This document shows positions 1 to 64,000 of a stretch of 64,000 nucleotides of DNA, piece after piece (within the stretch, counting starts at the first letter, position 1; each line of letters starts with the position of its first letter). Location of the stretch: positions 130-64,129 of the IMG/VR virus record IMGVR_UViG_3300011114_000269; one strand, given 5' to 3'. The DNA is from a virus (lineage: Duplodnaviria > Caudoviricetes). Position numbers and translations under genes: made by a program. The notes beneath the pieces were generated by a model. That model saw only the letters and a program-made list of their open reading frames with translations. It did not search any database and was not told where the DNA came from.

Positions 1-228
1 GAGGGTAAGATATATCAGGCAGCACAACACCTCTACTGCCACCTACAAACTGAAAGGCTAAACCATGACCACCATTACAGGTACACAAATAGACGACTTC
101 CAATTGCTCACCCTGCGCCAAATGCTAAAGCTTGAAATTAGGGGAATGACGCGAAGCCGTTCGCCTTCGGCCTATTCCATCTTAAAAAAGATGGGCTATA
201 CAGGCACCCGCGAATCTGTGCTGGCCCA
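1..228. repeat. Terminal direct repeat / circular overlap, left copy
   Basis: 1-228 matches 63779-64000 except for a 6-bp indel (CTACAAACTGAAAGGC vs CTACAAAGGC) and one A/G change at position 120. Confidence 0.95.
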
Positions 229-268
229 ATTGGACGACAGGCGCAGGGAAATTTTAGGCCTAGCGTAA
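65..268 (+). CDS. Early hypothetical protein (67 aa)
   Basis: AAAGG RBS; first gene of the + strand early region. Confidence 0.7.
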   Translation: MTTITGTQIDDFQLLTLRQMLKLEIRGMTRSRSPSAYSILKKMGYTGTRESVLAQLDDRRREILGLA

Positions 269-311
269 TCGACTGTTAACCCTCACCCCGAGGGTTAACG
301 GGCAATTATGC
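263..311 (+). promoter_or_regulatory. Conserved intergenic hairpin, copy 1 (possible RNase III site)
   Basis: CTGTTAACCCTC/GAGGGTTAACGG stem plus GCGTAAT/ATTATGC outer stem; paralogs at 777 and 2993. Confidence 0.6.
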
Positions 312-328
312 CGAACAGAAAGGAAACC

Positions 329-460
329 ATGTACACCGCCCAAGTGAACGCCCATGGGAATATCATTGTCTGCAAGGGCGCAGACGTCCGAAACAGTTAC
401 CGCATTGTGTTTACAGGCACCTATGCCGACTGCCTACGCTTTAAAACCCTCGGAGAATAA
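329..460 (+). CDS. Small early protein MYTAQVNAHG... (43 aa, not in ORF track)
   Basis: GAAAGGA RBS, ATG at 329, TAA ending at 460. Confidence 0.6.
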   Translation: MYTAQVNAHGNIIVCKGADVRNSYRIVFTGTYADCLRFKTLGE

Positions 461-464
461 CGCC

Positions 465-782
465 ATGATCTTAATTTCAATCACCTATAGCACCGACGAC
501 CACGAGAGTGCAGAACATGGGGAAAGCATCGACCACGGGTTTAAGTCAGAAGATGAACCCCTTACTTTCGGGGAACTGTGCCGCCTGATCCAACGCGGAG
601 GGTTTAATTACCCATCATGCAGCCCCGCCAAAGGCAGCACCCGCGAATGGTTACAGGCAGAGCCGGAACAGGATTACACCACGGGCGAATATACGACCTA
701 TGCCCTGCACTATTCGCACAACAACCCGCCGAAAAATGCGAAGTACTGGCGCGCAGCCTTCAAAGCTTGCGGTATAGCGTGA
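465..782 (+). CDS. Early hypothetical protein (MILISITYST...)
   Basis: GGAG upstream of ATG 465; 3' part of track ORF 354..782. Confidence 0.65.
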   Translation: MILISITYSTDDHESAEHGESIDHGFKSEDEPLTFGELCRLIQRGGFNYPSCSPAKGSTREWLQAEPEQDYTTGEYTTYALHYSHNNPPKNAKYWRAAFKACGIA

Positions 783-824
783 CGGACTGTTAGCCCTGCG
801 CGCAGGGTTAACGGGCAATCACGC
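777..824 (+). promoter_or_regulatory. Conserved intergenic hairpin, copy 2
   Basis: CTGTTAGCCCTG/CAGGGTTAACGG plus GCGTGA/TCACGC. Confidence 0.6.
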
Positions 825-842
825 CAACAGGAGAAATAAACC

Positions 843-1328
843 ATGGATCAAAATATTTTAGTTAACGCTCTGCGCTGCGCAGGACTCAGCACCTACGACG
901 ACAGGGGAAGCAGCCCCACCGCCCGCGCACAGGATGCCCTATCAGGCCGGACGCACTATTGTGAGCCCGCAACCATGCGATGGCACTTTGCCCGCATTAC
1001 AAGTGCCCGCCGGATTAGCATGGGCGCATTTTTTATGCTGGTCGAATCCTGTGGGGCCGATTATGAAAACACCCGCAGGGTTTTCCGCGCCGTATGCTTT
1101 GACATTTTCGGCAAGGTTGTTTATCGCCCTGACCTAGACAATAGCAGCACCAGCACCGAGGCCGCGACCAAAGCATTCTATAAGTTTTGGAATGACTTCG
1201 ACCAAGCCGCCTATTATCAGGAAGAACTAAAAAGCCGCACCCGCCACGCCAGCGAAGCAGAAATTATTTTTAATGTGGCGCGGGTTTGTCCGCATCAAAT
1301 GCCCCAAACAGAAAAGGCCGCAGCATGA
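843..1328 (+). CDS. Early hypothetical protein (161 aa)
   Basis: AGGAG RBS; ATGA overlap with the next gene. Confidence 0.75.
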   Translation: MDQNILVNALRCAGLSTYDDRGSSPTARAQDALSGRTHYCEPATMRWHFARITSARRISMGAFFMLVESCGADYENTRRVFRAVCFDIFGKVVYRPDLDNSSTSTEAATKAFYKFWNDFDQAAYYQEELKSRTRHASEAEIIFNVARVCPHQMPQTEKAAA

Positions 1329-1606
1329 AAAAAGAACAACCCACGCCCCGCGCATATCTTAGCCACTCACGCGGACAATGGCGCGTGATATTAGACGGAA
1401 TGCCCCTATGCGCAGATACCACAAAGGCAAACGCCGAAGCTTGCGCGCGCACTTTCCGAGTCACCCTGAGCCCCAATTATTGGCACGGGGAAGCAGGGGA
1501 ATTTATGCCGCTTGATCCCCAGCAGGAACAGGAAGCCGCAGCCTTTACCCTCGCGCATACACCAAACCAACCTAAAACCACGGGCGCGCAGCCGCCCCTT
1601 TTCTGA
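1325..1606 (+). CDS. Early hypothetical protein
   Basis: ATG 1325 overlaps the upstream TGA. Confidence 0.6.
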   Translation: MKKEQPTPRAYLSHSRGQWRVILDGMPLCADTTKANAEACARTFRVTLSPNYWHGEAGEFMPLDPQQEQEAAAFTLAHTPNQPKTTGAQPPLF

Positions 1607-1617
1607 AAGGCCGAACC

Positions 1618-1821
1618 ATGTATTTTGACCGATTCGACATTTGCGAAGCTTACTATTTAGCACTTTCCCATTGTCACGGCGGGCAATGGTCGAATGAATA
1701 CGCGCGCCTGTGCCGCATGACCCGCTATTTCAAACCCTCGCCCATGCTATCGCTGGATTCCCTTTCAGAAAATGCAAGGGAAATCTACGATGCCGCCTGT
1801 GCGCGCTTTTTATCCAAATAA
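1618..1821 (+). CDS. Early hypothetical protein (MYFDRFDICEAYY...)
   Basis: AAGGCCGAACCATG leader. Confidence 0.7.
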   Translation: MYFDRFDICEAYYLALSHCHGGQWSNEYARLCRMTRYFKPSPMLSLDSLSENAREIYDAACARFLSK

Positions 1822-1831
1822 AGGCCGAACC

Positions 1832-2059
1832 ATGCAAGACGAAGACGTAAACGGGCAAATTATCGGTGGCGATTATGGGGAATGTTGGCTTACTTATGAA
1901 GGCCGCAAGCAGGGGCCAACTTTTTACGCCCGCAGCGCCGTCACCGCGCAGGAATTACTAGCCGCCGAACACCGCCGAATCAAGGCCGAATGCGGCGAAG
2001 CTTACCACGACATATATCCCGCCCTGAAGTGGGCGCATAATTTTAGGGGCATCGAATGA
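1832..2059 (+). CDS. Early hypothetical protein
   Basis: Same AAGGCCGAACCATG leader. Confidence 0.6.
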   Translation: MQDEDVNGQIIGGDYGECWLTYEGRKQGPTFYARSAVTAQELLAAEHRRIKAECGEAYHDIYPALKWAHNFRGIE

Positions 2060-2253
2060 AACACACCGAAAGCGCATACATAAACGCAGGGGCCCGCTTC
2101 GAACGGGTACAAAGCACCGCCGGAAATCTAGCCGCAGCCGCCGCCCTGCGATCCATGCTGGACACAGAAACGCCGGAAGATCAAACCGAAGCCCGCCGCC
2201 TGATCGAACAGGGGCGCGCTGAGATTCGACTATCGGCAGGGCGCAAACGATAG
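2056..2253 (+). CDS. Early hypothetical protein
   Basis: ATGA overlap with the upstream gene. Confidence 0.6.
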   Translation: MKHTESAYINAGARFERVQSTAGNLAAAAALRSMLDTETPEDQTEARRLIEQGRAEIRLSAGRKR

Positions 2254-2337
2254 AAAAATACAATATGCAGGGGCGCATTTCGCGCCCGATGCTGACTGGT
2301 AGAATTACTTACAACCTAACACATACAAAGGAACACA

Positions 2338-2640
2338 ATGGACAAGCAACAAAAACAATCCGATGCATTGGATCGGGCGCGCAGTAGTCAATCATTGGCT
2401 AACTATGGACAGATTATGCAGGGGTTAATAGAAAAAGGAATCAATCCTGACGATATCGCTTTCCGCGAAAACGTCCTGACTTTTGACGCATGGCGCGCAC
2501 TAGGCCGGACTGTACGCAGGGGTGAAAAAGGGGTTAGATGCCTGACTTGGATACCAATAGAAGACGATACAGGGGCAAAGAAAGCCCGCCCCCGTACCGC
2601 CTACGTTTTCCACATTTCACAAACGGAGCAATTGCAATGA
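2338..2640 (+). CDS. ArdC N-terminal-like ssDNA-binding antirestriction protein
   Basis: VLTFDAWRALGRTVRRGEKG and YVFHISQTE motifs; AAGGA RBS; extended -10 TGgTAGAAT at 2297-2305. Confidence 0.75.
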   Translation: MDKQQKQSDALDRARSSQSLANYGQIMQGLIEKGINPDDIAFRENVLTFDAWRALGRTVRRGEKGVRCLTWIPIEDDTGAKKARPRTAYVFHISQTEQLQ

Positions 2641-2804
2641 CCGCCTACGAAGCAAACGGATTTAAGAATCGCCGCGAATACTTGGACGATCTAGCCCAAG
2701 AGTACGACCGCACCACAGTTTATGCATTGGCTGCAATGCTTGGCCCGTCAGAGGATTTTGATGGCCTAGTTACCGCGCTGGAGGATTACGCTGATGGATA
2801 CTAA
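2637..2804 (+). CDS. Hypothetical protein (YEANGFKNRREYL...EDFDGLV)
   Basis: GGAG RBS; ATGA overlap. Confidence 0.65.
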   Translation: MTAYEANGFKNRREYLDDLAQEYDRTTVYALAAMLGPSEDFDGLVTALEDYADGY

Positions 2805-2994
2805 ATTCTGCATCAACTGCAAGCATTACACATTGGAAGACGCATCTGCTGCCCACCTAGGCCGATGCCTTAAATCTGCCGAAATATGCCTAGTGACAGG
2901 CAAGCAAAAAGCATATTCCGACCTAGGATTTTGCTCGACCATGAGGATCAAGCCGGACTGCGGGCCGGACGCTAAATTGTTTGAAGCAAAGTGA
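2794..2994 (+). CDS. Cys-rich small protein
   Basis: CINCKH motif; GGAGG RBS. Confidence 0.6.
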   Translation: MDTKFCINCKHYTLEDASAAHLGRCLKSAEICLVTGKQKAYSDLGFCSTMRIKPDCGPDAKLFEAK

Positions 2995-3036
2995 AAACTC
3001 TGTTAGCCCTGCGAGTCAGGGTTAACGGGGCATTTC
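2993..3036 (+). promoter_or_regulatory. Conserved intergenic hairpin, copy 3
   Basis: CTCTGTTAGCCCTG/CAGGGTTAACGGGG followed by AACAGAAAGG RBS. Confidence 0.6.
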
Positions 3037-3056
3037 CCCAAACAGAAAGGATTTTT

Positions 3057-3329
3057 ATGCAAACCTACCGCTACATTCAAGACCCATCCCATGGCTGGAT
3101 AGAAGTGCCATTGGAGGAATTGGAAAAACACCATCTTAGCTACAAGATCAGCCGCTATTCCTACATGAACCCCAAGACAGGGAAAGCTTACCTAGAGGAA
3201 GACTGCGATGCCGCCATTTTCATTAAGAAACTGAAGGATACCGATACGCCATACGACATTAAAGAAGTGTATCAAGAGAACACTTTTGTCCGCAATTTGC
3301 CCAGCTTTGAGCATGGGTTTGGAGCATAA
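3057..3329 (+). CDS. Conserved phage hypothetical protein (DPSHGW...YLEEDCD)
   Basis: Motif pattern and RBS. Confidence 0.7.
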   Translation: MQTYRYIQDPSHGWIEVPLEELEKHHLSYKISRYSYMNPKTGKAYLEEDCDAAIFIKKLKDTDTPYDIKEVYQENTFVRNLPSFEHGFGA

Positions 3330-3331
3330 AA

Positions 3332-3691
3332 ATGGGTTACTTTTCTAAGACTTGCGCCAAGACGCATATGCCGATTGTTGTCGAAGCATTGGATTTGCCA
3401 CGATTAAACATAGTCGTGGCCCTGCTACCTAGTGGCAGGAAAATTGAGGGCTCATACGATGGGTATGGGCGCGTCAATGGCATTGACCTAATGGACGCAT
3501 GGCCTAAAGTAAAGATGGTTTTAAAAGACCATTACGCAGACGAGTCCTACGACCAACTAGGAAACTCAGGCGATGAACTAGCCCAAGGGTACTTTATGGA
3601 TAGGAAATTCTTACACCATTGCCTACTGAAAGGCCCGTTTAAAAACCGCGCAGAGTACATCCGCGCATTCAAAAAATACGCTAACTGGTAA
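3332..3691 (+). CDS. Hypothetical protein (MGYFS...GSYDGYGRV)
   Basis: GGAG RBS; operon packing. Confidence 0.7.
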   Translation: MGYFSKTCAKTHMPIVVEALDLPRLNIVVALLPSGRKIEGSYDGYGRVNGIDLMDAWPKVKMVLKDHYADESYDQLGNSGDELAQGYFMDRKFLHHCLLKGPFKNRAEYIRAFKKYANW

Positions 3692-3859
3692 GGGGATAAC
3701 CATGGAAACCGAACAAATTAATCAAGAGTTGCTGGACGCTTGCATTGAAGCATTGGCACTATTTGACGATTACCCGCAATGCTATACATCTATCGGCACT
3801 TACCAAGTGTTGAACATTGCCATCAATAACGCACTTAAAGCACTAGAAGGAGCAGCAGC

Positions 3860-4066
3860 ATGATACTGATACAAGCAAGTGAAAAAGCATTGTCATTTAA
3901 TGGTGACTCAAAAACAGCCATGAATTTAATTAATTCTTTGCTAACGGCCTATGAGAGCGCGGGAATGGATATGCCCAAGATGCTAAGTGACTTTTTATTT
4001 AACATTGAAGTGGCATTACAAAATGCAGGGGTGCTGGACGAATGGTTTGAGGAGATAAAAGCATGA
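3860..4066 (+). CDS. Hypothetical protein
   Basis: AAGGAG RBS. Confidence 0.6.
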   Translation: MILIQASEKALSFNGDSKTAMNLINSLLTAYESAGMDMPKMLSDFLFNIEVALQNAGVLDEWFEEIKA

Positions 4067-4410
4067 ACATAGAACAGTTACAAATTGCATTGTTTGATCT
4101 TTACGACATACGCAATGCGCTATCAATCAAAGACAAAGCAATGGAAAAAAGCGATGGAAGCGATGAAACCATAGGCGATGCATTGGATAGCGCCATTGAA
4201 TTTTTGGAGCAATTAGAAGGAGAAGCAGCATGAAACATGAAGAATTGAATGGTACTGATTGGGCTTTGATATATGGGCAAGGCTACAAAGACGCACAACG
4301 TGGATGCGATAAACGCGACCACACTAAAACGCTTGGCTCGGAAGTGCAAGAAGAATACTTGCGTGGATACCAGCAGGGAGAATTTGATACAAGCAGAGTG
4401 GAGGCATGAA

Positions 4411-4902
4411 ATGAAAATTGAACTTAAAAACGTAAAGCATAGCGAATTCGCTAGTCACGAAACCAACTGTTTCGAGGCCACGATCTACGTTGACGGGAAG
4501 AAAGCCGGACACGCAGAGAACTCAGGCCAAGGAGGGACGACCAATATCTCACCCAATACATTGGTTTTGATGCTGGACGAGTACGCGAAAACGTTACCGC
4601 CCTTGATACATAAATCCCATGCCAACGATACGATTGAGATTACAAAGATAGAACAAGACGCAGAACTATTGATAGACGAACTGCTAACCACTTGGCTATA
4701 CGCCCGCGATCTAAAGCGAATGATGGCTAAGAGGATTGTTTTTACCCGTGAAGGTCAGATACTAGAAACTGTCAAGCTTACGCCCGTAGCAATGCAGAAT
4801 TACCTATCCAGTCCGACATTCAAAGAGCGCATGAAGGCAGACGAGATACTTAACGCTATGCCGCTTGAAAAAGCATTAGAAATTTATAGGAGTGCAGCGT
4901 GA
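4411..4902 (+). CDS. Hypothetical protein (MKIELKNVKHSEFASHETNCFEATIYVDGK...)
   Basis: GGAGG RBS before ATG 4411. Confidence 0.75.
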   Translation: MKIELKNVKHSEFASHETNCFEATIYVDGKKAGHAENSGQGGTTNISPNTLVLMLDEYAKTLPPLIHKSHANDTIEITKIEQDAELLIDELLTTWLYARDLKRMMAKRIVFTREGQILETVKLTPVAMQNYLSSPTFKERMKADEILNAMPLEKALEIYRSAA

Positions 4903-5245
4903 AACACTATTACATACAAGTACCAAATTGGATATACGCAATGGATGCCTATGGCCTAAACCGCCGTGATGCCATAGCCCGATTCCGAAAAAATCAAGGT
5001 TTTGGACGTATGCCTAAGGGATTTGCTATTTGGGAGGCATCATGACCGAAGACCATCAGCGAGTGCTACTGCTTTTGAGTGATATGCTGGAGGGACTCTA
5101 CCGAGCCCTGCCAGTTATCGAAGATGCAGAAGATGACCCACACTATAGACAGGGGTACATTAAAGCTTTACGAATGGAAATTGTAGACTTAATAGAAAGG
5201 GCCGAACGTGAATGACACTACCCGCACCTATCCGGAGGCTAACCC

Positions 5246-5599
5246 ATGATGAATCCAGAAATATGGCGACTGGTTAAGCACGACACTTGGAAGACCAACC
5301 CAATTAGCATCATTACTAGACGACCGGGAGTAAATAGCACTACTATTGCCAACTTTCCAGCTCGCGCCACCATAACTCGGGAAGACTCGATGGCCTACGC
5401 TCGGATGATGGTTTGCGCCCCCGAGATGATAGAACTACTGCGCCGGTTTGTTGGATGGTATAGCAACCGCTACGAAGGGACAAACATGGTTATGCCCATA
5501 AAAAACCAACCGCCTGAGATACAGGACGCTATGCGCCTAATCGAAAAAGCCACCATCGAAACAGGATTGATAGAAGGACTAATGAGGACACCAAAATGA
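5246..5599 (+). CDS. Hypothetical protein with NARL..APE-like segment (YARMMVCAPEM)
   Basis: GGAGG RBS; flanked by an 18-bp direct repeat. Confidence 0.65.
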   Translation: MMNPEIWRLVKHDTWKTNPISIITRRPGVNSTTIANFPARATITREDSMAYARMMVCAPEMIELLRRFVGWYSNRYEGTNMVMPIKNQPPEIQDAMRLIEKATIETGLIEGLMRTPK

Positions 5600-5772
5600 A
5601 TACCCATGTAAACCCCACTACCCGCACCTATCCCCGTACCATGCGCGAAGCATTCCCGCATGACCATTTCCTGCTAGATGTACCGCCGGACAAAGCCAAT
5701 GCATTGGATTTAGCTGCAATGTTCTTTGCCGGTTTGGTACTTGGCCTCATGCTAGGACAATTCTTTGCTTAA

Positions 5773-6612
5773 TCAACCTGTCCGGCTAACCACCGGACTA
5801 AATGCTTTCAATAGGCTTTGGGAAAACCTAAACAATCCCATCTCTTTGTGATCGTCATTGGCATCATGGCCTACTTTCTTACTCATCCAGTAAGGCCACC
5901 CAATGTTCTGAGCAGTCCGCTCCCCTGTCCCACTTGCGTCGTTATCTGCAACGACCACGCCCACATCTAAATCCCTAGCTATCTTTGCCATGTTGCCAGC
6001 ACTAAAGCATACATGGATTGTGTACCGCTTGCGCAAGCTTTTCATTGCCGCCTGTACAGACAGAGCCGTGGCAAACCCCTCACACAATACATTGGTTCCC
6101 TTGTTATCAATTACAAAGGTTGAGTGCGAAGTCTTTTGCCCGCTTAAGAATTTCTTTTTCCCGTCTTCGTCTATCAACTGACAACCAAATACTTTTCCAT
6201 CAATACGCATTGGAACTACAAGTATCGGGTTTCCATTCTTGCGCCATACATTGCCCTGCTCCTCAGGGAATCCCTTGGATGCAAGATACTTGTGCCGTTC
6301 GGTATGGCACTGGTGAAGTATCCACGCCGCCCTCGAAGCCGCTTCCCTTTGCTTCTGTTCGATATGGGTTTCACTAGCCCTAAGCACTTGCAAAAACTTA
6401 GCGCGATCTATCTTATCCGCACCCTCAGACTTCCATATGGATACTTCTGAATCAGTAGCATGGTTCTGGACAAAGGCAATGTCGCCCATATATTTAACCG
6501 CCCCGTTCTTTTTAGTCGGGTGATCCTCTGTTGGATAGCGCCGCCATACGCCAACGGGAGGCAGGGAACCTACAAGAATTCCATGTGCCTTGCAATACGT
6601 AATTAAATCCAT
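5773..6612 (-). CDS. Toprim-domain primase-like protein
   Basis: LCEGFATA and VVADND Toprim motifs; YLASKG; TAATG coupling to the helicase gene. Confidence 0.85.
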   Translation of the reverse strand: MDLITYCKAHGILVGSLPPVGVWRRYPTEDHPTKKNGAVKYMGDIAFVQNHATDSEVSIWKSEGADKIDRAKFLQVLRASETHIEQKQREAASRAAWILHQCHTERHKYLASKGFPEEQGNVWRKNGNPILVVPMRIDGKVFGCQLIDEDGKKKFLSGQKTSHSTFVIDNKGTNVLCEGFATALSVQAAMKSLRKRYTIHVCFSAGNMAKIARDLDVGVVVADNDASGTGERTAQNIGWPYWMSKKVGHDANDDHKEMGLFRFSQSLLKAFSPVVSRTG

Positions 6613-9041
6613 TACATCCTCTTATATGGTGTAGCTTTTTTGCCCTTTAGATAGGCAATCAAACGTGACTTTACAAACTTCTCAAACCCTGCATCTGGCA
6701 TTACCGCTACATCTTTAAGACTGCGAGGCCATACGCCAAACTTATCCTTATAGGTATGCGCCGCCCTGCCCGATGACCACCCGCCATAGGACACTTTATG
6801 CTGACACATCGACCAAAACTTTTGCTTATCGTCCATGCTCATGGAGCCCGCTAATTCATGCATCTCCCCAGCAACGGCAATTACTTTGTTTAGTTTCTCC
6901 TTAACAAATCCGCAGTTGTAGCAAACATCGCTATTAAAACTCCATAGTGCTTGGCACTTAGGACACTTCATTTGCTCCTTTTCTTTTTCTGTTTTTTCTT
7001 TGCGCGACTTCTCTTTTCCATCGTCCAATTCTTCTACGCCGCTTTCAAAGACTTCTTCCCATACTTCTTTGAACCGCAGGTAGTTTCCCGAATGGCAATT
7101 GTGTACTAATAATCCCTCACAAGTGAAGCAATTGTTTGATCCGGCATCGAGTATGTCCCAAACTTCCCTTTCGGTTTTATGGATGGTTGCTTGTATCTTT
7201 CTATTATTTGTTCTGTTGTCATTCCAGCCCAAAAGAAACGTTTCAATGTACTGTCTGAATACAAAATTTCTGGATGGTCTATTCTGAATTTGTGCATTCG
7301 TGCTGTTGATTGATTGCCACGTTTGTTTTGTTGATTCAACTCCACCGATAGCCATCGCAAATTGCCCGCCTCGTAATGACCATTTGGATTTATCCTGTCT
7401 AATTGCATTCGTGACCGCTCCGCTATTGAAGAAAATTTTGGCAACCCAAGATTTTGCATAATCCAAAGCGCTCCTTCTTTTACTCCAGAGAATCTGAACT
7501 CGATTCCACGACCTCCATAAGCCGGATACTGCGCATTTAACGGAGAACAGCAACGCGCCCTCATGCCTTGCACCCGGTTGTATAACCACATCGGGTAACT
7601 TATATCCGGTTGATTGCACGCCCTGCATCCCTTTGTCCTCCCACCCTCTAGGTTTGACAAAGAAATTAAATTTCGGTATCCACATTGAATACATTCGCAC
7701 AAAACGTGCATAAATCTCCTGTGTTTTGCGCCCAACCAAAAAACTTGTGGATCGTAAATCTTCACTGATCCGTATTGGAGTCCCACCAAATCCGGTCTGT
7801 GTGATTCTGATTTGTTGGACGGCACAATCCCCAAAGGTGCGCCAACCTTTAGTGGTGTGAACAAGATGTCCGGCTGTTGCTGTGAGCCCTTGGTATGTAA
7901 TAACTTCTTGGATTCCATTGCAAATTGCTCCTTTATGAGTTACAAAGTTAGTTCCGTCCCATATTTTATGGTTCAAAGTTACTTTGTCAATTGGCACAAG
8001 TCCAGCATCCGTTAAAACCCTGCTACCTTTTGCTAAACACAGCCATAGGGCAAAGTCTTTCTCAGGATAGCCGCGCATCACCCGACCCATTTGCTGTACA
8101 TGACTAGACAGGGATTTACTGAACGGCCTAGCCGATACGCCAATCATTACGTCAGGTACATCAAAACCCTTGGTAAGAATGTCAGTAGCAATTAGCCCGT
8201 GGATTTCTGTATCCGGCCTAGAAAAATCTTCAATGGCATCTTTCTTAAACTGGTCATCGTCTTTGTAGCTAATGCTGACAAAGTTGTAGCCCTGATCTGC
8301 AAACTTGCGGGCTAAGTCTGTCCCATGATCCACCCCTGCGCAGAACACAATAGTCTTGCGAGGCCGACCAAATATCTCATGGGTTTTCTTTATCCACTCA
8401 GCAACAATGTCGCCCGTGATCTTCATGCCGCGTGACGTAGCTTCCTGCTGGCTCCACTCGCCCGCCACTTTCTTTGCGCCCTCCATATCAATTTCTTTGG
8501 CTATGAATACACGCAGGGGAACAAGTATTTTGTCTGATACCAACTCTTTAGTGGTAACAGTAGACACTACGTTCTCATAGGATTTACCCATGCCCTTGGT
8601 AAATGGCGTAGCAGTAAGGCCAATCACCCTGATATTTGGATTGTTCTTGATGAACTCCATCGTTTTGCTGCGCGTGGTATGCGCTTCGTCCACAATCAGA
8701 AGGTTTAGGTCAGGGAATGAGCCGCGTTTCTCTAGCGTTTGGGCAGAACAAATCTGTATCTTTTCATAGGGCCGATAGCGCCAGTGGCCCGCCTGTAGAA
8801 CGCCGTGGTCTATGCCGTATTTCTCTAGCCGCTGACTGGTCTGGTCGCACAGAATGATTCTGTCCAAAACCATAGCCGCCTTGTTTCCCTTTTCTTTTGT
8901 GGCCTCCAGCAAAGCAATCGCCATCTCTGTCTTACCCGCACCCGTGGGAGCATAAAGAATCTGACTACGCGCCCCACTTGCAAAGCCTTGGCGTAAAGCT
9001 TCCAATGTATCTAGCTGATACTGTCTTAAATTTAAACCCAT
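6612..9041 (-). CDS. SF2 (DEAH/RadD-like) helicase with intein and C-terminal Zn finger
   Basis: APTGAGKT, IVDEAH, GLTAT, KGFDVPD, QQMGRVMR; CPKC..CYNC. Confidence 0.92.
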   Translation of the reverse strand: MGLNLRQYQLDTLEALRQGFASGARSQILYAPTGAGKTEMAIALLEATKEKGNKAAMVLDRIILCDQTSQRLEKYGIDHGVLQAGHWRYRPYEKIQICSAQTLEKRGSFPDLNLLIVDEAHTTRSKTMEFIKNNPNIRVIGLTATPFTKGMGKSYENVVSTVTTKELVSDKILVPLRVFIAKEIDMEGAKKVAGEWSQQEATSRGMKITGDIVAEWIKKTHEIFGRPRKTIVFCAGVDHGTDLARKFADQGYNFVSISYKDDDQFKKDAIEDFSRPDTEIHGLIATDILTKGFDVPDVMIGVSARPFSKSLSSHVQQMGRVMRGYPEKDFALWLCLAKGSRVLTDAGLVPIDKVTLNHKIWDGTNFVTHKGAICNGIQEVITYQGLTATAGHLVHTTKGWRTFGDCAVQQIRITQTGFGGTPIRISEDLRSTSFLVGRKTQEIYARFVRMYSMWIPKFNFFVKPRGWEDKGMQGVQSTGYKLPDVVIQPGARHEGALLFSVKCAVSGLWRSWNRVQILWSKRRSALDYAKSWVAKIFFNSGAVTNAIRQDKSKWSLRGGQFAMAIGGVESTKQTWQSINSTNAQIQNRPSRNFVFRQYIETFLLGWNDNRTNNRKIQATIHKTEREVWDILDAGSNNCFTCEGLLVHNCHSGNYLRFKEVWEEVFESGVEELDDGKEKSRKEKTEKEKEQMKCPKCQALWSFNSDVCYNCGFVKEKLNKVIAVAGEMHELAGSMSMDDKQKFWSMCQHKVSYGGWSSGRAAHTYKDKFGVWPRSLKDVAVMPDAGFEKFVKSRLIAYLKGKKATPYKRM
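7098..8039 (-). mobile_element. Intein, 314 aa (helicase residues 335-648)
   Basis: Block A CLAKGSRVLT, block B TATAGHLV, block F VWDILD, block G LLVHN with +1 Cys. Confidence 0.92.
7106..7918 (-). CDS. HNH homing endonuclease nested in the +1 frame of the intein
   Basis: CECIQCG, GRTKGCRAC, MRARC..YPAYGGRGI, LDRINPNGHYEAGNLRW..NQQNKR; AAGGAG 9 nt before the ATG. Confidence 0.88.
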   Translation of the reverse strand: MESKKLLHTKGSQQQPDILFTPLKVGAPLGIVPSNKSESHRPDLVGLQYGSVKIYDPQVFWLGAKHRRFMHVLCECIQCGYRNLISLSNLEGGRTKGCRACNQPDISYPMWLYNRVQGMRARCCSPLNAQYPAYGGRGIEFRFSGVKEGALWIMQNLGLPKFSSIAERSRMQLDRINPNGHYEAGNLRWLSVELNQQNKRGNQSTARMHKFRIDHPEILYSDSTLKRFFWAGMTTEQIIERYKQPSIKPKGKFGTYSMPDQTIASLVRDY

Positions 9042-9095
9042 GTTCTTCCTCTGTCAGCATACAGGCCCGCTGACTTGGGCGCTTATCAAAATTAA

Positions 9096-9122
9096 AAACA
9101 TTCCGAGTGGTAACGTTACCAC
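9096..9122. promoter_or_regulatory. 27-bp element containing palindrome GTGGTAACGTTACCAC, copy 1
   Basis: Identical to 22078-22104; 21 bp inverted at 62741-62761. Confidence 0.8.
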
Positions 9123-9123
9123 C

Positions 9124-9987
9124 CTAGTCGCCGCAGAAACAAGAGATTCCCTCTTCATTGGGGTCAAAAATATCACGCTGCGCCGCCGTATATTTGGCTA
9201 ACTCTGCATAGCTAGGCCGATCTTTTCTAAACTTAGAGCTGTCTTTCTGCGCCCCTTCTTTGCCTTCCGCATTCTTTTCCATTTGCGCCCACCATACGGC
9301 ACGCTCTGGATTTTCTGCTATCAAAGACGCTATCTGCTGCAATGGTTTTAAAAAACATAAGTCGCAATTGCCGTGCATGGTTACGCCGTTCATATTGGGC
9401 AACCCCAAGTCAAACGATTGCTTGCGCCAAAAGTCACCGACCTCTTCTTTGGTAACGCCAGCATCTGCCAGCGGGACTAATCTGCATACGCCGGATCTAC
9501 CATCGTCAGGGTTAGCCCTAATTTTTGCAGCACGCCTTTGCTCATCGGCCCTGATGCCAATGAAATTATCGTACTCCACCCAACCCAAGCTTCTGCAATA
9601 GCGATAGAAGGGATCAATCTTTAGCCGGACTGTGCAAATTCTCATTACTGGATTAGGTAAGAATGGTTTGCCAACCGCCTCAATCATTTCCTCAAATGGT
9701 TCGCCGTTCCTAGCAGCAGTTTCAAACGTCACTACTTTGTACCGCTGGTGCAAATCCTCATGGGTTGCGTACTCCAACCAGACCACGGGAACATTCCAAT
9801 TAACGGAGCAGTCATGTACAAACTGCAACGTTTCCGGCATTTCTTTGCCAGTGTTTGCAAATAGAACGACTGTTTCATTTGGCAGCTTGCCACCATGCGC
9901 TTGCAATACTTTCCAAAGCATATACGCAGACGTTCTGCCGCCGCTAAAAGAAATACAAGTTGGCCCTGTAATCAGGAAAGGATTCAT
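9124..9987 (-). CDS. PAPS reductase / DndC-like family protein
   Basis: SFSGGRTS, FANTGKE, GIRADE, GNCDLCFLK, terminal CFCGD. Confidence 0.85.
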   Translation of the reverse strand: MNPFLITGPTCISFSGGRTSAYMLWKVLQAHGGKLPNETVVLFANTGKEMPETLQFVHDCSVNWNVPVVWLEYATHEDLHQRYKVVTFETAARNGEPFEEMIEAVGKPFLPNPVMRICTVRLKIDPFYRYCRSLGWVEYDNFIGIRADEQRRAAKIRANPDDGRSGVCRLVPLADAGVTKEEVGDFWRKQSFDLGLPNMNGVTMHGNCDLCFLKPLQQIASLIAENPERAVWWAQMEKNAEGKEGAQKDSSKFRKDRPSYAELAKYTAAQRDIFDPNEEGISCFCGD

Positions 9988-10355
9988 TTAAATTGCTCCA
10001 ATGCCCACCGAGCAGCTTCTACTTCTTTTGGTTTTGCCATGATGTTTTCCGCTATCTCTTTCCATGCTTTAAGTTGCCGCTGATGACCGACTAGAAATGC
10101 CTGTTCCCGCTCTTCCCGTGACGCATCACCCTGATCTAGCCATGTATGACATACGACACAAGCCCATACGGAATAGGTATCGTCAGCCTTCAATGACTTC
10201 CCTTTGCCGTGAGATGCGCTATTGGAATGTGCCGCTACTGTGGTACTGCCCTCTATCCCTCGACAGAACGGAGTAACCACAAGTAGGCAGCGCTTCCCAT
10301 TAGCCATAGCCAACAAAGCAGGGTTACGTTTTGCTGGAACCTTGGCGTAGCTCAT
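9984..10355 (-). CDS. DUF1364-like putative HNH/Zn nuclease-fold protein
   Basis: TTVAAHSN..HGKG..KADD..WACVVCH. Confidence 0.7.
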   Translation of the reverse strand: MSYAKVPAKRNPALLAMANGKRCLLVVTPFCRGIEGSTTVAAHSNSASHGKGKSLKADDTYSVWACVVCHTWLDQGDASREEREQAFLVGHQRQLKAWKEIAENIMAKPKEVEAARWALEQFK

Positions 10356-10495
10356 TGAATTTCTCTGAGGTACTCTAAAGCTTCCTGTACGGGCTTCCAT
10401 ACCCTTGGCTCAAAGTCTCGACGTTCAATCCATTTTGCAATTTCATCCAAAACAAACTGATACCCGTCATCAAAGCCGTCTTTGTAATCGCTCAT
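10352..10495 (-). CDS. Small hypothetical protein MSDYKDGFDDGY... (47 aa, not in track)
   Basis: ATGA overlaps at both ends. Confidence 0.55.
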   Translation of the reverse strand: MSDYKDGFDDGYQFVLDEIAKWIERRDFEPRVWKPVQEALEYLREIQ

Positions 10496-10680
10496 CTTGT
10501 TTTCCTTTCTTCTAAGAATGCTTCAGCTATATCGTAGGACTCTTTGGCAACCACTTCCGGCGTAGACGTTCTGCCTATGGATGTAATGATTGCAAAGAAG
10601 TCCAGCAAAGTAATCTCCTCTAGTGAAAGCTTTTGGTCTTCCACTAAAGCTAGAAGCCCCTCAGACTTTTTCTTTACCAT
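10492..10680 (-). CDS. Hypothetical protein (TLLDFFA..SYDIAEAFL)
   Basis: Resembles 16587..16826. Confidence 0.6.
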   Translation of the reverse strand: MVKKKSEGLLALVEDQKLSLEEITLLDFFAIITSIGRTSTPEVVAKESYDIAEAFLEERKTR

Positions 10681-10972
10681 TGCGACCCCTTGGTATAACG
10701 ACAATCATCATATCCAATTGTTCAGTCAAAAGGTCTTTGATAGTGTAGCCGCCAACAGAAATGTTGTTGGCATTGCCATCGCGGGCAATGACTCCAATCG
10801 CATCACGGATAGCTTTGTTGTATCCCGAATTGAACATATCATCGCCCTCAATAATCATAGTGATTGCATCACGAACCAGTCCTGATGCTTTCCTATTGCC
10901 CGCTGCGGCCTTTAACTTCGTATAGATTTCTATTGGTAGGTGTACCGAGTAGGGTACTAAACGTTTTTCCAT
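10661..10972 (-). CDS. Ribbon-helix-helix-like DNA-binding protein
   Basis: YSVHLPIEIYTKLK..SGLVRDAI. Confidence 0.55.
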   Translation of the reverse strand: MEKRLVPYSVHLPIEIYTKLKAAAGNRKASGLVRDAITMIIEGDDMFNSGYNKAIRDAIGVIARDGNANNISVGGYTIKDLLTEQLDMMIVVIPRGRNGKEKV

Positions 10973-11373
10973 TGTTTAAATTCCTCGTTGATTGATAAAA
11001 AGATCTTGGCAGCTTCGCCGTTAACCCTGAATTCCGCTCTGGATTTAATGCCGCACTTGGTATATAGCCAATCGACTGCATAAGCTTCATCTGCTGCAAA
11101 AGACTCGCCCGTTTCATCTAGCCACCTATGAAATTGTGGATCCTTGGAAACGATGGCAGATATTTTGACCACATCTATAAAGTTATCCCTGTTCACTGGG
11201 CGCTCGTTCTCGCCAAGCCGAACCATGACCACCTGATAACGCGCTCCAACAAAATCCCTCAGAATTTCAGCAGGGATTTCGTCAGGATGTACGGACAAGG
11301 TAAGTACATACCCCGTCCGGTCTTGCTTGATGGCTACCTTAACGCCTTCAAATTGACTGGTTTGCATGGTCAA
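10957..11373 (-). CDS. Hypothetical protein of the recombination module
   Basis: Packed ORF; CGIKSRAE motif. Confidence 0.65.
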   Translation of the reverse strand: MTMQTSQFEGVKVAIKQDRTGYVLTLSVHPDEIPAEILRDFVGARYQVVMVRLGENERPVNRDNFIDVVKISAIVSKDPQFHRWLDETGESFAADEAYAVDWLYTKCGIKSRAEFRVNGEAAKIFLSINEEFKQWKNV

Positions 11374-11678
11374 AAAGGAATTGAATCTTCGTCAATGGGC
11401 GCTTGCTTTGGTCTTTGCTCCGGCTGAGCATAAGGATTTTCCTTTGGAGTAGGCTTGTAGTTGTTCCAAGCCAAGCGAAACCAAGGGCCGTAGTTACCGC
11501 TCATATCCCAGCAACTTAGCTTGATAACAATGTCGTCTTCGTCTGTTTCCTCCAGCAATTTCTTCAAAGCAGAACGCTCCATGACTAACTCACCAGTTTT
11601 ATCCGGCTTCCTGTTATCGCTAGCGTCTTTGTACTTGTTGGGGGAAAGCTTTCCGCTATTGGGGTACTGTGCCATCAT
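11370..11678 (-). CDS. SSB-like protein
   Basis: Acidic tail DEDSIPF; adjacent to ERF gene. Confidence 0.65.
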   Translation of the reverse strand: MMAQYPNSGKLSPNKYKDASDNRKPDKTGELVMERSALKKLLEETDEDDIVIKLSCWDMSGNYGPWFRLAWNNYKPTPKENPYAQPEQRPKQAPIDEDSIPF

Positions 11679-12337
11679 TGTTCCTTTTTAAATTTAAGTT
11701 TAGCTGCCGTGAACTTTGCCATTACATCCTTGTACTTGGCATCATCTAGTTTTTTCAACTCGTCCATAATTGATTTGTTGTTGCTATAGATAGCCATCAC
11801 ATCTTCCAAGCTATTCACCGCAGACAACATCAAGTCTACTGATTGACCGACAACCTGTAGCCAGCTATCAGCGTCCGCTCCAGCAGTCACTTTGATAGAC
11901 CACTCACCGCCGCCGCCCATTACTTTAGGAGGTGACTTGGGTTCTGCCTTTGCCTTTGGCTCTTCTATCTTTTGAGAAGAATCAATAACATCATGCTCCA
12001 CGATCTCCAATGCCGTCATCCATAGGTATCGACGTTGGTAAGTCTCTACCGCACCCAAGTTTTGGATAGGATGTGCGCCCTTCAGTTCTGCCGCAGCCAT
12101 AGGGCTAGATATAACAATCACTGTGCCGTCATCGGTATCGGTAATGGTTAGGGTGGCGTAGCTTGCGTCATAGGACACAACACCACACAAACCAAGATCG
12201 TTAAATATGTTTTGAATCTCAGGCAAGAAGTCGCCTAACTCAAAATATTTGTATCCAGCAAACTTGTTCAGTCCGCTCTTCTCCAGCTTTGTACCTTGCA
12301 AACGTATCCGCGCTTGCATTAGTTTCTTATGTACCAT
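11675..12337 (-). CDS. erf: ERF-family single-strand annealing protein
   Basis: KSGLNKFAGYKYFEL and IQNLGAVETYQRRY. Confidence 0.85.
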   Translation of the reverse strand: MVHKKLMQARIRLQGTKLEKSGLNKFAGYKYFELGDFLPEIQNIFNDLGLCGVVSYDASYATLTITDTDDGTVIVISSPMAAAELKGAHPIQNLGAVETYQRRYLWMTALEIVEHDVIDSSQKIEEPKAKAEPKSPPKVMGGGGEWSIKVTAGADADSWLQVVGQSVDLMLSAVNSLEDVMAIYSNNKSIMDELKKLDDAKYKDVMAKFTAAKLKFKKEQ

Positions 12338-13199
12338 TCTTTTCCTTCAAGTAGTTTTGGTATTGACTGCAAAAAGAATTGACTTGGCAATACTTCTCAC
12401 AACGGGTACGCTCCCCTTCTCGGATCTCAATAAAGTAACCCTTTTCAGGTAACGCTGCTTCAGCATCCTCCTTCGTCTTGTGAACGCTCTTGGCTCTTAC
12501 GCCGCCGTCTTTCTTAACGGCATATGTGGTTGGCTTCTCCCACATATCTTCAGGTGTGCATGGTGGAATGTCACCTTCTGTTTCTGATTCAAAGTATGCT
12601 TCACTGTGCATACGAATGCGATCCTCTACGTACTTCTGGCGCTGCTCCATAGGCCATAAGGGAATGTCAATCGTAGCTACTGGTGCTGACGGATAGCCTT
12701 CCTTCTCTGCATCCCTTGCCGCCCAATCACGAATGATTGCAATGATCTGAAGCTTCTTGACGGGTTCTTTCTTTACCTTCTCCACCAGCCATGCATACAC
12801 GTTTAGCTGGTTGTGCCAATCATCCTTCTCGTTCATTACAGACCATGCGCCCGTAACTTTGTAGTCGCTGATGATGATGCCGTCTTCTTCTACTTCCTGT
12901 AGGTCAATGGCCCCGCTAATCTTCCAGCCGTCGGTTTCTGAATAAAGCCGCTGCTCTACTAGGTGGTGTGTATCCTTGCCATGCTCTAAGATGTTGTGTA
13001 CGGCAGAACCAAACAAGGCCCATACCATTTCACTTACGTCTTGCTCTATGCTTTCCCAGTGCTTGCGCTTTAGCTGGACAATCCGAGGACTGTTCAGCAA
13101 CTCTGTACAAGAGATGTTTGCGTTCCCCTTGGTGTAGGTGGGCCGCTCCATCACATTGACAAAAGTCTGTGGTAGACCGTACTTGTTAGTTAGTTTCAC
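12327..13199 (-). CDS. PD-(D/E)XK Cas4/AddB-like exonuclease
   Basis: GSAVH, SGAIDL, SDYKVT, C-terminal C-x3-C-x5-C; AGGAG before GTG 13199. Confidence 0.85.
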   Translation of the reverse strand: MKLTNKYGLPQTFVNVMERPTYTKGNANISCTELLNSPRIVQLKRKHWESIEQDVSEMVWALFGSAVHNILEHGKDTHHLVEQRLYSETDGWKISGAIDLQEVEEDGIIISDYKVTGAWSVMNEKDDWHNQLNVYAWLVEKVKKEPVKKLQIIAIIRDWAARDAEKEGYPSAPVATIDIPLWPMEQRQKYVEDRIRMHSEAYFESETEGDIPPCTPEDMWEKPTTYAVKKDGGVRAKSVHKTKEDAEAALPEKGYFIEIREGERTRCEKYCQVNSFCSQYQNYLKEKNGT

Positions 13200-13243
13200 T
13201 GTTACTCCTGTGTGTTGAGAGAAGCTACAATGTACCACACAAG

Positions 13244-13272
13244 TTGCCTGTTGGATGCCTTTGTGTTATAAC
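13244..13272 (+). promoter_or_regulatory. Sigma70-like promoter (rightward)
   Basis: TTGCCT-17 bp-TATAAC with extended TG, in the divergent intergenic region. Confidence 0.55.
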
Positions 13273-13314
13273 TGCCAATGAATTTTTTCTATCGACAATA
13301 GGAGAGTGATTGAG

Positions 13315-13371
13315 ATGTCTAAATATGCACGACGGGTGGACGCAAAACAAATGTATGCTATCATTGCGTAA
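13315..13371 (+). pseudogene. Relic 5' end of the nuclease gene (MSKYARRVDAKQ...)
   Basis: Similar to MKYANRVDRNQ at 13928; AGGAG RBS. Confidence 0.6.
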
Positions 13372-13388
13372 ATTAGTTACCGCAAATT

Positions 13389-13931
13389 ATGAAAACACTT
13401 CAAGATTTTGACTTGTCAACTAGGACTGGTAGACACAAAGCAAGAAAAAATGGCCTTGATGTGCCAAAACAAAAACCCGGAACAAAGCAACCTGATTTTT
13501 GGTCACTTGTTGAAAAAAAAGGCCAAGATGAATGCTGGCTTTGGCTTGGGAAGTTGAATCAATGGGGCTATGGTCGCATCAGACATGGCGGCATTCAAGC
13601 AATGGCGCATAGAGTGGCATATCAATTGCAAACTGAAAAAAGCATTGATGGGTTGATTGCAATGCACATTTGCGACAATCCAGCGTGTTGCAACCCAAAT
13701 CACATAACTCTTGGCACTCATGCCGACAATCAAAAAGACAAATTTAACAAAAATCGCCAAGCCAAAGGGGAAATAAATGGACAATCAATTCTCACAGAAG
13801 AACAAGTAATTGAAGCAAGAAAGTTGTATGTTGAAACAAAAACAACTTACAAAAAACTTGCAGAAAAATTTGGTGTTAGCAGAGATACCATGCAAAAAGC
13901 AATACGTAAAATCTATTGGAAACATGTATGA
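13389..13931 (+). CDS. Free-standing HNH homing endonuclease with C-terminal HTH
   Basis: CWLW..GYG..AHRVAY..MHICDNPACCNPNH..GTHADNQKD. Confidence 0.92.
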   Translation: MKTLQDFDLSTRTGRHKARKNGLDVPKQKPGTKQPDFWSLVEKKGQDECWLWLGKLNQWGYGRIRHGGIQAMAHRVAYQLQTEKSIDGLIAMHICDNPACCNPNHITLGTHADNQKDKFNKNRQAKGEINGQSILTEEQVIEARKLYVETKTTYKKLAEKFGVSRDTMQKAIRKIYWKHV

Positions 13932-14233
13932 AATATGCAAACAGGGTTGACAGAAACCAAGGGGAAATTGTTGCTGCGCTGCGGGCTTACGGAGCTACAG
14001 TCAAAGTGGTTACCCAAGGCGGTGGGATACCTGACCTACTGGTGGGATACACAAATCCTGAGAGTCTTACTAAGTACACCCTGCTGCTGGAGGTAAAGGA
14101 CGGGAACAAGCCGCCGTCTGCCCGGAAACTTACCCCGGCAGAAGAAAAGTTCTTTTTTGAGTGGACGGGTGGGATGCTGGCTATCGTGGAAAGTGCCGAG
14201 GAAGCGGTAGATATTTTGAAGCATTGCCGTTAG
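13928..14233 (+). CDS. VRR-NUC / resolvase-like PD-(D/E)XK nuclease
   Basis: GIPDLLVGY, LLEVKDG, KLTPAE. Confidence 0.8.
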   Translation: MKYANRVDRNQGEIVAALRAYGATVKVVTQGGGIPDLLVGYTNPESLTKYTLLLEVKDGNKPPSARKLTPAEEKFFFEWTGGMLAIVESAEEAVDILKHCR

Positions 14234-14273
14234 CGTGTACAATTTATCTGTCTCCTTGGCCTGCAAAGGTCTT

Positions 14274-14300
14274 ACCCCTCGCTAGTCGGGGGGTTCTTTT
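14274..14300 (+). terminator. Rho-independent terminator
   Basis: ACCCCTCG/CGGGGGGT hairpin followed by TCTTTT. Confidence 0.6.
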
Positions 14301-14304
14301 AGGA

Positions 14305-14537
14305 GCTAACACGCATGGGGATTAAGAGGCGAGGGGGTGTAGCCGCACTTCTGGAGACTCGCTGAAAGTCGCAAGGCAAACGAACAGGCGCTATGGTTAG
14401 CCAAGAGGAGTCCGGTAAGGGTTCAAATCCCGCCTTAGTCCCCAGCCGTGTTGGTGGGATGTGGCATGGCGCGAGTACGCGATCATCATCAATGCTATGG
14501 GCTGGAACGATAAGCCACGCACCCAAGCGCCACCAAC
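14305..14537 (+). ncRNA. Structured ncRNA candidate A
   Basis: GCTAACACG/CGTGTTGGT, TGGGGATTAAG/CTTAGTCCCCA and GTTGGTGG/CCACCAAC helices. Confidence 0.45.
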
Positions 14538-14546
14538 AACCTTTAT

Positions 14547-14621
14547 CGCGGAGTGGGGAAAGAGTAACCCGCATGGCTCATAACCATGAGATAGCTGGTG
14601 CGACTCCAGCCTCCGCTACCA
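14547..14621 (+). tRNA. tRNA with CAT anticodon (fMet-like, atypical)
   Basis: CGCGGAG/CTCCGCT acceptor stem, CATGG-CTCATAA-CCATG anticodon arm, GCTGG/CCAGC T-arm, encoded CCA. Confidence 0.85.
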
Positions 14622-14640
14622 AAAATATTTTTACTACTTA

Positions 14641-14669
14641 TTGCCGCAAAGCAAAAAGTTCTGTATACT
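14641..14669 (+). promoter_or_regulatory. Sigma70 promoter
   Basis: TTGCCG-17 bp-TATACT. Confidence 0.7.
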
Positions 14670-14680
14670 TACAACCGTTG

Positions 14681-14780
14681 TAGTCGTGTGCAACAGTTGA
14701 AAGCCGTTACTCATGCATTGGCCTCCATCTAGGAGGACACGACCCAGTGCAGTAGTAACGGCTTTTTTCGTTTCCGACTA
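14681..14780 (+). ncRNA. c4-like antisense RNA with adjacent complementary site
   Basis: AAAGCCGTTACT/AGTAACGGCTTT stem, inner CCTCC/GGAGG hairpin, unpaired ACACGAC complementary to GTCGTGT at 14683. Confidence 0.55.
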
Positions 14781-14798
14781 TTCCCGTCAGGGCGCGTT

Positions 14799-15110
14799 AG
14801 CTAATACGGCAGAAATCTCCGGTACCCAGATATGACCTTACCCTTGCAGTCAAGGGCCGCATCCTAAGGAAGCCGTGCGGGGCTGGCAAATGATTCAAGG
14901 CCAGCAGGAAAGAGGGTAACTAACAGATGAACGAGCGGTAAGATGGAAGCATCAGGGCGTACCGAATAAGCGCCACCCTCATAGAAACCGAATCCGGCAC
15001 ACCACCGCACTTGGGAAACCCGCCGATAGGGAATCCGGAGAACTGCCCTCAACCCCCAATACCGGGGGGTTCAGAGTAGCGGCTTCCTCTATGGCGAATC
15101 CATTAGTTTT
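14799..15110 (+). ncRNA. Large multibranch structured RNA candidate B (about 310 nt)
   Basis: Eight or more compatible helices, long-range closure and 3' U-tract; no credible ORF. Confidence 0.5.
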
Positions 15111-15214
15111 TTCCTATTGATTTTTTCCTGCGATAGAAATTATTTTCTTTATACCTGTTGTAACGTTTACCGTCCTATGTACAATGAGCGCTCCTAAACC
15201 ACTGGAGAACAGAG

Positions 15215-15565
15215 ATGACATGGAACATTTTTAAACGGATAGCTCAACTAGAGCAGCAGGTAAAAGACCTGACGGACTTTAACGGTGATAAAAGCCGATG
15301 GATTGGGCGGCTAGAGGAAAAGATAAGAAATATAGAGAACAAGCTTTTTATTCAGTCGGTGGAGCGCAATGCATTTAGCGCCGCCCCTGTACGCAGTGAG
15401 GGCAAACAGGTCTTTACTATGTCTGAGGTAGAGCAAGAGAGGGAGCGGAACCGCCAGTACCAGCGTGAGCGGTATGCAATAAGGAAGAATGATAAAGCTG
15501 CGCGTGAGAAAAAGAATGCTTACGCAAGAGCCTATTACGCCCGCACAAAAGGAGCAAAGAAATGA
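15215..15565 (+). CDS. Coiled-coil protein with basic C-terminus
   Basis: GGAG RBS; TTGTAA-16-TACAAT promoter at 15158-15185. Confidence 0.7.
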   Translation: MTWNIFKRIAQLEQQVKDLTDFNGDKSRWIGRLEEKIRNIENKLFIQSVERNAFSAAPVRSEGKQVFTMSEVEQERERNRQYQRERYAIRKNDKAAREKKNAYARAYYARTKGAKK

Positions 15566-15774
15566 GAAAAATACGATTTATGGAGTTGATGAAAGAGCCA
15601 TTCAAAAAGCCAACGCCACTTGAGATGATAGCTGCCGAACTATCGGACGCGCATCTTGAGAAGCTAACCGCCGAGACTGCAGTGGAATATGCCCAGTCAA
15701 TAGTGGACTACAACGTCACACGAATCGCCCGCCTTAATTTGCGATTAGACGAATACAAAACAGGAGATAAGTAA
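15562..15774 (+). CDS. Hypothetical protein (PTPLEMIAAEL...)
   Basis: ATGA overlap. Confidence 0.7.
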   Translation: MRKIRFMELMKEPFKKPTPLEMIAAELSDAHLEKLTAETAVEYAQSIVDYNVTRIARLNLRLDEYKTGDK

Positions 15775-15923
15775 TGGGACAAATCATTGGGCTGCTATGC
15801 ATTGCGGCGTGGTTCACACATGTGTTTACATGCTTTGCTCAAAGCCTGTGGGGATTTTTGTTGGCAGGGGCAATCCTGTTTCCTATTGGCGTTTTGCACG
15901 GGTTTTATCTTTGGGTGCATTGA
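15774..15923 (+). CDS. Small two-TM membrane protein MGQIIGLLCIAAWFTHV... (not in track)
   Basis: AGGAG RBS; TAATG and TGATG coupling. Confidence 0.6.
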   Translation: MGQIIGLLCIAAWFTHVFTCFAQSLWGFLLAGAILFPIGVLHGFYLWVH

Positions 15924-16177
15924 TGAAGCTTGAATCAATAAGTGTAAGGTGGCAAAAGAAGAAATCAGGGATTATTTATGAGCCGCTATATACATTGCCT
16001 GAGATAGCAGACAGGTTGGGCATGGAACACAAAACTATTGTTGGGTACATGAAAAGCAAAGGAGAGGGCAAACCCAAACCAGTAATGCATTCAAATTCAA
16101 GCCTAAGGATGAAGCAAAACCTTTACAAACTATCTGAGTTTAAAGTTTGGATTAAAACTTTGGAGAAGTACAAGTGA
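15923..16177 (+). CDS. HTH/excisionase-like DNA-binding protein
   Basis: YTLPEIADRLGMEHKTI. Confidence 0.55.
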   Translation: MKLESISVRWQKKKSGIIYEPLYTLPEIADRLGMEHKTIVGYMKSKGEGKPKPVMHSNSSLRMKQNLYKLSEFKVWIKTLEKYK

Positions 16178-16590
16178 TTGACAAGGAAACGCTATGGGCG
16201 GGTTCGCCTGTACCCGTGAACGACCACAACAACTGCAAGTGTGAAGACTGCATCATCATCCGTTGGTTAAAAGCCGAGAAAGAAGTTGTTGCCCTACACA
16301 AAATACTTAAAGGGCAAAAGCAAAAGTGGGTAACGATGGTAATGGTTGAGGGCATCTCGCAACATAAGTGGCACACAGATGAAGCAATCAAAGAAGTCAA
16401 AGCACTTTGGGCCTCATGCCAAGTACCTGACTCACACCTTGAAGACCCTGACGACATCTTGCCTAAGTTGCTCAGATATACACAAGCAATTGATGCTGGT
16501 CTAAAAGAGAAAAATTGGGATGCATTTGTTTTTGGAAACCGCTTTGAAGAACACGCTGATTTATTACACACCGAAGGAGAAATGAAATGA
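16174..16590 (+). CDS. Hypothetical protein
   Basis: Packed ORF. Confidence 0.55.
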   Translation: MIDKETLWAGSPVPVNDHNNCKCEDCIIIRWLKAEKEVVALHKILKGQKQKWVTMVMVEGISQHKWHTDEAIKEVKALWASCQVPDSHLEDPDDILPKLLRYTQAIDAGLKEKNWDAFVFGNRFEEHADLLHTEGEMK

Positions 16591-16826
16591 AAGACGAGAT
16601 TGCAGGTACGATTTACGCCAAGGAATACACTGATTGGCACATCAAGACCGGAGGCTTTGCAAGGGACATGACATTGCGTGACCACTTTGCGGCTCAGGCA
16701 ATGACGACCATGTTCTACCCAGCAATCATGGAGTCAATACGCACAGACGAAGACCTAGACTGCTTGGCGGTTGCGGGGTTTGCGTACAAGATGGCAGATG
16801 CCATACTCAAGGAGAGAAACAAATGA
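16587..16826 (+). CDS. MTLRDHFAAQAM-family phage protein
   Basis: MTLRDHFAAQAM..AYKMADAILKER. Confidence 0.75.
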   Translation: MKDEIAGTIYAKEYTDWHIKTGGFARDMTLRDHFAAQAMTTMFYPAIMESIRTDEDLDCLAVAGFAYKMADAILKERNK

Positions 16827-17008
16827 CAGGCTGGACGCTGATACTTTATATCTATGCGGGGATGCTAGCGCCTGATAACAGTGTTGCGCTTACCCATATC
16901 CAAGGCTTTAAGACAGAGGGGAATTGTTGGGCAGCGGGTGCTGCGGCAAGGTCATTGGTAAAAGAAAGCTTAAAGGACTTGCGCTTTGTATGTATTAAAC
17001 AGGAGTAA
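16823..17008 (+). CDS. Small exported or membrane protein
   Basis: Hydrophobic N-terminus, two Cys. Confidence 0.6.
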   Translation: MTGWTLILYIYAGMLAPDNSVALTHIQGFKTEGNCWAAGAAARSLVKESLKDLRFVCIKQE

Positions 17009-17011
17009 AAA

Positions 17012-17386
17012 ATGAAAAAACTTATCGCTATCACCTCTGCTGTAGCGGCACTCGCAGGTTGCTCGGACGCAGACGTTGCATCGGCAAATTTATCTAAGGC
17101 GGCAGACCAGTTTGAAATCACGCGCCGTGTGGTGTTCTACAACGGCATCACTGGCGACTACATGCTGACTGTCGAGGGATTATGTTCGCTGGGCAATCAC
17201 GATAAAGGCAGGGAACTGTCCATCACTTGCAAGGTGGGGCCAAGCAGCTACAAGAAGCACTTCCTCGGCCTGTCCGACAACGTGACGTACTTTGTTGAGC
17301 AACTACAACCCAACACCGCCAGCGTGTACCACTATCGTGTAGTGTTTAAACCCGCTGCAATCATCCCTGATGTGGAGGTCAAATGA
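17012..17386 (+). CDS. Phage lipoprotein
   Basis: Lipobox LAGC; SDADVASANLSKAADQFEITRRVVFYNGIT. Confidence 0.85.
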   Translation: MKKLIAITSAVAALAGCSDADVASANLSKAADQFEITRRVVFYNGITGDYMLTVEGLCSLGNHDKGRELSITCKVGPSSYKKHFLGLSDNVTYFVEQLQPNTASVYHYRVVFKPAAIIPDVEVK

Positions 17387-17988
17387 ACTGCTGTAACGCA
17401 AACGGAGTGTGCGACCAAGGCAAAGACTGTCCGGTACGCAAGCAGCGTTTAAAAGAAATCAATGATGCTTACGCCAATGGGCACAAGGACGCGCAGCTAG
17501 ACGACCCTATAGATGACCTTGCCGACACGTTTAAAGCACTGCTAACCATGATGACTGCGGTGCTTGGCGTGTGGATTGTTTGCTTGATTATTTGGGGGAA
17601 GTGATGAACATCATTGAACTAGCTAAACAGGCTGAAGAATATGCAAACAATATTGTTCAGTCAAACGACAACGATTACGCTTGGGGATTTTTAAGAGATC
17701 AAAAGTTTGCCAACTTGGTAGAAGCAGCAGCCCGTGCTGATGAGCGTGAGGCGCTTAAAAAAATTGACTGGACTGCTTTGATGCGCGAAGGTAGCTTGGT
17801 GACATGGGGCGATGCACAGGAACTTGGTGGTCGAGTAATTGCAGCCATTCGCGCAAGGGGGGCAAAATGACAGGCTATTACTGCGTAGTATGCGGTAAGT
17901 TTTTACCAGCAGATGAGCATGGTGTTATCGTGCATGACGATGTGCCGCACCCTGTTGATATGGACTTTGGAGACGAGGAAAAGCCGCA

Positions 17989-18666
17989 ATGACACCTTTA
18001 ATACGGGAAATGGTAAAGATGGTGTCTGTAGCTAAACTTGACCCAACGCAGATGCAGTGGTTTGATGTGACTGGAGCAATCAAAGAATACATTGGCTACG
18101 ACCAAAAAAAGTATTTACTGCATCCAGCACCCTACAAAAACATGATGCTTTGCGGAAAGACCGAGCAGGGTGATTTCATGTTGTCGGTGCTGGCAGAGCC
18201 TATAGCAACCATTGTGACTGGTTGGATTATGAAACCAACGGGGTACAAAACACTTGGGACTTTTTTGTTTGCTGAAGACAATGGAGAGCCAAAGACGGGC
18301 GAGGTTGACAAGCCAATTGACCCGCAAGACCAGTCAATGATGTGCGCAATTGTGGCTATGTTTTACGCATCGTTGGATATGCCTGTAGAGGCTTATGTCC
18401 CAACAGCAAAAAACACATTTACAAACCGCCGTAAGATTAAAGAAGGCAAGCTGCCCACATACGACTGGCACACAATAATGATTGAGCCGCCTAAAAAAAG
18501 CCAAGAACACCAAGGCGGGACACACGCAAGCCCACGAAGGCATCAAGCAAGGGGTCATTGGCGCACATATAAATCCGGCAAGCGTGGTTGGGTCAAAGAA
18601 TGCTGGAGGGGTGATGCAACCAAAGGAACGGTATTTAAAGATTATGAATTAAGGGGAACAACATGA
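17989..18666 (+). CDS. Conserved phage protein (HASPRRHQARGHWR family)
   Basis: C-terminal motif; GAGG RBS. Confidence 0.75.
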   Translation: MTPLIREMVKMVSVAKLDPTQMQWFDVTGAIKEYIGYDQKKYLLHPAPYKNMMLCGKTEQGDFMLSVLAEPIATIVTGWIMKPTGYKTLGTFLFAEDNGEPKTGEVDKPIDPQDQSMMCAIVAMFYASLDMPVEAYVPTAKNTFTNRRKIKEGKLPTYDWHTIMIEPPKKSQEHQGGTHASPRRHQARGHWRTYKSGKRGWVKECWRGDATKGTVFKDYELRGTT

Positions 18667-18742
18667 CAGGCTATCAATCTTATTGCGTGTACTGCAAACG
18701 ACCTGTGTTTACGATATTAACCAAGTGTAGGAGTTGCGGAAA

Positions 18743-20919
18743 ATGACAGGCTATCAATCAAAACGCGCTGCGGCGCAGGACAAGTTGGCACAGCCAGCGC
18801 AGGAGCCTGTGGCAAATGACAGAGCATTGCAACTTGTTACACATCAATTAAATCATTGGGTAGCTTATGCGACAGAGTTGCGAGAAAGGCTGAATAAGTA
18901 CGAAGGCGGTGCGCCAATGCTTTTAAACACCACCCCACCACAGCGCCCGTGGGTAGAGCCGACGGGTAATGAATGGTTTGAATGGTGGCGTGTATCACCA
19001 ATAGCAGATGAAACGGAAACGGAAATTGACTTTGCTGACTTCTTAATTATTGCTCAGGCTGTGGTGGCTAAATTAAAGGAACTCAACAATGGATGAAGAT
19101 GATGATATTCAAGTCTACAAAGACGATGGCAATGCGCTGCTGATTGCATACCAAAGCGGGTATTACGATGGCAAGAAAGCAGCACTAGCTGGTCTGGAGC
19201 AAAACTTCTGCCCCCGATGCGGTAAGCGCACAAAAGACATCCACACTTGCACACCACCACAGGAGAACGCATGAGCCAACTAACGTACAAACAACTTGCC
19301 ACTTTGTTGGACAAGCTGGTAAACCAAGGCGTGTTGTATCACGCAAACAAAGAACTAATGCGTACCAATATGCTAGCCACGTTGCAAGCTGAACTGCCCC
19401 ACATGGACGAGGGGTGCTGGGAGCGTGGGTGTTTTGGTATAGATGGTTTTAAGGAGAAGAACAATGGCTGAACGACTAATGGCAAAGCTGGACAGGCTTG
19501 GCGCTGAAGCTGGCATCAAGCAGATGACACCTGAGATATATAAGTTTTCCATGCTGGTGCGTGCTGATACGGTAGAGCAGTGGCCCCAGCGTGAGTGGGT
19601 AGACCTGACGGATGAGGAGATTAGCGAAATTGCAATTAACAACCCACCAATGGTGCATGAGTTTGCCCGCGCAGTGCTGGCTAAATCAAAGGAGAAGAAC
19701 AATGGATAACAAAGTTCAATCACTAGCAAATAACCCCGACTACGCCAAGTGTCCACGATGCTGGCACTACACACATGAAGGGCTGCTTAACTTTGATGGT
19801 CTGTGCGACAGGTGTTGCAGAACATTGGTTGATAACTACCCTGACCATGAGAGCGTACCGCACATTACTGCCAACTGGAATAAACAAAAGGAGAGCGCAT
19901 GAGAACATCAATAATGATGCGTTGCCCAAAATGCGCCGAGAACAGTCAGTTAGACCATATCCATTTGTTAGATCACACGTTTAAACGTGAGTGGGTAGGA
20001 TTGACGGATGATGCAGAAATACTTGCTATTAGCAATACTATGCCGTATGCAGACAGATTTGAATTTGCCCGTGCAATTGAAACCGTACTTAAGGAGAAGA
20101 ACAATGGATGAAACATTTGAAGCAGTTGTTGCAGGGGCCAAGGCAAACGGTTCTTGGGGTAATAAGTACCCTACCGCATGGTATGACCCAACTAACCGCC
20201 ACGTTAGTACGGACAAGAACGACCCCTTGTTTACGCCGCTTGGTCAGTTGTGGCCTTTGGATAATGTTGAAGAACACAAACGCACCATTGCAAAATTGCA
20301 GCTTGAGGTAAAAGAACTTAACAATGAATGTACGGAGATATACGGTTTACTGGCGTTGGCACATCTAAACATAGAGCAACACCTTAAGTATGGATTCAGC
20401 CCCTTAACCGCAAAGTCCACGCTAATATCCGTTGGTCGGCACTACCCAAAATTAAAAGCAGAGAAGGAGAAGAACACATGACACCAATTGAATTTGTTAT
20501 TTTTGAGGGCGACAGTACGCCTAACCAACCTGTGTATCAAATAGCAGAAGCCATGCAAAAGATAATAAAAATCTTTGGTGACAGCAAAGAGTGGGAAGTT
20601 CTTAGTTACTACTGGAATGAGGGCCACATGACGCTGGATATACAGGAGAAAAATCATGGATGATAAATGGATTAAACAATTTGAACTACCCGCACACAGC
20701 GAAGCTACCAAAGACAACATAACTGTAGAGGGCATAAACGCTGATTACGTTTGGTATCACTCCGAACTACTCAAGCAGAAGATGCAAACATGGCAGACTG
20801 AGTTTGAGCGCGTAATAAAAGTTATGAACGCACGGCATGGTGAACACCTAGTCATCATTGGAGACTTGATGCGCCAAAATGCTGCGCTTAAGGAAAAGCT
20901 GAAAGAGAAAAATGCATGA
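18743..20919 (+). other. Array of small mosaic ORFs (starts 18743, 19089, 19271, 19464, 19702, 19899, 20104, 20478, 20656) joined by a recurrent junction
   Basis: AAGGAGAAGAACAATGG at 19451, 19689 and 20091 plus variants; shared EWVxLTD..FARA..KEKNNG C-termini. Confidence 0.75.
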
Positions 20920-21158
20920 GTAAGTCAAGACACCCAGAACTACGTGAAATACTTTTACAACATGAGGAAGGACTAACGGCATCTGAAATAGCCAAATACG
21001 CAAACATGAAATCTGACAACGTAACCCAATCAATTAAAACAATGATGGACGTTTACATTGACCGATGGACAAAGCCAAAGAAAGGCATTAAGTATGTACC
21101 TGTTTACATTGCCGTAAAAATTCCAGAGGACTGCCCTGCCCCATATGCCAAAACCTAA
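20916..21158 (+). CDS. Winged-HTH small protein
   Basis: EGLTASEIAK..DVYIDRW. Confidence 0.6.
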   Translation: MSKSRHPELREILLQHEEGLTASEIAKYANMKSDNVTQSIKTMMDVYIDRWTKPKKGIKYVPVYIAVKIPEDCPAPYAKT

Positions 21159-21300
21159 AACAGAAATCACAGGACAACCTACAAGAGTAGGCATACGGTT
21201 AACGCTATTGCAGCGTGACGAATACCGCAGATTGGGCGGGCCAGCTTGGCTCAGAAAACTGCTAAACCTAAGCATAGTAAAACGCCAAAAAAGGAAATAG
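21145..21300 (+). CDS. Small RHH-like protein MPKPKTEITG..LGGPAWLRKLL (not in track)
   Basis: GAGGA RBS; 51 aa. Confidence 0.55.
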   Translation: MPKPKTEITGQPTRVGIRLTLLQRDEYRRLGGPAWLRKLLNLSIVKRQKRK

Positions 21301-21302
21301 AA

Positions 21303-22067
21303 ATGACAGTCTTAAACATCAAACTTATCCGCATGGATTGCGGCACACAGTCCCGCGACGCAAACGATCAGGAGCATATTGACTTCTTAGCCGAGCAGCT
21401 ACAGAGTGGGGAAACACTACCTCCGATTACTGTAGTCCATGACGGGCTAGAGTATTACCTAGCAGATGGATTCCACCGTGTACACGCCCACATCAAGCTA
21501 GGCAAGGCCAGCATCAAGTGTGATGTTGTTACCGGAACCCTGCGCCACGCCATTGACCTTAGCGGCATGGCTAACAAGACACACGGATTGAACCGTTCCC
21601 ACGCCACAAAGCGCAAGCAGGTATTAATTTACTTGGAAGACTTTGAGTGGAGCGAATTGAGCGACAGGCAGATAGCCAAAAAGGTAGGGGTTAGCCATCC
21701 ATTCGTTGCGAATTTACGCGCAGAGTTATCTGGCAAAAAAGAAAACCCTAAAGCACCAAAGAAAGCTGATACAAAAAAGACACCTGAACCCGTCAACGAG
21801 GTAGACCTGAGCGAAGAATCAGATGAGATGGTAGAGGAGTTGATTAAAGAAAACCAACGGCTATCAGACCAATTGGCTATCAAAGCTATGGCAGGGACAG
21901 AGGAAGAAAAGAACCTAGCGCATGAAACCATAGAGAGTTTGCGCGAGGAACTTAGGGTAGCCAAGCTGGAACTGGCGGCGGTAAAGCAAAGCCGCGATAC
22001 CTTCCAGTCCGAAAATGCCCAGCTTAAAAAGCAGGTTGCTATGCTTCAGAAACAGCTAAAAAAGTAG
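21303..22067 (+). CDS. parB: ParB/Srx-domain protein with HTH and C-terminal coiled coil
   Basis: LPPITV..LADGFHRVHA; SDRQIAKKVGVSHPFVANLR. Confidence 0.82.
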   Translation: MTVLNIKLIRMDCGTQSRDANDQEHIDFLAEQLQSGETLPPITVVHDGLEYYLADGFHRVHAHIKLGKASIKCDVVTGTLRHAIDLSGMANKTHGLNRSHATKRKQVLIYLEDFEWSELSDRQIAKKVGVSHPFVANLRAELSGKKENPKAPKKADTKKTPEPVNEVDLSEESDEMVEELIKENQRLSDQLAIKAMAGTEEEKNLAHETIESLREELRVAKLELAAVKQSRDTFQSENAQLKKQVAMLQKQLKK

Positions 22068-22077
22068 TCAATATAAT

Positions 22078-22150
22078 AAACATTCCGAGTGGTAACGTTA
22101 CCACATGAGACTAATTCTAGAAACCCGTCATAAGCTGTTGATTTATAACG
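22078..22150. promoter_or_regulatory. Palindrome copy 2 plus IHF-consensus site
   Basis: GTGGTAACGTTACCAC at 22089-22104; AATCAAcagcTTA on the - strand at 22131-22143. Confidence 0.75.
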
Positions 22151-25100
22151 CTAAATTTTAGCCATTTCTCGCAGATTTTTAACATTGATTGCTTTTAGCA
22201 TCGTTGTTTCTGCTTCGCGTAGCTGTTTAATCTGCTGTTGTTTCTCGTCGGAGTCCATGACTGAAGTTGGCAAGTTGCTAATTCTGGTCATGGCCTTCCG
22301 AATCTCGCCCAGCTTTTTGTCAATTCCTTGAACCCCTTTGGACACGGTAAGCTTTGCCATTACGTCTGGATTGGCAATGTACTCAGCAATTTTCTCGGGG
22401 TTACGCTGCTTGAGATCGGATAGTGTGTTGGTTACTTTTGCAACCTCATCGCGCAGGACATAAAAGTCTGCCTTCAAAGCTGATTCTTTGTCCTTGGAAA
22501 CAAAGGAACTAGCACCCGGAAGAGTAGCCAGCATATCTTTGGTAGACATAGTTGGCTTGTCCACATTGGGATCGCTATGCAACAAGGGGTTGGTCATGTA
22601 TATGATTAGACCGCCAGCAGAACCAAACATTCCCCTCATTAAGTGGTCAACTGCTATAGGAGATACAAGCCCTGTATTACCAAGAATCTTAGCAAGCTCA
22701 GACGTAGACTCATTAAACTGCCGTTCTTTCTCTAGCCGTTTCTGGTACTCGCCAATCAGCGGACGGCCTTGGAAGAAGTCATAGTTAACCAATACTTCTA
22801 AGCCGGGTTTGATGGCTTGCGGAACAACAGTCGGGCTAAAGAAAGAATTGCCCAAAGCGTTCTTCATAGAGTCGCGGAACTTGCGCCCATCCTCATAACC
22901 CTTGTCAGTAATCATCAGGTACATATGCTCCGTAATGATCTTGGGAATGGAAAATAAGTCAGACCGCAGCGGAATACCAAATCCATTAGTACCCGGAACC
23001 ATCAGCATACGATCACGGATTGCCGCTGGCTTCTTTAAATAATCTTCGTCGTCACCATTCATCATGGCGTACAGCAACGATAGAGTCATAACCGATGCAG
23101 TCGTACCAACTAAAGCGCCAAGCGCAGCTTTACGCTCTGTTGGAGATGTGCCTACGCCACTGATTGTTTTAAGTGCCACGTTCTGCGCAGCAAGATAAGC
23201 GCCAAAGAACGGAATCACTTGGCTTGCAATAGCTAACGATTGACTTGTTCCTTTGCGACGGATATTCCAAATCTCAAAAGACTTTTCTAACGCCTCTGCT
23301 TTGCTAAGTCCTTGGGCTGTTGCTGCTTCGTAGGTAGCCTGACGCACAGCGTTATCTCCTGCCATAGCAACATGCTCTAAAACGCTTTTTAGCTTACCAA
23401 GAATACCGGGAGAAGATTTCATCCCGGCGTACACCTGAGCATCTAGCCTAGCCATCTGGGAAGTAAAGTCCCTGACTCCAACAACGCCGTACTTTTTCAA
23501 CTCATTGTTAGTTGCACTACGATGGGCCAAGGTTTTAATAAACTCTTTAACCGCACGCGCCGGAATCTGCAAAGCATACGGAGCTTTCAATCCAGACGTA
23601 AACATAGCTGCAAATGCGTCCTGTGGAATCTGTGCCACCGTAAACAAAGGATTAAGAACAACAGATTGACGAAGGATATTGGCTACAGTTGAAGCCCATT
23701 TCCAAGCTGGGATAGATATAGATTCCAAGCCGGTAAACGCTTCTACAAACATGGGATCAGCCATGTCATAGAACTCTTCTTTACCATTCCTCCAAACGCG
23801 AATTGCATTGTCGCCGTCTGATTTACTCTCAATCCTTTTGGCTTGACCAAACTCAGATGCCGTATCAATCAGCGCCAAGGCAGAACGATTGCGGACAGCG
23901 CGGTTAACAGAGTACTGCATCCAGCGATTCATGTTGTCAAAGATGTCATTGACGGGCTTACTAGAACCCTTCAATTTCTTTTCTTGCGCTTGAACCATCA
24001 GACCACGGATATATTCCTTTGGCCCTTTACCTTTTTCCAATTGCTCTTCGCGGAAGAACGGAACATAGTCGGCATTGCTCAAAAGGAATTCAGCTTCCTC
24101 TTTGCTCCATAGACCACTATCTACCAACATGTTGGCAGCGTTGTCCCGCATCTGATTCCATGTTTCTACTACGCCGTTCAACTCAGGAATAACTTTGAAC
24201 AGCTTATTTCCAGCAGATATTTCTGCGCCGGTCATGTGGATAAATTTGGTTTCTTTGGAACGCCGAGTAGCCTTCTCTCTCAATGCATGTGCTGCAACTT
24301 CCTTGCCATCCATAGCAAGCTTGTCAGCCTCTGCCCGCATTTCTGCTACTTCTTGATCCACCTGATTGTTGAATTGCAGCAGCGACTTCAGCCGCTTGGC
24401 TTCAAACGCAGTGTGACCTATCAACTCTGTCTGGGCTTGTGTAAGACCGTACTTCTCTTTAATCTCTCCAAGCTGTTTTGCCAGTTCAACAATGTTTGAC
24501 TTGTCTTCTACAGCTTCGTACTTGTACAGATCTTTGTTGTATTTAAGATTGCCGGACGTAAGGAACAAGTTAGCCAATGCGTCTGCGTGAACCACTTGGC
24601 TCTGGCTAATGTTAAGCATCGTACCAATGGCTTGCTGATTGTCCGTAACAAATTCCTCTACGCCCCTGCGGATAGAATTGTTTATAGCTGCATCACTAGA
24701 GAATGACCATGTTTGGAGTTTGTCACTCCATTTAACAACGCCAGCTTTGGCTGCGGCAGCAGTAGCTTTTGGGTTGTCAGTTATATTGTTCCAACCCGCT
24801 CTAATTTGCTCTTTATAAGTAGGATCTGGTTGTGCGCTTACACGGCCTAGCCCGCCAGTAATATTCAGGGCTTCTTGGCCTTTCTCAGTACCGGCTTTTT
24901 CTTCGCCCGCTTGAGAGCGTAGGCTCTTACTCTCAGTCTCTACCCGTCCTGATGTTGGTTTAAGCGCACCCTTTTCCGCCTTTCTAAAGATTTGTTCGGC
25001 AGATTCCATTTTTGTCAAAGCAGACTTAATAGATTGAAATAGATTACGCAGCTTTTGAAGGATAGCTTGAATCATTCCTGCTGGCGGCTTGTTAGCATCA

Positions 25101-28100
25101 AAGTCTGCAAAGGCATCAGCAACTGCCTCTTCAGTAATCTTCTCCATATCCCCTTTGTACTCACGCATGTAAGCGTCATACCGGGACTCTTCGTTAGCCT
25201 TCAGTGGTTTGCCGTCAATGTCCCGTTGCTTTAGGTATTGGTCAATCCATTTATCCTTTGCCATCTTGGACAAAGAGTTCCACTGTGCATCGGTAAAGAA
25301 ACCAAGTTCTCGCAAAGCATGTACAGATTCATGTCTTAGTGCACGGATTGGGTTGGCAGAGTCAGAAGCAATTTGGATAAGCTTTGCCGCATAAGAACCT
25401 TCTTCCCTCATCCCCTCAGAAAGTTTTAAGCCAACATCTTTTAGACCAAACTTGTTTAACAGGGTACGAAGTGACTGTTCAAAGGCGGTTATCTGGCCTT
25501 CTGATTTTCCACGAAGAGAGTAAAGGAAATCTGACTTAGGAGCAAACTCTACATCCTTAGCCAGCAGGAATTGGCCTACTTGGTAAACCTCAGAAGCAGA
25601 CTTAACCGGCTCTCTAGTCTTGCGGTCATAAAAATAACCATGCCGCGATGGATCAAATCCTATCTGCGACCATGCAGGATTACCCATCAGCTCTTTGACT
25701 TTGGCGTATGCAGTTTCAGCAGTAACGTTTTTCCATTTACCCTCTACTGTTTGCTGCGGAGCTTTGTTTTCTCCAATGGCTACACCCAAACCTTTTTCTT
25801 GGCTACGTGGCTCAAAGGTTACGCGACCATCTTTTCCGCCAACTAAATGGGCAACATTCTTAAAGCTGAGAAGCTTACCCAAAGTCTTTAGACCGGGCTT
25901 ACCCTCATGAATAGATACTACTGCGCCGCCACGTTCACGGGCAGGCAGATCCATGCGGAGGCCAACGATTGTTCCATCCTCAATAGGTACATTTACTTTG
26001 TCGCGCTTGCCGCTATCGACAGTTTCCAGCATCTTCTCATCAGATGTAGGAGGTAGTAGCTTCTCGGCTTCAATCTGCTCAATAGGTTTGTAGTAGTCAG
26101 AGTATTTCTCAAACTCTTCCCGCGTCATCTTGCCTTCTTGTAGCAACTTAGCCGCAGCCTGCATCTGTGGATGACGGCCTTTTTTTGGCGTGATTTTGGA
26201 TTCGTCTAGCTTTGGAGGAGCTTTCTTCTCTTCGGGAGTAGCTAACTTAACTTCTTCCTCTGCTGGTTTCAATGCTTCAGCTATTTCGCTTAAAGGTCTT
26301 TGCGGCTTCTCGCCAAACATATCTTCAACAACGTTTGCATCCTTGTAAGCCTCTTCTGCAAACCTACCAAGCAGATCGCCCATTCGATTACCAGAACGGC
26401 TGTGGTTAGCAAACATTTCCAATACCGCTTGGGTAATTGGATCTCTGGTCATATCTTCTTGATTGACCAAATCCTTTAAGGGTACACCTTTCCTTCGTGC
26501 ATTGACTGCCATCTCAGCAGCCTCAACAACGTTAGGACGGACATCGTATATGCCAGCGCCTTCTAGCTGCACCATTTTTGGAACAGCTTTCTGCATTGCG
26601 CTAAGAATTAATTTAGCTTCTGGATCGGTAGCCTCTGTATACAAATGACCAAGCCGGTCACTGCCATAAGCTTTCCAGAACATAGCATTACGCAAGCGAT
26701 CCATTGCTACCGTGTTTGGTTCGCCTCTGGAATCCACCATTGTTCCACGCTCATTCTCTGGCATGGCTTGAATGAATTGAGTAGCTGATTTTTTGTTAAG
26801 CTTTAACGAGCCATCTTCTGTTTCTTCAAACTCAACATTGCTTAGGTCAAGCCGGTTAGCATCGTTCTTGGCCTTTTCCAATGGGCTTAACTCCAAGCCA
26901 GTGGATACGTTTGATACATCACCAATGTTTTTGGTAATCTCTGTCTTAGGCATGATACGAATAAGAACAGGATTGGGCGTTGCCTTAATCACATTGGGAT
27001 CAATTCCATGCCGTGGGTCTACCGCCATTTTTGCAGCGTAGTCCGCCAATGCAGGACTAGACTTACCATATCCCTCTTGTAATCCTGCCACGCGACCATT
27101 GCCAGCAACGGGACGAATAGCCGGTACGCTTGGGTCTGCATATGTTGAATTGACTTGCCCATCAGACGTATGAGAAGGCAAAAGATTATTAGCACTAACA
27201 ACGGCATACTGAAAAGGAACTTTCCGACCATCTACAGCAGTAGCTACATCCGTCTTACCCAACTGGATTTCAGGAAGTTTGAAGTCACTAATAACTACAG
27301 GCGCACCAGATCCCAAATTAGGATCTATAGATAGCAGGTCATAGTCTGCTTCATTAGAAATCTTTTTCATCTGCGCAACAGAACGCTGCCCAGCACGATC
27401 ACGGTTTTGTAGGCGCTCAAAGGTATCGCTTAACTCAGGAGCCAAGCCAAGGTGATAGTCGCCTATCTCAGCTACTTGTTGTGTAGCAGGGGCTTGCGGT
27501 GGAGTAACAACTTCAGGCGCAGTAGGAGCTTCACCAGTTGGATTAACAGTACCAATTAACCGAGCAAACTTTGGCTTTGGAACACTTGCTCCAAGAGTAA
27601 CAATCTCCCCTTGGTGAAGCCAAACATTAATTGGTTGATTGTGTATATTGGCTAAATCAGTTAACCGTTTAATTTTATGAATAGCAAGGTCTTCACTTCC
27701 CTGCCCAGTTTTGCCTTTATAGGTAGCATACGCATCGTAGATTTTTTGCAACTCAGGGCTTAGTGCAGCGGGCTGTTCTCCATCTCGTGCTGTATCCGGT
27801 ACAGGAGTTCGCAAAGCTGATCCCACTCCCACTGTTTCAGGTGGGACAATTCCTTCGGGGGTTGGTGTGACTTCTCGTCCGTCAGCCACAGGAACGCTTG
27901 TTCCAACTGGGGGATTGATAACTGGTTTGACATCTTTTACCCTTTCTGGAGCGGGTGAAGGAGGAGCGGGTGGAGGGGCATTAACAATATCTAATGCTTC
28001 TTGTCCTGCTTTGGTAGAAGCACGTTTGGTTAAATCTTCTACTGGCTTTGCGGCTTTAGGCCCACCGGCAACAGTGGACACTGCTGCACCAGTTAACCCG

Positions 28101-29026
28101 CCGACCAAAGCATCACGGGCCGCAGCACCAAGAACACCCTGCATTGCTGGGGTTTCCATACCAGCACGGGTCATGGCTACATTCTGGGCGTACTGTCCTT
28201 GTCCTGCCTGCAAGCCTTCTGGAACAGCCTCTTTGACAAACTCGGTAGCAGTGCGACGAGTGAAACCGGGAACAGATTTTTCTACTGCTTTCTCTGCAAT
28301 TTTTTTAGCAGCAGGCTTGCTAAACATTTCCATTAATTTTGACTCAGCACCTGTACCGCCCGCCATTCCACCAAGTACACCAGAAGCAAAAATGTTGCCC
28401 CAGTTATCCCCAAGGTAATTTTGTGCAGCTTCTGCTTGTTTGGCGGCATCTTCAGGCTTAACACCTTTGGCCTCCAACCCAGCTTTCATGTTGCTGTAGA
28501 TATCGCCCTTAAGTTCGCCAGCACCTTGTATAGCTCCTATTAAGAACTTGGTACCAATCCCTACAGCCGCTGCAATTGCAAGTGGTGCGCCTAATGTAGC
28601 GCCTAACGCCGCAGCGCCAAGGCTAAGAGCCACCGTAGGCACTGATGAGGCCACGCCTTTGGCAATCGCGGTAGCCGGAGCTTCCGTAACCCCACCTAAC
28701 CCCGCAGACAATTCTTCTACTGTTGTACCCGTTTCCGCAGCTTTTTTTTCTAAAGCCGCACGGCGCTGCATTTCTGCTTGGCGCTCAGGGGATATGTACG
28801 ACCCAAGTTTTTTGGATACACCCTCCAAATATTCAGCAGGCCCACTACCCGCACCAAAACCTTCAATAATGGACTTTACTCCGCCAACTAAACTCTGCCC
28901 ACCTTCTAATGCAAGGTTAGTAGGTGAGAACCCAGCGTCTTTAACTGGTTTAAATAACTCCGAACTCAAGTCCCTGCCGGTATCCGGCGTGCCAAATAAA
29001 TCAGCACTCAAGTCACGACCAGTCAT
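22151..29026 (-). CDS. Giant polyvalent internal virion protein (DdrB-like ParB domain, zincin motif, LPD38-like C-terminus)
   Basis: LQNRDR..APVV..GNGRV; RHESVH; NYDFFQGRPLI..SPIAVDHLMRGMFG; last gene of the virion module. Confidence 0.75.
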   Translation of the reverse strand: MTGRDLSADLFGTPDTGRDLSSELFKPVKDAGFSPTNLALEGGQSLVGGVKSIIEGFGAGSGPAEYLEGVSKKLGSYISPERQAEMQRRAALEKKAAETGTTVEELSAGLGGVTEAPATAIAKGVASSVPTVALSLGAAALGATLGAPLAIAAAVGIGTKFLIGAIQGAGELKGDIYSNMKAGLEAKGVKPEDAAKQAEAAQNYLGDNWGNIFASGVLGGMAGGTGAESKLMEMFSKPAAKKIAEKAVEKSVPGFTRRTATEFVKEAVPEGLQAGQGQYAQNVAMTRAGMETPAMQGVLGAAARDALVGGLTGAAVSTVAGGPKAAKPVEDLTKRASTKAGQEALDIVNAPPPAPPSPAPERVKDVKPVINPPVGTSVPVADGREVTPTPEGIVPPETVGVGSALRTPVPDTARDGEQPAALSPELQKIYDAYATYKGKTGQGSEDLAIHKIKRLTDLANIHNQPINVWLHQGEIVTLGASVPKPKFARLIGTVNPTGEAPTAPEVVTPPQAPATQQVAEIGDYHLGLAPELSDTFERLQNRDRAGQRSVAQMKKISNEADYDLLSIDPNLGSGAPVVISDFKLPEIQLGKTDVATAVDGRKVPFQYAVVSANNLLPSHTSDGQVNSTYADPSVPAIRPVAGNGRVAGLQEGYGKSSPALADYAAKMAVDPRHGIDPNVIKATPNPVLIRIMPKTEITKNIGDVSNVSTGLELSPLEKAKNDANRLDLSNVEFEETEDGSLKLNKKSATQFIQAMPENERGTMVDSRGEPNTVAMDRLRNAMFWKAYGSDRLGHLYTEATDPEAKLILSAMQKAVPKMVQLEGAGIYDVRPNVVEAAEMAVNARRKGVPLKDLVNQEDMTRDPITQAVLEMFANHSRSGNRMGDLLGRFAEEAYKDANVVEDMFGEKPQRPLSEIAEALKPAEEEVKLATPEEKKAPPKLDESKITPKKGRHPQMQAAAKLLQEGKMTREEFEKYSDYYKPIEQIEAEKLLPPTSDEKMLETVDSGKRDKVNVPIEDGTIVGLRMDLPARERGGAVVSIHEGKPGLKTLGKLLSFKNVAHLVGGKDGRVTFEPRSQEKGLGVAIGENKAPQQTVEGKWKNVTAETAYAKVKELMGNPAWSQIGFDPSRHGYFYDRKTREPVKSASEVYQVGQFLLAKDVEFAPKSDFLYSLRGKSEGQITAFEQSLRTLLNKFGLKDVGLKLSEGMREEGSYAAKLIQIASDSANPIRALRHESVHALRELGFFTDAQWNSLSKMAKDKWIDQYLKQRDIDGKPLKANEESRYDAYMREYKGDMEKITEEAVADAFADFDANKPPAGMIQAILQKLRNLFQSIKSALTKMESAEQIFRKAEKGALKPTSGRVETESKSLRSQAGEEKAGTEKGQEALNITGGLGRVSAQPDPTYKEQIRAGWNNITDNPKATAAAAKAGVVKWSDKLQTWSFSSDAAINNSIRRGVEEFVTDNQQAIGTMLNISQSQVVHADALANLFLTSGNLKYNKDLYKYEAVEDKSNIVELAKQLGEIKEKYGLTQAQTELIGHTAFEAKRLKSLLQFNNQVDQEVAEMRAEADKLAMDGKEVAAHALREKATRRSKETKFIHMTGAEISAGNKLFKVIPELNGVVETWNQMRDNAANMLVDSGLWSKEEAEFLLSNADYVPFFREEQLEKGKGPKEYIRGLMVQAQEKKLKGSSKPVNDIFDNMNRWMQYSVNRAVRNRSALALIDTASEFGQAKRIESKSDGDNAIRVWRNGKEEFYDMADPMFVEAFTGLESISIPAWKWASTVANILRQSVVLNPLFTVAQIPQDAFAAMFTSGLKAPYALQIPARAVKEFIKTLAHRSATNNELKKYGVVGVRDFTSQMARLDAQVYAGMKSSPGILGKLKSVLEHVAMAGDNAVRQATYEAATAQGLSKAEALEKSFEIWNIRRKGTSQSLAIASQVIPFFGAYLAAQNVALKTISGVGTSPTERKAALGALVGTTASVMTLSLLYAMMNGDDEDYLKKPAAIRDRMLMVPGTNGFGIPLRSDLFSIPKIITEHMYLMITDKGYEDGRKFRDSMKNALGNSFFSPTVVPQAIKPGLEVLVNYDFFQGRPLIGEYQKRLEKERQFNESTSELAKILGNTGLVSPIAVDHLMRGMFGSAGGLIIYMTNPLLHSDPNVDKPTMSTKDMLATLPGASSFVSKDKESALKADFYVLRDEVAKVTNTLSDLKQRNPEKIAEYIANPDVMAKLTVSKGVQGIDKKLGEIRKAMTRISNLPTSVMDSDEKQQQIKQLREAETTMLKAINVKNLREMAKI

Positions 29027-29034
29027 ATTAATTC

Positions 29035-30534
29035 CTATTTAATTGCATAGCCCTTGGCTTTTGCGGCGGCTATTACTTCATCAACTGATTTTCCACTAGA
29101 TCTAGCTGTTGCTTGAATGTCCGCTTGCGTTATTGTTTTCTGTGTTGGTGCAGGAGTAGCGTCAGGCTTTGCTAATGCATTTTTTATCATATTAGCAGCC
29201 ATTTGACTAGCCATAGCATCTTGATCCTCTGGAGATTTGCCCGCTAACATTACATTACCAGAAATTAATTTCTGTGCTTTTTCGTAAGCATCCAGTCGCA
29301 ATTTAAATAAATTAGCTTCTCGCGCCGCTTCAGTTGTACCAGCCCTATTAAGATTTGCAATCTGCAACTGCAACAAACGGTCTTTTGCAAGTTCTCGTTT
29401 AGTGGCTTCTGCCGCAGCAGCCGCATCAATTTTACGTTGAGTTTCTGCAATCCTTCCGCGCCTTGTTTCTTCTATGCGGTCAGCAGCCATTTGTTTTCTG
29501 CCTTGCATTGACTCCAAAACGTTAGCCATAGAAGTGCCTGCTGTAAGAGCATCTTTCATTTCTCCACGCACTTGATTCTTACGCGCAACGTAAGCGTTGT
29601 ATTTGCTTACATCGTTGTTTTCAATAGCCTTATCAATCTCATCATCTATTGCACTCAAAGCATTTAACTGGACAATTTCTTGCTTGGTATAACCTTCACG
29701 CGCAGCTTGTCCTGCCTGACTAACGCCTTGCATAGCTCCGCCAAACCCACCCGGCGCATTAATATTTTGGGCCATACGATCTAAGGCCACACGTAAATCA
29801 CTTGGACGTTCAGCTTTTTGGCGCTCATACAAAGCTTTCAATCCCGCTTGTTGTTCGCGCTTATGGGCAATAGCTGCTTCTCTATTAGGACTCAACATCT
29901 CTTGTTGAATATTTATCTCTTCCCGCCCAAGTGCCTCAGGGTTTTGATTTATTCCTCTTAAAGCTGCCGCCTGCATAGCTTCATTAAATTTAACGTTTTC
30001 ATTGGGTGCTTGTGTATCTTGGGTTGCAGCATCTTGCCGATAACGCCCGTGTGCATCACCGCCAGAAGGTGATATTGCATATTCATCTACCGACTGGTCA
30101 TCTGTTTGGTCGTCTGTTTGGTCTGCTATTTGTTTATCTTGACGATAACGTCCATGTGCATCACCACCGCTACCGCCTTGTGCAAACGCAATAATTCCTC
30201 CACCTCGATATTGCGTAGGTAGATTTGTGGGAGCGCCCATTAATCCTTGAGGTTGTTGCGGCATAGGGCCAGCAGGAGGGCTGGATTGTGCAAGCCCTGC
30301 CAACCCCATTTTCTGAGCTACTTCTTGGCGTGCCGACTGCATGGCCCGTTGCTGCAAACCTTGAGCTACCGTAGGTTGGGGTTGCCCACTAGCCATAGCA
30401 AGCTGTTGTGCAGCGGCTTTCTTATCAGCCTCAACCTTTTGCATTGCCAACAAATCAAGCAATTGCGGTGTGATTGCCGCTTGTTGCGCTGGCAACTTAT
30501 TGCTATATGCAAGGGCTTCTCGTTCGTTGTACAT
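29035..30534 (-). CDS. Internal virion / ejection protein (helical, Gln/Ala-rich)
   Basis: Position; GGGIIAFAQGG motif; duplicated GGDAHGRYRQD. Confidence 0.6.
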   Translation of the reverse strand: MYNEREALAYSNKLPAQQAAITPQLLDLLAMQKVEADKKAAAQQLAMASGQPQPTVAQGLQQRAMQSARQEVAQKMGLAGLAQSSPPAGPMPQQPQGLMGAPTNLPTQYRGGGIIAFAQGGSGGDAHGRYRQDKQIADQTDDQTDDQSVDEYAISPSGGDAHGRYRQDAATQDTQAPNENVKFNEAMQAAALRGINQNPEALGREEINIQQEMLSPNREAAIAHKREQQAGLKALYERQKAERPSDLRVALDRMAQNINAPGGFGGAMQGVSQAGQAAREGYTKQEIVQLNALSAIDDEIDKAIENNDVSKYNAYVARKNQVRGEMKDALTAGTSMANVLESMQGRKQMAADRIEETRRGRIAETQRKIDAAAAAEATKRELAKDRLLQLQIANLNRAGTTEAAREANLFKLRLDAYEKAQKLISGNVMLAGKSPEDQDAMASQMAANMIKNALAKPDATPAPTQKTITQADIQATARSSGKSVDEVIAAAKAKGYAIK

Positions 30535-30543
30535 ACGATTTCC

Positions 30544-32295
30544 TTAACCAAATATGCTTTTGAAAATATCAGCAGTGCCTGTTGCTCCAGCCGCAGCCGC
30601 CGCTATGGGGTTCGTAGTCGTGTTGTATGACTGCGCTTGTACGGGCATACCTTGCAGCATTGACTGCTGGAATTGAAGCTGCTTGTATGGGTCAGCTTTT
30701 TGCTGCTCAAACTGTGCCTGCGCAGCAGTAAGCCCTGCTTGTTCGGTCTGCTGTTGAGTGTTGCCTAAGCCCGCCAAAGTATTAATGCCTGCCAAGTTTC
30801 TATTCTGTTCAGTGTTGTACTGATTCTGAGCCGCTTGGTATGCAGACTGCAAGCCTTGTGCTTGAATGTCATTCATCTGGGTTCCCAGATTACGTTCACG
30901 TTCTGCACGTTGGATGGCATCCCTGCTACCGCCAAATGCCCCGGCAGAAGCAGCTTGCGCCTGTTGCTGAGTACCTTGGATTCCTGATTGACGCGCAGCT
31001 TCACGCTTTTGTATGTCTACCACATTCTGCATGTAGGGAGACATATATGTATCAGCGGTTCCAGCAGTAGTAAAAGACTGACCCGGAAGTTTTGCCGCTT
31101 CTGTATACGCTTGATTTTGAAGCGTCGAAGGCCCAGCGGTAAGCTCACCTTGGTAGAACTGTGGTTTTTCCAATGCAGCACCGGTAAGTGCTTGGGTTTT
31201 ACCAAGCAAGTCCGTTACATACGGGCCAGCCCAGTTAGATAAATTAGATTCAGTTCCCGTAACCCCAGCAGTAACAGCGGGTTTAACCGTAGATCCGGTT
31301 GTGCCATCAAAACTAGCTACACCGCCAGCAGCATAATGGGCAAGACCACCCGGCATAAATTTACTCGGATTGATTTCTTTGCCCTGCTTTTCGCTACCTG
31401 TGCGCGCCATACGGATTCTTTCCATCATCTTGTAGAGTTGTTTGGCTCCCGCATCAGAGTTGCCATTGCCAAGATGGGACACAACATCAGCAGGAATAAC
31501 AAACTCCCCGTGAGCCAAACGAGCAGGTTGAACACCGTCAATGGTTCCCGGAATCTTGTCTGCCATACCATCGGTATCTCCTTTTAGGTACGTACCCTGT
31601 GGATGTGTTGGTTTTCCGCCATGAGCTAACCCCATAATGCCTCCGTATGCAGCTTTAACTGTGGTATTAACGGGTAACCTTGCCGCTTGTTTGGTTGCAT
31701 CCTGTTGAGCGTTGGCAGTATTGAGCGCGTTTAACCCAGCTATCTGCGTATTAACAGCAGTCTGCGCCGCAGGCAGTTCAGCCGGTGTTGCCTTGTTTGC
31801 AAATTTAATGCCTGTGAAATACTGGTGTCCAGCACCGGGACGCTCACCAGCGGCAGGCTCAGCCGCACGACCTTGCACCGCAGTGTACGCAGGAATACCA
31901 CCTTGGTAACCTGTTGGCGGAGGCGGAGTCTTAGCATCCTGATACGCTTGGTATGCTCCAACAATCCCCGCACCAGTGCTTAACAAAGAACCCCAATCTA
32001 TTTCTCCACTAGTTCCCGGCTTTGTGTATTTAGTTAAAAAACCTTTTTGAATAGATGCTGGAAAAGTTTTAATTATGTCTAAAAGGTTTTGCGATTTAGC
32101 GTCAGGCGCAGTACCCCAGATATTGGAAGCACCTTCATTGCTGTAATCTGGATTGTTGGTGCTTGGAGGGTTGTTGTTGCCCTCATTGCTGTAATCTGTG
32201 TTATCTACAGGATCATCCTCCCAAACATCATAGGAGTCTTCAAATGGCTCACCATTATCATCATAATTTGTATACGTGACTGTTTTGTAGGGCAT
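30544..32295 (-). CDS. Internal virion / ejection protein
   Basis: GDTDGMADKIP..ARLAHGEFVIPADVVS; YMSPYMQNVVD; GAFGGSR. Confidence 0.7.
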   Translation of the reverse strand: MPYKTVTYTNYDDNGEPFEDSYDVWEDDPVDNTDYSNEGNNNPPSTNNPDYSNEGASNIWGTAPDAKSQNLLDIIKTFPASIQKGFLTKYTKPGTSGEIDWGSLLSTGAGIVGAYQAYQDAKTPPPPTGYQGGIPAYTAVQGRAAEPAAGERPGAGHQYFTGIKFANKATPAELPAAQTAVNTQIAGLNALNTANAQQDATKQAARLPVNTTVKAAYGGIMGLAHGGKPTHPQGTYLKGDTDGMADKIPGTIDGVQPARLAHGEFVIPADVVSHLGNGNSDAGAKQLYKMMERIRMARTGSEKQGKEINPSKFMPGGLAHYAAGGVASFDGTTGSTVKPAVTAGVTGTESNLSNWAGPYVTDLLGKTQALTGAALEKPQFYQGELTAGPSTLQNQAYTEAAKLPGQSFTTAGTADTYMSPYMQNVVDIQKREAARQSGIQGTQQQAQAASAGAFGGSRDAIQRAERERNLGTQMNDIQAQGLQSAYQAAQNQYNTEQNRNLAGINTLAGLGNTQQQTEQAGLTAAQAQFEQQKADPYKQLQFQQSMLQGMPVQAQSYNTTTNPIAAAAAGATGTADIFKSIFG

Positions 32296-32296
32296 A

Positions 32297-34930
32297 CTAG
32301 CTCCTTAAATGACGCAGCAAGTCATCAAGAGACATCGGCTGCGAAGACTGGTTTAATAACGATTCTAATGGATCGCGTGGGGTTTTGGGCGGCAAAATAT
32401 CTGCTCCCATCATATCTAAATAGTACTTAATGTCAGACAAAGTTGTTGGCTGGCCTTGGGTTGTGGTCTGGTAGTACTGCTGTGCCGGGGTGACTGGCGT
32501 TTTGGGCGTTGGTGTAACTGGAGTGGTTGTAACTGGGGTGGGCTTAGGGGGCTTTACAACTATTGGTATTTTTGGTTCAGTTTTATCTTTGGGCGTATCC
32601 GCTATTACTTCCGTAACCGTATTGTTGGGCAAAGGTTTAACTTCTTCCAAAGGAATTAAGTCGTCAGTTTTTTGGGTGTCGTATGGGTTACGCTCTACGT
32701 CTAAATCATCAATAGAAGGCTTGCCAATTATTGTTACTGGATCAAGGTAGCCTCCATCAGTTACCAAACCAGCATCAGTTAGTATTTGATCTATTGTATC
32801 TATTGTATCTGTAGTATCTGTGGTATCAGTAGTATCTATAGTATCTATAGTATCAGTAGTATCTATAGTATCTATAGTATCTATAGTATCTGTAGTATCT
32901 GTGGTATCAGTAGTATCAGTTACCAAACCAGCATCAGTTAGTATTTGATCTATTGTATCTGTAGTATCTGTGGTATCTGTAGTATTTGTAGTATCTGTGG
33001 TATCTGTAGTATCTGTGGTATCAGTAGTATCAGTTACCAAACCAGCATCAGTTAGTATTTGATCTATTGTATCTATTGTATCTGTAGTATCTGTGGTATC
33101 AGTAGTATCTATAGTATCTATAGTATCTGTAGTATCTTTATTATCAGTTACTAAACCAGCATCATTTAATACTTGGTCTATTGTATCTTTAGTATCTGTA
33201 ATAGCCCCACCAACGTTAGGATTAACAGGCAAACTGGAATCTGTAATTGTATTTTGCCCAGTTTCGCCGGTTAGGGATACCCCACCAGCAAGAGTGTTAC
33301 GACCTTCGTTTGAATAATTTTCGTTAAGTCCGTCTTCGGATGCTGCATTTACCACCCACGAGTTTGACGCTGCATCATAAGATGCCAAGCCATTATCCCG
33401 GTCTTCTTGTGTAGCTAACTCAGTACCCGTTGGTAACTTTGATGTATCAAAATCAGCTCCTACACTTTCTTTTTGATTTCCAGCAGTAACGTTAACCCTG
33501 TAAGGCTCTAATTCGCTTGGAATCTCTTCTTCAGATATGTCTGGGTTTAATGCAGCAATCTGGCTTGAATCAAAATTTGCAAGAGTCTGCAACTTATCTT
33601 GGCTAAGCGGTTCTTTACCAGTGCCTAATATACCGTCAAGTGTTTTGGAAAACCCGCTGGTTACTGCGGTGCTGCCCGCAGTGCCTTTGTTTATATCTGC
33701 ATCTTTTAGTACTGTAGATACCAAAGCTCCGGGTAAACCCGTAGCCTTAGAAATAGATGACGATAGTTTGCCAGTAACAAATGCTTGTGCCGCACCACCT
33801 AAATCACCATTAATAGCCTTAGTAAAAACCGAAGAAGAAATTCCTAACTTACTAGCAAGCGCTGCCGACCCAATTTGGGTAAGCGCCTCTCCAACAGTTT
33901 GGTTTCCAGAAACTACATTCCCAACAATTTTTGCAACGTTAAATGCTGGCCCAATTGGGCTTGCTGAAATCAACATATTAGCGGCGCTGTCAACTAAACT
34001 ACCAAATTTTGCCAGCCGCGCATCGTTCTGTTCGGGTGTTCTTGTTTCGTTATATTGATCGTAAGTAATTCCCGGATTAATACCAAGCAAACCTAAAGTG
34101 CTTTCCGGTGAAGGTTGTATTGCTTTAATAAAGTCTTTAATTGATTCAGGATAGTTGGTGTTTGCTAAAATAGAATTTACTTGGTCAGCATTAAGGCCAG
34201 CAGCTTTCTTTGGTGGGGTAAGTGCTGCTATTTGATTAGCAGGAATGTCTGCAACTAAACCAACATCAGTAAGGGTTTGCTCAACTGGTTTTTCAACTGG
34301 AGCTTCAGTAGTAAGAGCAACAGGCTCAGAAGCAACTAAACCAGCGTCAACAAGAGTTTGGTCAATTGAGGATTCCGTAGAAACTTTAGGCGCAACAACA
34401 GCGGTTGCGGGTAAAGCGCCGACAATTTTAGGAGATGTATCAGCGGCTTTGGCATCTGTAAGGGCTTTATCTATACTGGCTTGTAGCGAATCCGCCCAAT
34501 TAGTAGGAAGCGACCAGCTACCCCATTTGGCAACCTTACCAAAATCAATTTTGCCCCAGTCAATGCCAGCAAGTGCTTTTGATAAATCAGCAGTGGCCTT
34601 AGCGGCAGCAGCGGCTTGCGCGTCAGCAACAGCTTTATCTGCTGCGGCTTTGTCAGCAGCTATTTGCGCTAATGTTGCTAGATTTACAGGATCAATGTAG
34701 TCCGCATATCCGGCTCCCCCGCCACCCCCGCCGCCACCTACACCCGCTTGCGCTGCGCCAACGCCAGTGCCAGATAGGCCACTACCTGTCCCTGCAAAAC
34801 CCATACCCGCACGCGCCTCTCCCCCAGAGCCTGCATAACCGCCGCCGCCATCCCCGCCGCTATCACCATGGTCGCCTTCTTCTCGGTACTTATGCCCAAG
34901 CGCAATGCGTTTTAACTCAAGAATGTTCAC
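32297..34930 (-). CDS. Acidic low-complexity internal protein with Asp-Thr repeats
   Basis: GTG start with AAGGA RBS; Gly-rich N-terminus; DTT/DTI repeats. Confidence 0.65.
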   Translation of the reverse strand: MNILELKRIALGHKYREEGDHGDSGGDGGGGYAGSGGEARAGMGFAGTGSGLSGTGVGAAQAGVGGGGGGGGAGYADYIDPVNLATLAQIAADKAAADKAVADAQAAAAAKATADLSKALAGIDWGKIDFGKVAKWGSWSLPTNWADSLQASIDKALTDAKAADTSPKIVGALPATAVVAPKVSTESSIDQTLVDAGLVASEPVALTTEAPVEKPVEQTLTDVGLVADIPANQIAALTPPKKAAGLNADQVNSILANTNYPESIKDFIKAIQPSPESTLGLLGINPGITYDQYNETRTPEQNDARLAKFGSLVDSAANMLISASPIGPAFNVAKIVGNVVSGNQTVGEALTQIGSAALASKLGISSSVFTKAINGDLGGAAQAFVTGKLSSSISKATGLPGALVSTVLKDADINKGTAGSTAVTSGFSKTLDGILGTGKEPLSQDKLQTLANFDSSQIAALNPDISEEEIPSELEPYRVNVTAGNQKESVGADFDTSKLPTGTELATQEDRDNGLASYDAASNSWVVNAASEDGLNENYSNEGRNTLAGGVSLTGETGQNTITDSSLPVNPNVGGAITDTKDTIDQVLNDAGLVTDNKDTTDTIDTIDTTDTTDTTDTIDTIDQILTDAGLVTDTTDTTDTTDTTDTTNTTDTTDTTDTIDQILTDAGLVTDTTDTTDTTDTIDTIDTIDTTDTIDTIDTTDTTDTTDTIDTIDQILTDAGLVTDGGYLDPVTIIGKPSIDDLDVERNPYDTQKTDDLIPLEEVKPLPNNTVTEVIADTPKDKTEPKIPIVVKPPKPTPVTTTPVTPTPKTPVTPAQQYYQTTTQGQPTTLSDIKYYLDMMGADILPPKTPRDPLESLLNQSSQPMSLDDLLRHLRS
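32756..33200. repeat. In-frame 9-nt tandem repeats with larger repeated blocks
   Basis: GTAGTATCT/ATAGTATCT units; block encoding IDQILTDAGLVTD in three exact copies and one diverged copy. Confidence 0.9.
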
Positions 34931-35014
34931 GGTTATTCCTTATGGTAGCGCCGAAACAAACGACATTGTGGCTACAACCGAACTGGGTAAAACCACTACT
35001 ATATTCAAACATAA

Positions 35015-35314
35015 TTACACCTTTACTTTCAGCACATTATTAGCTGAAGTATCATAATAAATATCCCCCACCCGCAAATTGGCTAAATCTGTTTCTGTTG
35101 GTAGGCTTGGTGTAGTTGAAGTTCCCGTAGGGAAAAAGCTCAGGCCCGCAATAATGTCTGTGCCGTTGCGCTGTGTACTAGCCACCATTGGCCCTGCGTT
35201 ATCTAGCTGATTAAAGTAAATACGCAATACGTTCGCTAACTGGTTTATGAGCGCGGGATCGTATTGCTGCGTTGCGGCAGGTAAGCGAGGGGCTACTACG
35301 TTTTTCTGTGCCAT
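35015..35314 (-). CDS. Small tail-associated protein (MAQKNVVAPRLP...)
   Basis: Directly downstream of the nozzle-like gene. Confidence 0.6.
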   Translation of the reverse strand: MAQKNVVAPRLPAATQQYDPALINQLANVLRIYFNQLDNAGPMVASTQRNGTDIIAGLSFFPTGTSTTPSLPTETDLANLRVGDIYYDTSANNVLKVKV

Positions 35315-35315
35315 G

Positions 35316-37658
35316 TTAACGCCTGCCATCCGCTCTAATGTCAATACGCGGAGCGCCAAGCTGCCATTGCGTACCGAGGGTATTAGATGTGATCTGCATC
35401 TGCATCTGACGACCACGAATTCTGATATACACCTGACCCGTGAACTGATCGACGTTAATCACCGAGGGGGTTGTCCCGTTATATGTGACCCCCGCATTTC
35501 CTGATTGCGTGATGCCCGAACCTGAGTTGTTTAAACCTTGTAGGGCCATAGTGACTGCCGGTGTTGTTCCGCCAGTCGATCCCCGGAAAGTCAAGTCAGG
35601 AATCATGCGGTACACAAACGCAAAGTTGTGACCATCCCCAATGTCGTATTGGGAAGATGTGATGGTTGCAGTAATGGCTGTTGCTGGGGATAGCGTTCCG
35701 TCATCTACACCATTTTCATGCTCAACGATGTTATAGCTGTAAGTGGCTGCAATGGGGTAATTACGCAGACCGGTATCTAACCAAGCTGTACGCCCCATTG
35801 TTCCATACTGCCAAAGGTCTTCTGTATAGTTATAGATAACATACTTGTCTACAGTATTGCTTGCCTCAGAACAATAAAAGAACCAGACCTCATTAAACCC
35901 CTCGTTGGTACTTGCAAATACTTGATCGGATTGTAGTAAGTTTATGTCGCTGTAAATAAACTGGCGTAAATCGCAACGCAAAGTCTGAACTCTACCATCG
36001 TATTTATAAAACTTATCTACTCCCATCCAGTAGCTAATACCGGAAGCCATAGCTGCGGCGTTAGGGCCAATTATGGAAATATTATCTGCAAGAAGCTGAG
36101 TACCCCAAACATACGGTGGGCCAAGATACTGCAATGAATACAAAGATGAATCTGTCCAAACAACAATCTCTTGGCGGCTTTGTAAGGTTGTTACGATTTT
36201 TGAGCCGTGGGACAAACGCACACTACCGGCCTGATTGGTAATTGCTGGATACCATGTGGTCAAAGACTCTTGATCCGACCATCGAATAAGCATGGGGTCA
36301 ACTATCGTACTGCCATAGTCATTTGTGCCAAACACAATTAAGAACCGGCTGGCATCGGACACGGTAAACGTGTTTTGGTACAGCGGGCAAGAGCCGTCAG
36401 ACCCAGCAAGGCTAGACAACAAAATGCCCCGAGGGGAAACAACTTGTGTACCTGACTGCGTACCGGAAGTATTAATGGTCGTTGATAGGGTATAGGTAAG
36501 ACCTGTTGGAGTGCCCGCAGTGGTTGTAACGCCGGAACCCCCCGCAGTGGTGGACAGGGTAAATGTTGTGGAGTTGTTAGTGGCAATGATGTAGTACGTA
36601 GTGGGATTTACATATCCCGTAATAGACCCAGTACCGCCATATGCGCCACTAATTGTGAGGGACTGCCCAACTGCCAAAGGCGTACTTGAAGCGGTACAAC
36701 TAAACTGCCCTGCTATGCCTGTAATAACTACACCAGATAGCGTTGCGCTTGCAGTAGCTGATGTTGCTAAATTAAACGTGCTGGAAGTCAAATACTTAAC
36801 GTAGTACGTAACTCCCGGCAACAGCCCTGTTGGCAGCGCACCTGTTGTAGCCAGTGTAATCGGGGTTAAATCCGCAAAAATAACGGAAGCGCTTGAAACA
36901 ACGCACGGGGAAGCAATCGTCATTGTTACCGTTACGTTTTGATACCCTGTATTGGCATCCCAGTAATACAAAGGGTAGCCACGAGGGCCGTAGACTAAAT
37001 CTTCACCCCAGTTAATCTGGTTCCAAATACGTATTGACTCTGTGGAAGGACTAGTAACACCCCATGTGCCAGAGCCCCAAGTGTTTGCGCCCCAGCCGGA
37101 CAATGGAACTTCGTAGGACGGCCCTGTATTAATCTGATAGACGGCATAAACTGTACCCCCACCAGTAGCGGCTGTTGCTGCTGCTGAAATGGTGATGTTG
37201 TAGGTGTTAACGCTAAGCACCGTTATCTGGTACTCCCCCAAAATGGTTTGCCCGCCAACAGCAGTGCTGCCGTAGAAGGTTACATAATCACCATTGACAG
37301 CTAAATTTAGTGCATCCGTCACCAACACTGTGGTTGTGCCGTTAGTAGTAAACGGGTTAGTTAGGGTACGTTCTGTACGAATTGGGGTAACGTCATAGTA
37401 CGCTCCGCCGCTTTCAATATAGAACTTTGAGGATGTGCCCACCCCTAGTAAATTTAAAGCCCTTAGCGTCACCCAATTCCATAAGGAACGACATACACCA
37501 AGAAATGTTGCCGCTGAAATCCGCTGCCAGCCGCCAATCTTCTCGGGCGTGCCTTGACGAAAACGCACCTTATCGGACTCATACCAGCCCCCCTCATTGG
37601 TGTACCGAGTGTTTTCCCGGTTAACTCCCGGCTTGAGCATCAGTTTTTGTAAGGGCAT
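35316..37658 (-). CDS. Tail nozzle / packaged-DNA stabilisation protein (P22 gp10-like)
   Basis: KPGVNRENT, VRFRQGTPEKIGGW, IRWSDQE, terminal DGRR; beta-rich insertions. Confidence 0.7.
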   Translation of the reverse strand: MPLQKLMLKPGVNRENTRYTNEGGWYESDKVRFRQGTPEKIGGWQRISAATFLGVCRSLWNWVTLRALNLLGVGTSSKFYIESGGAYYDVTPIRTERTLTNPFTTNGTTTVLVTDALNLAVNGDYVTFYGSTAVGGQTILGEYQITVLSVNTYNITISAAATAATGGGTVYAVYQINTGPSYEVPLSGWGANTWGSGTWGVTSPSTESIRIWNQINWGEDLVYGPRGYPLYYWDANTGYQNVTVTMTIASPCVVSSASVIFADLTPITLATTGALPTGLLPGVTYYVKYLTSSTFNLATSATASATLSGVVITGIAGQFSCTASSTPLAVGQSLTISGAYGGTGSITGYVNPTTYYIIATNNSTTFTLSTTAGGSGVTTTAGTPTGLTYTLSTTINTSGTQSGTQVVSPRGILLSSLAGSDGSCPLYQNTFTVSDASRFLIVFGTNDYGSTIVDPMLIRWSDQESLTTWYPAITNQAGSVRLSHGSKIVTTLQSRQEIVVWTDSSLYSLQYLGPPYVWGTQLLADNISIIGPNAAAMASGISYWMGVDKFYKYDGRVQTLRCDLRQFIYSDINLLQSDQVFASTNEGFNEVWFFYCSEASNTVDKYVIYNYTEDLWQYGTMGRTAWLDTGLRNYPIAATYSYNIVEHENGVDDGTLSPATAITATITSSQYDIGDGHNFAFVYRMIPDLTFRGSTGGTTPAVTMALQGLNNSGSGITQSGNAGVTYNGTTPSVINVDQFTGQVYIRIRGRQMQMQITSNTLGTQWQLGAPRIDIRADGRR

Positions 37659-37664
37659 GGTACT

Positions 37665-38093
37665 TTAAGCGTAAGGGCGAGTCCCTGCTTTGTCAATAAT
37701 TAGCGTCTGGCCTCGGGGTTTACCCTTGGGGTCATTGGGTACGCTAATGTGCGTCCAGCGGTCAAACTCGCGGATTAACTGGTCAAAGGGTAGTTTAGCA
37801 GCTATCACCGCTTTTACAACATCATCGGGGGCCATGCCGGGTACACGAATATCAGCAGCGCAGCCGACCCGATGCTGGCTAGTGTCTTTACTGCCCACTG
37901 CATCATTTACTTGCTTGCTCCGAAACGCGCTGTTAACCATAACCGGCTTGCCGCCAATAGCGACTTTGACTTGCTCCAGCAGGTTTGCAACACGGACAAG
38001 ATTTGCTGTTTCAGTAGGGTTAGGTTCATTCTTAAACTCCCGGTGGTCGGTTACGGTTAGCTCTTCCAAAGTGAAATTCTTGGTCAAGTTCAT
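37665..38093 (-). CDS. Endolysin, peptidase M15A
   Basis: NSAFRS..VGSKDTSQHRVGCAADI..WTHIS. Confidence 0.88.
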   Translation of the reverse strand: MNLTKNFTLEELTVTDHREFKNEPNPTETANLVRVANLLEQVKVAIGGKPVMVNSAFRSKQVNDAVGSKDTSQHRVGCAADIRVPGMAPDDVVKAVIAAKLPFDQLIREFDRWTHISVPNDPKGKPRGQTLIIDKAGTRPYA

Positions 38094-38497
38094 TTTGCTG
38101 CCTTGTCTTGCAACTTCTCAACAGTACGCAGCCCGCCCAAACCCAGCATACCTAAGAGCAAAGGCATCATGGTTCCAGTGTCCATTTGGGGAAACTTCAC
38201 AGGGTGTCCAGCTAGGGTAGCGCCCCACTCAGCCAACGGGCCAATGACAAACTGCACAGCAAAACCCGCGCTACACACCCAGCCGATGCTTGGACGCCAT
38301 CCAGAAACCAAGATGCTGGAGCTTGCAGCCTCTACCTTGTTGATCTCCATCTGCCCCGCAAGCTGGGCCAACTCGCCAGACTGTTGCAGCTTCATCAGTT
38401 CCAGCTTGGCTGCGGCTTGCTGCGCAGGATCAGGGAAAACCCTATCTAGGACTTTGCCGCCGATGTCGAGCAGTGCGGATACGGGATCAAGGGCCAT
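38090..38497 (-). CDS. Holin (GTA 3TM-holin family)
   Basis: SGWRPSIGWVC; GMLGLGGLRTVEK; adjacent to the endolysin. Confidence 0.8.
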   Translation of the reverse strand: MALDPVSALLDIGGKVLDRVFPDPAQQAAAKLELMKLQQSGELAQLAGQMEINKVEAASSSILVSGWRPSIGWVCSAGFAVQFVIGPLAEWGATLAGHPVKFPQMDTGTMMPLLLGMLGLGGLRTVEKLQDKAAK

Positions 38498-38729
38498 TGG
38501 GCTTCTCCTCTTCAATGTGTGAGCCGACTTTGAGGCCAGAAAGCCAGCCGATCAATCCACCGATGATGGTCTGAAAAGCTGGGCCAATAATTTCAAAGAT
38601 CTTGGTGTTGTCCACTTCCTTGACAAACAAACCGTGGATCAAAGCCCAAATCAAGGAAAGTACAACCGCGCATAAGGTGGCGGTGACCATGTATGTAACG
38701 ACAGAAACTAGCTTATCCTTTTCGTTCAT
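38487..38729 (-). CDS. Two-TM membrane protein of the lysis module
   Basis: Two hydrophobic helices; GPAFQTIIGG. Confidence 0.65.
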   Translation of the reverse strand: MNEKDKLVSVVTYMVTATLCAVVLSLIWALIHGLFVKEVDNTKIFEIIGPAFQTIIGGLIGWLSGLKVGSHIEEEKPNGP

Positions 38730-39043
38730 TTTGTTTTCTCCATGATCTTTGCGCGAAGCAAAGGACTGTCTGATGTACCTGCCCATTCGGGCAAGGAGTT
38801 CCAAATTAGGACGTAATCGTCCGCGCTGCATTTTGTCCTATCCAGCCATGCCAGCATAGCTTTGTGTCGGTCTGCCGGGTCGTGTATCGTTAAACCAATA
38901 ACGTACAGTTCTTGTACCGCGCAGCCTACCTGCTTGGGACTGGGCGGCGGTTTTGGTAACGGAGGCGGGCCATTGGATAGGATTAGTTTGTCCCCTGCCG
39001 AGGCTGCTGAAAACAGCAGCACAAAAACCAGAAACAAACGCAT
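38726..39043 (-). CDS. Exported protein of the lysis module
   Basis: Signal peptide; WNSLPEWAGTSDS. Confidence 0.55.
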   Translation of the reverse strand: MRLFLVFVLLFSAASAGDKLILSNGPPPLPKPPPSPKQVGCAVQELYVIGLTIHDPADRHKAMLAWLDRTKCSADDYVLIWNSLPEWAGTSDSPLLRAKIMEKTK

Positions 39044-39050
39044 ACATGGG

Positions 39051-39263
39051 CTACATCCCTGCCGCTTGCAAAGGTGAAAGGTCTTGCGTAGTCCAGTACG
39101 TTTTTGCAAGCATAATTTGTAGATGTTCCTTATTTCTGGATAACGTTTTAACCCATTCTTCGTCAGACATCATTTCCGGCTTACCTGCGTTAATTAGATT
39201 TACGCTATTTATTGCTGCGCTGTAGTGCTTGGCAATTTGTGCTTCTGTTATTTCCATTTTCAA
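39051..39263 (-). CDS. Tail-fibre-associated small protein
   Basis: Follows the fibre gene; RNKEHLQIML. Confidence 0.6.
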   Translation of the reverse strand: MKMEITEAQIAKHYSAAINSVNLINAGKPEMMSDEEWVKTLSRNKEHLQIMLAKTYWTTQDLSPLQAAGM

Positions 39264-40897
39264 ACTCCTTTAGCTTCGAGTTGCGCTACACGGGCAGTCA
39301 ACTCTTTGACCGCGTTAATTAAGTACCAAGTTAACGGTGCGGTATCTACCGTCATTACCCCGGTGGTTTCTGTTTTGACGCACTCAGGTGCAACTTTTTG
39401 CAGTTCTTGGGCAACGATCCCCAGTTGAACTCCGGTTTTTGCAATAGCTTGGTCTTGCGGTACTTCAGTAATTTCTTCTGGTAAACGGTACTCGTAGTTG
39501 CGCACTTGGATTTGGTTGATGATGCCCAACCCAGTGTTGTTGTCAACAATGTTTTTCTTGAGGCGTTGATCTGAAGTAGTTGACCAAGATGCGGAATTGT
39601 TGCCTTGGTATACGCCGCTACTTGCGTTGATATAACCAGTGTTTGATCCTTTACCTGTAGTAGATGCTGTGCATACAATAATTTCTCCCGTAACCGCCGC
39701 GCTTGATTGGTTAGCTAAATAACCCAAATAAGTGTTGTTACTGCCCGTTGTTATGCCATACCCCGCTCTATATCCTACGCTCGTGTTGTTTGAAGCGGTG
39801 CTTACATTACCAAGTGCTTCTTGTCCAACGGCGGTGTTTTTGCTGCCGGTATCATTTAAGACAAGAGCCAAGTAACCAAAAGCAGAATTATTTGAACCTG
39901 TAGTATTAGTGGCAAGTGCGGTATACCCACTGGCTGTGTTACTGCTGCCTGTGGTGTTGCTTGTAAGTGATTGGTATCCACTAGCGGTATTTTGTATACC
40001 TGTGGTGTTAGCTGTGAGCGCAATAACCCCAACGGCGGTATTAGATGACCCCGAGAGGTTTGCTTGAAGCGCCGACGACCCGATGGCAATGTTGTTGTTG
40101 CCCGTGGTATTGGTTGTAAGTGCGCTAACCCCAATGGCAACATTATCAACGCCTGAAGTGCTGCTTAGAAGTGCATTTGTTCCAATGGCAACGTTACTAA
40201 CGCCTATGGTATTACTTTGAAGTGCAGCCTGCCCAATGGCAACATTATCCGACCCTGTGGTATTGCTATTTAAAGCAAGATTTCCTAAAACAGTATTGCT
40301 TAATGCCGCGCCTGCGCCACGGCCTACTCTAATACCATAAACAGTTAGGTCAGCCCCGCTGTACAAAAGATTTGCGGAGCTAGTCTCAAGGCCTCCAGTG
40401 GTGGTATACACCACACGGCCTGTAGTCAAGCCTGAGTTGGTGATAGAGCTAAATGTGCCCGCGCCGCCAAATGAGTTGGATATTTTAACGTAGTCAGAGC
40501 CGTTCCAAAAGACATGGGACTTCTCGCCGTTAACCATCGTAACGCCGCTGGTAGCCGCGCCTTTAACCGTCAAGGCAAATCCGCCAGTGGTGTTGTTGTT
40601 GATGACGTACTGACGGCTGCTGCTAGGTAGGATCAGGTTACGCGCTGCGGTCATAGCACCGCTGACGTTCAGGATGGCGTACTGCGCCGTGGTTGAGCTA
40701 ATATTGGTTGCTAAGCTGTCCCCCTGCGTAATTGAGAGCGTAACATCCGTTGTGGTAATGGCAATGGACAAACCGCCCGCAATGGCAATGTCCAAGTAAG
40801 ATGTAACGGAGTTGTTTACATCATCACCCCAAGTGCCAGACTCTGTGCCGGTTACCGGCTGTCCAAGGGCTAAGTTGGTTGTGTAATTGACTGTCAT
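39260..40897 (-). CDS. Tail fibre with beta-repeats and peptidase S74 intramolecular chaperone
   Basis: 14-aa NTTGxxNxAxGxxAL repeats; SDQRLKKNI; GIVAQEL. Confidence 0.88.
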   Translation of the reverse strand: MTVNYTTNLALGQPVTGTESGTWGDDVNNSVTSYLDIAIAGGLSIAITTTDVTLSITQGDSLATNISSTTAQYAILNVSGAMTAARNLILPSSSRQYVINNNTTGGFALTVKGAATSGVTMVNGEKSHVFWNGSDYVKISNSFGGAGTFSSITNSGLTTGRVVYTTTGGLETSSANLLYSGADLTVYGIRVGRGAGAALSNTVLGNLALNSNTTGSDNVAIGQAALQSNTIGVSNVAIGTNALLSSTSGVDNVAIGVSALTTNTTGNNNIAIGSSALQANLSGSSNTAVGVIALTANTTGIQNTASGYQSLTSNTTGSSNTASGYTALATNTTGSNNSAFGYLALVLNDTGSKNTAVGQEALGNVSTASNNTSVGYRAGYGITTGSNNTYLGYLANQSSAAVTGEIIVCTASTTGKGSNTGYINASSGVYQGNNSASWSTTSDQRLKKNIVDNNTGLGIINQIQVRNYEYRLPEEITEVPQDQAIAKTGVQLGIVAQELQKVAPECVKTETTGVMTVDTAPLTWYLINAVKELTARVAQLEAKGV

Positions 40898-40919
40898 AGT
40901 AGTTTCTCACTAATAAATA

Positions 40920-43900
40920 TTACGTTGACGTATCAACAAGCTGCCATGTGGTTGTTTGGGTATTGTTGACAAGTTGCCAGTCGGCATTTTGGGAGTCATT
41001 AATTAGTTGCCAGCTAACTGGGATGATAGTGCCAACAATACCCGATGCGCTGACCCCAGTCAACACCCTTGTAAGTGCTTGAGAAGTATCTACCGTACCA
41101 ACAGCGCCGCTTGCTCCAACGCCACTTATATCATAGCCCCGCCCATAACTTACAGTGCCTACTGCGCCCGATGCAGAGTTGCCAGTCAGCGCACGCGATA
41201 AAGCTTGAGAAGTGTTAATTGTTCCGGTAAATCCAGTAGCTAAATTACCTGTGATCGCTTTGGTAAATACCTGAGAAGTCGTGATTGTGCCGAGACTACC
41301 AGTGGCTGAAACACCTGTAACCGCAAAAGAAACTGTTTGGGAAGTAGTAATTGTTCCCACACCCCCGCTGGCAAAAACATTGGTAAGTGCTGGTGGCTGG
41401 ATACTGATTGTGCCCACGCCGCCTGTGGCAAAAACACCTGTTAATGCTTGCAGAAATTCTTGGGAAGTAGTAATTGTTCCCACACCACCGGAAGCTAAAA
41501 CTCCAGCTAATACTATTCCTGATACACCAGAGCTAAATATCCAGCCCAGAGATCCGTTGTTGGTTGAATTAGCCCCTGCGTACCAAGTGCTTGACAGGCT
41601 GTACGCACGAACACCAGTGATAGCCAAGTAATCAGGCGTTGTGACCGTTCCGCTTGACAGGATCAACGTTCCGGGGCTAGATGCCGATGTGCCTTGGATC
41701 GTCAGCACCTTGCCGCTAGTACCTGTGCCAGTGAATTGTGTCACCGTCTGAGTTGTTGTGCCAAGGGTAATGTTGGTTGCACCTGTTGCGCTGTAGGTAT
41801 TGGTGATGTTCTTGAAAGTGTTGTTGCCAGAGATGGTCAACGTACCCGCACCGCCTTGGTCAAGGGTGATGCCTGAGTAAGAGATGCCTCCACCAGCAAA
41901 GGTCTTGGCAGATGCAGATGTAAGGCTGATCGTGCCTGTGCCTGTAATTGTTAGCGAACTTGTCGCCGACCAAGGAGTTGTAAAACCGGCTATCGTCCAA
42001 AGCCCCGATCCAAGTGCTAATGTTCTGGAACCAGTTAAATCAGAACTCATGCGCGAGAATGTCGTACCAGATAATGTAACGTTGTAATTGTTGGCATTAA
42101 AAGTCCCTGCTACCAACCAAAAAGCAAGCGTGTCATCTCGACTCACTACCAAGGCATCTTGCAGGGTGACAGTTCCTCCTAAACTATTTATGGTTAAAGA
42201 TTGCGCAAAAGTCCTACCCGCACTTGTAATTGTCTGACTACCGCGCCCAGCAAATGTCAGCGTACCCGTACCTGTCAACGTAGTGCCTGTGCCGTTAACC
42301 CAGTTGCCGTAGATCGTAGGTGTAGTTGTTCCTGTAGCCAGCGTCATTGTGTTGCTGGTACGGGCGCTCATGTTGATGGTGCCGATGTTGTAATTAGCAT
42401 TGACCGTCACTGTGTTGCCGCTAGTCAACCCAGTTGCCTCAAATAACGCCGTGTCTTGTGCCAGTGGAAAGTTATTGACCGCTGGCGCACCGCCGCTAGT
42501 AGCAGCCCAGCCTACCGCGCTCCAGTTGCCACCAGCAGCGAGGTTCCAGTACCGAGTAACGCCAGCGCCAAACGTAATCCCGCTGTTGCCTTTAGCGTCA
42601 CCCAAGCGAGTACCAGACACGGGAGCAGCAGCACCAGCAATGGTGATGTCACGGAAGTCAGCGTCTGTTCCAGCAAATGCAGCGCAGGTTAGTGTGCGTG
42701 TTGTCCCAATGGTGTCTGACTGCAAGAATTGACGCATGGTGGCGTTGGTTCCAGCGGATATTGTCAATGTGCCGTTGATGGTTTGATTTGCTCCAAAGGA
42801 TACAACACTAACACCAGATGATGTTCGCCCAGCAGTTGTTAAATTATTAAATGTGTTTACGCCATTAATTGTAAAAGTTGTAAAATCTGCGGTTGTTGCG
42901 CTTGCATTATAAAATGTATTATTATTTCCATTAATTGTTACGGAAGTTAGAGAAGTAAAATTAATCTGAGATGTGCTTGCCGTAAACGTAAAATTAGCAC
43001 GTTGCGATTCAGTGCTTCCAAAACCAATTGGTGCGCTAGAAGAAAGGCTAACCGTTGAAGAGCCAAGGTTAATAGTTATAGTGTGCGCTGAATTTGTATT
43101 TATTGTGCCAGCGGTAAAATTATAGGTAGCAAGACTAAAGGAACCATTTGTTACGGTTAATGTTGATGACCCTATGTCCAACGCGCTGCCAAGCGTCCAT
43201 CCACAACCAACACCGTTAACCGTAGTAGCAGAAGCCAGCGTCACGCCATTAGTCGTAAACGTCCTACCAGTAGACGATCCACTTAGCGTAATAGCGCCCG
43301 TGTAAGAACGGGTAATGCCCGTAGCAGCAAAGCTCACGTTGCCGTGGATAGCCAATGGCGCAGTGCCAGCAAAAGTCACGTTGCCCGTAGCAGGGCCAGC
43401 CATCGTTAATGCAGCGCAGCGAAGCTGTGTGGCTGTGCAAGTGACCGTGTAAGCCGTGGCGTTGGATAGCGAGTCAAACACCACCGCATCCGCAGATGTA
43501 GGCACAGAAGCCCCGCTAACGCCACCAGAGGTGGTTGACCAGTTGGTTGTAGTCGTTGCATCCCATGTGCCTGTACCGCCACGCCAGTAGCGCGTTACAG
43601 CAGCAGGAGCAGCGGTCAGGATGGCGTTAGTTCCGCCAGTGGAGTTAGCGCCAGCATAAAACTCGCCGGGGCTTGTAGCGCTGATTACGGTTGTGCCAAG
43701 GGCAAGGTAGTCCACACCAGATACCCGTGCGCCAGCAACAGTCATTGTTGTTGAACCACCAACGGTTACTACGTTACCTACTGTTCCAGTGACTGTCCAA
43801 GCACCAACAGTCATTGTCCCACCAGCATCAAGCGTAATAGTGTGAGCAACGGTCTTGGTGGAAGCAAGCTCTGTGAATTGGTTGTTGCCGGTGATGGATG

Positions 43901-46442
43901 TTGTTGATACACCTGTCGTGCCACCAATTGTGAGTTTGTTGTAGGACTGACCGCCACCAGCAAATGTTCTTGCTGTTGTGCTGGTGTCAGACAAAACAAT
44001 GTTGGCAGTGCCTTTATATAAGGTTCCCGCTGTGTACGTCCACACCGATCCAGTACCAGAAAGCGTCCATGTTCCAGAACCCATTTTTAAGGTTCCAGCA
44101 GTTAACGTAAATAACCCCGTTGTCACGTTGTAGCTAACAGCATCAAACGTACCACTAGTCAGGGTCAGGGTTCGTGCGGAGTTCAGCGTAAAAGCATCTG
44201 CAAGTTGGACTGTTCCTGTAGAAGAATTAACAGTAATTGGGCATCCAAAAGTTATGGCATTGTTGGTAATGGTTTGAGTTCCGCGCCCGCCAAACGTAAT
44301 AGTTCCCGTTGTACTTGAGGATGTAACGCCTGTACCAAATAACCAATTACCGTAAACCGTTGGCGTATTAAAAGATGTATCCAACGTCATTGCACTTGTT
44401 CGCGCGGATGCATTAAAAGTTCCAATATTAAAAGAAGCATTAACAGTAATAGTTCCTGTCACACTACCCGTGTTATCAAACACCGCAGTGTCTTGAGCCA
44501 ATGGAAATTGATTGATGTCAGGCGTTCCACCAGAGCTAGGACACCAGCCCGTAGCACTCCAATTCTGAGCGCCAGCAAGGTTCCAGTACACAGTCTTAGC
44601 CGCAGGGAACGTGATGCTTGTGTTGCCACCGCAGTCCCCCGCCCTTGTTGGAGATGATCCTGCCGCAGCGCCAGCAATGGTGATGTCGCGGAAGTCGCAG
44701 TCGTCAGCAGACAGTGTGGCTACGGTAAGGGTGCGGGCAGTGCCAACCGTATCAGAACGCAAAAAGATGCGGCGTATTGCTGTGGCTCCAGCACAAGTCA
44801 GGGTTCCTGTGATGGTTTGGTTAGCGGCAAAAGTACATTGCATTAAACCTGCGGCAGCAGGGGCCGTTAGTGTTAAATTGTTAAATGTGTTTGCGCCAGT
44901 TATAGCGTGAGTTGTCGCCGTTGTTCCAGTAAACGATACGTTATAGAACGTCAACCCTCCAGTAGAAAAAGATATTGTTAATGTTGAGCTGCAATTTATT
45001 TGTGATGTTCCAGCATTAAATGTTAAATTTGTTACTGTTGACATAGAAACTGGAGAAGTGCTAACCAACGTAACTGTACTTGAACCAAGATTAATAGTTC
45101 TGACGTTGGAATTACTAGATATTATTTGACCAGCCGATATGTTAAAGTTTTTGGAGTCAAAAGTTCCGTTAGTGATGGTTATAGCTTGAGCGCTCATGCT
45201 CAGCGCGTCAGCGAGTTGGACTGTGCCGCCGTAGGAATCAACAGTTAGCGCTTGCGTAAATGTTTTACTTGCACTAGTAATTGTCTGCGTGTTGCGCCCT
45301 GAGTAAGTAAGTGCTGCTGTGCCAGATAGCGTTGTGCCAGAACCATTTTTCCAATCGCCATAAATAGTGAATGCAGTTGTTGCCAACGTCATTGCACTTG
45401 TACGACCAGACATATCTACCGTGCCGGTATAAGGGATGGCAGCATCCATCGTGATCGTGCCAGTCACCGAGCCAGCATTGGTGAATGTCGCGGTGTCTTG
45501 CGCTAATGGAAAATTGTCGGTTGATGGCGTACCTGTTGATGTGGTAGCCCAGCCTGTAGCAGACCAGTTCTGCGCCCCTGCGAGGTTCCAATACACCGTC
45601 TTGGCAGCATCAAACGTAATGCCAGAGCAACCAGCCAAATTGCCGATGCGTGTGCCAGAGATAGGTGCAGCAGTGCCAATGACGTAGATGTCGCGGAAGT
45701 CTGCATCAGTCAGGCTTGGTGCGCTGTTGATGGTCAGGGTATGAGCAATGCCGTAAGTATTTGAACGGAACCAAACTCGACGGTTTCCTGCTGTGCCTGT
45801 GGTGGACAGTGTGCCGTTGATGGTTTGTCTACCGGGTATCTGTACAATCCGCGCCCCTGCCACAGCCATGCCTGCAACGGTAATATTGTTAAAAATAGTC
45901 CCGTTTATTGATTGGGGTAAATTGTGCGTCCCTGCGGCTGTACTTGTAAAGCTGAGATTGTTAAACGTTAATGTCAAGGTAGCTATGTCAAACGCGGCAG
46001 ATGCCGCCGTCATAACTAGTGTAGAAGTACCAGCATTTAGCGTTAAGTTCAGCGGATTCCCTGTTGCCCATGCAAAACTGCTACTCGTTAGCGTAACTGT
46101 ACTACTGCCAAGATTAATCGTCCGTACATTAGTGTTGCTGGATGACAGTGATAAGGCAGTTACAGCGTAGTTGTTGGTGGTGAAGGTTCCTTGGGTTAAG
46201 GTAATTGCACCAGAACAAGTCAACGTGCCGCCAAGACTTAACGTCGCAGTGGCGGCGTTAATCGTTACCGAAATTACAGATACGTTGTAGTTTGTGGTTA
46301 CCGTAAAACTACTGTCAATCGTTACATCGTCAGCAGCGCCGGGGACAGACGCCCCACTAGCCCCGCCTGAAGTAGCAGACCAGTTAGCTGTAGTGGTAGC
46401 GTCCCAAGTACCTGTACCGCCTACCCAAAAACGTGCAGCCAT
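40920..46442 (-). CDS. Giant Thr/Gly-rich adhesin-like fibre (1840 aa)
   Basis: Repeated modules WxGGTGTWDATTT (x2) and YWNLAxxxNWSAxGW (x3); C-terminal LTGVxAxGxVGT repeats. Confidence 0.8.
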   Translation of the reverse strand: MAARFWVGGTGTWDATTTANWSATSGGASGASVPGAADDVTIDSSFTVTTNYNVSVISVTINAATATLSLGGTLTCSGAITLTQGTFTTNNYAVTALSLSSSNTNVRTINLGSSTVTLTSSSFAWATGNPLNLTLNAGTSTLVMTAASAAFDIATLTLTFNNLSFTSTAAGTHNLPQSINGTIFNNITVAGMAVAGARIVQIPGRQTINGTLSTTGTAGNRRVWFRSNTYGIAHTLTINSAPSLTDADFRDIYVIGTAAPISGTRIGNLAGCSGITFDAAKTVYWNLAGAQNWSATGWATTSTGTPSTDNFPLAQDTATFTNAGSVTGTITMDAAIPYTGTVDMSGRTSAMTLATTAFTIYGDWKNGSGTTLSGTAALTYSGRNTQTITSASKTFTQALTVDSYGGTVQLADALSMSAQAITITNGTFDSKNFNISAGQIISSNSNVRTINLGSSTVTLVSTSPVSMSTVTNLTFNAGTSQINCSSTLTISFSTGGLTFYNVSFTGTTATTHAITGANTFNNLTLTAPAAAGLMQCTFAANQTITGTLTCAGATAIRRIFLRSDTVGTARTLTVATLSADDCDFRDITIAGAAAGSSPTRAGDCGGNTSITFPAAKTVYWNLAGAQNWSATGWCPSSGGTPDINQFPLAQDTAVFDNTGSVTGTITVNASFNIGTFNASARTSAMTLDTSFNTPTVYGNWLFGTGVTSSSTTGTITFGGRGTQTITNNAITFGCPITVNSSTGTVQLADAFTLNSARTLTLTSGTFDAVSYNVTTGLFTLTAGTLKMGSGTWTLSGTGSVWTYTAGTLYKGTANIVLSDTSTTARTFAGGGQSYNKLTIGGTTGVSTTSITGNNQFTELASTKTVAHTITLDAGGTMTVGAWTVTGTVGNVVTVGGSTTMTVAGARVSGVDYLALGTTVISATSPGEFYAGANSTGGTNAILTAAPAAVTRYWRGGTGTWDATTTTNWSTTSGGVSGASVPTSADAVVFDSLSNATAYTVTCTATQLRCAALTMAGPATGNVTFAGTAPLAIHGNVSFAATGITRSYTGAITLSGSSTGRTFTTNGVTLASATTVNGVGCGWTLGSALDIGSSTLTVTNGSFSLATYNFTAGTINTNSAHTITINLGSSTVSLSSSAPIGFGSTESQRANFTFTASTSQINFTSLTSVTINGNNNTFYNASATTADFTTFTINGVNTFNNLTTAGRTSSGVSVVSFGANQTINGTLTISAGTNATMRQFLQSDTIGTTRTLTCAAFAGTDADFRDITIAGAAAPVSGTRLGDAKGNSGITFGAGVTRYWNLAAGGNWSAVGWAATSGGAPAVNNFPLAQDTALFEATGLTSGNTVTVNANYNIGTINMSARTSNTMTLATGTTTPTIYGNWVNGTGTTLTGTGTLTFAGRGSQTITSAGRTFAQSLTINSLGGTVTLQDALVVSRDDTLAFWLVAGTFNANNYNVTLSGTTFSRMSSDLTGSRTLALGSGLWTIAGFTTPWSATSSLTITGTGTISLTSASAKTFAGGGISYSGITLDQGGAGTLTISGNNTFKNITNTYSATGATNITLGTTTQTVTQFTGTGTSGKVLTIQGTSASSPGTLILSSGTVTTPDYLAITGVRAYSLSSTWYAGANSTNNGSLGWIFSSGVSGIVLAGVLASGGVGTITTSQEFLQALTGVFATGGVGTISIQPPALTNVFASGGVGTITTSQTVSFAVTGVSATGSLGTITTSQVFTKAITGNLATGFTGTINTSQALSRALTGNSASGAVGTVSYGRGYDISGVGASGAVGTVDTSQALTRVLTGVSASGIVGTIIPVSWQLINDSQNADWQLVNNTQTTTWQLVDTST

Positions 46443-46445
46443 GCT

Positions 46446-46616
46446 TTACTCCTGTGGAGTTTCAGCGGGAGGTGCAGTCACTATGGCAATCCAGTTGTCC
46501 ACACGTTGCTGCTTCATTGCCTGAATTTCAGCATCGGTGAGCGTGTGGTCATCAGGCAAATGCAGTGCATCTGCAAACTTGCCGTGGGCGGTTTCAAACT
46601 CAAAGTCGATTTTCAT
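46446..46616 (-). CDS. Small protein MKIDFEFETAHGKFADALHLPD... (56 aa, not in track)
   Basis: GGAGG RBS; fills the gap before the fibre gene. Confidence 0.7.
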   Translation of the reverse strand: MKIDFEFETAHGKFADALHLPDDHTLTDAEIQAMKQQRVDNWIAIVTAPPAETPQE

Positions 46617-46630
46617 TTCGACCTCCGCTA

Positions 46631-47122
46631 TTAAGTTGTAGCCAAGCGTACTAAAGCAGTCGTAGTGGTGTTGGAAGGCATGGTCAATGTTAACGTACCG
46701 GCAGTAATGGTCTGGGCGGTAAACGTGTGAACACTGATAGCCTTGTTGCTTTGTGTAGAGTTATAGATCAGCACAGTATCAAACGAAGTACTTAGTGTCA
46801 CAGTGGTGTACACAATACTTGCAGAGGGAGTCCAATACCCTACGCCCGCAGTTGCAGATGCGTTTGTAGATGTCGGAGCCGTTGCGTTGGTTACCGTTAC
46901 TCCACCAGCAGTGTAGTTTGTTCCCGTTACTTCACCAGTAGCTGAATACGCAGTAGTACCAGCATTAATAGTAGCTGAGGCAAGGTATAGCGCCGCTTTT
47001 ACTGTATCCGTAGTAGGCGCAGTTAAACTGCCGCGAGAGACAATAGTAGAAGTGCCAAGCTGGTGTTGGCCCAACATCAATTCACCAAGGAACGATGTGC
47101 ACATTGATTGAGTATTTGCCAT
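46631..47122 (-). CDS. Virion structural protein, paralog of 47320..47736
   Basis: TSF..KxALY..YTAGG..LIYN shared by both. Confidence 0.7.
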   Translation of the reverse strand: MANTQSMCTSFLGELMLGQHQLGTSTIVSRGSLTAPTTDTVKAALYLASATINAGTTAYSATGEVTGTNYTAGGVTVTNATAPTSTNASATAGVGYWTPSASIVYTTVTLSTSFDTVLIYNSTQSNKAISVHTFTAQTITAGTLTLTMPSNTTTTALVRLATT

Positions 47123-47131
47123 GATATTTCC

Positions 47132-47323
47132 TTAAAAAGAAGCTGTTTCCCCGCCCGCAAAGGTAGGCATTTTTTTCAACGTCACATGCGCTGATCGGTG
47201 AACCAATTCGCCGTCGAGCCAATACTCGACCCACGTTGTCAGTTCATTCTCATTATCAACCGTGCCTTCCCGTTTTTCCAACAAGGAATCGTCCATGTCG
47301 CCTTTGGTGGTAGTAACAATCAA
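47132..47323 (-). CDS. Conserved small protein
   Basis: WVEYWLDGELVHRSAHV. Confidence 0.65.
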   Translation of the reverse strand: MIVTTTKGDMDDSLLEKREGTVDNENELTTWVEYWLDGELVHRSAHVTLKKMPTFAGGETASF

Positions 47324-47736
47324 TTTGAACTCCTAATAAGTGCAGTGGTTGAGGTGTTAGCGGGCATGGTGATTGTAAACGTGGTGGTCGATGTTTTGTC
47401 AGACCCAAAATCCAAAACCGCTACAGATTTATTGCCCTTGGATGCGTTGTAAATCAAAGCGCACCGGGCAGTCAAAGCTGCCGTCCAAGACACGTTATCC
47501 CAGTTCACATACGCCACATACCCGGCGTAATTGATCGCCACCCCTGTCATGACCTGACCGCCAGCCGTGTAGCCTGAAGCAACTACTTCCCCGGAGGTTG
47601 TGTACACCGTAGTGGCCTCGTTCAAATCCGCATTACCCGTATACAGCGCAATCTTGATCGTGTCTGTGGACAAGTCGTGGATAGCCTGATACAACTCCGT
47701 TTTGAAGCTGGTAGTCTGGGTTTGGACAATGCTCAT
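47320..47736 (-). CDS. Virion structural protein
   Basis: KIALYT, YTAGG, ALIYN, VLDFGSDK. Confidence 0.7.
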   Translation of the reverse strand: MSIVQTQTTSFKTELYQAIHDLSTDTIKIALYTGNADLNEATTVYTTSGEVVASGYTAGGQVMTGVAINYAGYVAYVNWDNVSWTAALTARCALIYNASKGNKSVAVLDFGSDKTSTTTFTITMPANTSTTALIRSSN

Positions 47737-48587
47737 TTCACTGCCTGCCTAAATTGACCGCTGCGATATGCGTCTTGACGTTCCATGCCATCACCTAAAC
47801 GTTTAGCCAAAACTATTGCTTCCATGTATTTCTGGTTGTACAAAGCTACTAAATCTTGCTCACCTTTCATAAAGGTGTAAGCCTCTACCAATGAGCCATA
47901 CAACAACACCGTGTCAAAATTATCGCCAAGCCAAGTTGTTGTGGCAGTAGTGATTGACTCGGGATAGTAATAGTAGTGAAGTTCTGCGGAGTAAGTTGTA
48001 TCCGGCGTTGGGCCAAGAATAAAACTTAACTCATTAGAGATGGTAGAGCCTGATACCGTTGGGCCAAACAATGCATAGTACTTTGGAGTTCCTGTGCTTG
48101 TTGAACTTGGATAAGCTTCCCGAATAAAGTTTACATCTTTGTTGAGCAAAAATATGTAATCCCCACCGCCATAAGGAAACACCGCCAATGAATATGGAGC
48201 TAAAAAATCATCTGGGCAAGACAAATACTTATTACTAGCAGTAATTGTTCCAGTCACATTTTTACGCAACGAAGGAAACTGCACCGAATTGTAGATGCGC
48301 TGCTCAGCTTGTTGAATAAAACGGTTAATTTGGTCTGTTTGTGTAGACGTTGTAACTAATGCGGCTGTACCAGTCCCAGTACCTGCTCCTGTAGCGGTAA
48401 AAGTTACCCCCACAGTATTGGCAGAAGCACCAATTGATGTAAAGCTAGTTGTGCCAACAGTATTAATTATGTAACTTGAACCAATAGTGAAACTTCCAGC
48501 CGTATACAAACTACCGACAACGGTAATTGTCGGAAAGTTATTTTCCGTGTAAGCCTGTATCGCGGACGAAAGCTCAGAATAGTTCAT
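47733..48587 (-). CDS. Head-tail adaptor-like protein
   Basis: FIQQAEQRIY; LGPTPD; LLYGSLVEAY. Confidence 0.65.
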   Translation of the reverse strand: MNYSELSSAIQAYTENNFPTITVVGSLYTAGSFTIGSSYIINTVGTTSFTSIGASANTVGVTFTATGAGTGTGTAALVTTSTQTDQINRFIQQAEQRIYNSVQFPSLRKNVTGTITASNKYLSCPDDFLAPYSLAVFPYGGGDYIFLLNKDVNFIREAYPSSTSTGTPKYYALFGPTVSGSTISNELSFILGPTPDTTYSAELHYYYYPESITTATTTWLGDNFDTVLLYGSLVEAYTFMKGEQDLVALYNQKYMEAIVLAKRLGDGMERQDAYRSGQFRQAVK

Positions 48588-48847
48588 GCCATCGGGCCTC
48601 GTGCCATCACGCCTTTGGTAGCTGCGCCAGTACCACGGATTTTGATTCCGCTAGTTTTTGCAGGCTCATCACCCGCAGATTTACTGATATTGCCAAGGCT
48701 AATATCAACAGTATCTAACTTGCTACGGTTTGGTTCTTTGCCGGGGTTGGTAGCAATACTCATAGCCTTACCAGCCATCGTATGCGGTTTCGCGTAGACG
48801 GCAGCAGAGCCAACTTCTTTACCCATTTTCTTCATGCTATAGGCCAT
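48584..48847 (-). CDS. Small basic virion-module protein
   Basis: GIKIRGTGAATKG C-terminus. Confidence 0.65.
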   Translation of the reverse strand: MAYSMKKMGKEVGSAAVYAKPHTMAGKAMSIATNPGKEPNRSKLDTVDISLGNISKSAGDEPAKTSGIKIRGTGAATKGVMARGPMA

Positions 48848-48851
48848 GATA

Positions 48852-49052
48852 TTACCCCGTTTTCTGGTTAGCTGCGCGGGACAGATTACGACCCATACGC
48901 ATACGGTCATCCGTAGTAGGGCCACCTTTTTTAAGCTTTAAGGTTGTACCTTTGCCGCCTTTGTGTTCTTGCGCATCGTGCTGCTTGAACGCTTTTTTAA
49001 TCATGGCCTTGTCTTGCGCCACATCACTTTTCATGCTCTCTTTAGCCATCAT
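48852..49052 (-). CDS. Small basic protein
   Basis: LKKGG motif; AGGAG RBS. Confidence 0.6.
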   Translation of the reverse strand: MMAKESMKSDVAQDKAMIKKAFKQHDAQEHKGGKGTTLKLKKGGPTTDDRMRMGRNLSRAANQKTG

Positions 49053-49058
49053 GCACTC

Positions 49059-49448
49059 CTATGAAACCGTTATTGTTACCGTGCCAACACTTGTAACCCC
49101 AATTAAATAATTAGGCGTTAAAACTGTATCAAAAAAACTAGCGCCACCTACAGGATACCAGCCCCATTGAATGTCCCGAGAACCACCAGCAGGATACCCA
49201 TTTACATTGTTACCTGAAGTCACATATGTTGTGTCCTTCCTTGGATTACGCAGTGCTTGCGGGTCTTCAACTGGGAATGTACCAAGCATTAATTGCGGCT
49301 GGTCTGGATTCCAGCAATCAGGGCATACTAAAAGCTCGTACTTTCGTTGTTTAACTATTTCCGTCTTTAACTTTTTTAGCTTAAATTGAAATCCACAACG
49401 ATCACATTCTGCAATCGCCTTTTTACCAGAGGCAAACCTATTAGGCAT
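49059..49448 (-). CDS. Zn-ribbon virion-module protein
   Basis: CDRCG..CPDCW; DPQALRNPR. Confidence 0.7.
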   Translation of the reverse strand: MPNRFASGKKAIAECDRCGFQFKLKKLKTEIVKQRKYELLVCPDCWNPDQPQLMLGTFPVEDPQALRNPRKDTTYVTSGNNVNGYPAGGSRDIQWGWYPVGGASFFDTVLTPNYLIGVTSVGTVTITVS

Positions 49449-50374
49449 TACGAATTCCCAATAAACATTTGACGGGGAACAAAACGTATCGCTGCCTTTT
49501 CGCGGTCTTCATCTGCGGCTAATTGCCATGCTTCATCATATTGAGCTTTAAGAATTGGCAGACGATCCATGCCGCTTGGTACTTTTTGGGCTACGTAATA
49601 CGCCAGTCCTGCAATCATGCAAGGTAAAAATCTAAATGGTACATCCATTGTGTTTACACCGCCACCAGCATCATTAACCCGGCGCATACGCCAGTAAACA
49701 AATTGGTAGGTTGTAGAGTTGTCCGGCGTAGGCCAGAGAGTAACTCTTGGAATGTTTTGTATGGCTACTGCATCACCAGATGAATGGGAGGCAGCAGTGG
49801 TATTGTTCTGCCCACGGGCGCAACTATATAGGGTATTCCCTGATATGTACCCATAGTAAATGGTTTCTGTGCCAACTAATATATAACCTGTAGCTGGCAA
49901 ACTGGTAGCAGATGTTACAGAAATAGTAGTATCTGTAGCTGTAATAGCGGCGCTTAGTGTAGTAATAGAAGCTGTAGTCTGCCCATCAAGCCTTTGAAAC
50001 CACATTTGAATTGGGCGGGCTTGTTGAAGTTTATTGGGAATCGTAGCGTAGGTGCTAACACTAATCCGGGTAATAGTCAGGTCAGCTTGAGTAGATGCTG
50101 TGTTGGAGCCGGTACGAATTACATGCTCTAACAAGTCTACTGTGTCGCTAGGAATTGGATAGGTGTTTAGGCCCGGAACTAAATTAATAGTTCCTTGCTC
50201 AAACGTCCACATGTTTACGCCACGATTTGCCCAGTCAGCAAACATGATATTAAGGCTACGCCGTGCAGTACGTAAATCGTAACCCGTGCGCAATTCAGAA
50301 CCAGCACGTTCAAATGCTTCCTCGACTATTTCACTTAAATCAAGGTTAAAAGTGGCGGTTCCAGAAGTGGTCAT
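49448..50374 (-). CDS. Neck / head-completion protein
   Basis: IVEEAFER..TARRSLN..WANRG; PFRFLPC. Confidence 0.65.
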   Translation of the reverse strand: MTTSGTATFNLDLSEIVEEAFERAGSELRTGYDLRTARRSLNIMFADWANRGVNMWTFEQGTINLVPGLNTYPIPSDTVDLLEHVIRTGSNTASTQADLTITRISVSTYATIPNKLQQARPIQMWFQRLDGQTTASITTLSAAITATDTTISVTSATSLPATGYILVGTETIYYGYISGNTLYSCARGQNNTTAASHSSGDAVAIQNIPRVTLWPTPDNSTTYQFVYWRMRRVNDAGGGVNTMDVPFRFLPCMIAGLAYYVAQKVPSGMDRLPILKAQYDEAWQLAADEDREKAAIRFVPRQMFIGNS

Positions 50375-50631
50375 TATTTATTCCTTGCGGCTTTCATATT
50401 ATCCACGAGATTAGGGTAAGGACGACCAGCAGCTTTAGCCATTGCTTTAGCTTTGGCTTTTTTACTTGAGCTTAAAGCTTTTGGCGCACCTAAATTTTTA
50501 GGCCGGGGCTTATTCCACACTTCCCCGCCTTCAGCGTATTGCGTGAAATCAGTATTGTCCCTACGTGGCATGGTCTTGCCCTTGGGCATCTTGGAGGGGG
50601 AAATATCCCCCATTCCACGACTGGCTCTCAC
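50374..50631 (-). CDS. Small basic protein
   Basis: GTG overlapping the upstream TGA; AGRPYPNLVDNM. Confidence 0.6.
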   Translation of the reverse strand: MRASRGMGDISPSKMPKGKTMPRRDNTDFTQYAEGGEVWNKPRPKNLGAPKALSSSKKAKAKAMAKAAGRPYPNLVDNMKAARNK

Positions 50632-50873
50632 TTTGTCATCCCACCGCCACACATAATAAATGTGCCACGAGTTTTGCCACGTTGAGCAATGCCATCAGCA
50701 CGAGCAGATGCAGAGCCGCCTTTAGCCATTTTTTTAACAGTAGGATTTACAAAACCGCGACCAGCACCAGCAGATGCAGATTTAGGTTCTGTTTTATCAA
50801 TGGCATCATAAGCTTCAGTAGCCTTTTTACGGGCTTTTTCATCCGCTACGTCTTGGGGGGTTTTATCTTCCAT
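50628..50873 (-). CDS. Small protein with RADGIAQRGKT motif
   Basis: Paralogous C-terminus. Confidence 0.65.
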   Translation of the reverse strand: MEDKTPQDVADEKARKKATEAYDAIDKTEPKSASAGAGRGFVNPTVKKMAKGGSASARADGIAQRGKTRGTFIMCGGGMTK

Positions 50874-50882
50874 GATTTTTCC

Positions 50883-51467
50883 TTAGCACATTTTGCCTTT
50901 AGTCTTACCGCGTTGGGCAATACCATCAGCACGTTTGGATGCAGAACTTACCGAGCCGCCAGAAGCCATTTTTTTGACTGCTCCACCTTTTGCATATTCA
51001 CTGCCGCCACGACGAGTGCCTTTAAACATATTTTTAATATCTGCAATAGACCCACCATACAAATCAACACCACGGCCTTGCTCCATAACAGTGCCTTGAC
51101 CACGAGGACGCATTTTATTTCGACCTTCGTTGCTAGATATAGGAGCTTCTTGTCCGGGGCGTACAGGCATACGAACCGGTGCGCTTGATTCACCTCGTCG
51201 GGTCAAACCCTGTTGTTTGTTTAGGTAGTCGCGCAGGCTAAGGCCAGATGCAGCAAGCTGCTCTTTGGTAACCATTGGTGTGCGTTTAACAGTAGGTGCT
51301 GGCATAGAAACACTAGGATTGCCTTTTCCTTCTAAAGCTTGTTTAGAAACTTGTTCTTCAGCTTCTATAACTGGTGCAACTTTGTTTGCTGAACGCTCAG
51401 CAGCAGCAGCGCGAATTTGCTCTTCTACTGAGTCATCATCTTCATAGACAGGACGAGATATAGCCAT
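50883..51467 (-). CDS. Protein with KGG and RADGIAQRGKT motifs
   Basis: Paralogous C-terminus; AAGGAG RBS. Confidence 0.65.
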   Translation of the reverse strand: MAISRPVYEDDDSVEEQIRAAAAERSANKVAPVIEAEEQVSKQALEGKGNPSVSMPAPTVKRTPMVTKEQLAASGLSLRDYLNKQQGLTRRGESSAPVRMPVRPGQEAPISSNEGRNKMRPRGQGTVMEQGRGVDLYGGSIADIKNMFKGTRRGGSEYAKGGAVKKMASGGSVSSASKRADGIAQRGKTKGKMC

Positions 51468-51477
51468 GATTTACTCC

Positions 51478-51864
51478 TTAACGGGCCATGCCGCCACGCT
51501 TCATAACAATTTCTTTGCCTTTGGTTTTGCCTTTGGAAACAATACCATCTGCACTCTTATGACCAGATGAAAGACCGCCAGAAGCCATCTTCTTAGCCAT
51601 GCCACCTTTTTTCATTCCGGTGGCTTCAGCCATTTCATGCTTCATCATAGAAGCAGGAGCACCTTTTTTCTTCATAAAAGAAACTTCTTTTTTCATCATT
51701 GCTTTAGATTCAGCCATATCACCACCTTTAGAAAATTTGCGGCCCTTGTCCGCAGTTGTGAAATCTTTTCCCACAGACTGCGGGACTCCTACTTTCTTGG
51801 CAAACGCTGGCGAGTGAGCTATCGCAGCCATGAAATTGTGTTGTTTTTTGCTAGTTGAGGGCAC
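51478..51864 (-). CDS. Lys/Met-rich small protein
   Basis: KGG repeats; SADGIVSKGKTKG. Confidence 0.65.
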   Translation of the reverse strand: MPSTSKKQHNFMAAIAHSPAFAKKVGVPQSVGKDFTTADKGRKFSKGGDMAESKAMMKKEVSFMKKKGAPASMMKHEMAEATGMKKGGMAKKMASGGLSSGHKSADGIVSKGKTKGKEIVMKRGGMAR

Positions 51865-52099
51865 TTCTTTGCTCCCTCATAAATGCATCAAGTTTCTCAT
51901 CCATTCGATCAAGCCGAGCTATTACACGGTTAATGTCTGCATGCATATCATTCTTGGTTACAAACTTTTCCGCATGTTCCTCGCGGGTTTTGCTTAAAAG
52001 AATACCAAGCCGTTTAACTTCATCATAGGAAACTTTTACCCAAAACAATAAAACTGCGGATAAAAATGACAAAAAAACATTCCAGACTGGGAGTTCCAT
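51851..52099 (-). CDS. Single-TM coiled-coil protein
   Basis: N-terminal TM; LLSKTREE. Confidence 0.65.
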   Translation of the reverse strand: MELPVWNVFLSFLSAVLLFWVKVSYDEVKRLGILLSKTREEHAEKFVTKNDMHADINRVIARLDRMDEKLDAFMREQRSALN

Positions 52100-52100
52100 A

Positions 52101-52355
52101 TTAGCACTTCCATCTAGCTAAAGAAGCCGCCTTACGGGTAGGCTTACCTTTTTCGTCTTTCATTGGCCCCGGCATACCCGACATACGGGCGCAGAACGAT
52201 TTTTTACGTGGGCCACCTTCAGGTTGTGGAGCCTTTAGGTTAGACCCTGTTGCTGCGTTGTACTTTGCACGGCCCTTAGCTGTTAACCCAGCCCCTTTAG
52301 AAACCGGAAGTTTTTCACCGCGACCTACTGCAAGGGATGGAGTTTTCTTAGCCAT
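52101..52355 (-). CDS. Conserved basic phage protein
   Basis: GLTAKGR..RKKSFCARM..RWKC. Confidence 0.7.
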   Translation of the reverse strand: MAKKTPSLAVGRGEKLPVSKGAGLTAKGRAKYNAATGSNLKAPQPEGGPRKKSFCARMSGMPGPMKDEKGKPTRKAASLARWKC

Positions 52356-53091
52356 TTGCTACTTTAAGTTTAAGCCGTGCATGCTCCTTGAGAAGCGGCT
52401 GCAAAGCATCTTGTTCAAAGTTACGGGTGAATTCTTTTGAGCCTATGTGCGGCAAACTAATCATTGGGTCTAAATAAATTTTAAACCCTTCTTCACGAGC
52501 ACGACGGCAGAAGGCATAATCCTCGCCAATGTACTGCCCGTCAATCAACAGGAAGTCAAAGATGGCATATTCATCTTCGCCATCACCATCCCCGGCATAA
52601 CGCCACTCAGGATGTTTTTCCATCATGTGGTCAATTACATGGCGGCGGATAAGCATGAACCCCGTAGGCGCACTCTCCACCCGCATCAGACCATTTTCAT
52701 CAAACTCTAGCTGGTGGTCTTCATCCAAATAAAAGTCAAGGAAAAACTTGGCATCATCTGCACGGCGCGGGTACGTACCAGCAACCACATCTTTTTCTGT
52801 GGACAGGGCCAGCAACCGGGTAACAGCTTCTACGTTAATGACTACATCTGCATCTACAAACAACAGATCGGTGCAGTCGGTTTCGGTGAAGTTGCGTACC
52901 AGCTTGTTACGAGCCTTGGAAATGATAGAGCAGCCAGACAGGTGAACCAGATGAATCTGGACACCCATCTTGTCCAACTTGGGAACGAGTTGGGCTATGG
53001 CAAACGCAGTCCTAATATTGACCTTGCCGTCATAACACGGGATAGCAAGCATAAGCTTGCGTCCCACCAAGTTGAAGCTCTTATCAGCCAT
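52348..53091 (-). CDS. GT-A fold glycosyltransferase-like protein
   Basis: LAIPCY, ARN, LFVDAD (DxD), TGFMLIRR, GEDYAFC, LPHIG. Confidence 0.8.
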   Translation of the reverse strand: MADKSFNLVGRKLMLAIPCYDGKVNIRTAFAIAQLVPKLDKMGVQIHLVHLSGCSIISKARNKLVRNFTETDCTDLLFVDADVVINVEAVTRLLALSTEKDVVAGTYPRRADDAKFFLDFYLDEDHQLEFDENGLMRVESAPTGFMLIRRHVIDHMMEKHPEWRYAGDGDGEDEYAIFDFLLIDGQYIGEDYAFCRRAREEGFKIYLDPMISLPHIGSKEFTRNFEQDALQPLLKEHARLKLKVANG

Positions 53092-53593
53092 AGTACACGT
53101 TGGCAGAGGTTATGTTACTCATGTTCAAGTAGATACCGTTTTTAACCAGTATCCCTTCGCCGGGAATTAACGCAAAATTACCAAACAAGTCAGCCGCGCC
53201 AATATCGTAACTAGCAAGCCACAAAGATGCATATACAGCTACAGTTCCGCCCGCAATAGTTCCAGAGTTGATGTCTGTAACGGTAAACGTATCTGCGCCT
53301 GTGCGCGTAATAGAGTAATTGCCGTTTGTGCCAGATGTACCGCTTGCTGTTGCAAAAGCAATCCCAACTACATCTCCAGTAACCAAGCCGTGAGCTACTT
53401 TTGTAACGGTAATAACCGCAGCAGTCCTTGCGTATGTGGCAGAAACAGGGGCTGTGGTAGTGTCAAAGATGTCTAGTGTTCCAGCCGTAGCTGTCCCAAC
53501 CATAGAAACTGCTTTGAGCCTATTGCGCCCTAAAACAACAAAGCCAGAGTTGTTAAGGTGGCCTGATTTAACGTCTGTTTGCATCATAATCAA
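53084..53593 (-). CDS. Capsid-associated beta-rich protein
   Basis: MQTDVK..IPGEGIL..YYG with inserted HGLVTGD domain. Confidence 0.65.
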   Translation of the reverse strand: MIMMQTDVKSGHLNNSGFVVLGRNRLKAVSMVGTATAGTLDIFDTTTAPVSATYARTAAVITVTKVAHGLVTGDVVGIAFATASGTSGTNGNYSITRTGADTFTVTDINSGTIAGGTVAVYASLWLASYDIGAADLFGNFALIPGEGILVKNGIYLNMSNITSANVYYG

Positions 53594-53630
53594 TCTCCTA
53601 TAAGACAGGGGCCAAAGCCCCTGAGATTAA

Positions 53631-54128
53631 TTAAGCAGACGCGGGGTTAGCTGAACCGTCAGAGTCACGAACAATGTACTCGACAGTAACAGTAATCGTA
53701 CCGGCAGTAGCATCAGCAGTAGCTGCGGTAAAAGTACCATAAATGATTGCATCAGTTGTGCCAATGCTGTCATAAAAACCTGAAGTAGCTGCTGCAATGG
53801 TGGCTGGAGAAGTTTGAACTGCCGAAGTACCGGTGTTGACCGAAGCCATGTACAGATTAGCCGTTCCAGCACTGCCAATAGTAACGCCGCAGTTTGTTGC
53901 GCCAGTCAGGGCAACATTAACTTCTAGGCCAAAGCGAACAATCTTAGCGCCAGCAGGTAGCACAAACATCTGCTGCGCTGTGGGGCTTGTCAAAATAACA
54001 GAAGTAGGAGCCGTATAATTTTGGGCAACAATAGTTGCGCCCATATTGCGGATGGTTCCAGCAGTCGTACCAGTGGTGTTTTTGACCGTGCCAAGTAGCC
54101 AAGGGCCGAGATGAGTTGCGAATCCCAT
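53631..54128 (-). CDS. Capsid decoration / spike-like protein
   Basis: Follows the MCP gene; Thr/Ala-rich; LPAGAKI. Confidence 0.6.
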   Translation of the reverse strand: MGFATHLGPWLLGTVKNTTGTTAGTIRNMGATIVAQNYTAPTSVILTSPTAQQMFVLPAGAKIVRFGLEVNVALTGATNCGVTIGSAGTANLYMASVNTGTSAVQTSPATIAAATSGFYDSIGTTDAIIYGTFTAATADATAGTITVTVEYIVRDSDGSANPASA

Positions 54129-54129
54129 G

Positions 54130-54250
54130 ATAGATGTCCTTACATACAAGTGAAGTGCATCAATCGGTATGTCGTCTAGCCGGGACTAGTTTGATGCACC
54201 GGAAAGCCCGGATTAGCTGCAATATATCACAGTTTTAAATGGTTGTGCAA
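54130..54250 (-). promoter_or_regulatory. Promoter and structured 5' leader
   Basis: TTGCAC-18-TATATT with extended TG; GTGCATCAA/TTGATGCAC stem; ACATAC/GTATGT pairing next to the RBS. Confidence 0.5.
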
Positions 54251-54252
54251 AT

Positions 54253-54278
54253 AAAAAAGGCCCCCGAAGGAGCCTTTT
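54253..54278 (-). terminator. Rho-independent terminator after the MCP gene
   Basis: AGGCTCC-TTCG-GGGGCCT followed by T-tract. Confidence 0.85.
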
Positions 54279-54298
54279 CAGCAGGGGTTAACCCTAGC

Positions 54299-55210
54299 TT
54301 AAGACGAACCGGGCGAACCGAAGATGCCCAGAGGGTCAGACACGCCGAAGCTGTAACGCTCGCGGGCCTTGTAACGCACGTTACCGGTGTCAAAATCCCC
54401 GTCCATTGAGTTAGACAGTGGGGTGCGGACAAAATGTTTTAAACCGTTAGGTACGTCAGTGGTCAGGAACCAGCCATTGGTATCGGTCAAGAAGTGGTTA
54501 ACAGTATAACCACCGGGGATCGAACCATTGTTCTTCAGTGCGTTGATGTCGTTGTCGGTAGTTCCAACACGGAGGCTGGTTTCCAACAGACGGGTAGCAA
54601 CGAACATCAGAGATGGGGGAACAATCAGCTTAGCGGGCTTAGCTGCAATCAGCAGGCCACGCTCGTCTGTCCAGCCAGCAATCTGAATAACTGCGTTTTC
54701 CAACGAAGTCTCATTCAGGTCAGCGCCAGTGGAAGGACGGTTACTGTTAGTGCCACCAGAAATCAGCGGATGTGCTGTGTTGCATAAAGACACGCCATCG
54801 CCATAAACGACGGTAGTGGTAAATGCATTGTTCAACACGTAAGCTGCTTTGACCTGCTTGGTGTAAGCCATACCACGAGCCAGTGCCTTGGTGTAACGAG
54901 CAGACAACGAGTCATACAAGTTATCTTCCACAGCTTCTTCAGTAATGGAGAAGCCAAGGGCAATGGTTTCATGGTTGTAACGAGCAGTCCATGCTTCCTG
55001 TGCATTGTCGTACTGAATGGCAGAGCCTTCATTTTTAACAGGTGCAGCAGAGAAACCAGACAGTTTCGTTTCTTCTTCAAAACTACGTTCCGACGTTTCG
55101 GTTTCGTAGATTTCTTTGTGCTCTTCGCCGTATTTAGCGTACTCCAGACCAAACAGAGCGTTCAGTCCGGGGAGCAGTTCTTTAAGTAGTTGTGCGCGTG
55201 AAATAGCCAT
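54299..55210 (-). CDS. Major capsid protein
   Basis: MAISRAQLLKELLPGLNALFG; KLIVPP; KARERYSFG; position after scaffold; terminator downstream. Confidence 0.88.
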   Translation of the reverse strand: MAISRAQLLKELLPGLNALFGLEYAKYGEEHKEIYETETSERSFEEETKLSGFSAAPVKNEGSAIQYDNAQEAWTARYNHETIALGFSITEEAVEDNLYDSLSARYTKALARGMAYTKQVKAAYVLNNAFTTTVVYGDGVSLCNTAHPLISGGTNSNRPSTGADLNETSLENAVIQIAGWTDERGLLIAAKPAKLIVPPSLMFVATRLLETSLRVGTTDNDINALKNNGSIPGGYTVNHFLTDTNGWFLTTDVPNGLKHFVRTPLSNSMDGDFDTGNVRYKARERYSFGVSDPLGIFGSPGSS

Positions 55211-55220
55211 GATTTACTCC

Positions 55221-55817
55221 TTAAACACCAGTGGTGTTGTTATATTGGTGAGTGTTAATCTTCACCAATAGTTCGGTGTAGGTATCGGCTGCGGTAGCAG
55301 TCTCAGGCACTACGTCGATAACACGGATTGGAATAGTCGCGGTAGTACCAGCGCCGGTCAAGGTAACTGCATACGCGGAATCACCAGTGGTGGTGTTACC
55401 TGTATTCAATACCAAAGCCAAGTTAGACCCTACTACGGTGCGACCTGCGGAACTCATGGTCGTGCCAGACGAAACCACGGCAACTTTAAACAGCGCCATA
55501 GGATCATCCACCACGTATGCATAAGCAAGGTTGGTAGACGTAGAAATCAAAGCAGGCAGATATTGGCCCTGAACGGTTTGACCGCTAGAGTTTACATATT
55601 GACCGCCAAGACAAACGCCAACAATTGCACCAGAGTTAGTGGTGCTAGAAAGAACCAGATAACCGGTGCTGTCGATTTGTACGGTATCGCCATTAAAAAT
55701 AGCAGTACCAAAACCAGCAGCTACGGGAATCTGACGAATAGCACCAGCATAAGGCATACCGTCAATTCGATTGACAGGTTTTAGACCGTATGGGGCGCTA
55801 ACTGTAGGATAAGCCAT
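55221..55817 (-). CDS. Capsid cement / minor head protein
   Basis: APYGLKPV..IFNGD..VVDDP; upstream of MCP. Confidence 0.65.
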   Translation of the reverse strand: MAYPTVSAPYGLKPVNRIDGMPYAGAIRQIPVAAGFGTAIFNGDTVQIDSTGYLVLSSTTNSGAIVGVCLGGQYVNSSGQTVQGQYLPALISTSTNLAYAYVVDDPMALFKVAVVSSGTTMSSAGRTVVGSNLALVLNTGNTTTGDSAYAVTLTGAGTTATIPIRVIDVVPETATAADTYTELLVKINTHQYNNTTGV

Positions 55818-55835
55818 AGTTAAACTCCAAAAAAA

Positions 55836-56291
55836 TTAAATACCTTTACCGAAAGTAACACTAGAGCTTCGTTCTTTAAACAAAGGCATCTTCGGGTTAT
55901 TTTCACGCATGAAAGTATTGTCCACCGAGTTCATTTGAGTATCCGCTTGATTGCGGAAATACTCGTCACGTTGCTCGACAAACTCTACCGGTGTTTTGCA
56001 AAGGATAAGGCCACCAGTAACAATGCTGCCGGGGAAGTCTTTATTAGAAGACGAACCAAACAACCTGATCTCTGGGTGGTCAGATGCTTTTACGGGCTCC
56101 CAGCCCTCCTGAAGTTTGGAATTCAAGTTAGTCGGATCATCTTTGCCTAAAGTAGCGATACGAATCCAACGAAACGCATACCCCGGTTCCGGCTTGGGAT
56201 CAGGGAGAAGTTGTGGAGGTTTCCAGCGCGTAGGACGAGCGGTAGCTTCACGAGTGTCGGTTTCTCTACTTTTGCGAATTTGTTCAGTCAT
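55836..56291 (-). CDS. Conserved head-module protein
   Basis: GYAFRWIR..EGWEPV..GGLILCK. Confidence 0.7.
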   Translation of the reverse strand: MTEQIRKSRETDTREATARPTRWKPPQLLPDPKPEPGYAFRWIRIATLGKDDPTNLNSKLQEGWEPVKASDHPEIRLFGSSSNKDFPGSIVTGGLILCKTPVEFVEQRDEYFRNQADTQMNSVDNTFMRENNPKMPLFKERSSSVTFGKGI

Positions 56292-57241
56292 GCTTGTTTC
56301 CTCATTTCTTCAGCAACCTTACGAGCATAAAGTTCCAAAGGAACCCCAAGCCGCTTGGCGATATTTACCTGCGTTTGCGTAAGTACGATCTTTTTAGGCG
56401 CTGTACTACGGGATGCCGGTGCTACAACATTTGATTTTTGTCGCTGAGATGTTTTCGCATCAGCGGGTTCCTCTGCAAATGCCTCAGGGAACCTTGCTCT
56501 CATTTCCTTATCAATGGCTTCAAAGTATTCTTTGCTGCCATTTTGAATTCCTGCATTTAGAACATCTTCATGGAATGTTACTGCATATGCAGTCATACCA
56601 GCTTTTTTACCCCACCAAGGATTTTTATCTATCCATTCCTGAGTATCGGGGTGAATCGACTCTTGTGGAGTCGGTTGTTGCGGTTGTACTACAGTTTTTG
56701 GCGGTTGTAAAGGGGCAGGCTTAAAATTATTTACCTTATCTGCCCGGATTGCAGCAGCGGTTAGCTTTGATTGAGCCTTAATAAGCCGGTCAGTATCACC
56801 GGATTCATAGGCTTCTTTATATTCCCGTTGAGCGGAATCAATCTCAGACTCTACAACTTTCTTAGCCTGCTCCAATAAAGCAGTTTGGTTAGTAGCCAAA
56901 GAACCTTGCAAACGTTTGTTCTCTTCTACAACAGCTTCAGCCATACGCAATGCTTCTTCGCGCTCACGTAATGCTGCTTCTTTTGCTCGACGCTCTTCGT
57001 GGTATCCTTTATTAATATGGGATAACCGGTCTTTCAGCTTCTGGTCAGAATATTTAGATAACTCCTCGTCCGTTACCGGAGCAGGAGCTTCTTTCATTGG
57101 AGTGCGATGCCTGTCAGCTTCAGGAGTATCGTCAATAACTTCAATGTCCGGCTCAGGAGCTACTACTTTTCCACCTTCTCGTGGATTTTTAGCTTCTATT
57201 TCATCTGGAAATTCAAACTCAGTTTTTTCAATTTCAGCCAT
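56288..57241 (-). CDS. Scaffolding protein
   Basis: Acidic coiled coil; C-terminal IAKRLGVPLELYA. Confidence 0.7.
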   Translation of the reverse strand: MAEIEKTEFEFPDEIEAKNPREGGKVVAPEPDIEVIDDTPEADRHRTPMKEAPAPVTDEELSKYSDQKLKDRLSHINKGYHEERRAKEAALREREEALRMAEAVVEENKRLQGSLATNQTALLEQAKKVVESEIDSAQREYKEAYESGDTDRLIKAQSKLTAAAIRADKVNNFKPAPLQPPKTVVQPQQPTPQESIHPDTQEWIDKNPWWGKKAGMTAYAVTFHEDVLNAGIQNGSKEYFEAIDKEMRARFPEAFAEEPADAKTSQRQKSNVVAPASRSTAPKKIVLTQTQVNIAKRLGVPLELYARKVAEEMRKQA

Positions 57242-57250
57242 GATGACTCC

Positions 57251-57658
57251 TTATGGACGTTGAATGCCGCGAGGGTCTTGCACAACAGCTTCAACAGATT
57301 CATCGTGGATTAATCGCCATTCTGTTCCGTGAATTTTCATGCGAGTACCAGTGTTTGGCCTAGTAAGAATGAAATCTCCTACCTTGCAGCTTGGGCCGCT
57401 AGGGAATCGTTTTTCATCTTTGTAAGCATCTGGCCCCATTTTTGCCACAAATAACACGGGGGATAAAAGCTCCTCGTGATGCATCATTTGTGCAGTTTTT
57501 ACTAGTCCTAAACCTGAATCTCCTATTTCTTCTTCAGCTTTAGGAACCATACACAATAAATAATATGTGGATGGATCAGGTACTTGTTTGGCCTTTTCTT
57601 CTGGGTCAGTATTTAATATCCCAGATAAATCAACCGCAGCGACATTAAAGTCATTCAT
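57251..57658 (-). CDS. groES: Co-chaperonin GroES-like protein
   Basis: GLGLV mobile loop; MGPDAY..CKVGDFI; RLIHDESVEAVV. Confidence 0.8.
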   Translation of the reverse strand: MNDFNVAAVDLSGILNTDPEEKAKQVPDPSTYYLLCMVPKAEEEIGDSGLGLVKTAQMMHHEELLSPVLFVAKMGPDAYKDEKRFPSGPSCKVGDFILTRPNTGTRMKIHGTEWRLIHDESVEAVVQDPRGIQRP

Positions 57659-57730
57659 TTATTTTCCTTACTAACACGCATGGGGTTTGAGCGTATTTCG
57701 GCGGGTAACCCCAGATAAACCCATCCAAAC

Positions 57731-57919
57731 TTAATCATCCGATTGCTGCAAACGTTTTTCCATATCTTTTACATAGTATAAAGATTTAGTTAAACCAAGT
57801 ATCTGACCGCACAAATATTTATACTCTGAAAAATCATTAATTGCGCCAGAAGTAATTACTTGATTTAATTGTTGTATATCTTCATCTATATCTTTAATTA
57901 ATGCGCTCATTGCATCCAT
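57731..57919 (-). CDS. Small portal-adjacent protein
   Basis: DFSEYKYLCGQILGL; TAATG coupling. Confidence 0.7.
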   Translation of the reverse strand: MDAMSALIKDIDEDIQQLNQVITSGAINDFSEYKYLCGQILGLTKSLYYVKDMEKRLQQSDD

Positions 57920-60396
57920 TACATACCTCCGGGAGTTAGTTTCTGTTGCTGAAGTTGATCTTTATGCATCATGCCTTGCTGATGTAATTGAGCCTGTTGT
58001 TGTTGGGCTTGTTGCTGTGCAGCTTGTGCTTGTGCAGCTTTTTGAGCATTAATTTGAAGCTGTTGCTGGTGCAATTGCTCCGCTTGCATAGCTTCTTGCT
58101 CAATTTGCATGGGGTTAATGCCGCTTTTATCCGCATCCAAAGCTAATCGGGCTTGGGCCAACACAATGTCAGCGTCAATCTTTTTGGCTTTGCTATCTGC
58201 TTCTTGTTTTTTAATCTGAAGCTCTTGCATCTGCATTTGAATGATTGGGTCTTGCATTTGTTGCTGGGCTTGAGCTTGCGCGGCTTGGGACTTGTTCATC
58301 TGTAGCAACTGCTGCGATGCTTGCGCTACAGCACGAGACAACTCAACTTCTAATTGAGGAGGAAGCTCAACATCAGGCTTAGGCAGTGGAGCGCCAAGAC
58401 GTTCTTCAATCTTAGTGCGGTACAAGAATCCAAGGTGTTCTGCAATGTGAGCTTGAATAGCCGCTTGCATTTGTTGGGCCATAGGATTTTGGCCTATTTG
58501 CGCCGCAATCATTGGGTCTTGCATAAATGTTGAATGCACTGCAATGTGGGCTTCATGGTCTTGGTAGATAAATGCCTTGGTAGGTTTACCTTTTAAGAAA
58601 GCCATGTTTTCACTAATAGGATCACGTGGCTTTTGATCGTCCTCAATAGGCACAATCTTGTCGGCATTTTTTACGCCCAGAACTTCAATCATCTGACGAT
58701 GCAAATATGGCAAGTCATAGATATTTGGAGCTTGAGCAGACAATTGGGTAACTGCCTGATATTGCATAATCCGCTGCGCCATTGTGGTGCTGTTGGGATC
58801 GCTAACCGGAATAATCTCAACCAAATCATAGTCTGCTTGCTTGGCTTTACGATTTCCGCCTTCAGGCTTGTAGCTGTATTCTTCTGGTGTGTGGTCACGA
58901 ATTAACGTTTTGAGCAGTCTAAATTCCTGCTTCATAGAATAGTGAACACGAGCTTGAACGGCGCTCATTGTTTTAAGCTGACGCTCTAGCAATGCCAGAG
59001 TAGTTCCAACGGGAGCATTTGCTCCCATGTCGCTAACTTGAATATCAGCTATTGAGCCAAGGCGACGGCCTTCTTCTGTAATCTGATTAAGCAGGGCCAG
59101 CAAAACTTGGCTAGGCTCTTTGTAGGGAAGCGGCATGATGTTGTCACGCAAGACTCCACTGGCAATATCTACATCACGGAATTCTCCTGGTGCAATTGGT
59201 GTATCGTCGCCTTTAACCCGCAAGCCGCGAGTTTTCATACCACCGGGAAGATTGCTCAGCGTACCAGCATCTACCAACTGGCGAATTAAAGAAGTGCCAG
59301 CGCGGGCATATCCGCCAATTAAGTGAATCAGTCCCAGACCATAAGCACCAAAGCCGGGTACATAGGTGTACTGTACAAAGTGTTGGCGTTTTTGTTTTGT
59401 CTTGTCATCCTCTTCCCAGTTACGGCGAATAGCTAGGATTTCAGTAGTGCTTCGGTCAATGGTAACTACATAGGGACGGGCTACTCCATCTTTATCCTCG
59501 TACCCCGGCATGTCGTAGTCAACATGGATTTCATAAATTTGGTAGCGGTCATCATCAGTTAAAGAATAACCCTGACCTTCAGCTTTTTTCTTTTCTACAT
59601 CAGTATGAGTATTGTCTGGTTCGCCCAGATCAATATCCCGATAAAAGCCCGCAACTTGCAAGTGGCGAATATCATTTTTGGTTTTACGCATTAAGTGCGT
59701 AACACGTTCTGCTGTATTGGCACTAGACGCACCATAAGGAATAATTAAATCTTCAGCAGGAATAAACATTGCCGTCTGGCGATTCAATGCTGGGTCAAAG
59801 TAAACTTTCTTAAATGCTGCTCCAGCTAGGCCAAGGTTATACAAAAGCCTTTCATGTTCAGGCCGGTACTCGGTCATTACATCTGTTAGCTGGTAGTTCA
59901 TGTCCTCACGTACACGTTCTGCTGCTTCTACAGTTTCTTGGTCATCATCGCCAATGATCTGAGTCTTAACCGGGCCTTGTGCCGGAAAACTTTCAGTAAT
60001 GGTTTCCGACTGGAATCGGATTGCGGCTTCAGTCAGGATAGTAGAAAAAACTCCACAAGCGCCATTCCAAGGTTCTGTTCTTTCTTCATAGTTCATGCCA
60101 AGGACTTCTAGCCCTTTAACGTACATATCAACCCAATCTTTTCTGGATTGAATATCGGCTTCAACTAACTCGATTAATTCAGAGCCAAGTTTTTGTAACT
60201 CGCCATCGTCCATTGCCTCTGCTAAGTTTTCATCAAAATCACCTTCGCCGTGGGAAAGAATTTCAATTTCCATATCCCCTGCGTGAACCGTAACGCTATC
60301 AGGATTTTCTACTTCAATTTCAAGTGGGCTTTCATCCAATGTATCAATACCCATTGGTGCTTGATATAGGGAAGGGGCCATGCTGTTGGTTGCCAT
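57919..60396 (-). CDS. Portal protein (P22-like with long C-terminal barrel)
   Basis: 825 aa directly after terL; GAAFKKVY; GFGAYGLG; Gln-rich tail. Confidence 0.88.
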   Translation of the reverse strand: MATNSMAPSLYQAPMGIDTLDESPLEIEVENPDSVTVHAGDMEIEILSHGEGDFDENLAEAMDDGELQKLGSELIELVEADIQSRKDWVDMYVKGLEVLGMNYEERTEPWNGACGVFSTILTEAAIRFQSETITESFPAQGPVKTQIIGDDDQETVEAAERVREDMNYQLTDVMTEYRPEHERLLYNLGLAGAAFKKVYFDPALNRQTAMFIPAEDLIIPYGASSANTAERVTHLMRKTKNDIRHLQVAGFYRDIDLGEPDNTHTDVEKKKAEGQGYSLTDDDRYQIYEIHVDYDMPGYEDKDGVARPYVVTIDRSTTEILAIRRNWEEDDKTKQKRQHFVQYTYVPGFGAYGLGLIHLIGGYARAGTSLIRQLVDAGTLSNLPGGMKTRGLRVKGDDTPIAPGEFRDVDIASGVLRDNIMPLPYKEPSQVLLALLNQITEEGRRLGSIADIQVSDMGANAPVGTTLALLERQLKTMSAVQARVHYSMKQEFRLLKTLIRDHTPEEYSYKPEGGNRKAKQADYDLVEIIPVSDPNSTTMAQRIMQYQAVTQLSAQAPNIYDLPYLHRQMIEVLGVKNADKIVPIEDDQKPRDPISENMAFLKGKPTKAFIYQDHEAHIAVHSTFMQDPMIAAQIGQNPMAQQMQAAIQAHIAEHLGFLYRTKIEERLGAPLPKPDVELPPQLEVELSRAVAQASQQLLQMNKSQAAQAQAQQQMQDPIIQMQMQELQIKKQEADSKAKKIDADIVLAQARLALDADKSGINPMQIEQEAMQAEQLHQQQLQINAQKAAQAQAAQQQAQQQQAQLHQQGMMHKDQLQQQKLTPGGM

Positions 60397-60405
60397 ATGT
60401 ATTCC

Positions 60406-61896
60406 TTAATAGTAAGTGTTCTTGCGGCGGAAACTCTTTATCTCTTCTTTTTCGTCTGAGTCCAAACGGATAAAGCCACCTTTTCTAAACCGAATTAATG
60501 CCTGTGTTGATGAGTCCACCAAGTCATCGTGATCCCCGTTAGGGAAAGCTGCCATCTGCTCAATCACTTCTGTAGCCCACCTTGTTTCAGGAGCCCACAC
60601 TTTACCACTACTAAATAAATCGGTAATGGAATTGATACGCACAAATTTATCATTGCCACGGGTAGGCGTGTATTCTGACACCATTATCCCCATTTGTCTA
60701 AGCTCAAATACCAGTGGAGCCCCAGCCGCTTTGGCTTCAATGATACAAGCATCAGGTTCCCACTCTTGGTACATAACCAGAGCCTTGGCCTTTAGTTCTG
60801 GAAACTCCATCCGTTTTTGGAATGCGTCTAGCAAGATAACGTTGATGTTATTAGCATCGTCGTCCATCCTAAAAACACCCCAAGTCGTGCAGGCGGAATA
60901 GTCAGACCGCTCGTTTTTTGTAAACGCCGTATCCCAAGACTGAATAATAAAGTCACAAGGAGGCGGTCTTTCCTGTTTCCATATCTTCCACCATTCCCGT
61001 TTAACTAAAGCGCCCTCTTCCCCGGTAGGTGTCTGTTGGTACTGCGCATACCATTTAGCCGGGGGTAGTTCATCCCTCAGAGCTTCCAACTCCTTAGCCG
61101 ACCAGAATTCAGGCCATAAGGGTTTACCCGAAGGCATAATGGCAGGGAATTCAATTACTTCCCACTCCTCCCCTTTATCCCGGAGCATGGCATCTTTGAT
61201 AACTCTGCCGGTTAGATCTCTTTCGCCCCAGCGGGTCATCACGATGACAATCGCTCCTCCCGGCTGTAAACGCTGACGCGGCCCAGAGGTGTACCACTCA
61301 TACACTTTATCAAAGACAGACGGATCGCCCGACGCTAAAGCCGCTTCCTGTTCTGAATGAGGATCGTCAATGATAAGTAAGTCTGCCCCCTTACCAGTAA
61401 CCGTACCACCCACACCAATAGCAAAGTATTCCCCGTTCTGATTAGTAGCCCACCGGCCCGCCGCCTTACTGTCCTGCCTCAAACTTACATTAGGGAATAC
61501 CCTAGCATACGCTTCTGACCCAACCAAGTTCCTTACCTTACGTCCAAACCCCACAGCCAGATCCGCCGTGTTAGAAGACTGAATCACCTTCTTATCAGGG
61601 TACTTTCCTAAAAACCAAGACGTTAGTAAATAGGAGGCAAACTCAGACTTAGTGTGCCGAGGTGGCATATTAATGATGAGTCTCTTCAAACTCCCATCGG
61701 CGATAGCCTCGAATTTTTTTGCCATAACAGCGTGGTGTCTCCCGTGAATAAATCCGGGCCACATTAGCTTTACGTACTCCATAAACGACTTCTGAGCCAA
61801 CTCCCTGCTCAAAGCCGTCTTGTATTCCATCACATCCGCCATGAATTTTTCGTATTCAGCGGGCTCCAACTTGTCAATCAAGTCCTCTAACTTCAT
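60406..61896 (-). CDS. terL: Terminase large subunit
   Basis: INMPPRHTKS, LIIDDPH, SWDTA, HDDLVDS. Confidence 0.93.
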   Translation of the reverse strand: MKLEDLIDKLEPAEYEKFMADVMEYKTALSRELAQKSFMEYVKLMWPGFIHGRHHAVMAKKFEAIADGSLKRLIINMPPRHTKSEFASYLLTSWFLGKYPDKKVIQSSNTADLAVGFGRKVRNLVGSEAYARVFPNVSLRQDSKAAGRWATNQNGEYFAIGVGGTVTGKGADLLIIDDPHSEQEAALASGDPSVFDKVYEWYTSGPRQRLQPGGAIVIVMTRWGERDLTGRVIKDAMLRDKGEEWEVIEFPAIMPSGKPLWPEFWSAKELEALRDELPPAKWYAQYQQTPTGEEGALVKREWWKIWKQERPPPCDFIIQSWDTAFTKNERSDYSACTTWGVFRMDDDANNINVILLDAFQKRMEFPELKAKALVMYQEWEPDACIIEAKAAGAPLVFELRQMGIMVSEYTPTRGNDKFVRINSITDLFSSGKVWAPETRWATEVIEQMAAFPNGDHDDLVDSSTQALIRFRKGGFIRLDSDEKEEIKSFRRKNTYY

Positions 61897-62300
61897 AGAG
61901 TACCTCTATAAACAACCACCGCCGACGGGAAAGGAGCAGAGTTTTTTGCATTCCCAAACTTAAGCCGCCCACGGATAAATTCAATCTCACCCTTCATAGC
62001 ATAGTCGTGCCACCACTTTGTATCCGTCCTAGCAGGCACAAGACATACAACAGTAGCCTTAGACTCCCAAGCTTTTTTCATCCATAAACCAATCTCCCGC
62101 CCATACGGAGGGTTCATCCAGCACACCCCAGTCCATTCCTGCTTCAATCCATCGTCTTCTTTAGTAAAAAACTTCTTACATTTTGCATTGTCAACACTGG
62201 CGCAAACGTCCAACTCAAAGCCGTACAAATCATCGTACTTTTTAAAAAAACTCATGGGTGTTGCCCACAAATCTGTCTCGCTAGAAAAATGTACCTTCAT
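61893..62300 (-). CDS. Phage DNA N6-adenine methyltransferase
   Basis: WATP, LDVCA, WMNPPY, LVPARTDT, IRGRLKF. Confidence 0.9.
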   Translation of the reverse strand: MKVHFSSETDLWATPMSFFKKYDDLYGFELDVCASVDNAKCKKFFTKEDDGLKQEWTGVCWMNPPYGREIGLWMKKAWESKATVVCLVPARTDTKWWHDYAMKGEIEFIRGRLKFGNAKNSAPFPSAVVVYRGTL

Positions 62301-62638
62301 TGGATAGTCCTAAAGTTAATGTACACAGGCCTGACCGTCCTGCCCTTACCCTTTAACTTCTTCACAACCCCCAATTCCACTAAGTTATCCACAATCCGCT
62401 TCGTATTCCCCAGCCCAGCCTTCCCCCTCTGGTACGCAATCTCCCTCAAAGACGGCGAGTACCCAAACTTCTTCCACCACTCATCAATAATCAAAAACAC
62501 TTCGCTCTGTCCGGGGCTCATATCCTTCTCCATACACTGTTCATACGTCAAATCCGCCAACCTTTGCTGCATCTTCTTGTTTATTTGCACTATTCCCATG
62601 TCAGTCCTTGCCAAAATTACTATTCTTGTGAAAACCAA
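62297..62638 (-). CDS. LexA-type DNA-binding domain protein without peptidase domain
   Basis: MSPGQ..FGYSPSLREIA..LVELG..GRTVR. Confidence 0.7.
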   Translation of the reverse strand: MVFTRIVILARTDMGIVQINKKMQQRLADLTYEQCMEKDMSPGQSEVFLIIDEWWKKFGYSPSLREIAYQRGKAGLGNTKRIVDNLVELGVVKKLKGKGRTVRPVYINFRTIQ

Positions 62639-62691
62639 GGCGATTTTGCCCTAAATTCTTGCATTTTTTACGTTTCCGTTTTGAAAAAAGC

Positions 62692-62761
62692 CGTTATAAA
62701 TCAACTGTTTAGCTCTACTTCCTAGAATTTAGGTGTCATCTGGTAACGTTACCACTCGGAA
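62692..62761. promoter_or_regulatory. Palindrome copy 3 plus IHF site, inverted relative to 22083-22150
   Basis: TGGTAACGTTACCACTCGGAA at 62741-62761; AATCAActgtTTA at 62699-62711. Confidence 0.75.
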
Positions 62762-62822
62762 TAATTGTGAAAATGGCAAGGAACGTGTTTCCAATTTTTA
62801 TATACCCCCCACCCCTTTGCAT

Positions 62823-63554
62823 TTAGGAAGACAAGGGGGGGTCTTCTGGATTTTGGTCATCGGTGAATGGGGAAAAAGATTCTTGGTCAGACGGTTTGTG
62901 TGGAGTAGTATGCAAGTTATGCAGGGACTCCTCGCTTGCATTTGGGGGGGTGGCGGGTGGGTGGGTGTCGTCCGGCGGGTTTTCCGAGTCGGCCTGTGGC
63001 GCAAGCTCGGCTAGCAGAGAATCAGCGTCAACATCTACCGCGTCGATTGATTGAGCCCGCATGATCGCGCGTAACTGTTCGAGCACCTGTGCTTTAGCGT
63101 CTACGCTATGTTTTATGGTGGTGACTTCTTTGCGTTCGGTGAAGGCCGCAACCTCTGTAACAGTACCCAACACTTTAGCCGCCGCCACTTTAGTCGCCTG
63201 TTTTGCATCAGGATCGATAACCACTTGCACTAGGGATTGAATGACCAAAGCACGGAGAGCAGCAGGGGATTGGTATTCCTGAGCCGCTAATGCCAGCTTG
63301 TAAGCTTCGATTTCACGATTTACGGCAGGGTGGGCCGCCACCTCATATGGTGCGGTATGGATTGTCGCTGGAGTCGCGTTAGGTTTATATGATCGCCTGT
63401 AGGCTTCGGCCTTAGTAGCGCCCTTAGCGACTTCCCTAGCGAATGTCTTTTGTTTATGGGTTAACTCTTTGGAAACGCCTATAGAAAACAATTGTTCTAG
63501 TGGGACTGTATCTAGCGCTTGGTTTACTTCCTTCCTTGACAATTTACGCTGCAT
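62823..63554 (-). CDS. terS: Terminase small subunit (probable)
   Basis: LTHKQKTFAREVAKGATKAEAYRRSY HTH; first gene of the packaging operon. Confidence 0.7.
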   Translation of the reverse strand: MQRKLSRKEVNQALDTVPLEQLFSIGVSKELTHKQKTFAREVAKGATKAEAYRRSYKPNATPATIHTAPYEVAAHPAVNREIEAYKLALAAQEYQSPAALRALVIQSLVQVVIDPDAKQATKVAAAKVLGTVTEVAAFTERKEVTTIKHSVDAKAQVLEQLRAIMRAQSIDAVDVDADSLLAELAPQADSENPPDDTHPPATPPNASEESLHNLHTTPHKPSDQESFSPFTDDQNPEDPPLSS

Positions 63555-63778
63555 GGCTTCGCCTTTCAATACCGCCGCGACCACCGCGACCATGCGCGGA
63601 TTATAGGAACAAATCAGGAAACCATGCAAGCGTCTGTCCAGCATGGATAAAACCACAGTAACAATGCTTGCTATTGTCCCTCTAAAGTACTGTATATAAA
63701 CCCATTAGGGTTTTGGAGGGGTCTTATAGATCAATAACTTACAAGAGTTGGCACGATTCTATTATGCTATATAGGTAA

Positions 63779-64000
63779 GAGGGTAAGATATATCAGGCAG
63801 CACAACACCTCTACTGCCACCTACAAAGGCTAAACCATGACCACCATTACAGGTACACAAATAGACGACTTCCAATTGCTCACCCTGCGCCGAATGCTAA
63901 AGCTTGAAATTAGGGGAATGACGCGAAGCCGTTCGCCTTCGGCCTATTCCATCTTAAAAAAGATGGGCTATACAGGCACCCGCGAATCTGTGCTGGCCCA
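63779..64000. repeat. Terminal direct repeat / circular overlap, right copy
   Basis: Matches 1-228 with two differences. Confidence 0.95.

What the first reader, a model, noticed from the sequence alone, without database searches (positions are those of the whole stretch)
7098..8039. Intein whose homing endonuclease is hidden in the +1 reading frame (about 810 nt dual-coding DNA)
Seen: the helicase carries a 314-aa intein (CLAKGS...TATAGH...VWDI...VHN/C). Its in-frame middle has no LAGLIDADG or HNH motif and reads like a shadow sequence rich in W/R/S. The same DNA in the +1 frame (7918 to 7106, 270 aa) encodes a complete HNH endonuclease (Cys pairs, YGGRGI, DRINPNGHYEAGNLRW). It has an AAGGAG 9 nt upstream, built from the intein codons K-G-A, and it stops just before the block G codons. 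Established: canonical inteins carry the endonuclease in frame between blocks B and F. Inference: splicing and homing functions are separately translated from overlapping frames, which uncouples nuclease dose from helicase synthesis and hides it from annotation. I recall comparable alternate-frame HNHs being reported in a few actinobacteriophage insertion elements, so this is rare rather than certainly unprecedented.
Basis: partly seen in the sequence, partly recalled or inferred. Interest (0 to 1): 0.92.

Follow-up and report, generated by a model that had tools for sequence, protein, structure and literature searches.

The report
Helicase intein with overlapping nuclease gene
A phage helicase gene carries a self-splicing intein whose middle DNA, read one base out of step, also encodes a separate DNA-cutting "homing" enzyme; the layout is real and kept by selection, but this kind of design was already described in 2025-26.

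Summary
The 809-aa helicase ORF (6612-9041, minus) contains a 314-aa intein (7098-8039). A 270-aa ORF (7106-7918) lies wholly inside it in the +1 frame.

- **Nested ORF:** it matches HNH-endonuclease PHROGs (E 1.6e-22) and folds confidently (pLDDT 88).
- **Frame 0:** the ends fold as a Hint splicing domain; residues 92-283 are predicted disordered.
- **Not chance:** frame 0 stays open in 0 of 5000 synonymous shuffles here, and in 1 of 18,300 across 61 related copies.
- **Family:** of 68 distinct relatives in viral contigs and phage records (helicase or PolA hosts), 62 have a complete intein and 61 of those keep the nested ORF.
- **Selection:** in the linker, omega is 0.05-0.11 for frame +1 and 2.2-3.7 for frame 0.
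- **Expression signals:** a start codon and Shine-Dalgarno motif are conserved.
- **Empty site:** contigs from four other studies skip exactly the intein and read WLDHSGN.

Caveats: translation, splicing and cleavage are untested. The nuclease has no conserved catalytic histidine; its best structural match, PacI, is modest.

The design is already published (dnaX intein; actinophage inteins, 2025-26), and this scan has found the layout before on other DNA. This is a new variant: a different nuclease family, frame and host genes.

The parts
6612..9041 (-). SF2 helicase precursor ORF (809 aa: N-extein 334, intein 314, C-extein 161)
   Evidence: ORF; ResIII 5e-20, DEAD 4.1e-11, Helicase_C 5.4e-10; phrog_16 DNA helicase 1.4e-72
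8040..9041 (-). N-extein, ends ...DFALWL
   Evidence: motif VI-like QQMGRVMRG lies just upstream of the junction
7098..8039 (-). Class-1-type intein, C1...H313-N314, followed by Cys+1
   Evidence: C1, T55, H58, D295, H313, N314 invariant in 20 of 20 frame-0 inteins; Hint fold
7785..8039 (-). Hint N-lobe (intein residues 1-85; blocks A and B)
   Evidence: pLDDT 90-94 for residues 1-80; frame-0 omega 0.07-0.27
7191..7766 (-). Frame-0 linker (intein residues 92-283), a stop-free shadow of the nested gene
   Evidence: pLDDT below 50 over 92-283; frame-0 aa identity 0.33 against 0.61 in frame +1; shuffles
7098..7178 (-). Hint C-lobe (intein residues 288-314; blocks F and G)
   Evidence: pLDDT 90-93; D295, H313, N314 invariant
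7106..7918 (-). Nested +1-frame gene, 270 aa, His-Me (HNH-like) nuclease with an N-terminal Cys4 zinc ribbon
   Evidence: phrog_374 E 1.6e-22; pLDDT 88; omega 0.05-0.11; 13,028 relatives at E<=1e-3
7616..7693 (-). Cys4 (C76, C79, C98, C101) of the nested protein
   Evidence: C76 invariant; C79, C98, C101 in at least 90% of 77 sequences
7325..7408 (-). Beta-beta-alpha core of the nested protein (residues 171-198: QLDRINPNGHYEAGNLRWLSVELNQQN)
7928..7933 (-). Shine-Dalgarno-like AAGGAG, 9 nt before ATG 7918
   Evidence: purine-rich motif at the same place in 9 of 9 helicase inteins
7963..7990 (-). Sigma-70-like promoter candidate TTGACA-16-TAAAAT inside the Hint N-lobe codons (P-I-D-K-V ... K-I-W)
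   Evidence: 11 of 12; but 3 sites found against 3.9 expected in the region; same position scores 8-11 of 12 in 8 of 9 helicase inteins
6612..7097 (-). C-extein, begins CHSGNYLRF (Cys+1 at 7095-7097, replacing Asp of the empty allele)

Best explanation
This is a mobile class-1-type intein in a phage SF2 helicase gene, with its homing nuclease carried as a separate gene overprinted in the +1 frame of the intein's own linker. Frame 0 is translated with the helicase. Its two ends form a Hint domain that splices out the whole 314-aa insert, and its 190-residue middle is only a stop-free, structureless tether. From the same DNA, ribosomes start at ATG 7918 (SD AAGGAG 9 nt upstream; possibly on a transcript from an internal promoter at 7990-7963). 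They make a 270-aa zinc-ribbon plus beta-beta-alpha-metal nuclease. That nuclease is inferred to cut intein-free helicase alleles (...WLDHSGN...) so that repair copies the intein in, together with an Asp-to-Cys change that supplies the +1 nucleophile. Shown here: the double coding, its conservation, the per-frame selection, the Hint fold and catalytic residues, the conserved start and SD, and the co-occurrence of filled and empty alleles. Inferred: splicing, independent translation, DNA cleavage and homing.
Confidence: 0.8

Rival explanations
1. The nested +1 protein is conserved and expressed but is not a nuclease. It could be a DNA-binding or accessory protein derived from a His-Me finger that has lost catalysis, in which case the intein moves by other means or no longer homes.
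For: No conserved His in 77 relatives; R175 is invariant where I place the canonical general base by motif comparison from memory. No Pfam HNH hit for the window protein, and 1 of 77 relatives at E 0.0069. The His-Me classification paper states that groups lacking both His and the substitute Tyr are presumed inactive (passages).
Against: The best structural match is PacI, an active HNH enzyme in which a Tyr in the omega-loop replaces the His. This family has Y182 in at least 90% of sequences in the loop between the two strands, plus D174, N186 and N195/N198. Filled and empty alleles co-occur, and the unit occupies four sites in two genes, which calls for a mobility function.
Confidence: 0.1
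2. The nuclease is not made by internal initiation. It is made by a +1 ribosomal frameshift from the helicase/intein frame, giving an N-extein-Hint-N-nuclease fusion.
For: Fusions of exactly this shape exist as ORFs: L005 (644 aa), and P0025 and P0045.
Against: The L005 fusion is explained by a 1-nt deletion relative to the window, and the three fusions join at different points. The +1 frame has stops upstream of the ORF (open only from intein nt 101). A start codon with an SD is conserved at a fixed position in 9 of 9 helicase copies and in most PolA copies. I found no slippery site, and I did not search for one systematically.
Confidence: 0.05
3. The insert is not spliced. It is tolerated as an in-frame loop of the helicase, as proposed for the ShiLan methylase insertion, and only the nested gene matters.
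For: The 314-aa insert matches no Pfam or NCBIfam intein model at the thresholds used. Splicing was not tested.
Against: All class-1 splicing residues are invariant in 20 of 20. The ends fold as a Hint domain that matches solved mini-inteins. Frame-0 omega is 0.07-0.27 in the Hint N zone. The insert sits in a conserved helicase motif region, replacing WL-D-HSGN.
Confidence: 0.03
4. It is an artefact or a decaying remnant: an ordinary in-frame HNH intein with two compensating sequencing errors, or a dead nuclease ORF that is open by chance.
For: Single-contig viral metagenome assembly. One relative (L005/L009) does carry a frameshift.
Against: A contig from a different study covers 6906-8070 with 2 mismatches and 0 gaps (record 21). 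61 of 62 complete relatives share the layout. Shuffles: 0 of 5000 and 1 of 18,300. Frame +1 omega is 0.05-0.11.
Confidence: 0.02

Closest known systems
[quoted passage not shown]
   Same: A Hint splicing domain in the host frame. The in-frame 'HEN region' gives no recognisable structure. A complete endonuclease ORF lies in another frame of the same strand. Signs of ongoing transfer.
Cyanobacterial dnaX intein with an out-of-frame LAGLIDADG endonuclease (Phillips, DeSimone, Gogarten; bioRxiv 10.64898/2026.09.14.751524; abstract and sections 11 and 17 read; it credits Gorbalenya 1998, which I did not read)
   Same: Disordered in-frame linker, a confidently folded nuclease in an overlapping ORF, low dN/dS in the nuclease frame and inflated dN/dS in the extein frame, SD-like motifs upstream, and co-existing intein-free and intein-bearing alleles in populations.
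   Different: LAGLIDADG fold, +2 ORF, and a cellular (cyanobacterial) replication gene. Here it is a His-Me finger nuclease, +1 ORF, and phage genes.
ShiLan domain: hidden out-of-frame HNH in mycobacteriophage DNA methylase (Arsenault, Gosselin, Gogarten, Genes 2025, PMC11855218; abstract, section 4.3 and passages read)
   Same: An HNH-type gene overprinted in a host gene whose own frame stays stop-free. The nested gene is missed by annotation.
   Different: ShiLan has no detectable splicing domain and no detectable RBS (leaderless initiation at GTG was proposed). Here a complete Hint domain flanks the nested gene, and an SD plus ATG/GTG is conserved.
Fractured genes: split inteins flanking a free-standing endonuclease gene (Dassa et al. 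2009, PMC2677866; search listing and abstract only)
   Same: A homing endonuclease gene, separately translated, sits between the N and C splicing halves of an intein.
   Different: There the host gene is broken into two ORFs and the intein acts in trans. Here frame 0 is continuous over 809 aa. Broken, L005-like forms are rare exceptions.
PacI restriction endonuclease (PDB 3m7k; group 20 of the His-Me finger classification, PMC5714182, passages read)
   Different: 11% sequence identity and a modest Z. PacI is a free-standing restriction enzyme, not a homing enzyme. The correspondence of Y182 to the PacI tyrosine was not checked residue by residue (primary paper not held).

Membership tests
Intein (Hint domain, class 1) | Cys/Ser/Thr as first residue (block A nucleophile) | tested here: met
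   C1 invariant in 20 of 20 frame-0 inteins
Intein (Hint domain, class 1) | Block B TxxH | tested here: met
   T55 and H58 invariant (TATAGH in the window)
Intein (Hint domain, class 1) | Block F Asp, block G His-Asn, and Cys/Ser/Thr at +1 | tested here: met
   D295, H313, N314 invariant; +1 is Cys in the window, and Cys or Ser in relatives
Intein (Hint domain, class 1) | Hint fold | tested here: met
   AF2 pLDDT 90-94 for residues 1-80 and 290-314; Foldseek probability 1.00 to DnaX, DnaB and gp41-1 mini-inteins, E 6.6e-4 to 1.7e-3
Intein (Hint domain, class 1) | Precise in-frame insertion relative to an intein-free allele | tested here: met
   Empty allele WLDHSGN in MW202426 and in contigs of 4 runs that lack exactly 942 nt net
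Intein (Hint domain, class 1) | Recognised by curated intein HMMs | tested here: not met
   No Pfam family at E<=1 and no intein NCBIfam model for the 314-aa insert. This measures library coverage and is not a mechanistic feature.
Intein (Hint domain, class 1) | Protein splicing activity | not testable with these tools
   Needs expression of the precursor
HNH / His-Me finger endonuclease | Beta-beta-alpha-metal core | tested here: inconclusive
HNH / His-Me finger endonuclease | Catalytic histidine at the end of the first strand | tested here: not met
   No conserved His in 77 sequences; R175 is invariant after D174. The alignment of R175 to the canonical His is by motif comparison from memory.
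HNH / His-Me finger endonuclease | Substitute tyrosine in the omega-loop (PacI-type exception) | tested here: inconclusive
   Y182 is in at least 90% of 77 sequences and lies in loop 176-186. The PacI precedent is from PMC5714182. No residue-level superposition was done.
HNH / His-Me finger endonuclease | Conserved Asn of the motif, and a metal ligand in the helix | tested here: met
   N186 invariant in 77; N195 and N198 invariant in the 4-sequence alignment
HNH / His-Me finger endonuclease | Match to curated HNH profile models | tested here: inconclusive
   PHROG HNH families phrog_374 1.6e-22, phrog_3377 3.3e-15, phrog_2081 2.8e-7; but no Pfam HNH hit, and only 1 of 77 relatives to HNH_3 at 0.0069
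HNH / His-Me finger endonuclease | DNA cleavage | not testable with these tools
   Needs purified protein and an empty-site substrate
Non-canonical inteins with an out-of-frame nested homing endonuclease | Complete endonuclease ORF in another frame of the same strand, inside the region between the splicing lobes, with the host frame open | tested here: met
Non-canonical inteins with an out-of-frame nested homing endonuclease | Purifying selection on the nuclease frame, relaxed in the host frame | tested here: met
Non-canonical inteins with an out-of-frame nested homing endonuclease | Nuclease of a published type (endonuclease VII-like or LAGLIDADG) | tested here: not met
   phrog_1035 endonuclease VII only at E 0.054 with no stretch passing; no LAGLIDADG match. 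Hence a variant, not a member of the published sets.
Fractured gene with split intein (Dassa 2009) | Host gene split into two ORFs by the endonuclease gene | tested here: not met
   A single 809-aa ORF; the host frame has 0 stops across the match in 84 of 86 rows
Group I intron with an endonuclease ORF | Intron RNA structure | tested here: inconclusive
   0 Rfam matches at E<=1 in 6600-9100 on both strands. The continuous frame 0 with Hint residues argues against an intron.

The most novel reading that the evidence does not exclude
The intein's own conserved Hint codons double as the expression cassette of the nested gene: -35 from P-I-D-K, -10 from K-I-W with the Ile codon ATA kept, SD from H-K-G-A, start from N-G. 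The element would then be a self-contained gene within a domain, whose nuclease is a histidine-less, PacI-like, tyrosine-dependent His-Me enzyme. One lineage of this element has moved between three positions within 7 codons of the helicase and into PolA motif B, and it brings its own +1 Cys by co-conversion (Asp to Cys).
Probability: 0.3. Interest if true: 0.7.

Novelty: new variant of a known kind. Interest (0 to 1): 0.55.

Why it matters
- **Extent of the design:** overprinting a homing nuclease onto an intein linker is not a curiosity of a few actinophages or of dnaX. It is a stable, selected design shared by at least 61 intact copies in phages of very different hosts.
- **Annotation:** pipelines miss the nuclease. 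It is unannotated in the two GenBank phage records examined.
- **A tractable case:** this family offers a conserved start and SD, an identified empty target site, and natural mixtures of filled and empty alleles. It can be used to test how two proteins with opposite constraints share one DNA stretch, how nested genes are expressed inside a translated ORF, and how inteins acquire nucleases and jump sites.
- **The nuclease itself:** it belongs to a very large, largely unmodelled family (13,028 representatives at E<=1e-3, no Pfam model). It has an atypical active site and could be a source of new site-specific enzymes.

Tried and rejected
- **Curated HMMs:** Pfam on both frames gave nothing. NCBIfam gave nothing for the +1 protein and only a chance-level hit for the frame-0 insert. 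Pfam on all 77 relatives gave only scattered zinc-ribbon hits and one HNH_3 hit.
- **Structure and PDB searches for the nuclease:** Foldseek against PDB found no match at E<=1e-3. A PDB sequence-profile search gave 6 hits at E 0.11-0.93, all to unrelated zinc-binding or other proteins.
- **PacI primary paper** (PMC2886031) is not held, so the PacI active site is quoted only from the review passages.
- **RNA evidence:** the one RNA-library run laid (X20) gave contigs over the exteins and an intein-less joint but none over the intein. I draw no conclusion about expression.
- **Intron reading:** no Rfam match.
- **In-frame fused forms:** the search of longer proteins returned only the L005 frameshift fusion. 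The tool warns this is weak evidence.
- **dUTPase lead:** in phiCDKH02 the 'dUTPase' CDS is itself an in-frame, free-standing homologue, not a nested case. I did not check the second one (Staphylococcus phage PT94).
- **Promoter in the PolA clade:** best scores of 7-9 of 12 in 43 of 44 copies (one scores 11), against a background of 6-9; not different.
- **Earlier findings:** look-ups by sequence and by place returned nothing relevant.
- timed out and was rerun. Alignment A3 had one locus off by a codon and was replaced by A4. My first N-junction regex and HMM parse mis-set some N boundaries; this was corrected.
- **Tree:** the careful tree search did not finish, so the quick tree is reported.
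- **Not used:** Complex prediction and the protein-atlas search; nothing in the reading depended on them.
Full report
**Observation**

The minus strand of the window carries an 809-aa ORF (6612-9041) and, inside it, a 270-aa ORF (7106-7918) in another frame.

- The long ORF is an SF2 helicase: ResIII 5e-20, DEAD 4.1e-11, Helicase_C 5.4e-10; phrog_16 'DNA helicase' 1.4e-72.
- Between ...DFALWL and CHSGNYLRF it has a 314-aa insert (7098-8039). The insert begins CLAKGS, contains TATAGH and ends LLVHN.
- The short ORF starts 121 nt into the insert, so it is in frame +1. It is preceded by AAGGAG 9 nt upstream.
- It ends with a TAG that overlaps the L-V codons of LLVHN, 8 nt before the intein end.
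- The whole assembly is one 64,129-base contig, a phage-sized genome with 46.9% G+C.

**Is it chance?**

No.

- With the 270-aa protein and its codon usage kept, synonymous shuffling leaves frame 0 open in 0 of 5000 trials (mean 14.4 stops, minimum 6).
- With the frame-0 protein kept, frame +1 is open in 0 of 5000 (mean 9.0).
- The exteins have 18 stops in 333 codons and 11 in 161 in their +1 frame.
- The same test on 61 related copies gave an open frame 0 in 1 of 18,300 shuffles.

**What the two frames encode**

*Frame +1*
- It matches PHROG families annotated as HNH endonuclease: phrog_374 1.6e-22, phrog_3377 3.3e-15, phrog_8790 2.1e-14, phrog_2081 2.8e-7.
- An exhaustive phmmer search found 13,028 representatives at E<=1e-3, 486 at <=1e-10 and 42 at <=1e-30.
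- With a 77-sequence alignment it folds at mean pLDDT 88. The model has an N-terminal beta domain carrying four Cys, and a beta-beta-alpha unit at strands 171-175 and 187-191 and helix 192-197.

*Frame 0*
- The insert matches nothing in Pfam and only phrog_26005, over residues 20-68.
- With a 20-sequence alignment, residues 1-80 and 290-314 fold at pLDDT 90-94, and residues 92-283 are below 50.
- The folded part matches solved mini-inteins (DnaX, Ssp DnaB, gp41-1 and others) with probability 1.00.
- C1, T55, H58, D295, H313 and N314 are invariant in 20 of 20.
- So frame 0 is a complete class-1-type Hint domain joined by a structureless tether.

**Relatives**

- tblastn of the nested protein against phage records found 197 records. 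The seven best listed (H2-H8, 33-35% identity, E 1e-35 to 1e-27) lie inside annotated DNA polymerase genes of Gardnerella and Streptococcus phages. More distant hits are free-standing genes, mostly named HNH endonuclease.
- In both phages examined, the polymerase CDS runs through a homologous intein (CIAEGELVLT...LVHN|CGYGG). A 257-267-aa ORF lies in its +1 frame and is not annotated.
- A profile scan of viral contigs gave 80 loci. Over 86 rows (these 80, plus L001-L005 and the window), the frame one base behind the nuclease has 0 stops across the match in 84. The two exceptions are one contig. The third frame has 4-27 stops.
- After removing duplicates there are 68 distinct copies. Of these, 62 have a complete 300-316-aa intein with both junctions, and 61 of those have the nuclease frame open for at least 240 aa.
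- The exceptions are:
  - L005/L009, with a 1-nt deletion that fuses frame 0 into the nuclease frame;
  - L060, with a truncated nuclease;
  - L074 and L077/L079, which are truncated or shifted;
  - L083, with an internal deletion;
  - L084 and L085, at contig ends.
- Of six proteins fetched from the top 150, two are similar frameshift fusions.

**Insertion sites**

| Site | Junctions | Distinct copies |
|---|---|---|
| Helicase a | WL\|C...HN\|CHSGN | 5, including the window |
| Helicase b | WLDH\|C...HN\|SGN | 4 |
| Helicase c | KKD\|C...HN\|CLLLDFSG | 1 |
| PolA motif B | AELA\|C...HN\|CGYGG | 55 |
| Undetermined | | 3 |

A quick maximum-likelihood tree of 61 nested proteins puts the 9 helicase-borne ones and the 52 PolA-borne ones on either side of a branch with SH-aLRT 100. 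Site a forms one group (SH-aLRT 94). The site-c copy groups with site b (SH-aLRT 80, drawn open). The careful search did not finish.

**Selection**

I aligned nine helicase inteins on the +1 translation.

| Zone (intein nt) | Frame 0 aa identity | Frame +1 aa identity | Omega, frame 0 | Omega, frame +1 |
|---|---|---|---|---|
| Hint N (2-120) | 0.65 | 0.43 | 0.07-0.27 | not constrained |
| Linker (217-860) | 0.33 | 0.61 | 2.2-3.7 | 0.05-0.11 |

- Omega values are Nei-Gojobori estimates on six pairs. For frame +1 in the linker, dS was saturated in two of them.
- In the Hint N zone the fastest-changing phase is frame-0 position 3 (0.47, against 0.31 and 0.19 for positions 1 and 2).
- In the linker the fastest phase is frame-0 position 1, which is nuclease position 3 (0.56, against 0.35 and 0.24 for positions 2 and 3).
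- Sixteen PolA inteins give the same picture: linker aa identity 0.32 against 0.62, and phase differences of 0.59, 0.32 and 0.26.
- This simple estimator is biased for overlapping genes. The direction and the phase shift are what I rely on.

**Expression signals**

- All nine helicase inteins have a start codon at intein nt 122 (ATG in 4, GTG in 5), with a purine-rich SD about 9 nt upstream.
- Most PolA rows printed have ATG at nt 146 after a GAGGT-like motif. L049 and L081 show none there, L047's list was cut before that position, and L060 is broken.
- Both signals are built from conserved Hint codons.
- A sigma-70-like site, TTGACA-16-TAAAAT (11 of 12), lies at 7990-7963, with its -10 element ending 45 nt before the ATG. 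The region holds 3 such sites where 3.9 are expected by chance.
- The same position scores 11, 11, 11, 10, 9, 9, 9 and 8 of 12 in eight of the nine helicase inteins, and the Ile codon ATA is kept in K-I-W. L012 lacks the site, and the PolA clade shows nothing above background.
- I treat the promoter as a lead only.

**Empty sites and polymorphism**

- The homologous helicase of phage MW202426 reads ...EFALWLDHSGNYLRF... with no insert there.
- I laid contigs of four public runs from four studies, none of them the likely source study, on 6612-9041 at 90% likeness.
- They show joints 7094/7095 to 8040/8041/8043 that skip 945-948 nt with 3-6 letters between.
- On the coding strand every form decodes to W-L-D-H-S. 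The alleles therefore lack exactly the 942-nt intein and have Asp where the window has Cys+1.
- Joint sides are 81-82 letters in X11, 43 in X20, 30 in X5 and 25 in X10. The flanks differ by about 6-10%, so these come from related phages.
- The three DNA runs also hold intein pieces. In X5 a 1165-nt contig covers 6906-8070 across both junctions with 2 mismatches and no gaps, which independently confirms the two-frame sequence.
- The filled allele thus differs from the empty one by the intein plus an Asp-to-Cys change. That fits the idea, mentioned in PMC11855218, that inteins bring a splicing-competent +1 residue by co-conversion.

**Is the nested protein a nuclease?**

The HNH label rests on three things:
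- the PHROG annotation;
- one of 77 relatives touching Pfam HNH_3 at E 0.0069;

Other points bear on this:
- Foldseek and a PDB sequence profile gave nothing significant.
- The family has no conserved histidine. Invariant are C76, R175 and N186. Conserved in at least 90% are C79, C98, C101, D174, N178, Y182, G185 and the YGxRG motif.
- By motif comparison from memory, R175 stands where HNH enzymes have the general-base His.
- PMC5714182 (passages) states that PacI lacks this His and uses a Tyr in the omega-loop instead. It also states that groups lacking both residues are presumed inactive.
- Y182 lies in the loop between the two strands, so a PacI-like mechanism is plausible but untested.

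**Comparison with what is known**

Full-text searches found three works on this design.

[quoted passage not shown] There the nuclease is endonuclease VII-like and in frame 3.
- The 2026 dnaX preprint reports a LAGLIDADG nuclease in a +2 ORF, with the same dN/dS contrast. It credits the idea to Gorbalenya 1998, which I did not read.
- The ShiLan paper reports an out-of-frame HNH with no splicing domain and no RBS.
- None of the passages I read describes this nuclease family, the +1 frame, an SF2 helicase host, or this PolA site. The supplements were closed and could hold such cases.
- This scan has noted the same layout on other DNA, including a helicase and a PolA case. A look-up by sequence found no close relative of this copy.

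**Verdict**

The element is a mobile intein with an overprinted, separately started nuclease gene. It is a new variant (different nuclease family, frame and host genes) of a kind already in print. Splicing, translation and cleavage remain to be shown.

Noticed in passing
L086:1286-3844 (phage MW202426 helicase): The homologous helicase of this Manatee Spring phage has an empty site at WLDHSGN. At the Walker A motif (APTGGGK|CLGRD...LAGLIDSDGS...THN|TEMA) it carries a different, canonical in-frame LAGLIDADG intein. GenBank annotates the CDS as a 'type I site specific restriction modification protein'.
   Followed up: partly
L005:1878-4294 (same contig as L009); P0025, P0045: These are frameshifted forms in which N-extein plus Hint-N runs into the nuclease frame and stops, with the C-terminal part as a second ORF. 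In L005 the cause is a single-base deletion near intein nt 354. They could be read errors, pseudogenes or steps towards split inteins.
   Followed up: partly
L010-L014 against window 7095-7097 and 8040-8042: The same intein lineage occupies three insertion points within 7 codons of one helicase motif: before D (replaced by C), after DH using the native Ser, and before the native Cys of DCLLLD.
   Followed up: partly
L087:1330-2157 (Clostridioides phage phiCDKH02): A CDS annotated as dUTPase is in frame with the match to the nested nuclease. It looks like a free-standing homologue under a doubtful name, sitting between the tail tube and portal genes.
   Followed up: partly
window 121-228 and 63893-64000: The last 108 bases of the contig repeat exactly near its start (genome 250-357 and 64022-64129). 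A further similar block lies just before each copy with a 6-base offset. These are imperfect terminal direct repeats or an assembly overlap.
   Followed up: partly
window 5773-6612, 9124-9987, 9984-10400 (all minus strand): The helicase sits in a replication module. A Toprim-domain primase-like gene abuts its stop (Toprim_3 E 1.3e-5, just under Pfam's cutoff). Upstream lie a PAPS-reductase-domain gene (1.9e-7) and a YbcO-type putative nuclease (1.6e-7).
   Followed up: partly
P0057 (834 aa), P0017 (311 aa): These are free-standing proteins with four and two tandem copies of the zinc-ribbon plus YGGRGI...DRID...NCRW module. The module that no Pfam model recognised in the window protein or P0057, or in 76 of the 77 aligned relatives, is widely reused.
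   Followed up: no

Follow-up and report, generated by a model that had tools for sequence, protein, structure and literature searches.

The stretch of DNA analysed here, a window of 64,000 nucleotides that covers almost the entire length (64,129 bp) of a virus record considered complete, contains approximately 970 nt without a credible open reading frame between a terminator-like hairpin at 14274-14294 and the next gene, which starts at 15215. The question raised by this locus is what is specified by the block within it that has the highest GC content across 13-17 kb (0.557), and for which an earlier note made from the sequence had proposed either an unclassified large phage non-coding RNA or a replication origin or primer RNA.

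The locus and its conserved non-coding block

The genome encodes a large terminase together with portal, head and tail proteins, the terminase being nearest among cultured phages to those of Pelagibacter phages (pelagiphages), with approximately 54% identity. Genes for replication and recombination, namely those for Toprim, a helicase, Erf and a PD-(D/E)XK exonuclease, form a leftward block, and from 13389 genes are oriented rightward on the plus strand (Table 1). The HNH proteins encoded nearby are 176-180 aa in length and contain only HNH_3 or HNH domains. When 40 proteins (39 window ORFs and one ORF from the related contig L065) were compared with Pfam and PHROGs, no RNA-related partner protein of the Ro, ligase, reverse transcriptase or IscB type was detected.

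Table 1. Features of the RNA-gene locus in window coordinates, with elements of the consensus RNA structure
Feature	Position	Strand	Remarks
HNH_3 homing-endonuclease gene	13389-13931	+	0.9 kb upstream of block
ORF, 105 aa	13916-14233	+	
Terminator-like hairpin	14274-14294		
Stem-closed RNA cassette	14303-14460	+	complementary flanks conserved, interior variable
Second stem-closed unit	up to 14545		
tRNA-Met (CAT)	14547-14621	+	ARAGORN; Rfam 51.4 bits
Sigma-70-like promoter of small RNA	14641-14669	+	TTGCCG-17-TATACT, 9/12
Conserved small RNA	14673-14776	+	104 nt; hairpin ending in U run; directly upstream of block
Conserved block of large RNA ('class A' cassette)	14783-15095	+	approximately 313 nt; seven full and one partial further copies
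Hairpin Ha	14807-14821	+	CGG.AG/CUCCG; outer pair C-G to G-C, 3 versus 5 copies (columns 18/32)
Hairpin Hb	14841-14856	+	CCCUUG/CAAGGG; stem invariant; pair probability 0.96-1.00 in 8/8 copies
Core domain (RNAalifold prediction)	14867-15088	+	AGGAAGCCG/CGGCUUCCU (14867-75/15080-88) stacked on UGCGG/CCGCA (14876-80/15005-09)
Hairpin Hc	14882-14905	+	GCUGGC/GCCAGC; 12-nt loop; two double-change pairs
Three-way element	14912-14980	+	GAGGGU/ACCCUC; encloses GAUG/CAUC (14942-53) and GGCGU/GCGCC (14956-74)
Hairpin H13	15010-15040	+	CUU.GGA..CCC/GGG..UCC.GAG; one double change (columns 231/251)
Hairpin H14 (predicted)	15043-15079	+	CUGC/GUAG and AACCCCC/GGGGGUU; 7-nt loop
Weak 3′ hairpin, possible terminator	15089-15112	+	CUAUGG/CCA.UAG followed by U6
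Second promoter-like site	15158-15185		TTGTAA-16-TACAAT; conserved; between block and next gene
Next gene (ORF)	15215-15565	+	starts 120 nt 3′ of block

Upstream of the block the locus carries several RNA genes. The flanks of the stem-closed cassette at 14303-14460 were found to be common to six other loci and to enclose interiors unrelated between loci, and such units are arranged in tandem in L148 and L066. The tRNA-Met gene is absent from L003 and L004, and relatives have one to three tRNAs at this locus. The sigma70 promoter previously reported upstream of the block was recovered as a sigma-70-like site, which is also kept in L063, L066 and L003. The small RNA that follows it was detected with an nhmmer profile in 19 distinct contigs, of which the window is one, and 8 of its 20 predicted pairs showed double changes among nine sequences. 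Its previous description as 'c4-like' was correct with regard to a structured small RNA and not with regard to c4 identity, as no match to c4 or to any other family was obtained from Rfam at E≤10, with only chance-level miRNA models (E 4-6) returned for 14686-14779. The small RNA resembles c4 of P1/P7 and the CI RNA of P4 in being small, highly structured and associated with an early promoter. Unlike c4, it has no complementary target of at least 8 nt within either the large RNA or the downstream leader, the one complementary 8-mer observed lying deep in the ORF, and antisense pairing between the two RNAs is accordingly unsupported.

The limits of the block were set by two relatives. The 5′ limit (approximately 14783) is given by L004, in which the upstream DNA is unrelated and a 96-aa ORF with its hairpin replaces the tRNA and small RNA, and the 3′ limit (approximately 15095) is given by L065, which has in common only the last 25 nt or so and the promoter beyond. 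No ORF is conserved within these limits. The largest (62 aa, minus strand, 14864-15052) loses its frame in five of the eight copies, four of which have a 1-nt deletion and one an 8-nt insertion. Insertions and deletions inside the block measure 1 nt (alignment column 60), 1 nt (column 179, in four of the eight copies) and, in L072, 8, 1 and 7 nt, by which the block is excluded from being protein-coding.

Searches with flanking proteins gathered 140 loci from viral contigs, and nhmmer detected the RNA in three further viral contigs (L003, L004 and L072), the same three contigs being the only ones recovered when viral contigs were scanned with two 20-21-nt words of the RNA. A single pattern scan of metagenome contigs with one word of the RNA added four full copies (L145-L148) and a partial copy (L149), bringing the homologs in viral and metagenome contigs to seven full copies and one partial. 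The same word had no match in bacterial genome contigs, indicating no bacterial or prophage copy at that stringency. When 14250-15250 was compared by blastn with 50,697 cultured phage records, only tRNA matches in three records were obtained, and a covariance model of the 237-position core revealed no further member in 96 loci. The family is thus narrow, with eight full copies and few variable columns. Over 14783-15095 these eight copies (the window and seven others) are 92-99% identical, compared with 81-94% for the small RNA next door, 71-96% for the upstream ORF, 75-96% for the promoter region and 74-91% (over partial lengths) for the downstream ORF, such that no other non-mobile part of the locus is as well conserved as the block. 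Identity of 92-99% could reflect recent lateral spread instead of selection.

Consensus secondary structure

Folding of the plus strand of the block gave -104.5 kcal/mol, compared with -94.4 +/- 4.4 kcal/mol for 100 dinucleotide shuffles (z -2.30), three of which folded as well, and the corresponding value for the minus strand was z -0.90. A consensus structure of 86 pairs was generated with RNAalifold from the alignment of the eight copies, and pairing was counted on that same alignment. Standard pairs were present in 99.9% of the 688 cells, with a single cell unpaired. Among these cells 37 were G-U, which would read A.C on the opposite strand, and because such pairs fit the plus strand only, the structure is indicated to be that of a plus strand RNA and not a DNA structure. 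Compensatory double changes were observed at 5 of the 86 pairs, a number reached in 3 of 500 column shuffles and to be compared with 0-1 in slid controls, and at a further four pairs G-U alternates with A-U or C-G.

The double changes sit in four local hairpins, at 14807-14821, 14882-14905 (two pairs), 14942-14953 and 15010-15040. In Hc, a G-C pair is replaced by A-U in L004 and a C-G pair by U-A in L003 and L148. The GAUG/CAUC stem of the three-way element reads GAUA/UAUC in four of the eight copies and also in RNA-library contigs of X15 and X17, the other stems of this element being invariant. L072 carries a re-paired version of H13 that is 8 nt longer, and the loop of Hb in L004 is CAGU, as against GAGUAC. 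In H14 three pairs switch (G-U/A-U or C-G/U-G), with 1 of 96 cells unpaired. The long-range helices of the consensus, namely the 9-bp and 5-bp helices of the core domain and the 6-bp helix closing the three-way element (14912-17/14975-80), never vary (alignment columns 79-87/300-308, 88-92/217-221 and 124-129/187-192, respectively). These long-range helices are predicted, all covariation being confined to the local hairpins.

Two candidate tertiary contacts were considered and dropped. A kissing loop between GAUUC in the 12-nt loop and GAAUC, which occurs three times, would involve bases that are invariant or do not covary, L072 and L148 changing the 3′ copy only. The sequence CCUAAG (14863-68) facing UAUGG (15090-94), which we take to resemble a tetraloop-receptor motif, would form in a register that clashes with the 9-bp helix. 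No GAAA tetraloop is conserved among the copies, and the only candidate is absent from L072.

The consensus was then compared with the structure drawn in the earlier note. All 24 sequence words named there were located in the window at the positions assigned to them. The multibranch topology was retained with respect to its inner hairpins: CCCTTG/CAAGGG, GCTGGC/GCCAGC, GAGGGT/ACCCTC, GATG/CATC, GGCG/CGCC and AACCCCC/GGGGGTT are kept in all eight copies, two of them with double changes. The long-range closure was not retained, being broken in five of the eight copies. In the closing helix AGCTAAT/ATTAGTT the top two pairs are unpaired in six and five copies (columns 15/330 and 16/322), GGCAG/CTGCC contains a C.A mismatch in four (columns 21/265) and TCTCCGG/CCGGAGA a C.C mismatch in five (columns 32/256), none of them compensated. 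These outer helices only lose pairs, and the same variable columns form compensated or wobble pairs in the consensus model. In place of the proposed CGGC/GCCG hairpin with its GAAA loop, L072 has the longer version of H13, which fits the alternative pairing and argues against that proposal, and the local CCGCA/TGCGG helix and the GCGGT/ACCGC pseudoknot involve invariant bases only in the eight copies. Overall, the earlier structure pairs 95.2% of 544 cells and contains three double changes, all in hairpins common to both models.

On the window's own sequence the earlier long-range helices have a mean pair probability of 0.80. Partition function values for these helices in the window-type copies (window, L003 and L148) were 0.59-0.87, compared with 0.11-0.35 for the 9-bp helix, whilst in the five other copies they fell to 0.00-0.04 and the consensus long-range helices reached 0.76-0.97. 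The consensus model is favoured because it represents the structure common to all copies, five of which cannot form the earlier helices. For the window's own RNA two competing global folds are predicted, with the calculated ensemble preferring the earlier helices over the 9-bp closure.

Transcription, cassette exchange and comparison with known RNAs

No promoter was found directly upstream of the block, which is preceded by the strong terminator-like small RNA, and the site at 14641-14669 is the only candidate upstream of the large RNA. The hairpin at the 3′ end has a predicted energy of only -1.5 kcal/mol in four copies and of -5.0 kcal/mol in L072, in which a 7-nt insertion pairs with the same 5′ strand, and the U run after the block is interrupted in four of the eight copies. 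Contigs from RNA libraries, four of which were examined, give a weak hint that the block is expressed, these contigs carrying neither strand nor ends and the libraries possibly containing DNA. A sediment metatranscriptome yielded a 256-nt contig that maps to 14804-15052, a lake metatranscriptome (a separate study) yielded a 160-nt contig that maps to 14772-14930, and a 1,669-nt contig from an RNA-seq library of a viral fraction spans the locus. In runs X16-X18 most flanks had no contig cover, at a low depth that is no proof of absence.

To define what occupies this position in relatives, the 700 nt behind the small RNA were grouped by blastn in the 19 contigs. Eight contigs fell into class A (window, L003, L072 and L145-L149), four into class B (L063, L064, L066 and L084), three into class C (L065, L073 and L083), three into class D (L077, L078 and L080), and L076 represented a single type, such that the slot holds at least five unrelated cassettes of 300-450 nt. 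In class D, 10 of 49 pairs showed double changes among three sequences. Class B has a multibranch predicted fold in which one tetraloop varies between GCAA, GAGA and GUAA, and an HNH gene follows the cassette in two class C contigs (L065 and L083) as well as in L076. Of the 11 contigs outside class A, 8 (all but L080, L083 and L084) were compared with Rfam over their entire loci at E≤1 and gave no cassette match, tRNA matches being present elsewhere in the loci of L073, L076 and L077, and at E≤10 nothing credible was obtained for the cassettes of L065, from class C, and L063, from class B. The block thus belongs to a set of structured RNAs that replace one another at a constant position within an island of RNA genes, in the early rightward part of the genome of a tailed aquatic phage, class D being the only other cassette tested for covariation.

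With respect to known families, cmscan against Rfam assigned no family to the block either at gathering score over the whole window or at E≤10 over 14000-15400. ARAGORN identified the tRNA only and no tmRNA, and the RNase P and tmRNA models of Rfam were unmatched, in agreement with the absence of RNase P, tmRNA or intron signatures remarked upon previously. The RNase P-like or group I-like look of AGGAAAG and GUUCAGAGUAG was rejected, the two being in the wrong order and context and without a model match. The group I intron model was unmatched by class A, C or B cassettes at E≤10, and the block, which lies between the terminator of the small RNA and a promoter, interrupts neither an ORF nor an RNA gene. 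RNA-library contigs contained no splice joints, splicing still being possible. A HEARO/OMEGA guide RNA was likewise rejected, given no Rfam match and no adjacent IscB-type (RuvC+HNH) gene. The block is very probably the gene for a folded RNA of an undescribed family, and the earlier proposal of an unclassified large phage non-coding RNA is borne out by the lack of an Rfam or tmRNA match, the eight conserved copies, the compensatory changes and the strand-specific G-U pairs.

GOLLD and ROOL are described in a preprint as multi-branched phage RNAs near tRNA islands with no known protein partner or function, many GOLLD members exceeding 800 nt and GOLLD env-38 lying downstream of a Met-tRNA (bioRxiv 10.1101/2024.12.08.627333). 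Like these, the block is found in a tailed phage, 160 nt downstream of tRNA-Met, a likeness in context only. It differs from GOLLD and ROOL in its length of approximately 313 nt, neither Rfam model was matched (E≤10) and no common motifs were seen. ROOL is roughly 580 nt in length, GOLLD has a universally conserved 3′ domain, and both form an RNA-only multimeric cage. The tRNA cluster of phage T4 encodes 'species 1' and 'species 2', stable non-tRNA RNAs of approximately 120-140 nt with no known function that are co-transcribed with tRNAs, and homing-endonuclease genes are present in this T4 region. The block would similarly be a source of a non-tRNA RNA beside a phage tRNA gene with a homing-endonuclease gene in the region; species 1 and 2 are much smaller, and for the block RNA processing from a precursor is presumed. 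As a self-contained block that is present, absent or exchanged between otherwise syntenic relatives it also resembles phage morons, from which it differs in that its cargo is a structured RNA and not a protein gene and in that its own promoter was not found.

The block would belong to a known kind, that of large structured phage RNAs of unassigned role beside tRNA genes, and what appears to be new is the family and the multi-class slot. Both are absent from Rfam 15, and no literature description was found by a text search that is blind to sequence and did not extend to supplements.

Proposed role and alternative explanations

The reading best suited to these data, to which a probability of approximately 0.55 is assigned, is that the block specifies a trans-acting structured phage RNA of a new family, made from the plus strand and carried as an exchangeable module. 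Action in trans through the fold is suggested by exclusion of other readings and by analogy with GOLLD and ROOL. The large RNA would be made by read-through from 14641-14669 through the terminator of the small RNA or, in L004, from the transcript of the upstream ORF. Its 3′ end would lie close to 15089-15112, where the weak hairpin and the U run are found, and, as with the RNA genes beside it, it may be trimmed from a longer precursor. The large RNA would then act in trans via its three-dimensional fold, either by binding to or sequestering some factor of the host or the phage or by self-assembly, and not as an antisense RNA or leader, and would constitute an accessory, exchangeable module or 'RNA moron'. 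A considerably more tentative suggestion, made by analogy, is that the fixed 'RNA slot' may represent an arsenal of exchangeable RNA effectors involved in host takeover or counter-defence, with class A as a folded decoy or, in the way of ROOL and GOLLD, a self-assembling particle. The analogy is with anti-defence genes for proteins, which are found grouped in early regions of variable content.

Large phage RNAs such as GOLLD and ROOL are, to our knowledge, among the few big natural RNA classes without a known job, and comprise a handful of families. The locus described here adds an RNA family of approximately 310 nt and a single slot with several unrelated structured RNAs beside tRNAs and modular cassettes. 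The same backbone carrying a different RNA provides a natural comparative system in which to ask what such RNAs do, and phage RNA-gene islands represent places to search systematically for new structured RNAs.

Identity of 92-99% amid diverged flanks would also be produced if the block were selfish or relic DNA, that is a mobile-element remnant or passenger (an ORF-less intron-like sequence or homing-endonuclease cargo) whose sequence identity reflects recent transfer. The upstream HNH_3 gene is probably mobile and is 98% identical in L003 and L004, a level of conservation equal to that of the block, an HNH gene directly follows class C cassettes, and cassettes are swapped at the locus. This explanation is nevertheless unlikely, given that compensatory and G-U-preserving changes indicate selection on the RNA fold, that group I and group II intron models were unmatched at E≤10, that neither exon context nor an empty-site/filled-site pair was found, and that L072 has the block on a contig in which the HNH query was unmatched. 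A mobile cassette may still encode a functional RNA, and in this respect the selfish DNA explanation overlaps in part with that of an exchangeable trans-acting RNA.

The position of the block, 120 nt upstream of the ORF at 15215-15565 and on the same strand, raises a second explanation, namely a cis-acting leader (riboswitch-like or an attenuator) of this gene. Such a leader would be reached by read-through, which is made plausible by the U run interrupted in four of eight copies and by the weak 3′ hairpin. However, the conserved promoter-like site at 15158-15185 intervenes between the two, homologues of the ORF follow unrelated cassettes (classes B and C) with a whole HNH gene in between in L065, and conservation of the block greatly exceeds that of the gene (99% versus 74% identity in L003). 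For these reasons a cis-acting leader is quite unlikely, and no riboswitch family was matched.

It is very unlikely that the block is without function, as a GC-rich spacer with a chance fold that is conserved through close kinship alone. The z score of only -2.30, equalled by 3 of 100 shuffles, and a sample of only eight near-identical copies with few variable columns would fit such a spacer; the presence of five pair-keeping double changes with 1 of 688 cells unpaired, in a segment conserved better than any other non-mobile part of the locus, would not, and in L072 two hairpins are re-formed with inserted nucleotides. A replication origin or primer RNA, as alternatively proposed in the earlier note, is highly improbable despite the location of the block approximately 1.5 kb from the point at which leftward replication and recombination genes diverge from rightward genes and a turn in cumulative GC skew at 12-14 kb, as no iterons, repeats or AT-rich unwinding block were found in 14783-15095, an essential origin would not be swapped for unrelated sequence in close relatives with the same flanks, the strand-specific G-U pattern is that of a plus strand RNA, and the GC skew itself tracks the direction of transcription.

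The conserved small RNA and the slot behind it

Among nine loci, covariation was observed in 8 of the 20 pairs of the conserved small RNA (numbers with an L denote related loci on viral or metagenome contigs). Comparison by eye indicated that a 7-nt 5' segment also pairs with an internal one, and that the two co-vary in L076, L078, L083 and L065. When the small RNA was compared with Rfam no family was matched, c4 among them.

The slot behind this gene, occupied in the window by the large RNA (a predicted folded ncRNA of ~313 nt, 14783-15095, plus strand), is filled elsewhere by unrelated cassettes. An HNH gene of the 176-aa type directly follows the cassette in L065, L083 and L076, and a T-arm-like sequence, GGGTTCAAGTCC, is present within the L076 cassette. 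In the class B multibranch fold one tetraloop reads GCAA, GAGA and GUAA across three copies. Class D shows double changes in 10 of 49 predicted pairs (three sequences), the predicted pairs including a long-range helix between CCCC(A) and (U)GGGG.

Cassettes and small RNA at the locus
Feature	Position	Other loci	Description
Conserved small RNA	window 14673-14776		downstream of promoter 14641-14669
Class B cassette	L063 1936-2240	L064, L066, L084	multibranch fold
Class C cassette	L065 1900-2340; L083 3520-3970	L073	ORF-free; same slot as large RNA; 400-450 nt
L076-type cassette	L076 3190-3575		ORF-free; same slot; 400-450 nt is the size reported for class C and this type
Class D cassette	L078 1576-1829	L077, L080	
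Stem-closed cassette	window 14303-14460	L063, L003, L004, L066, L148, L149	upstream of tRNA-Met
Second stem-closed unit	window 14452-14545		closing stem GTTGGTGG / CCACCAAC

Haplotypes of the large RNA

The large RNA occurs as two haplotypes, distinguished at window 14805-14823 together with 15045-15049, one present in the window, L003 and L148 and the other in L004 and L145-L147, with the L072 copy a hybrid of the two. These haplotypes are predicted by folding to adopt different global structures. Across one internal loop CCUAAG (14863-14868) lies opposite UAUGG (15090-15094), motifs which correspond to the halves of the 11-nt receptor for GAAA tetraloops. Such a receptor was rejected, as its register clashes with the adjacent 9-bp helix (14867-14875/15080-15088) predicted to close the core and no GAAA loop is conserved. 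Downstream of the large RNA and ahead of the next promoter, two tandem copies of a 14-nt repeat (ATTAGTTTTTTCCT / ATTGATTTTTTCCT, 15102-15129) produce two U runs.

Stem-closed cassettes and tRNA genes

The first stem-closed cassette is bounded by conserved, mutually complementary flanks (5', ~18 nt; 3', ~22 nt) that resemble an acceptor stem with an A after it, whilst the 50-115 nt between them are wholly different from locus to locus. The window's version contains a T-loop-like GGGTTCAAATCCC, and L148 and L066 each carry two to three such units in tandem. No cassette of this type was called by ARAGORN or Rfam; they may represent small RNAs flanked by processing signals, or tRNA-like elements. 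The interior of the second unit is unlike that of L003. The window's tRNA-Met (14547-14621) is 96% identical in L063 and missing from L003 and L004; at its position there are three tRNAs in L076 and two each in L073 and L077.

The HNH_3 gene

A search with the window's HNH_3 protein gave no match on the L072 contig. The HNH_3 gene (13389-13931) shows 98% identity in L003 and L004, with adjoining genes more diverged. It is flanked on both sides by an imperfect direct repeat of 30 nt (73%), at 13321-13350 and 13931-13960, and appears to be a free-standing homing endonuclease that was inserted recently.
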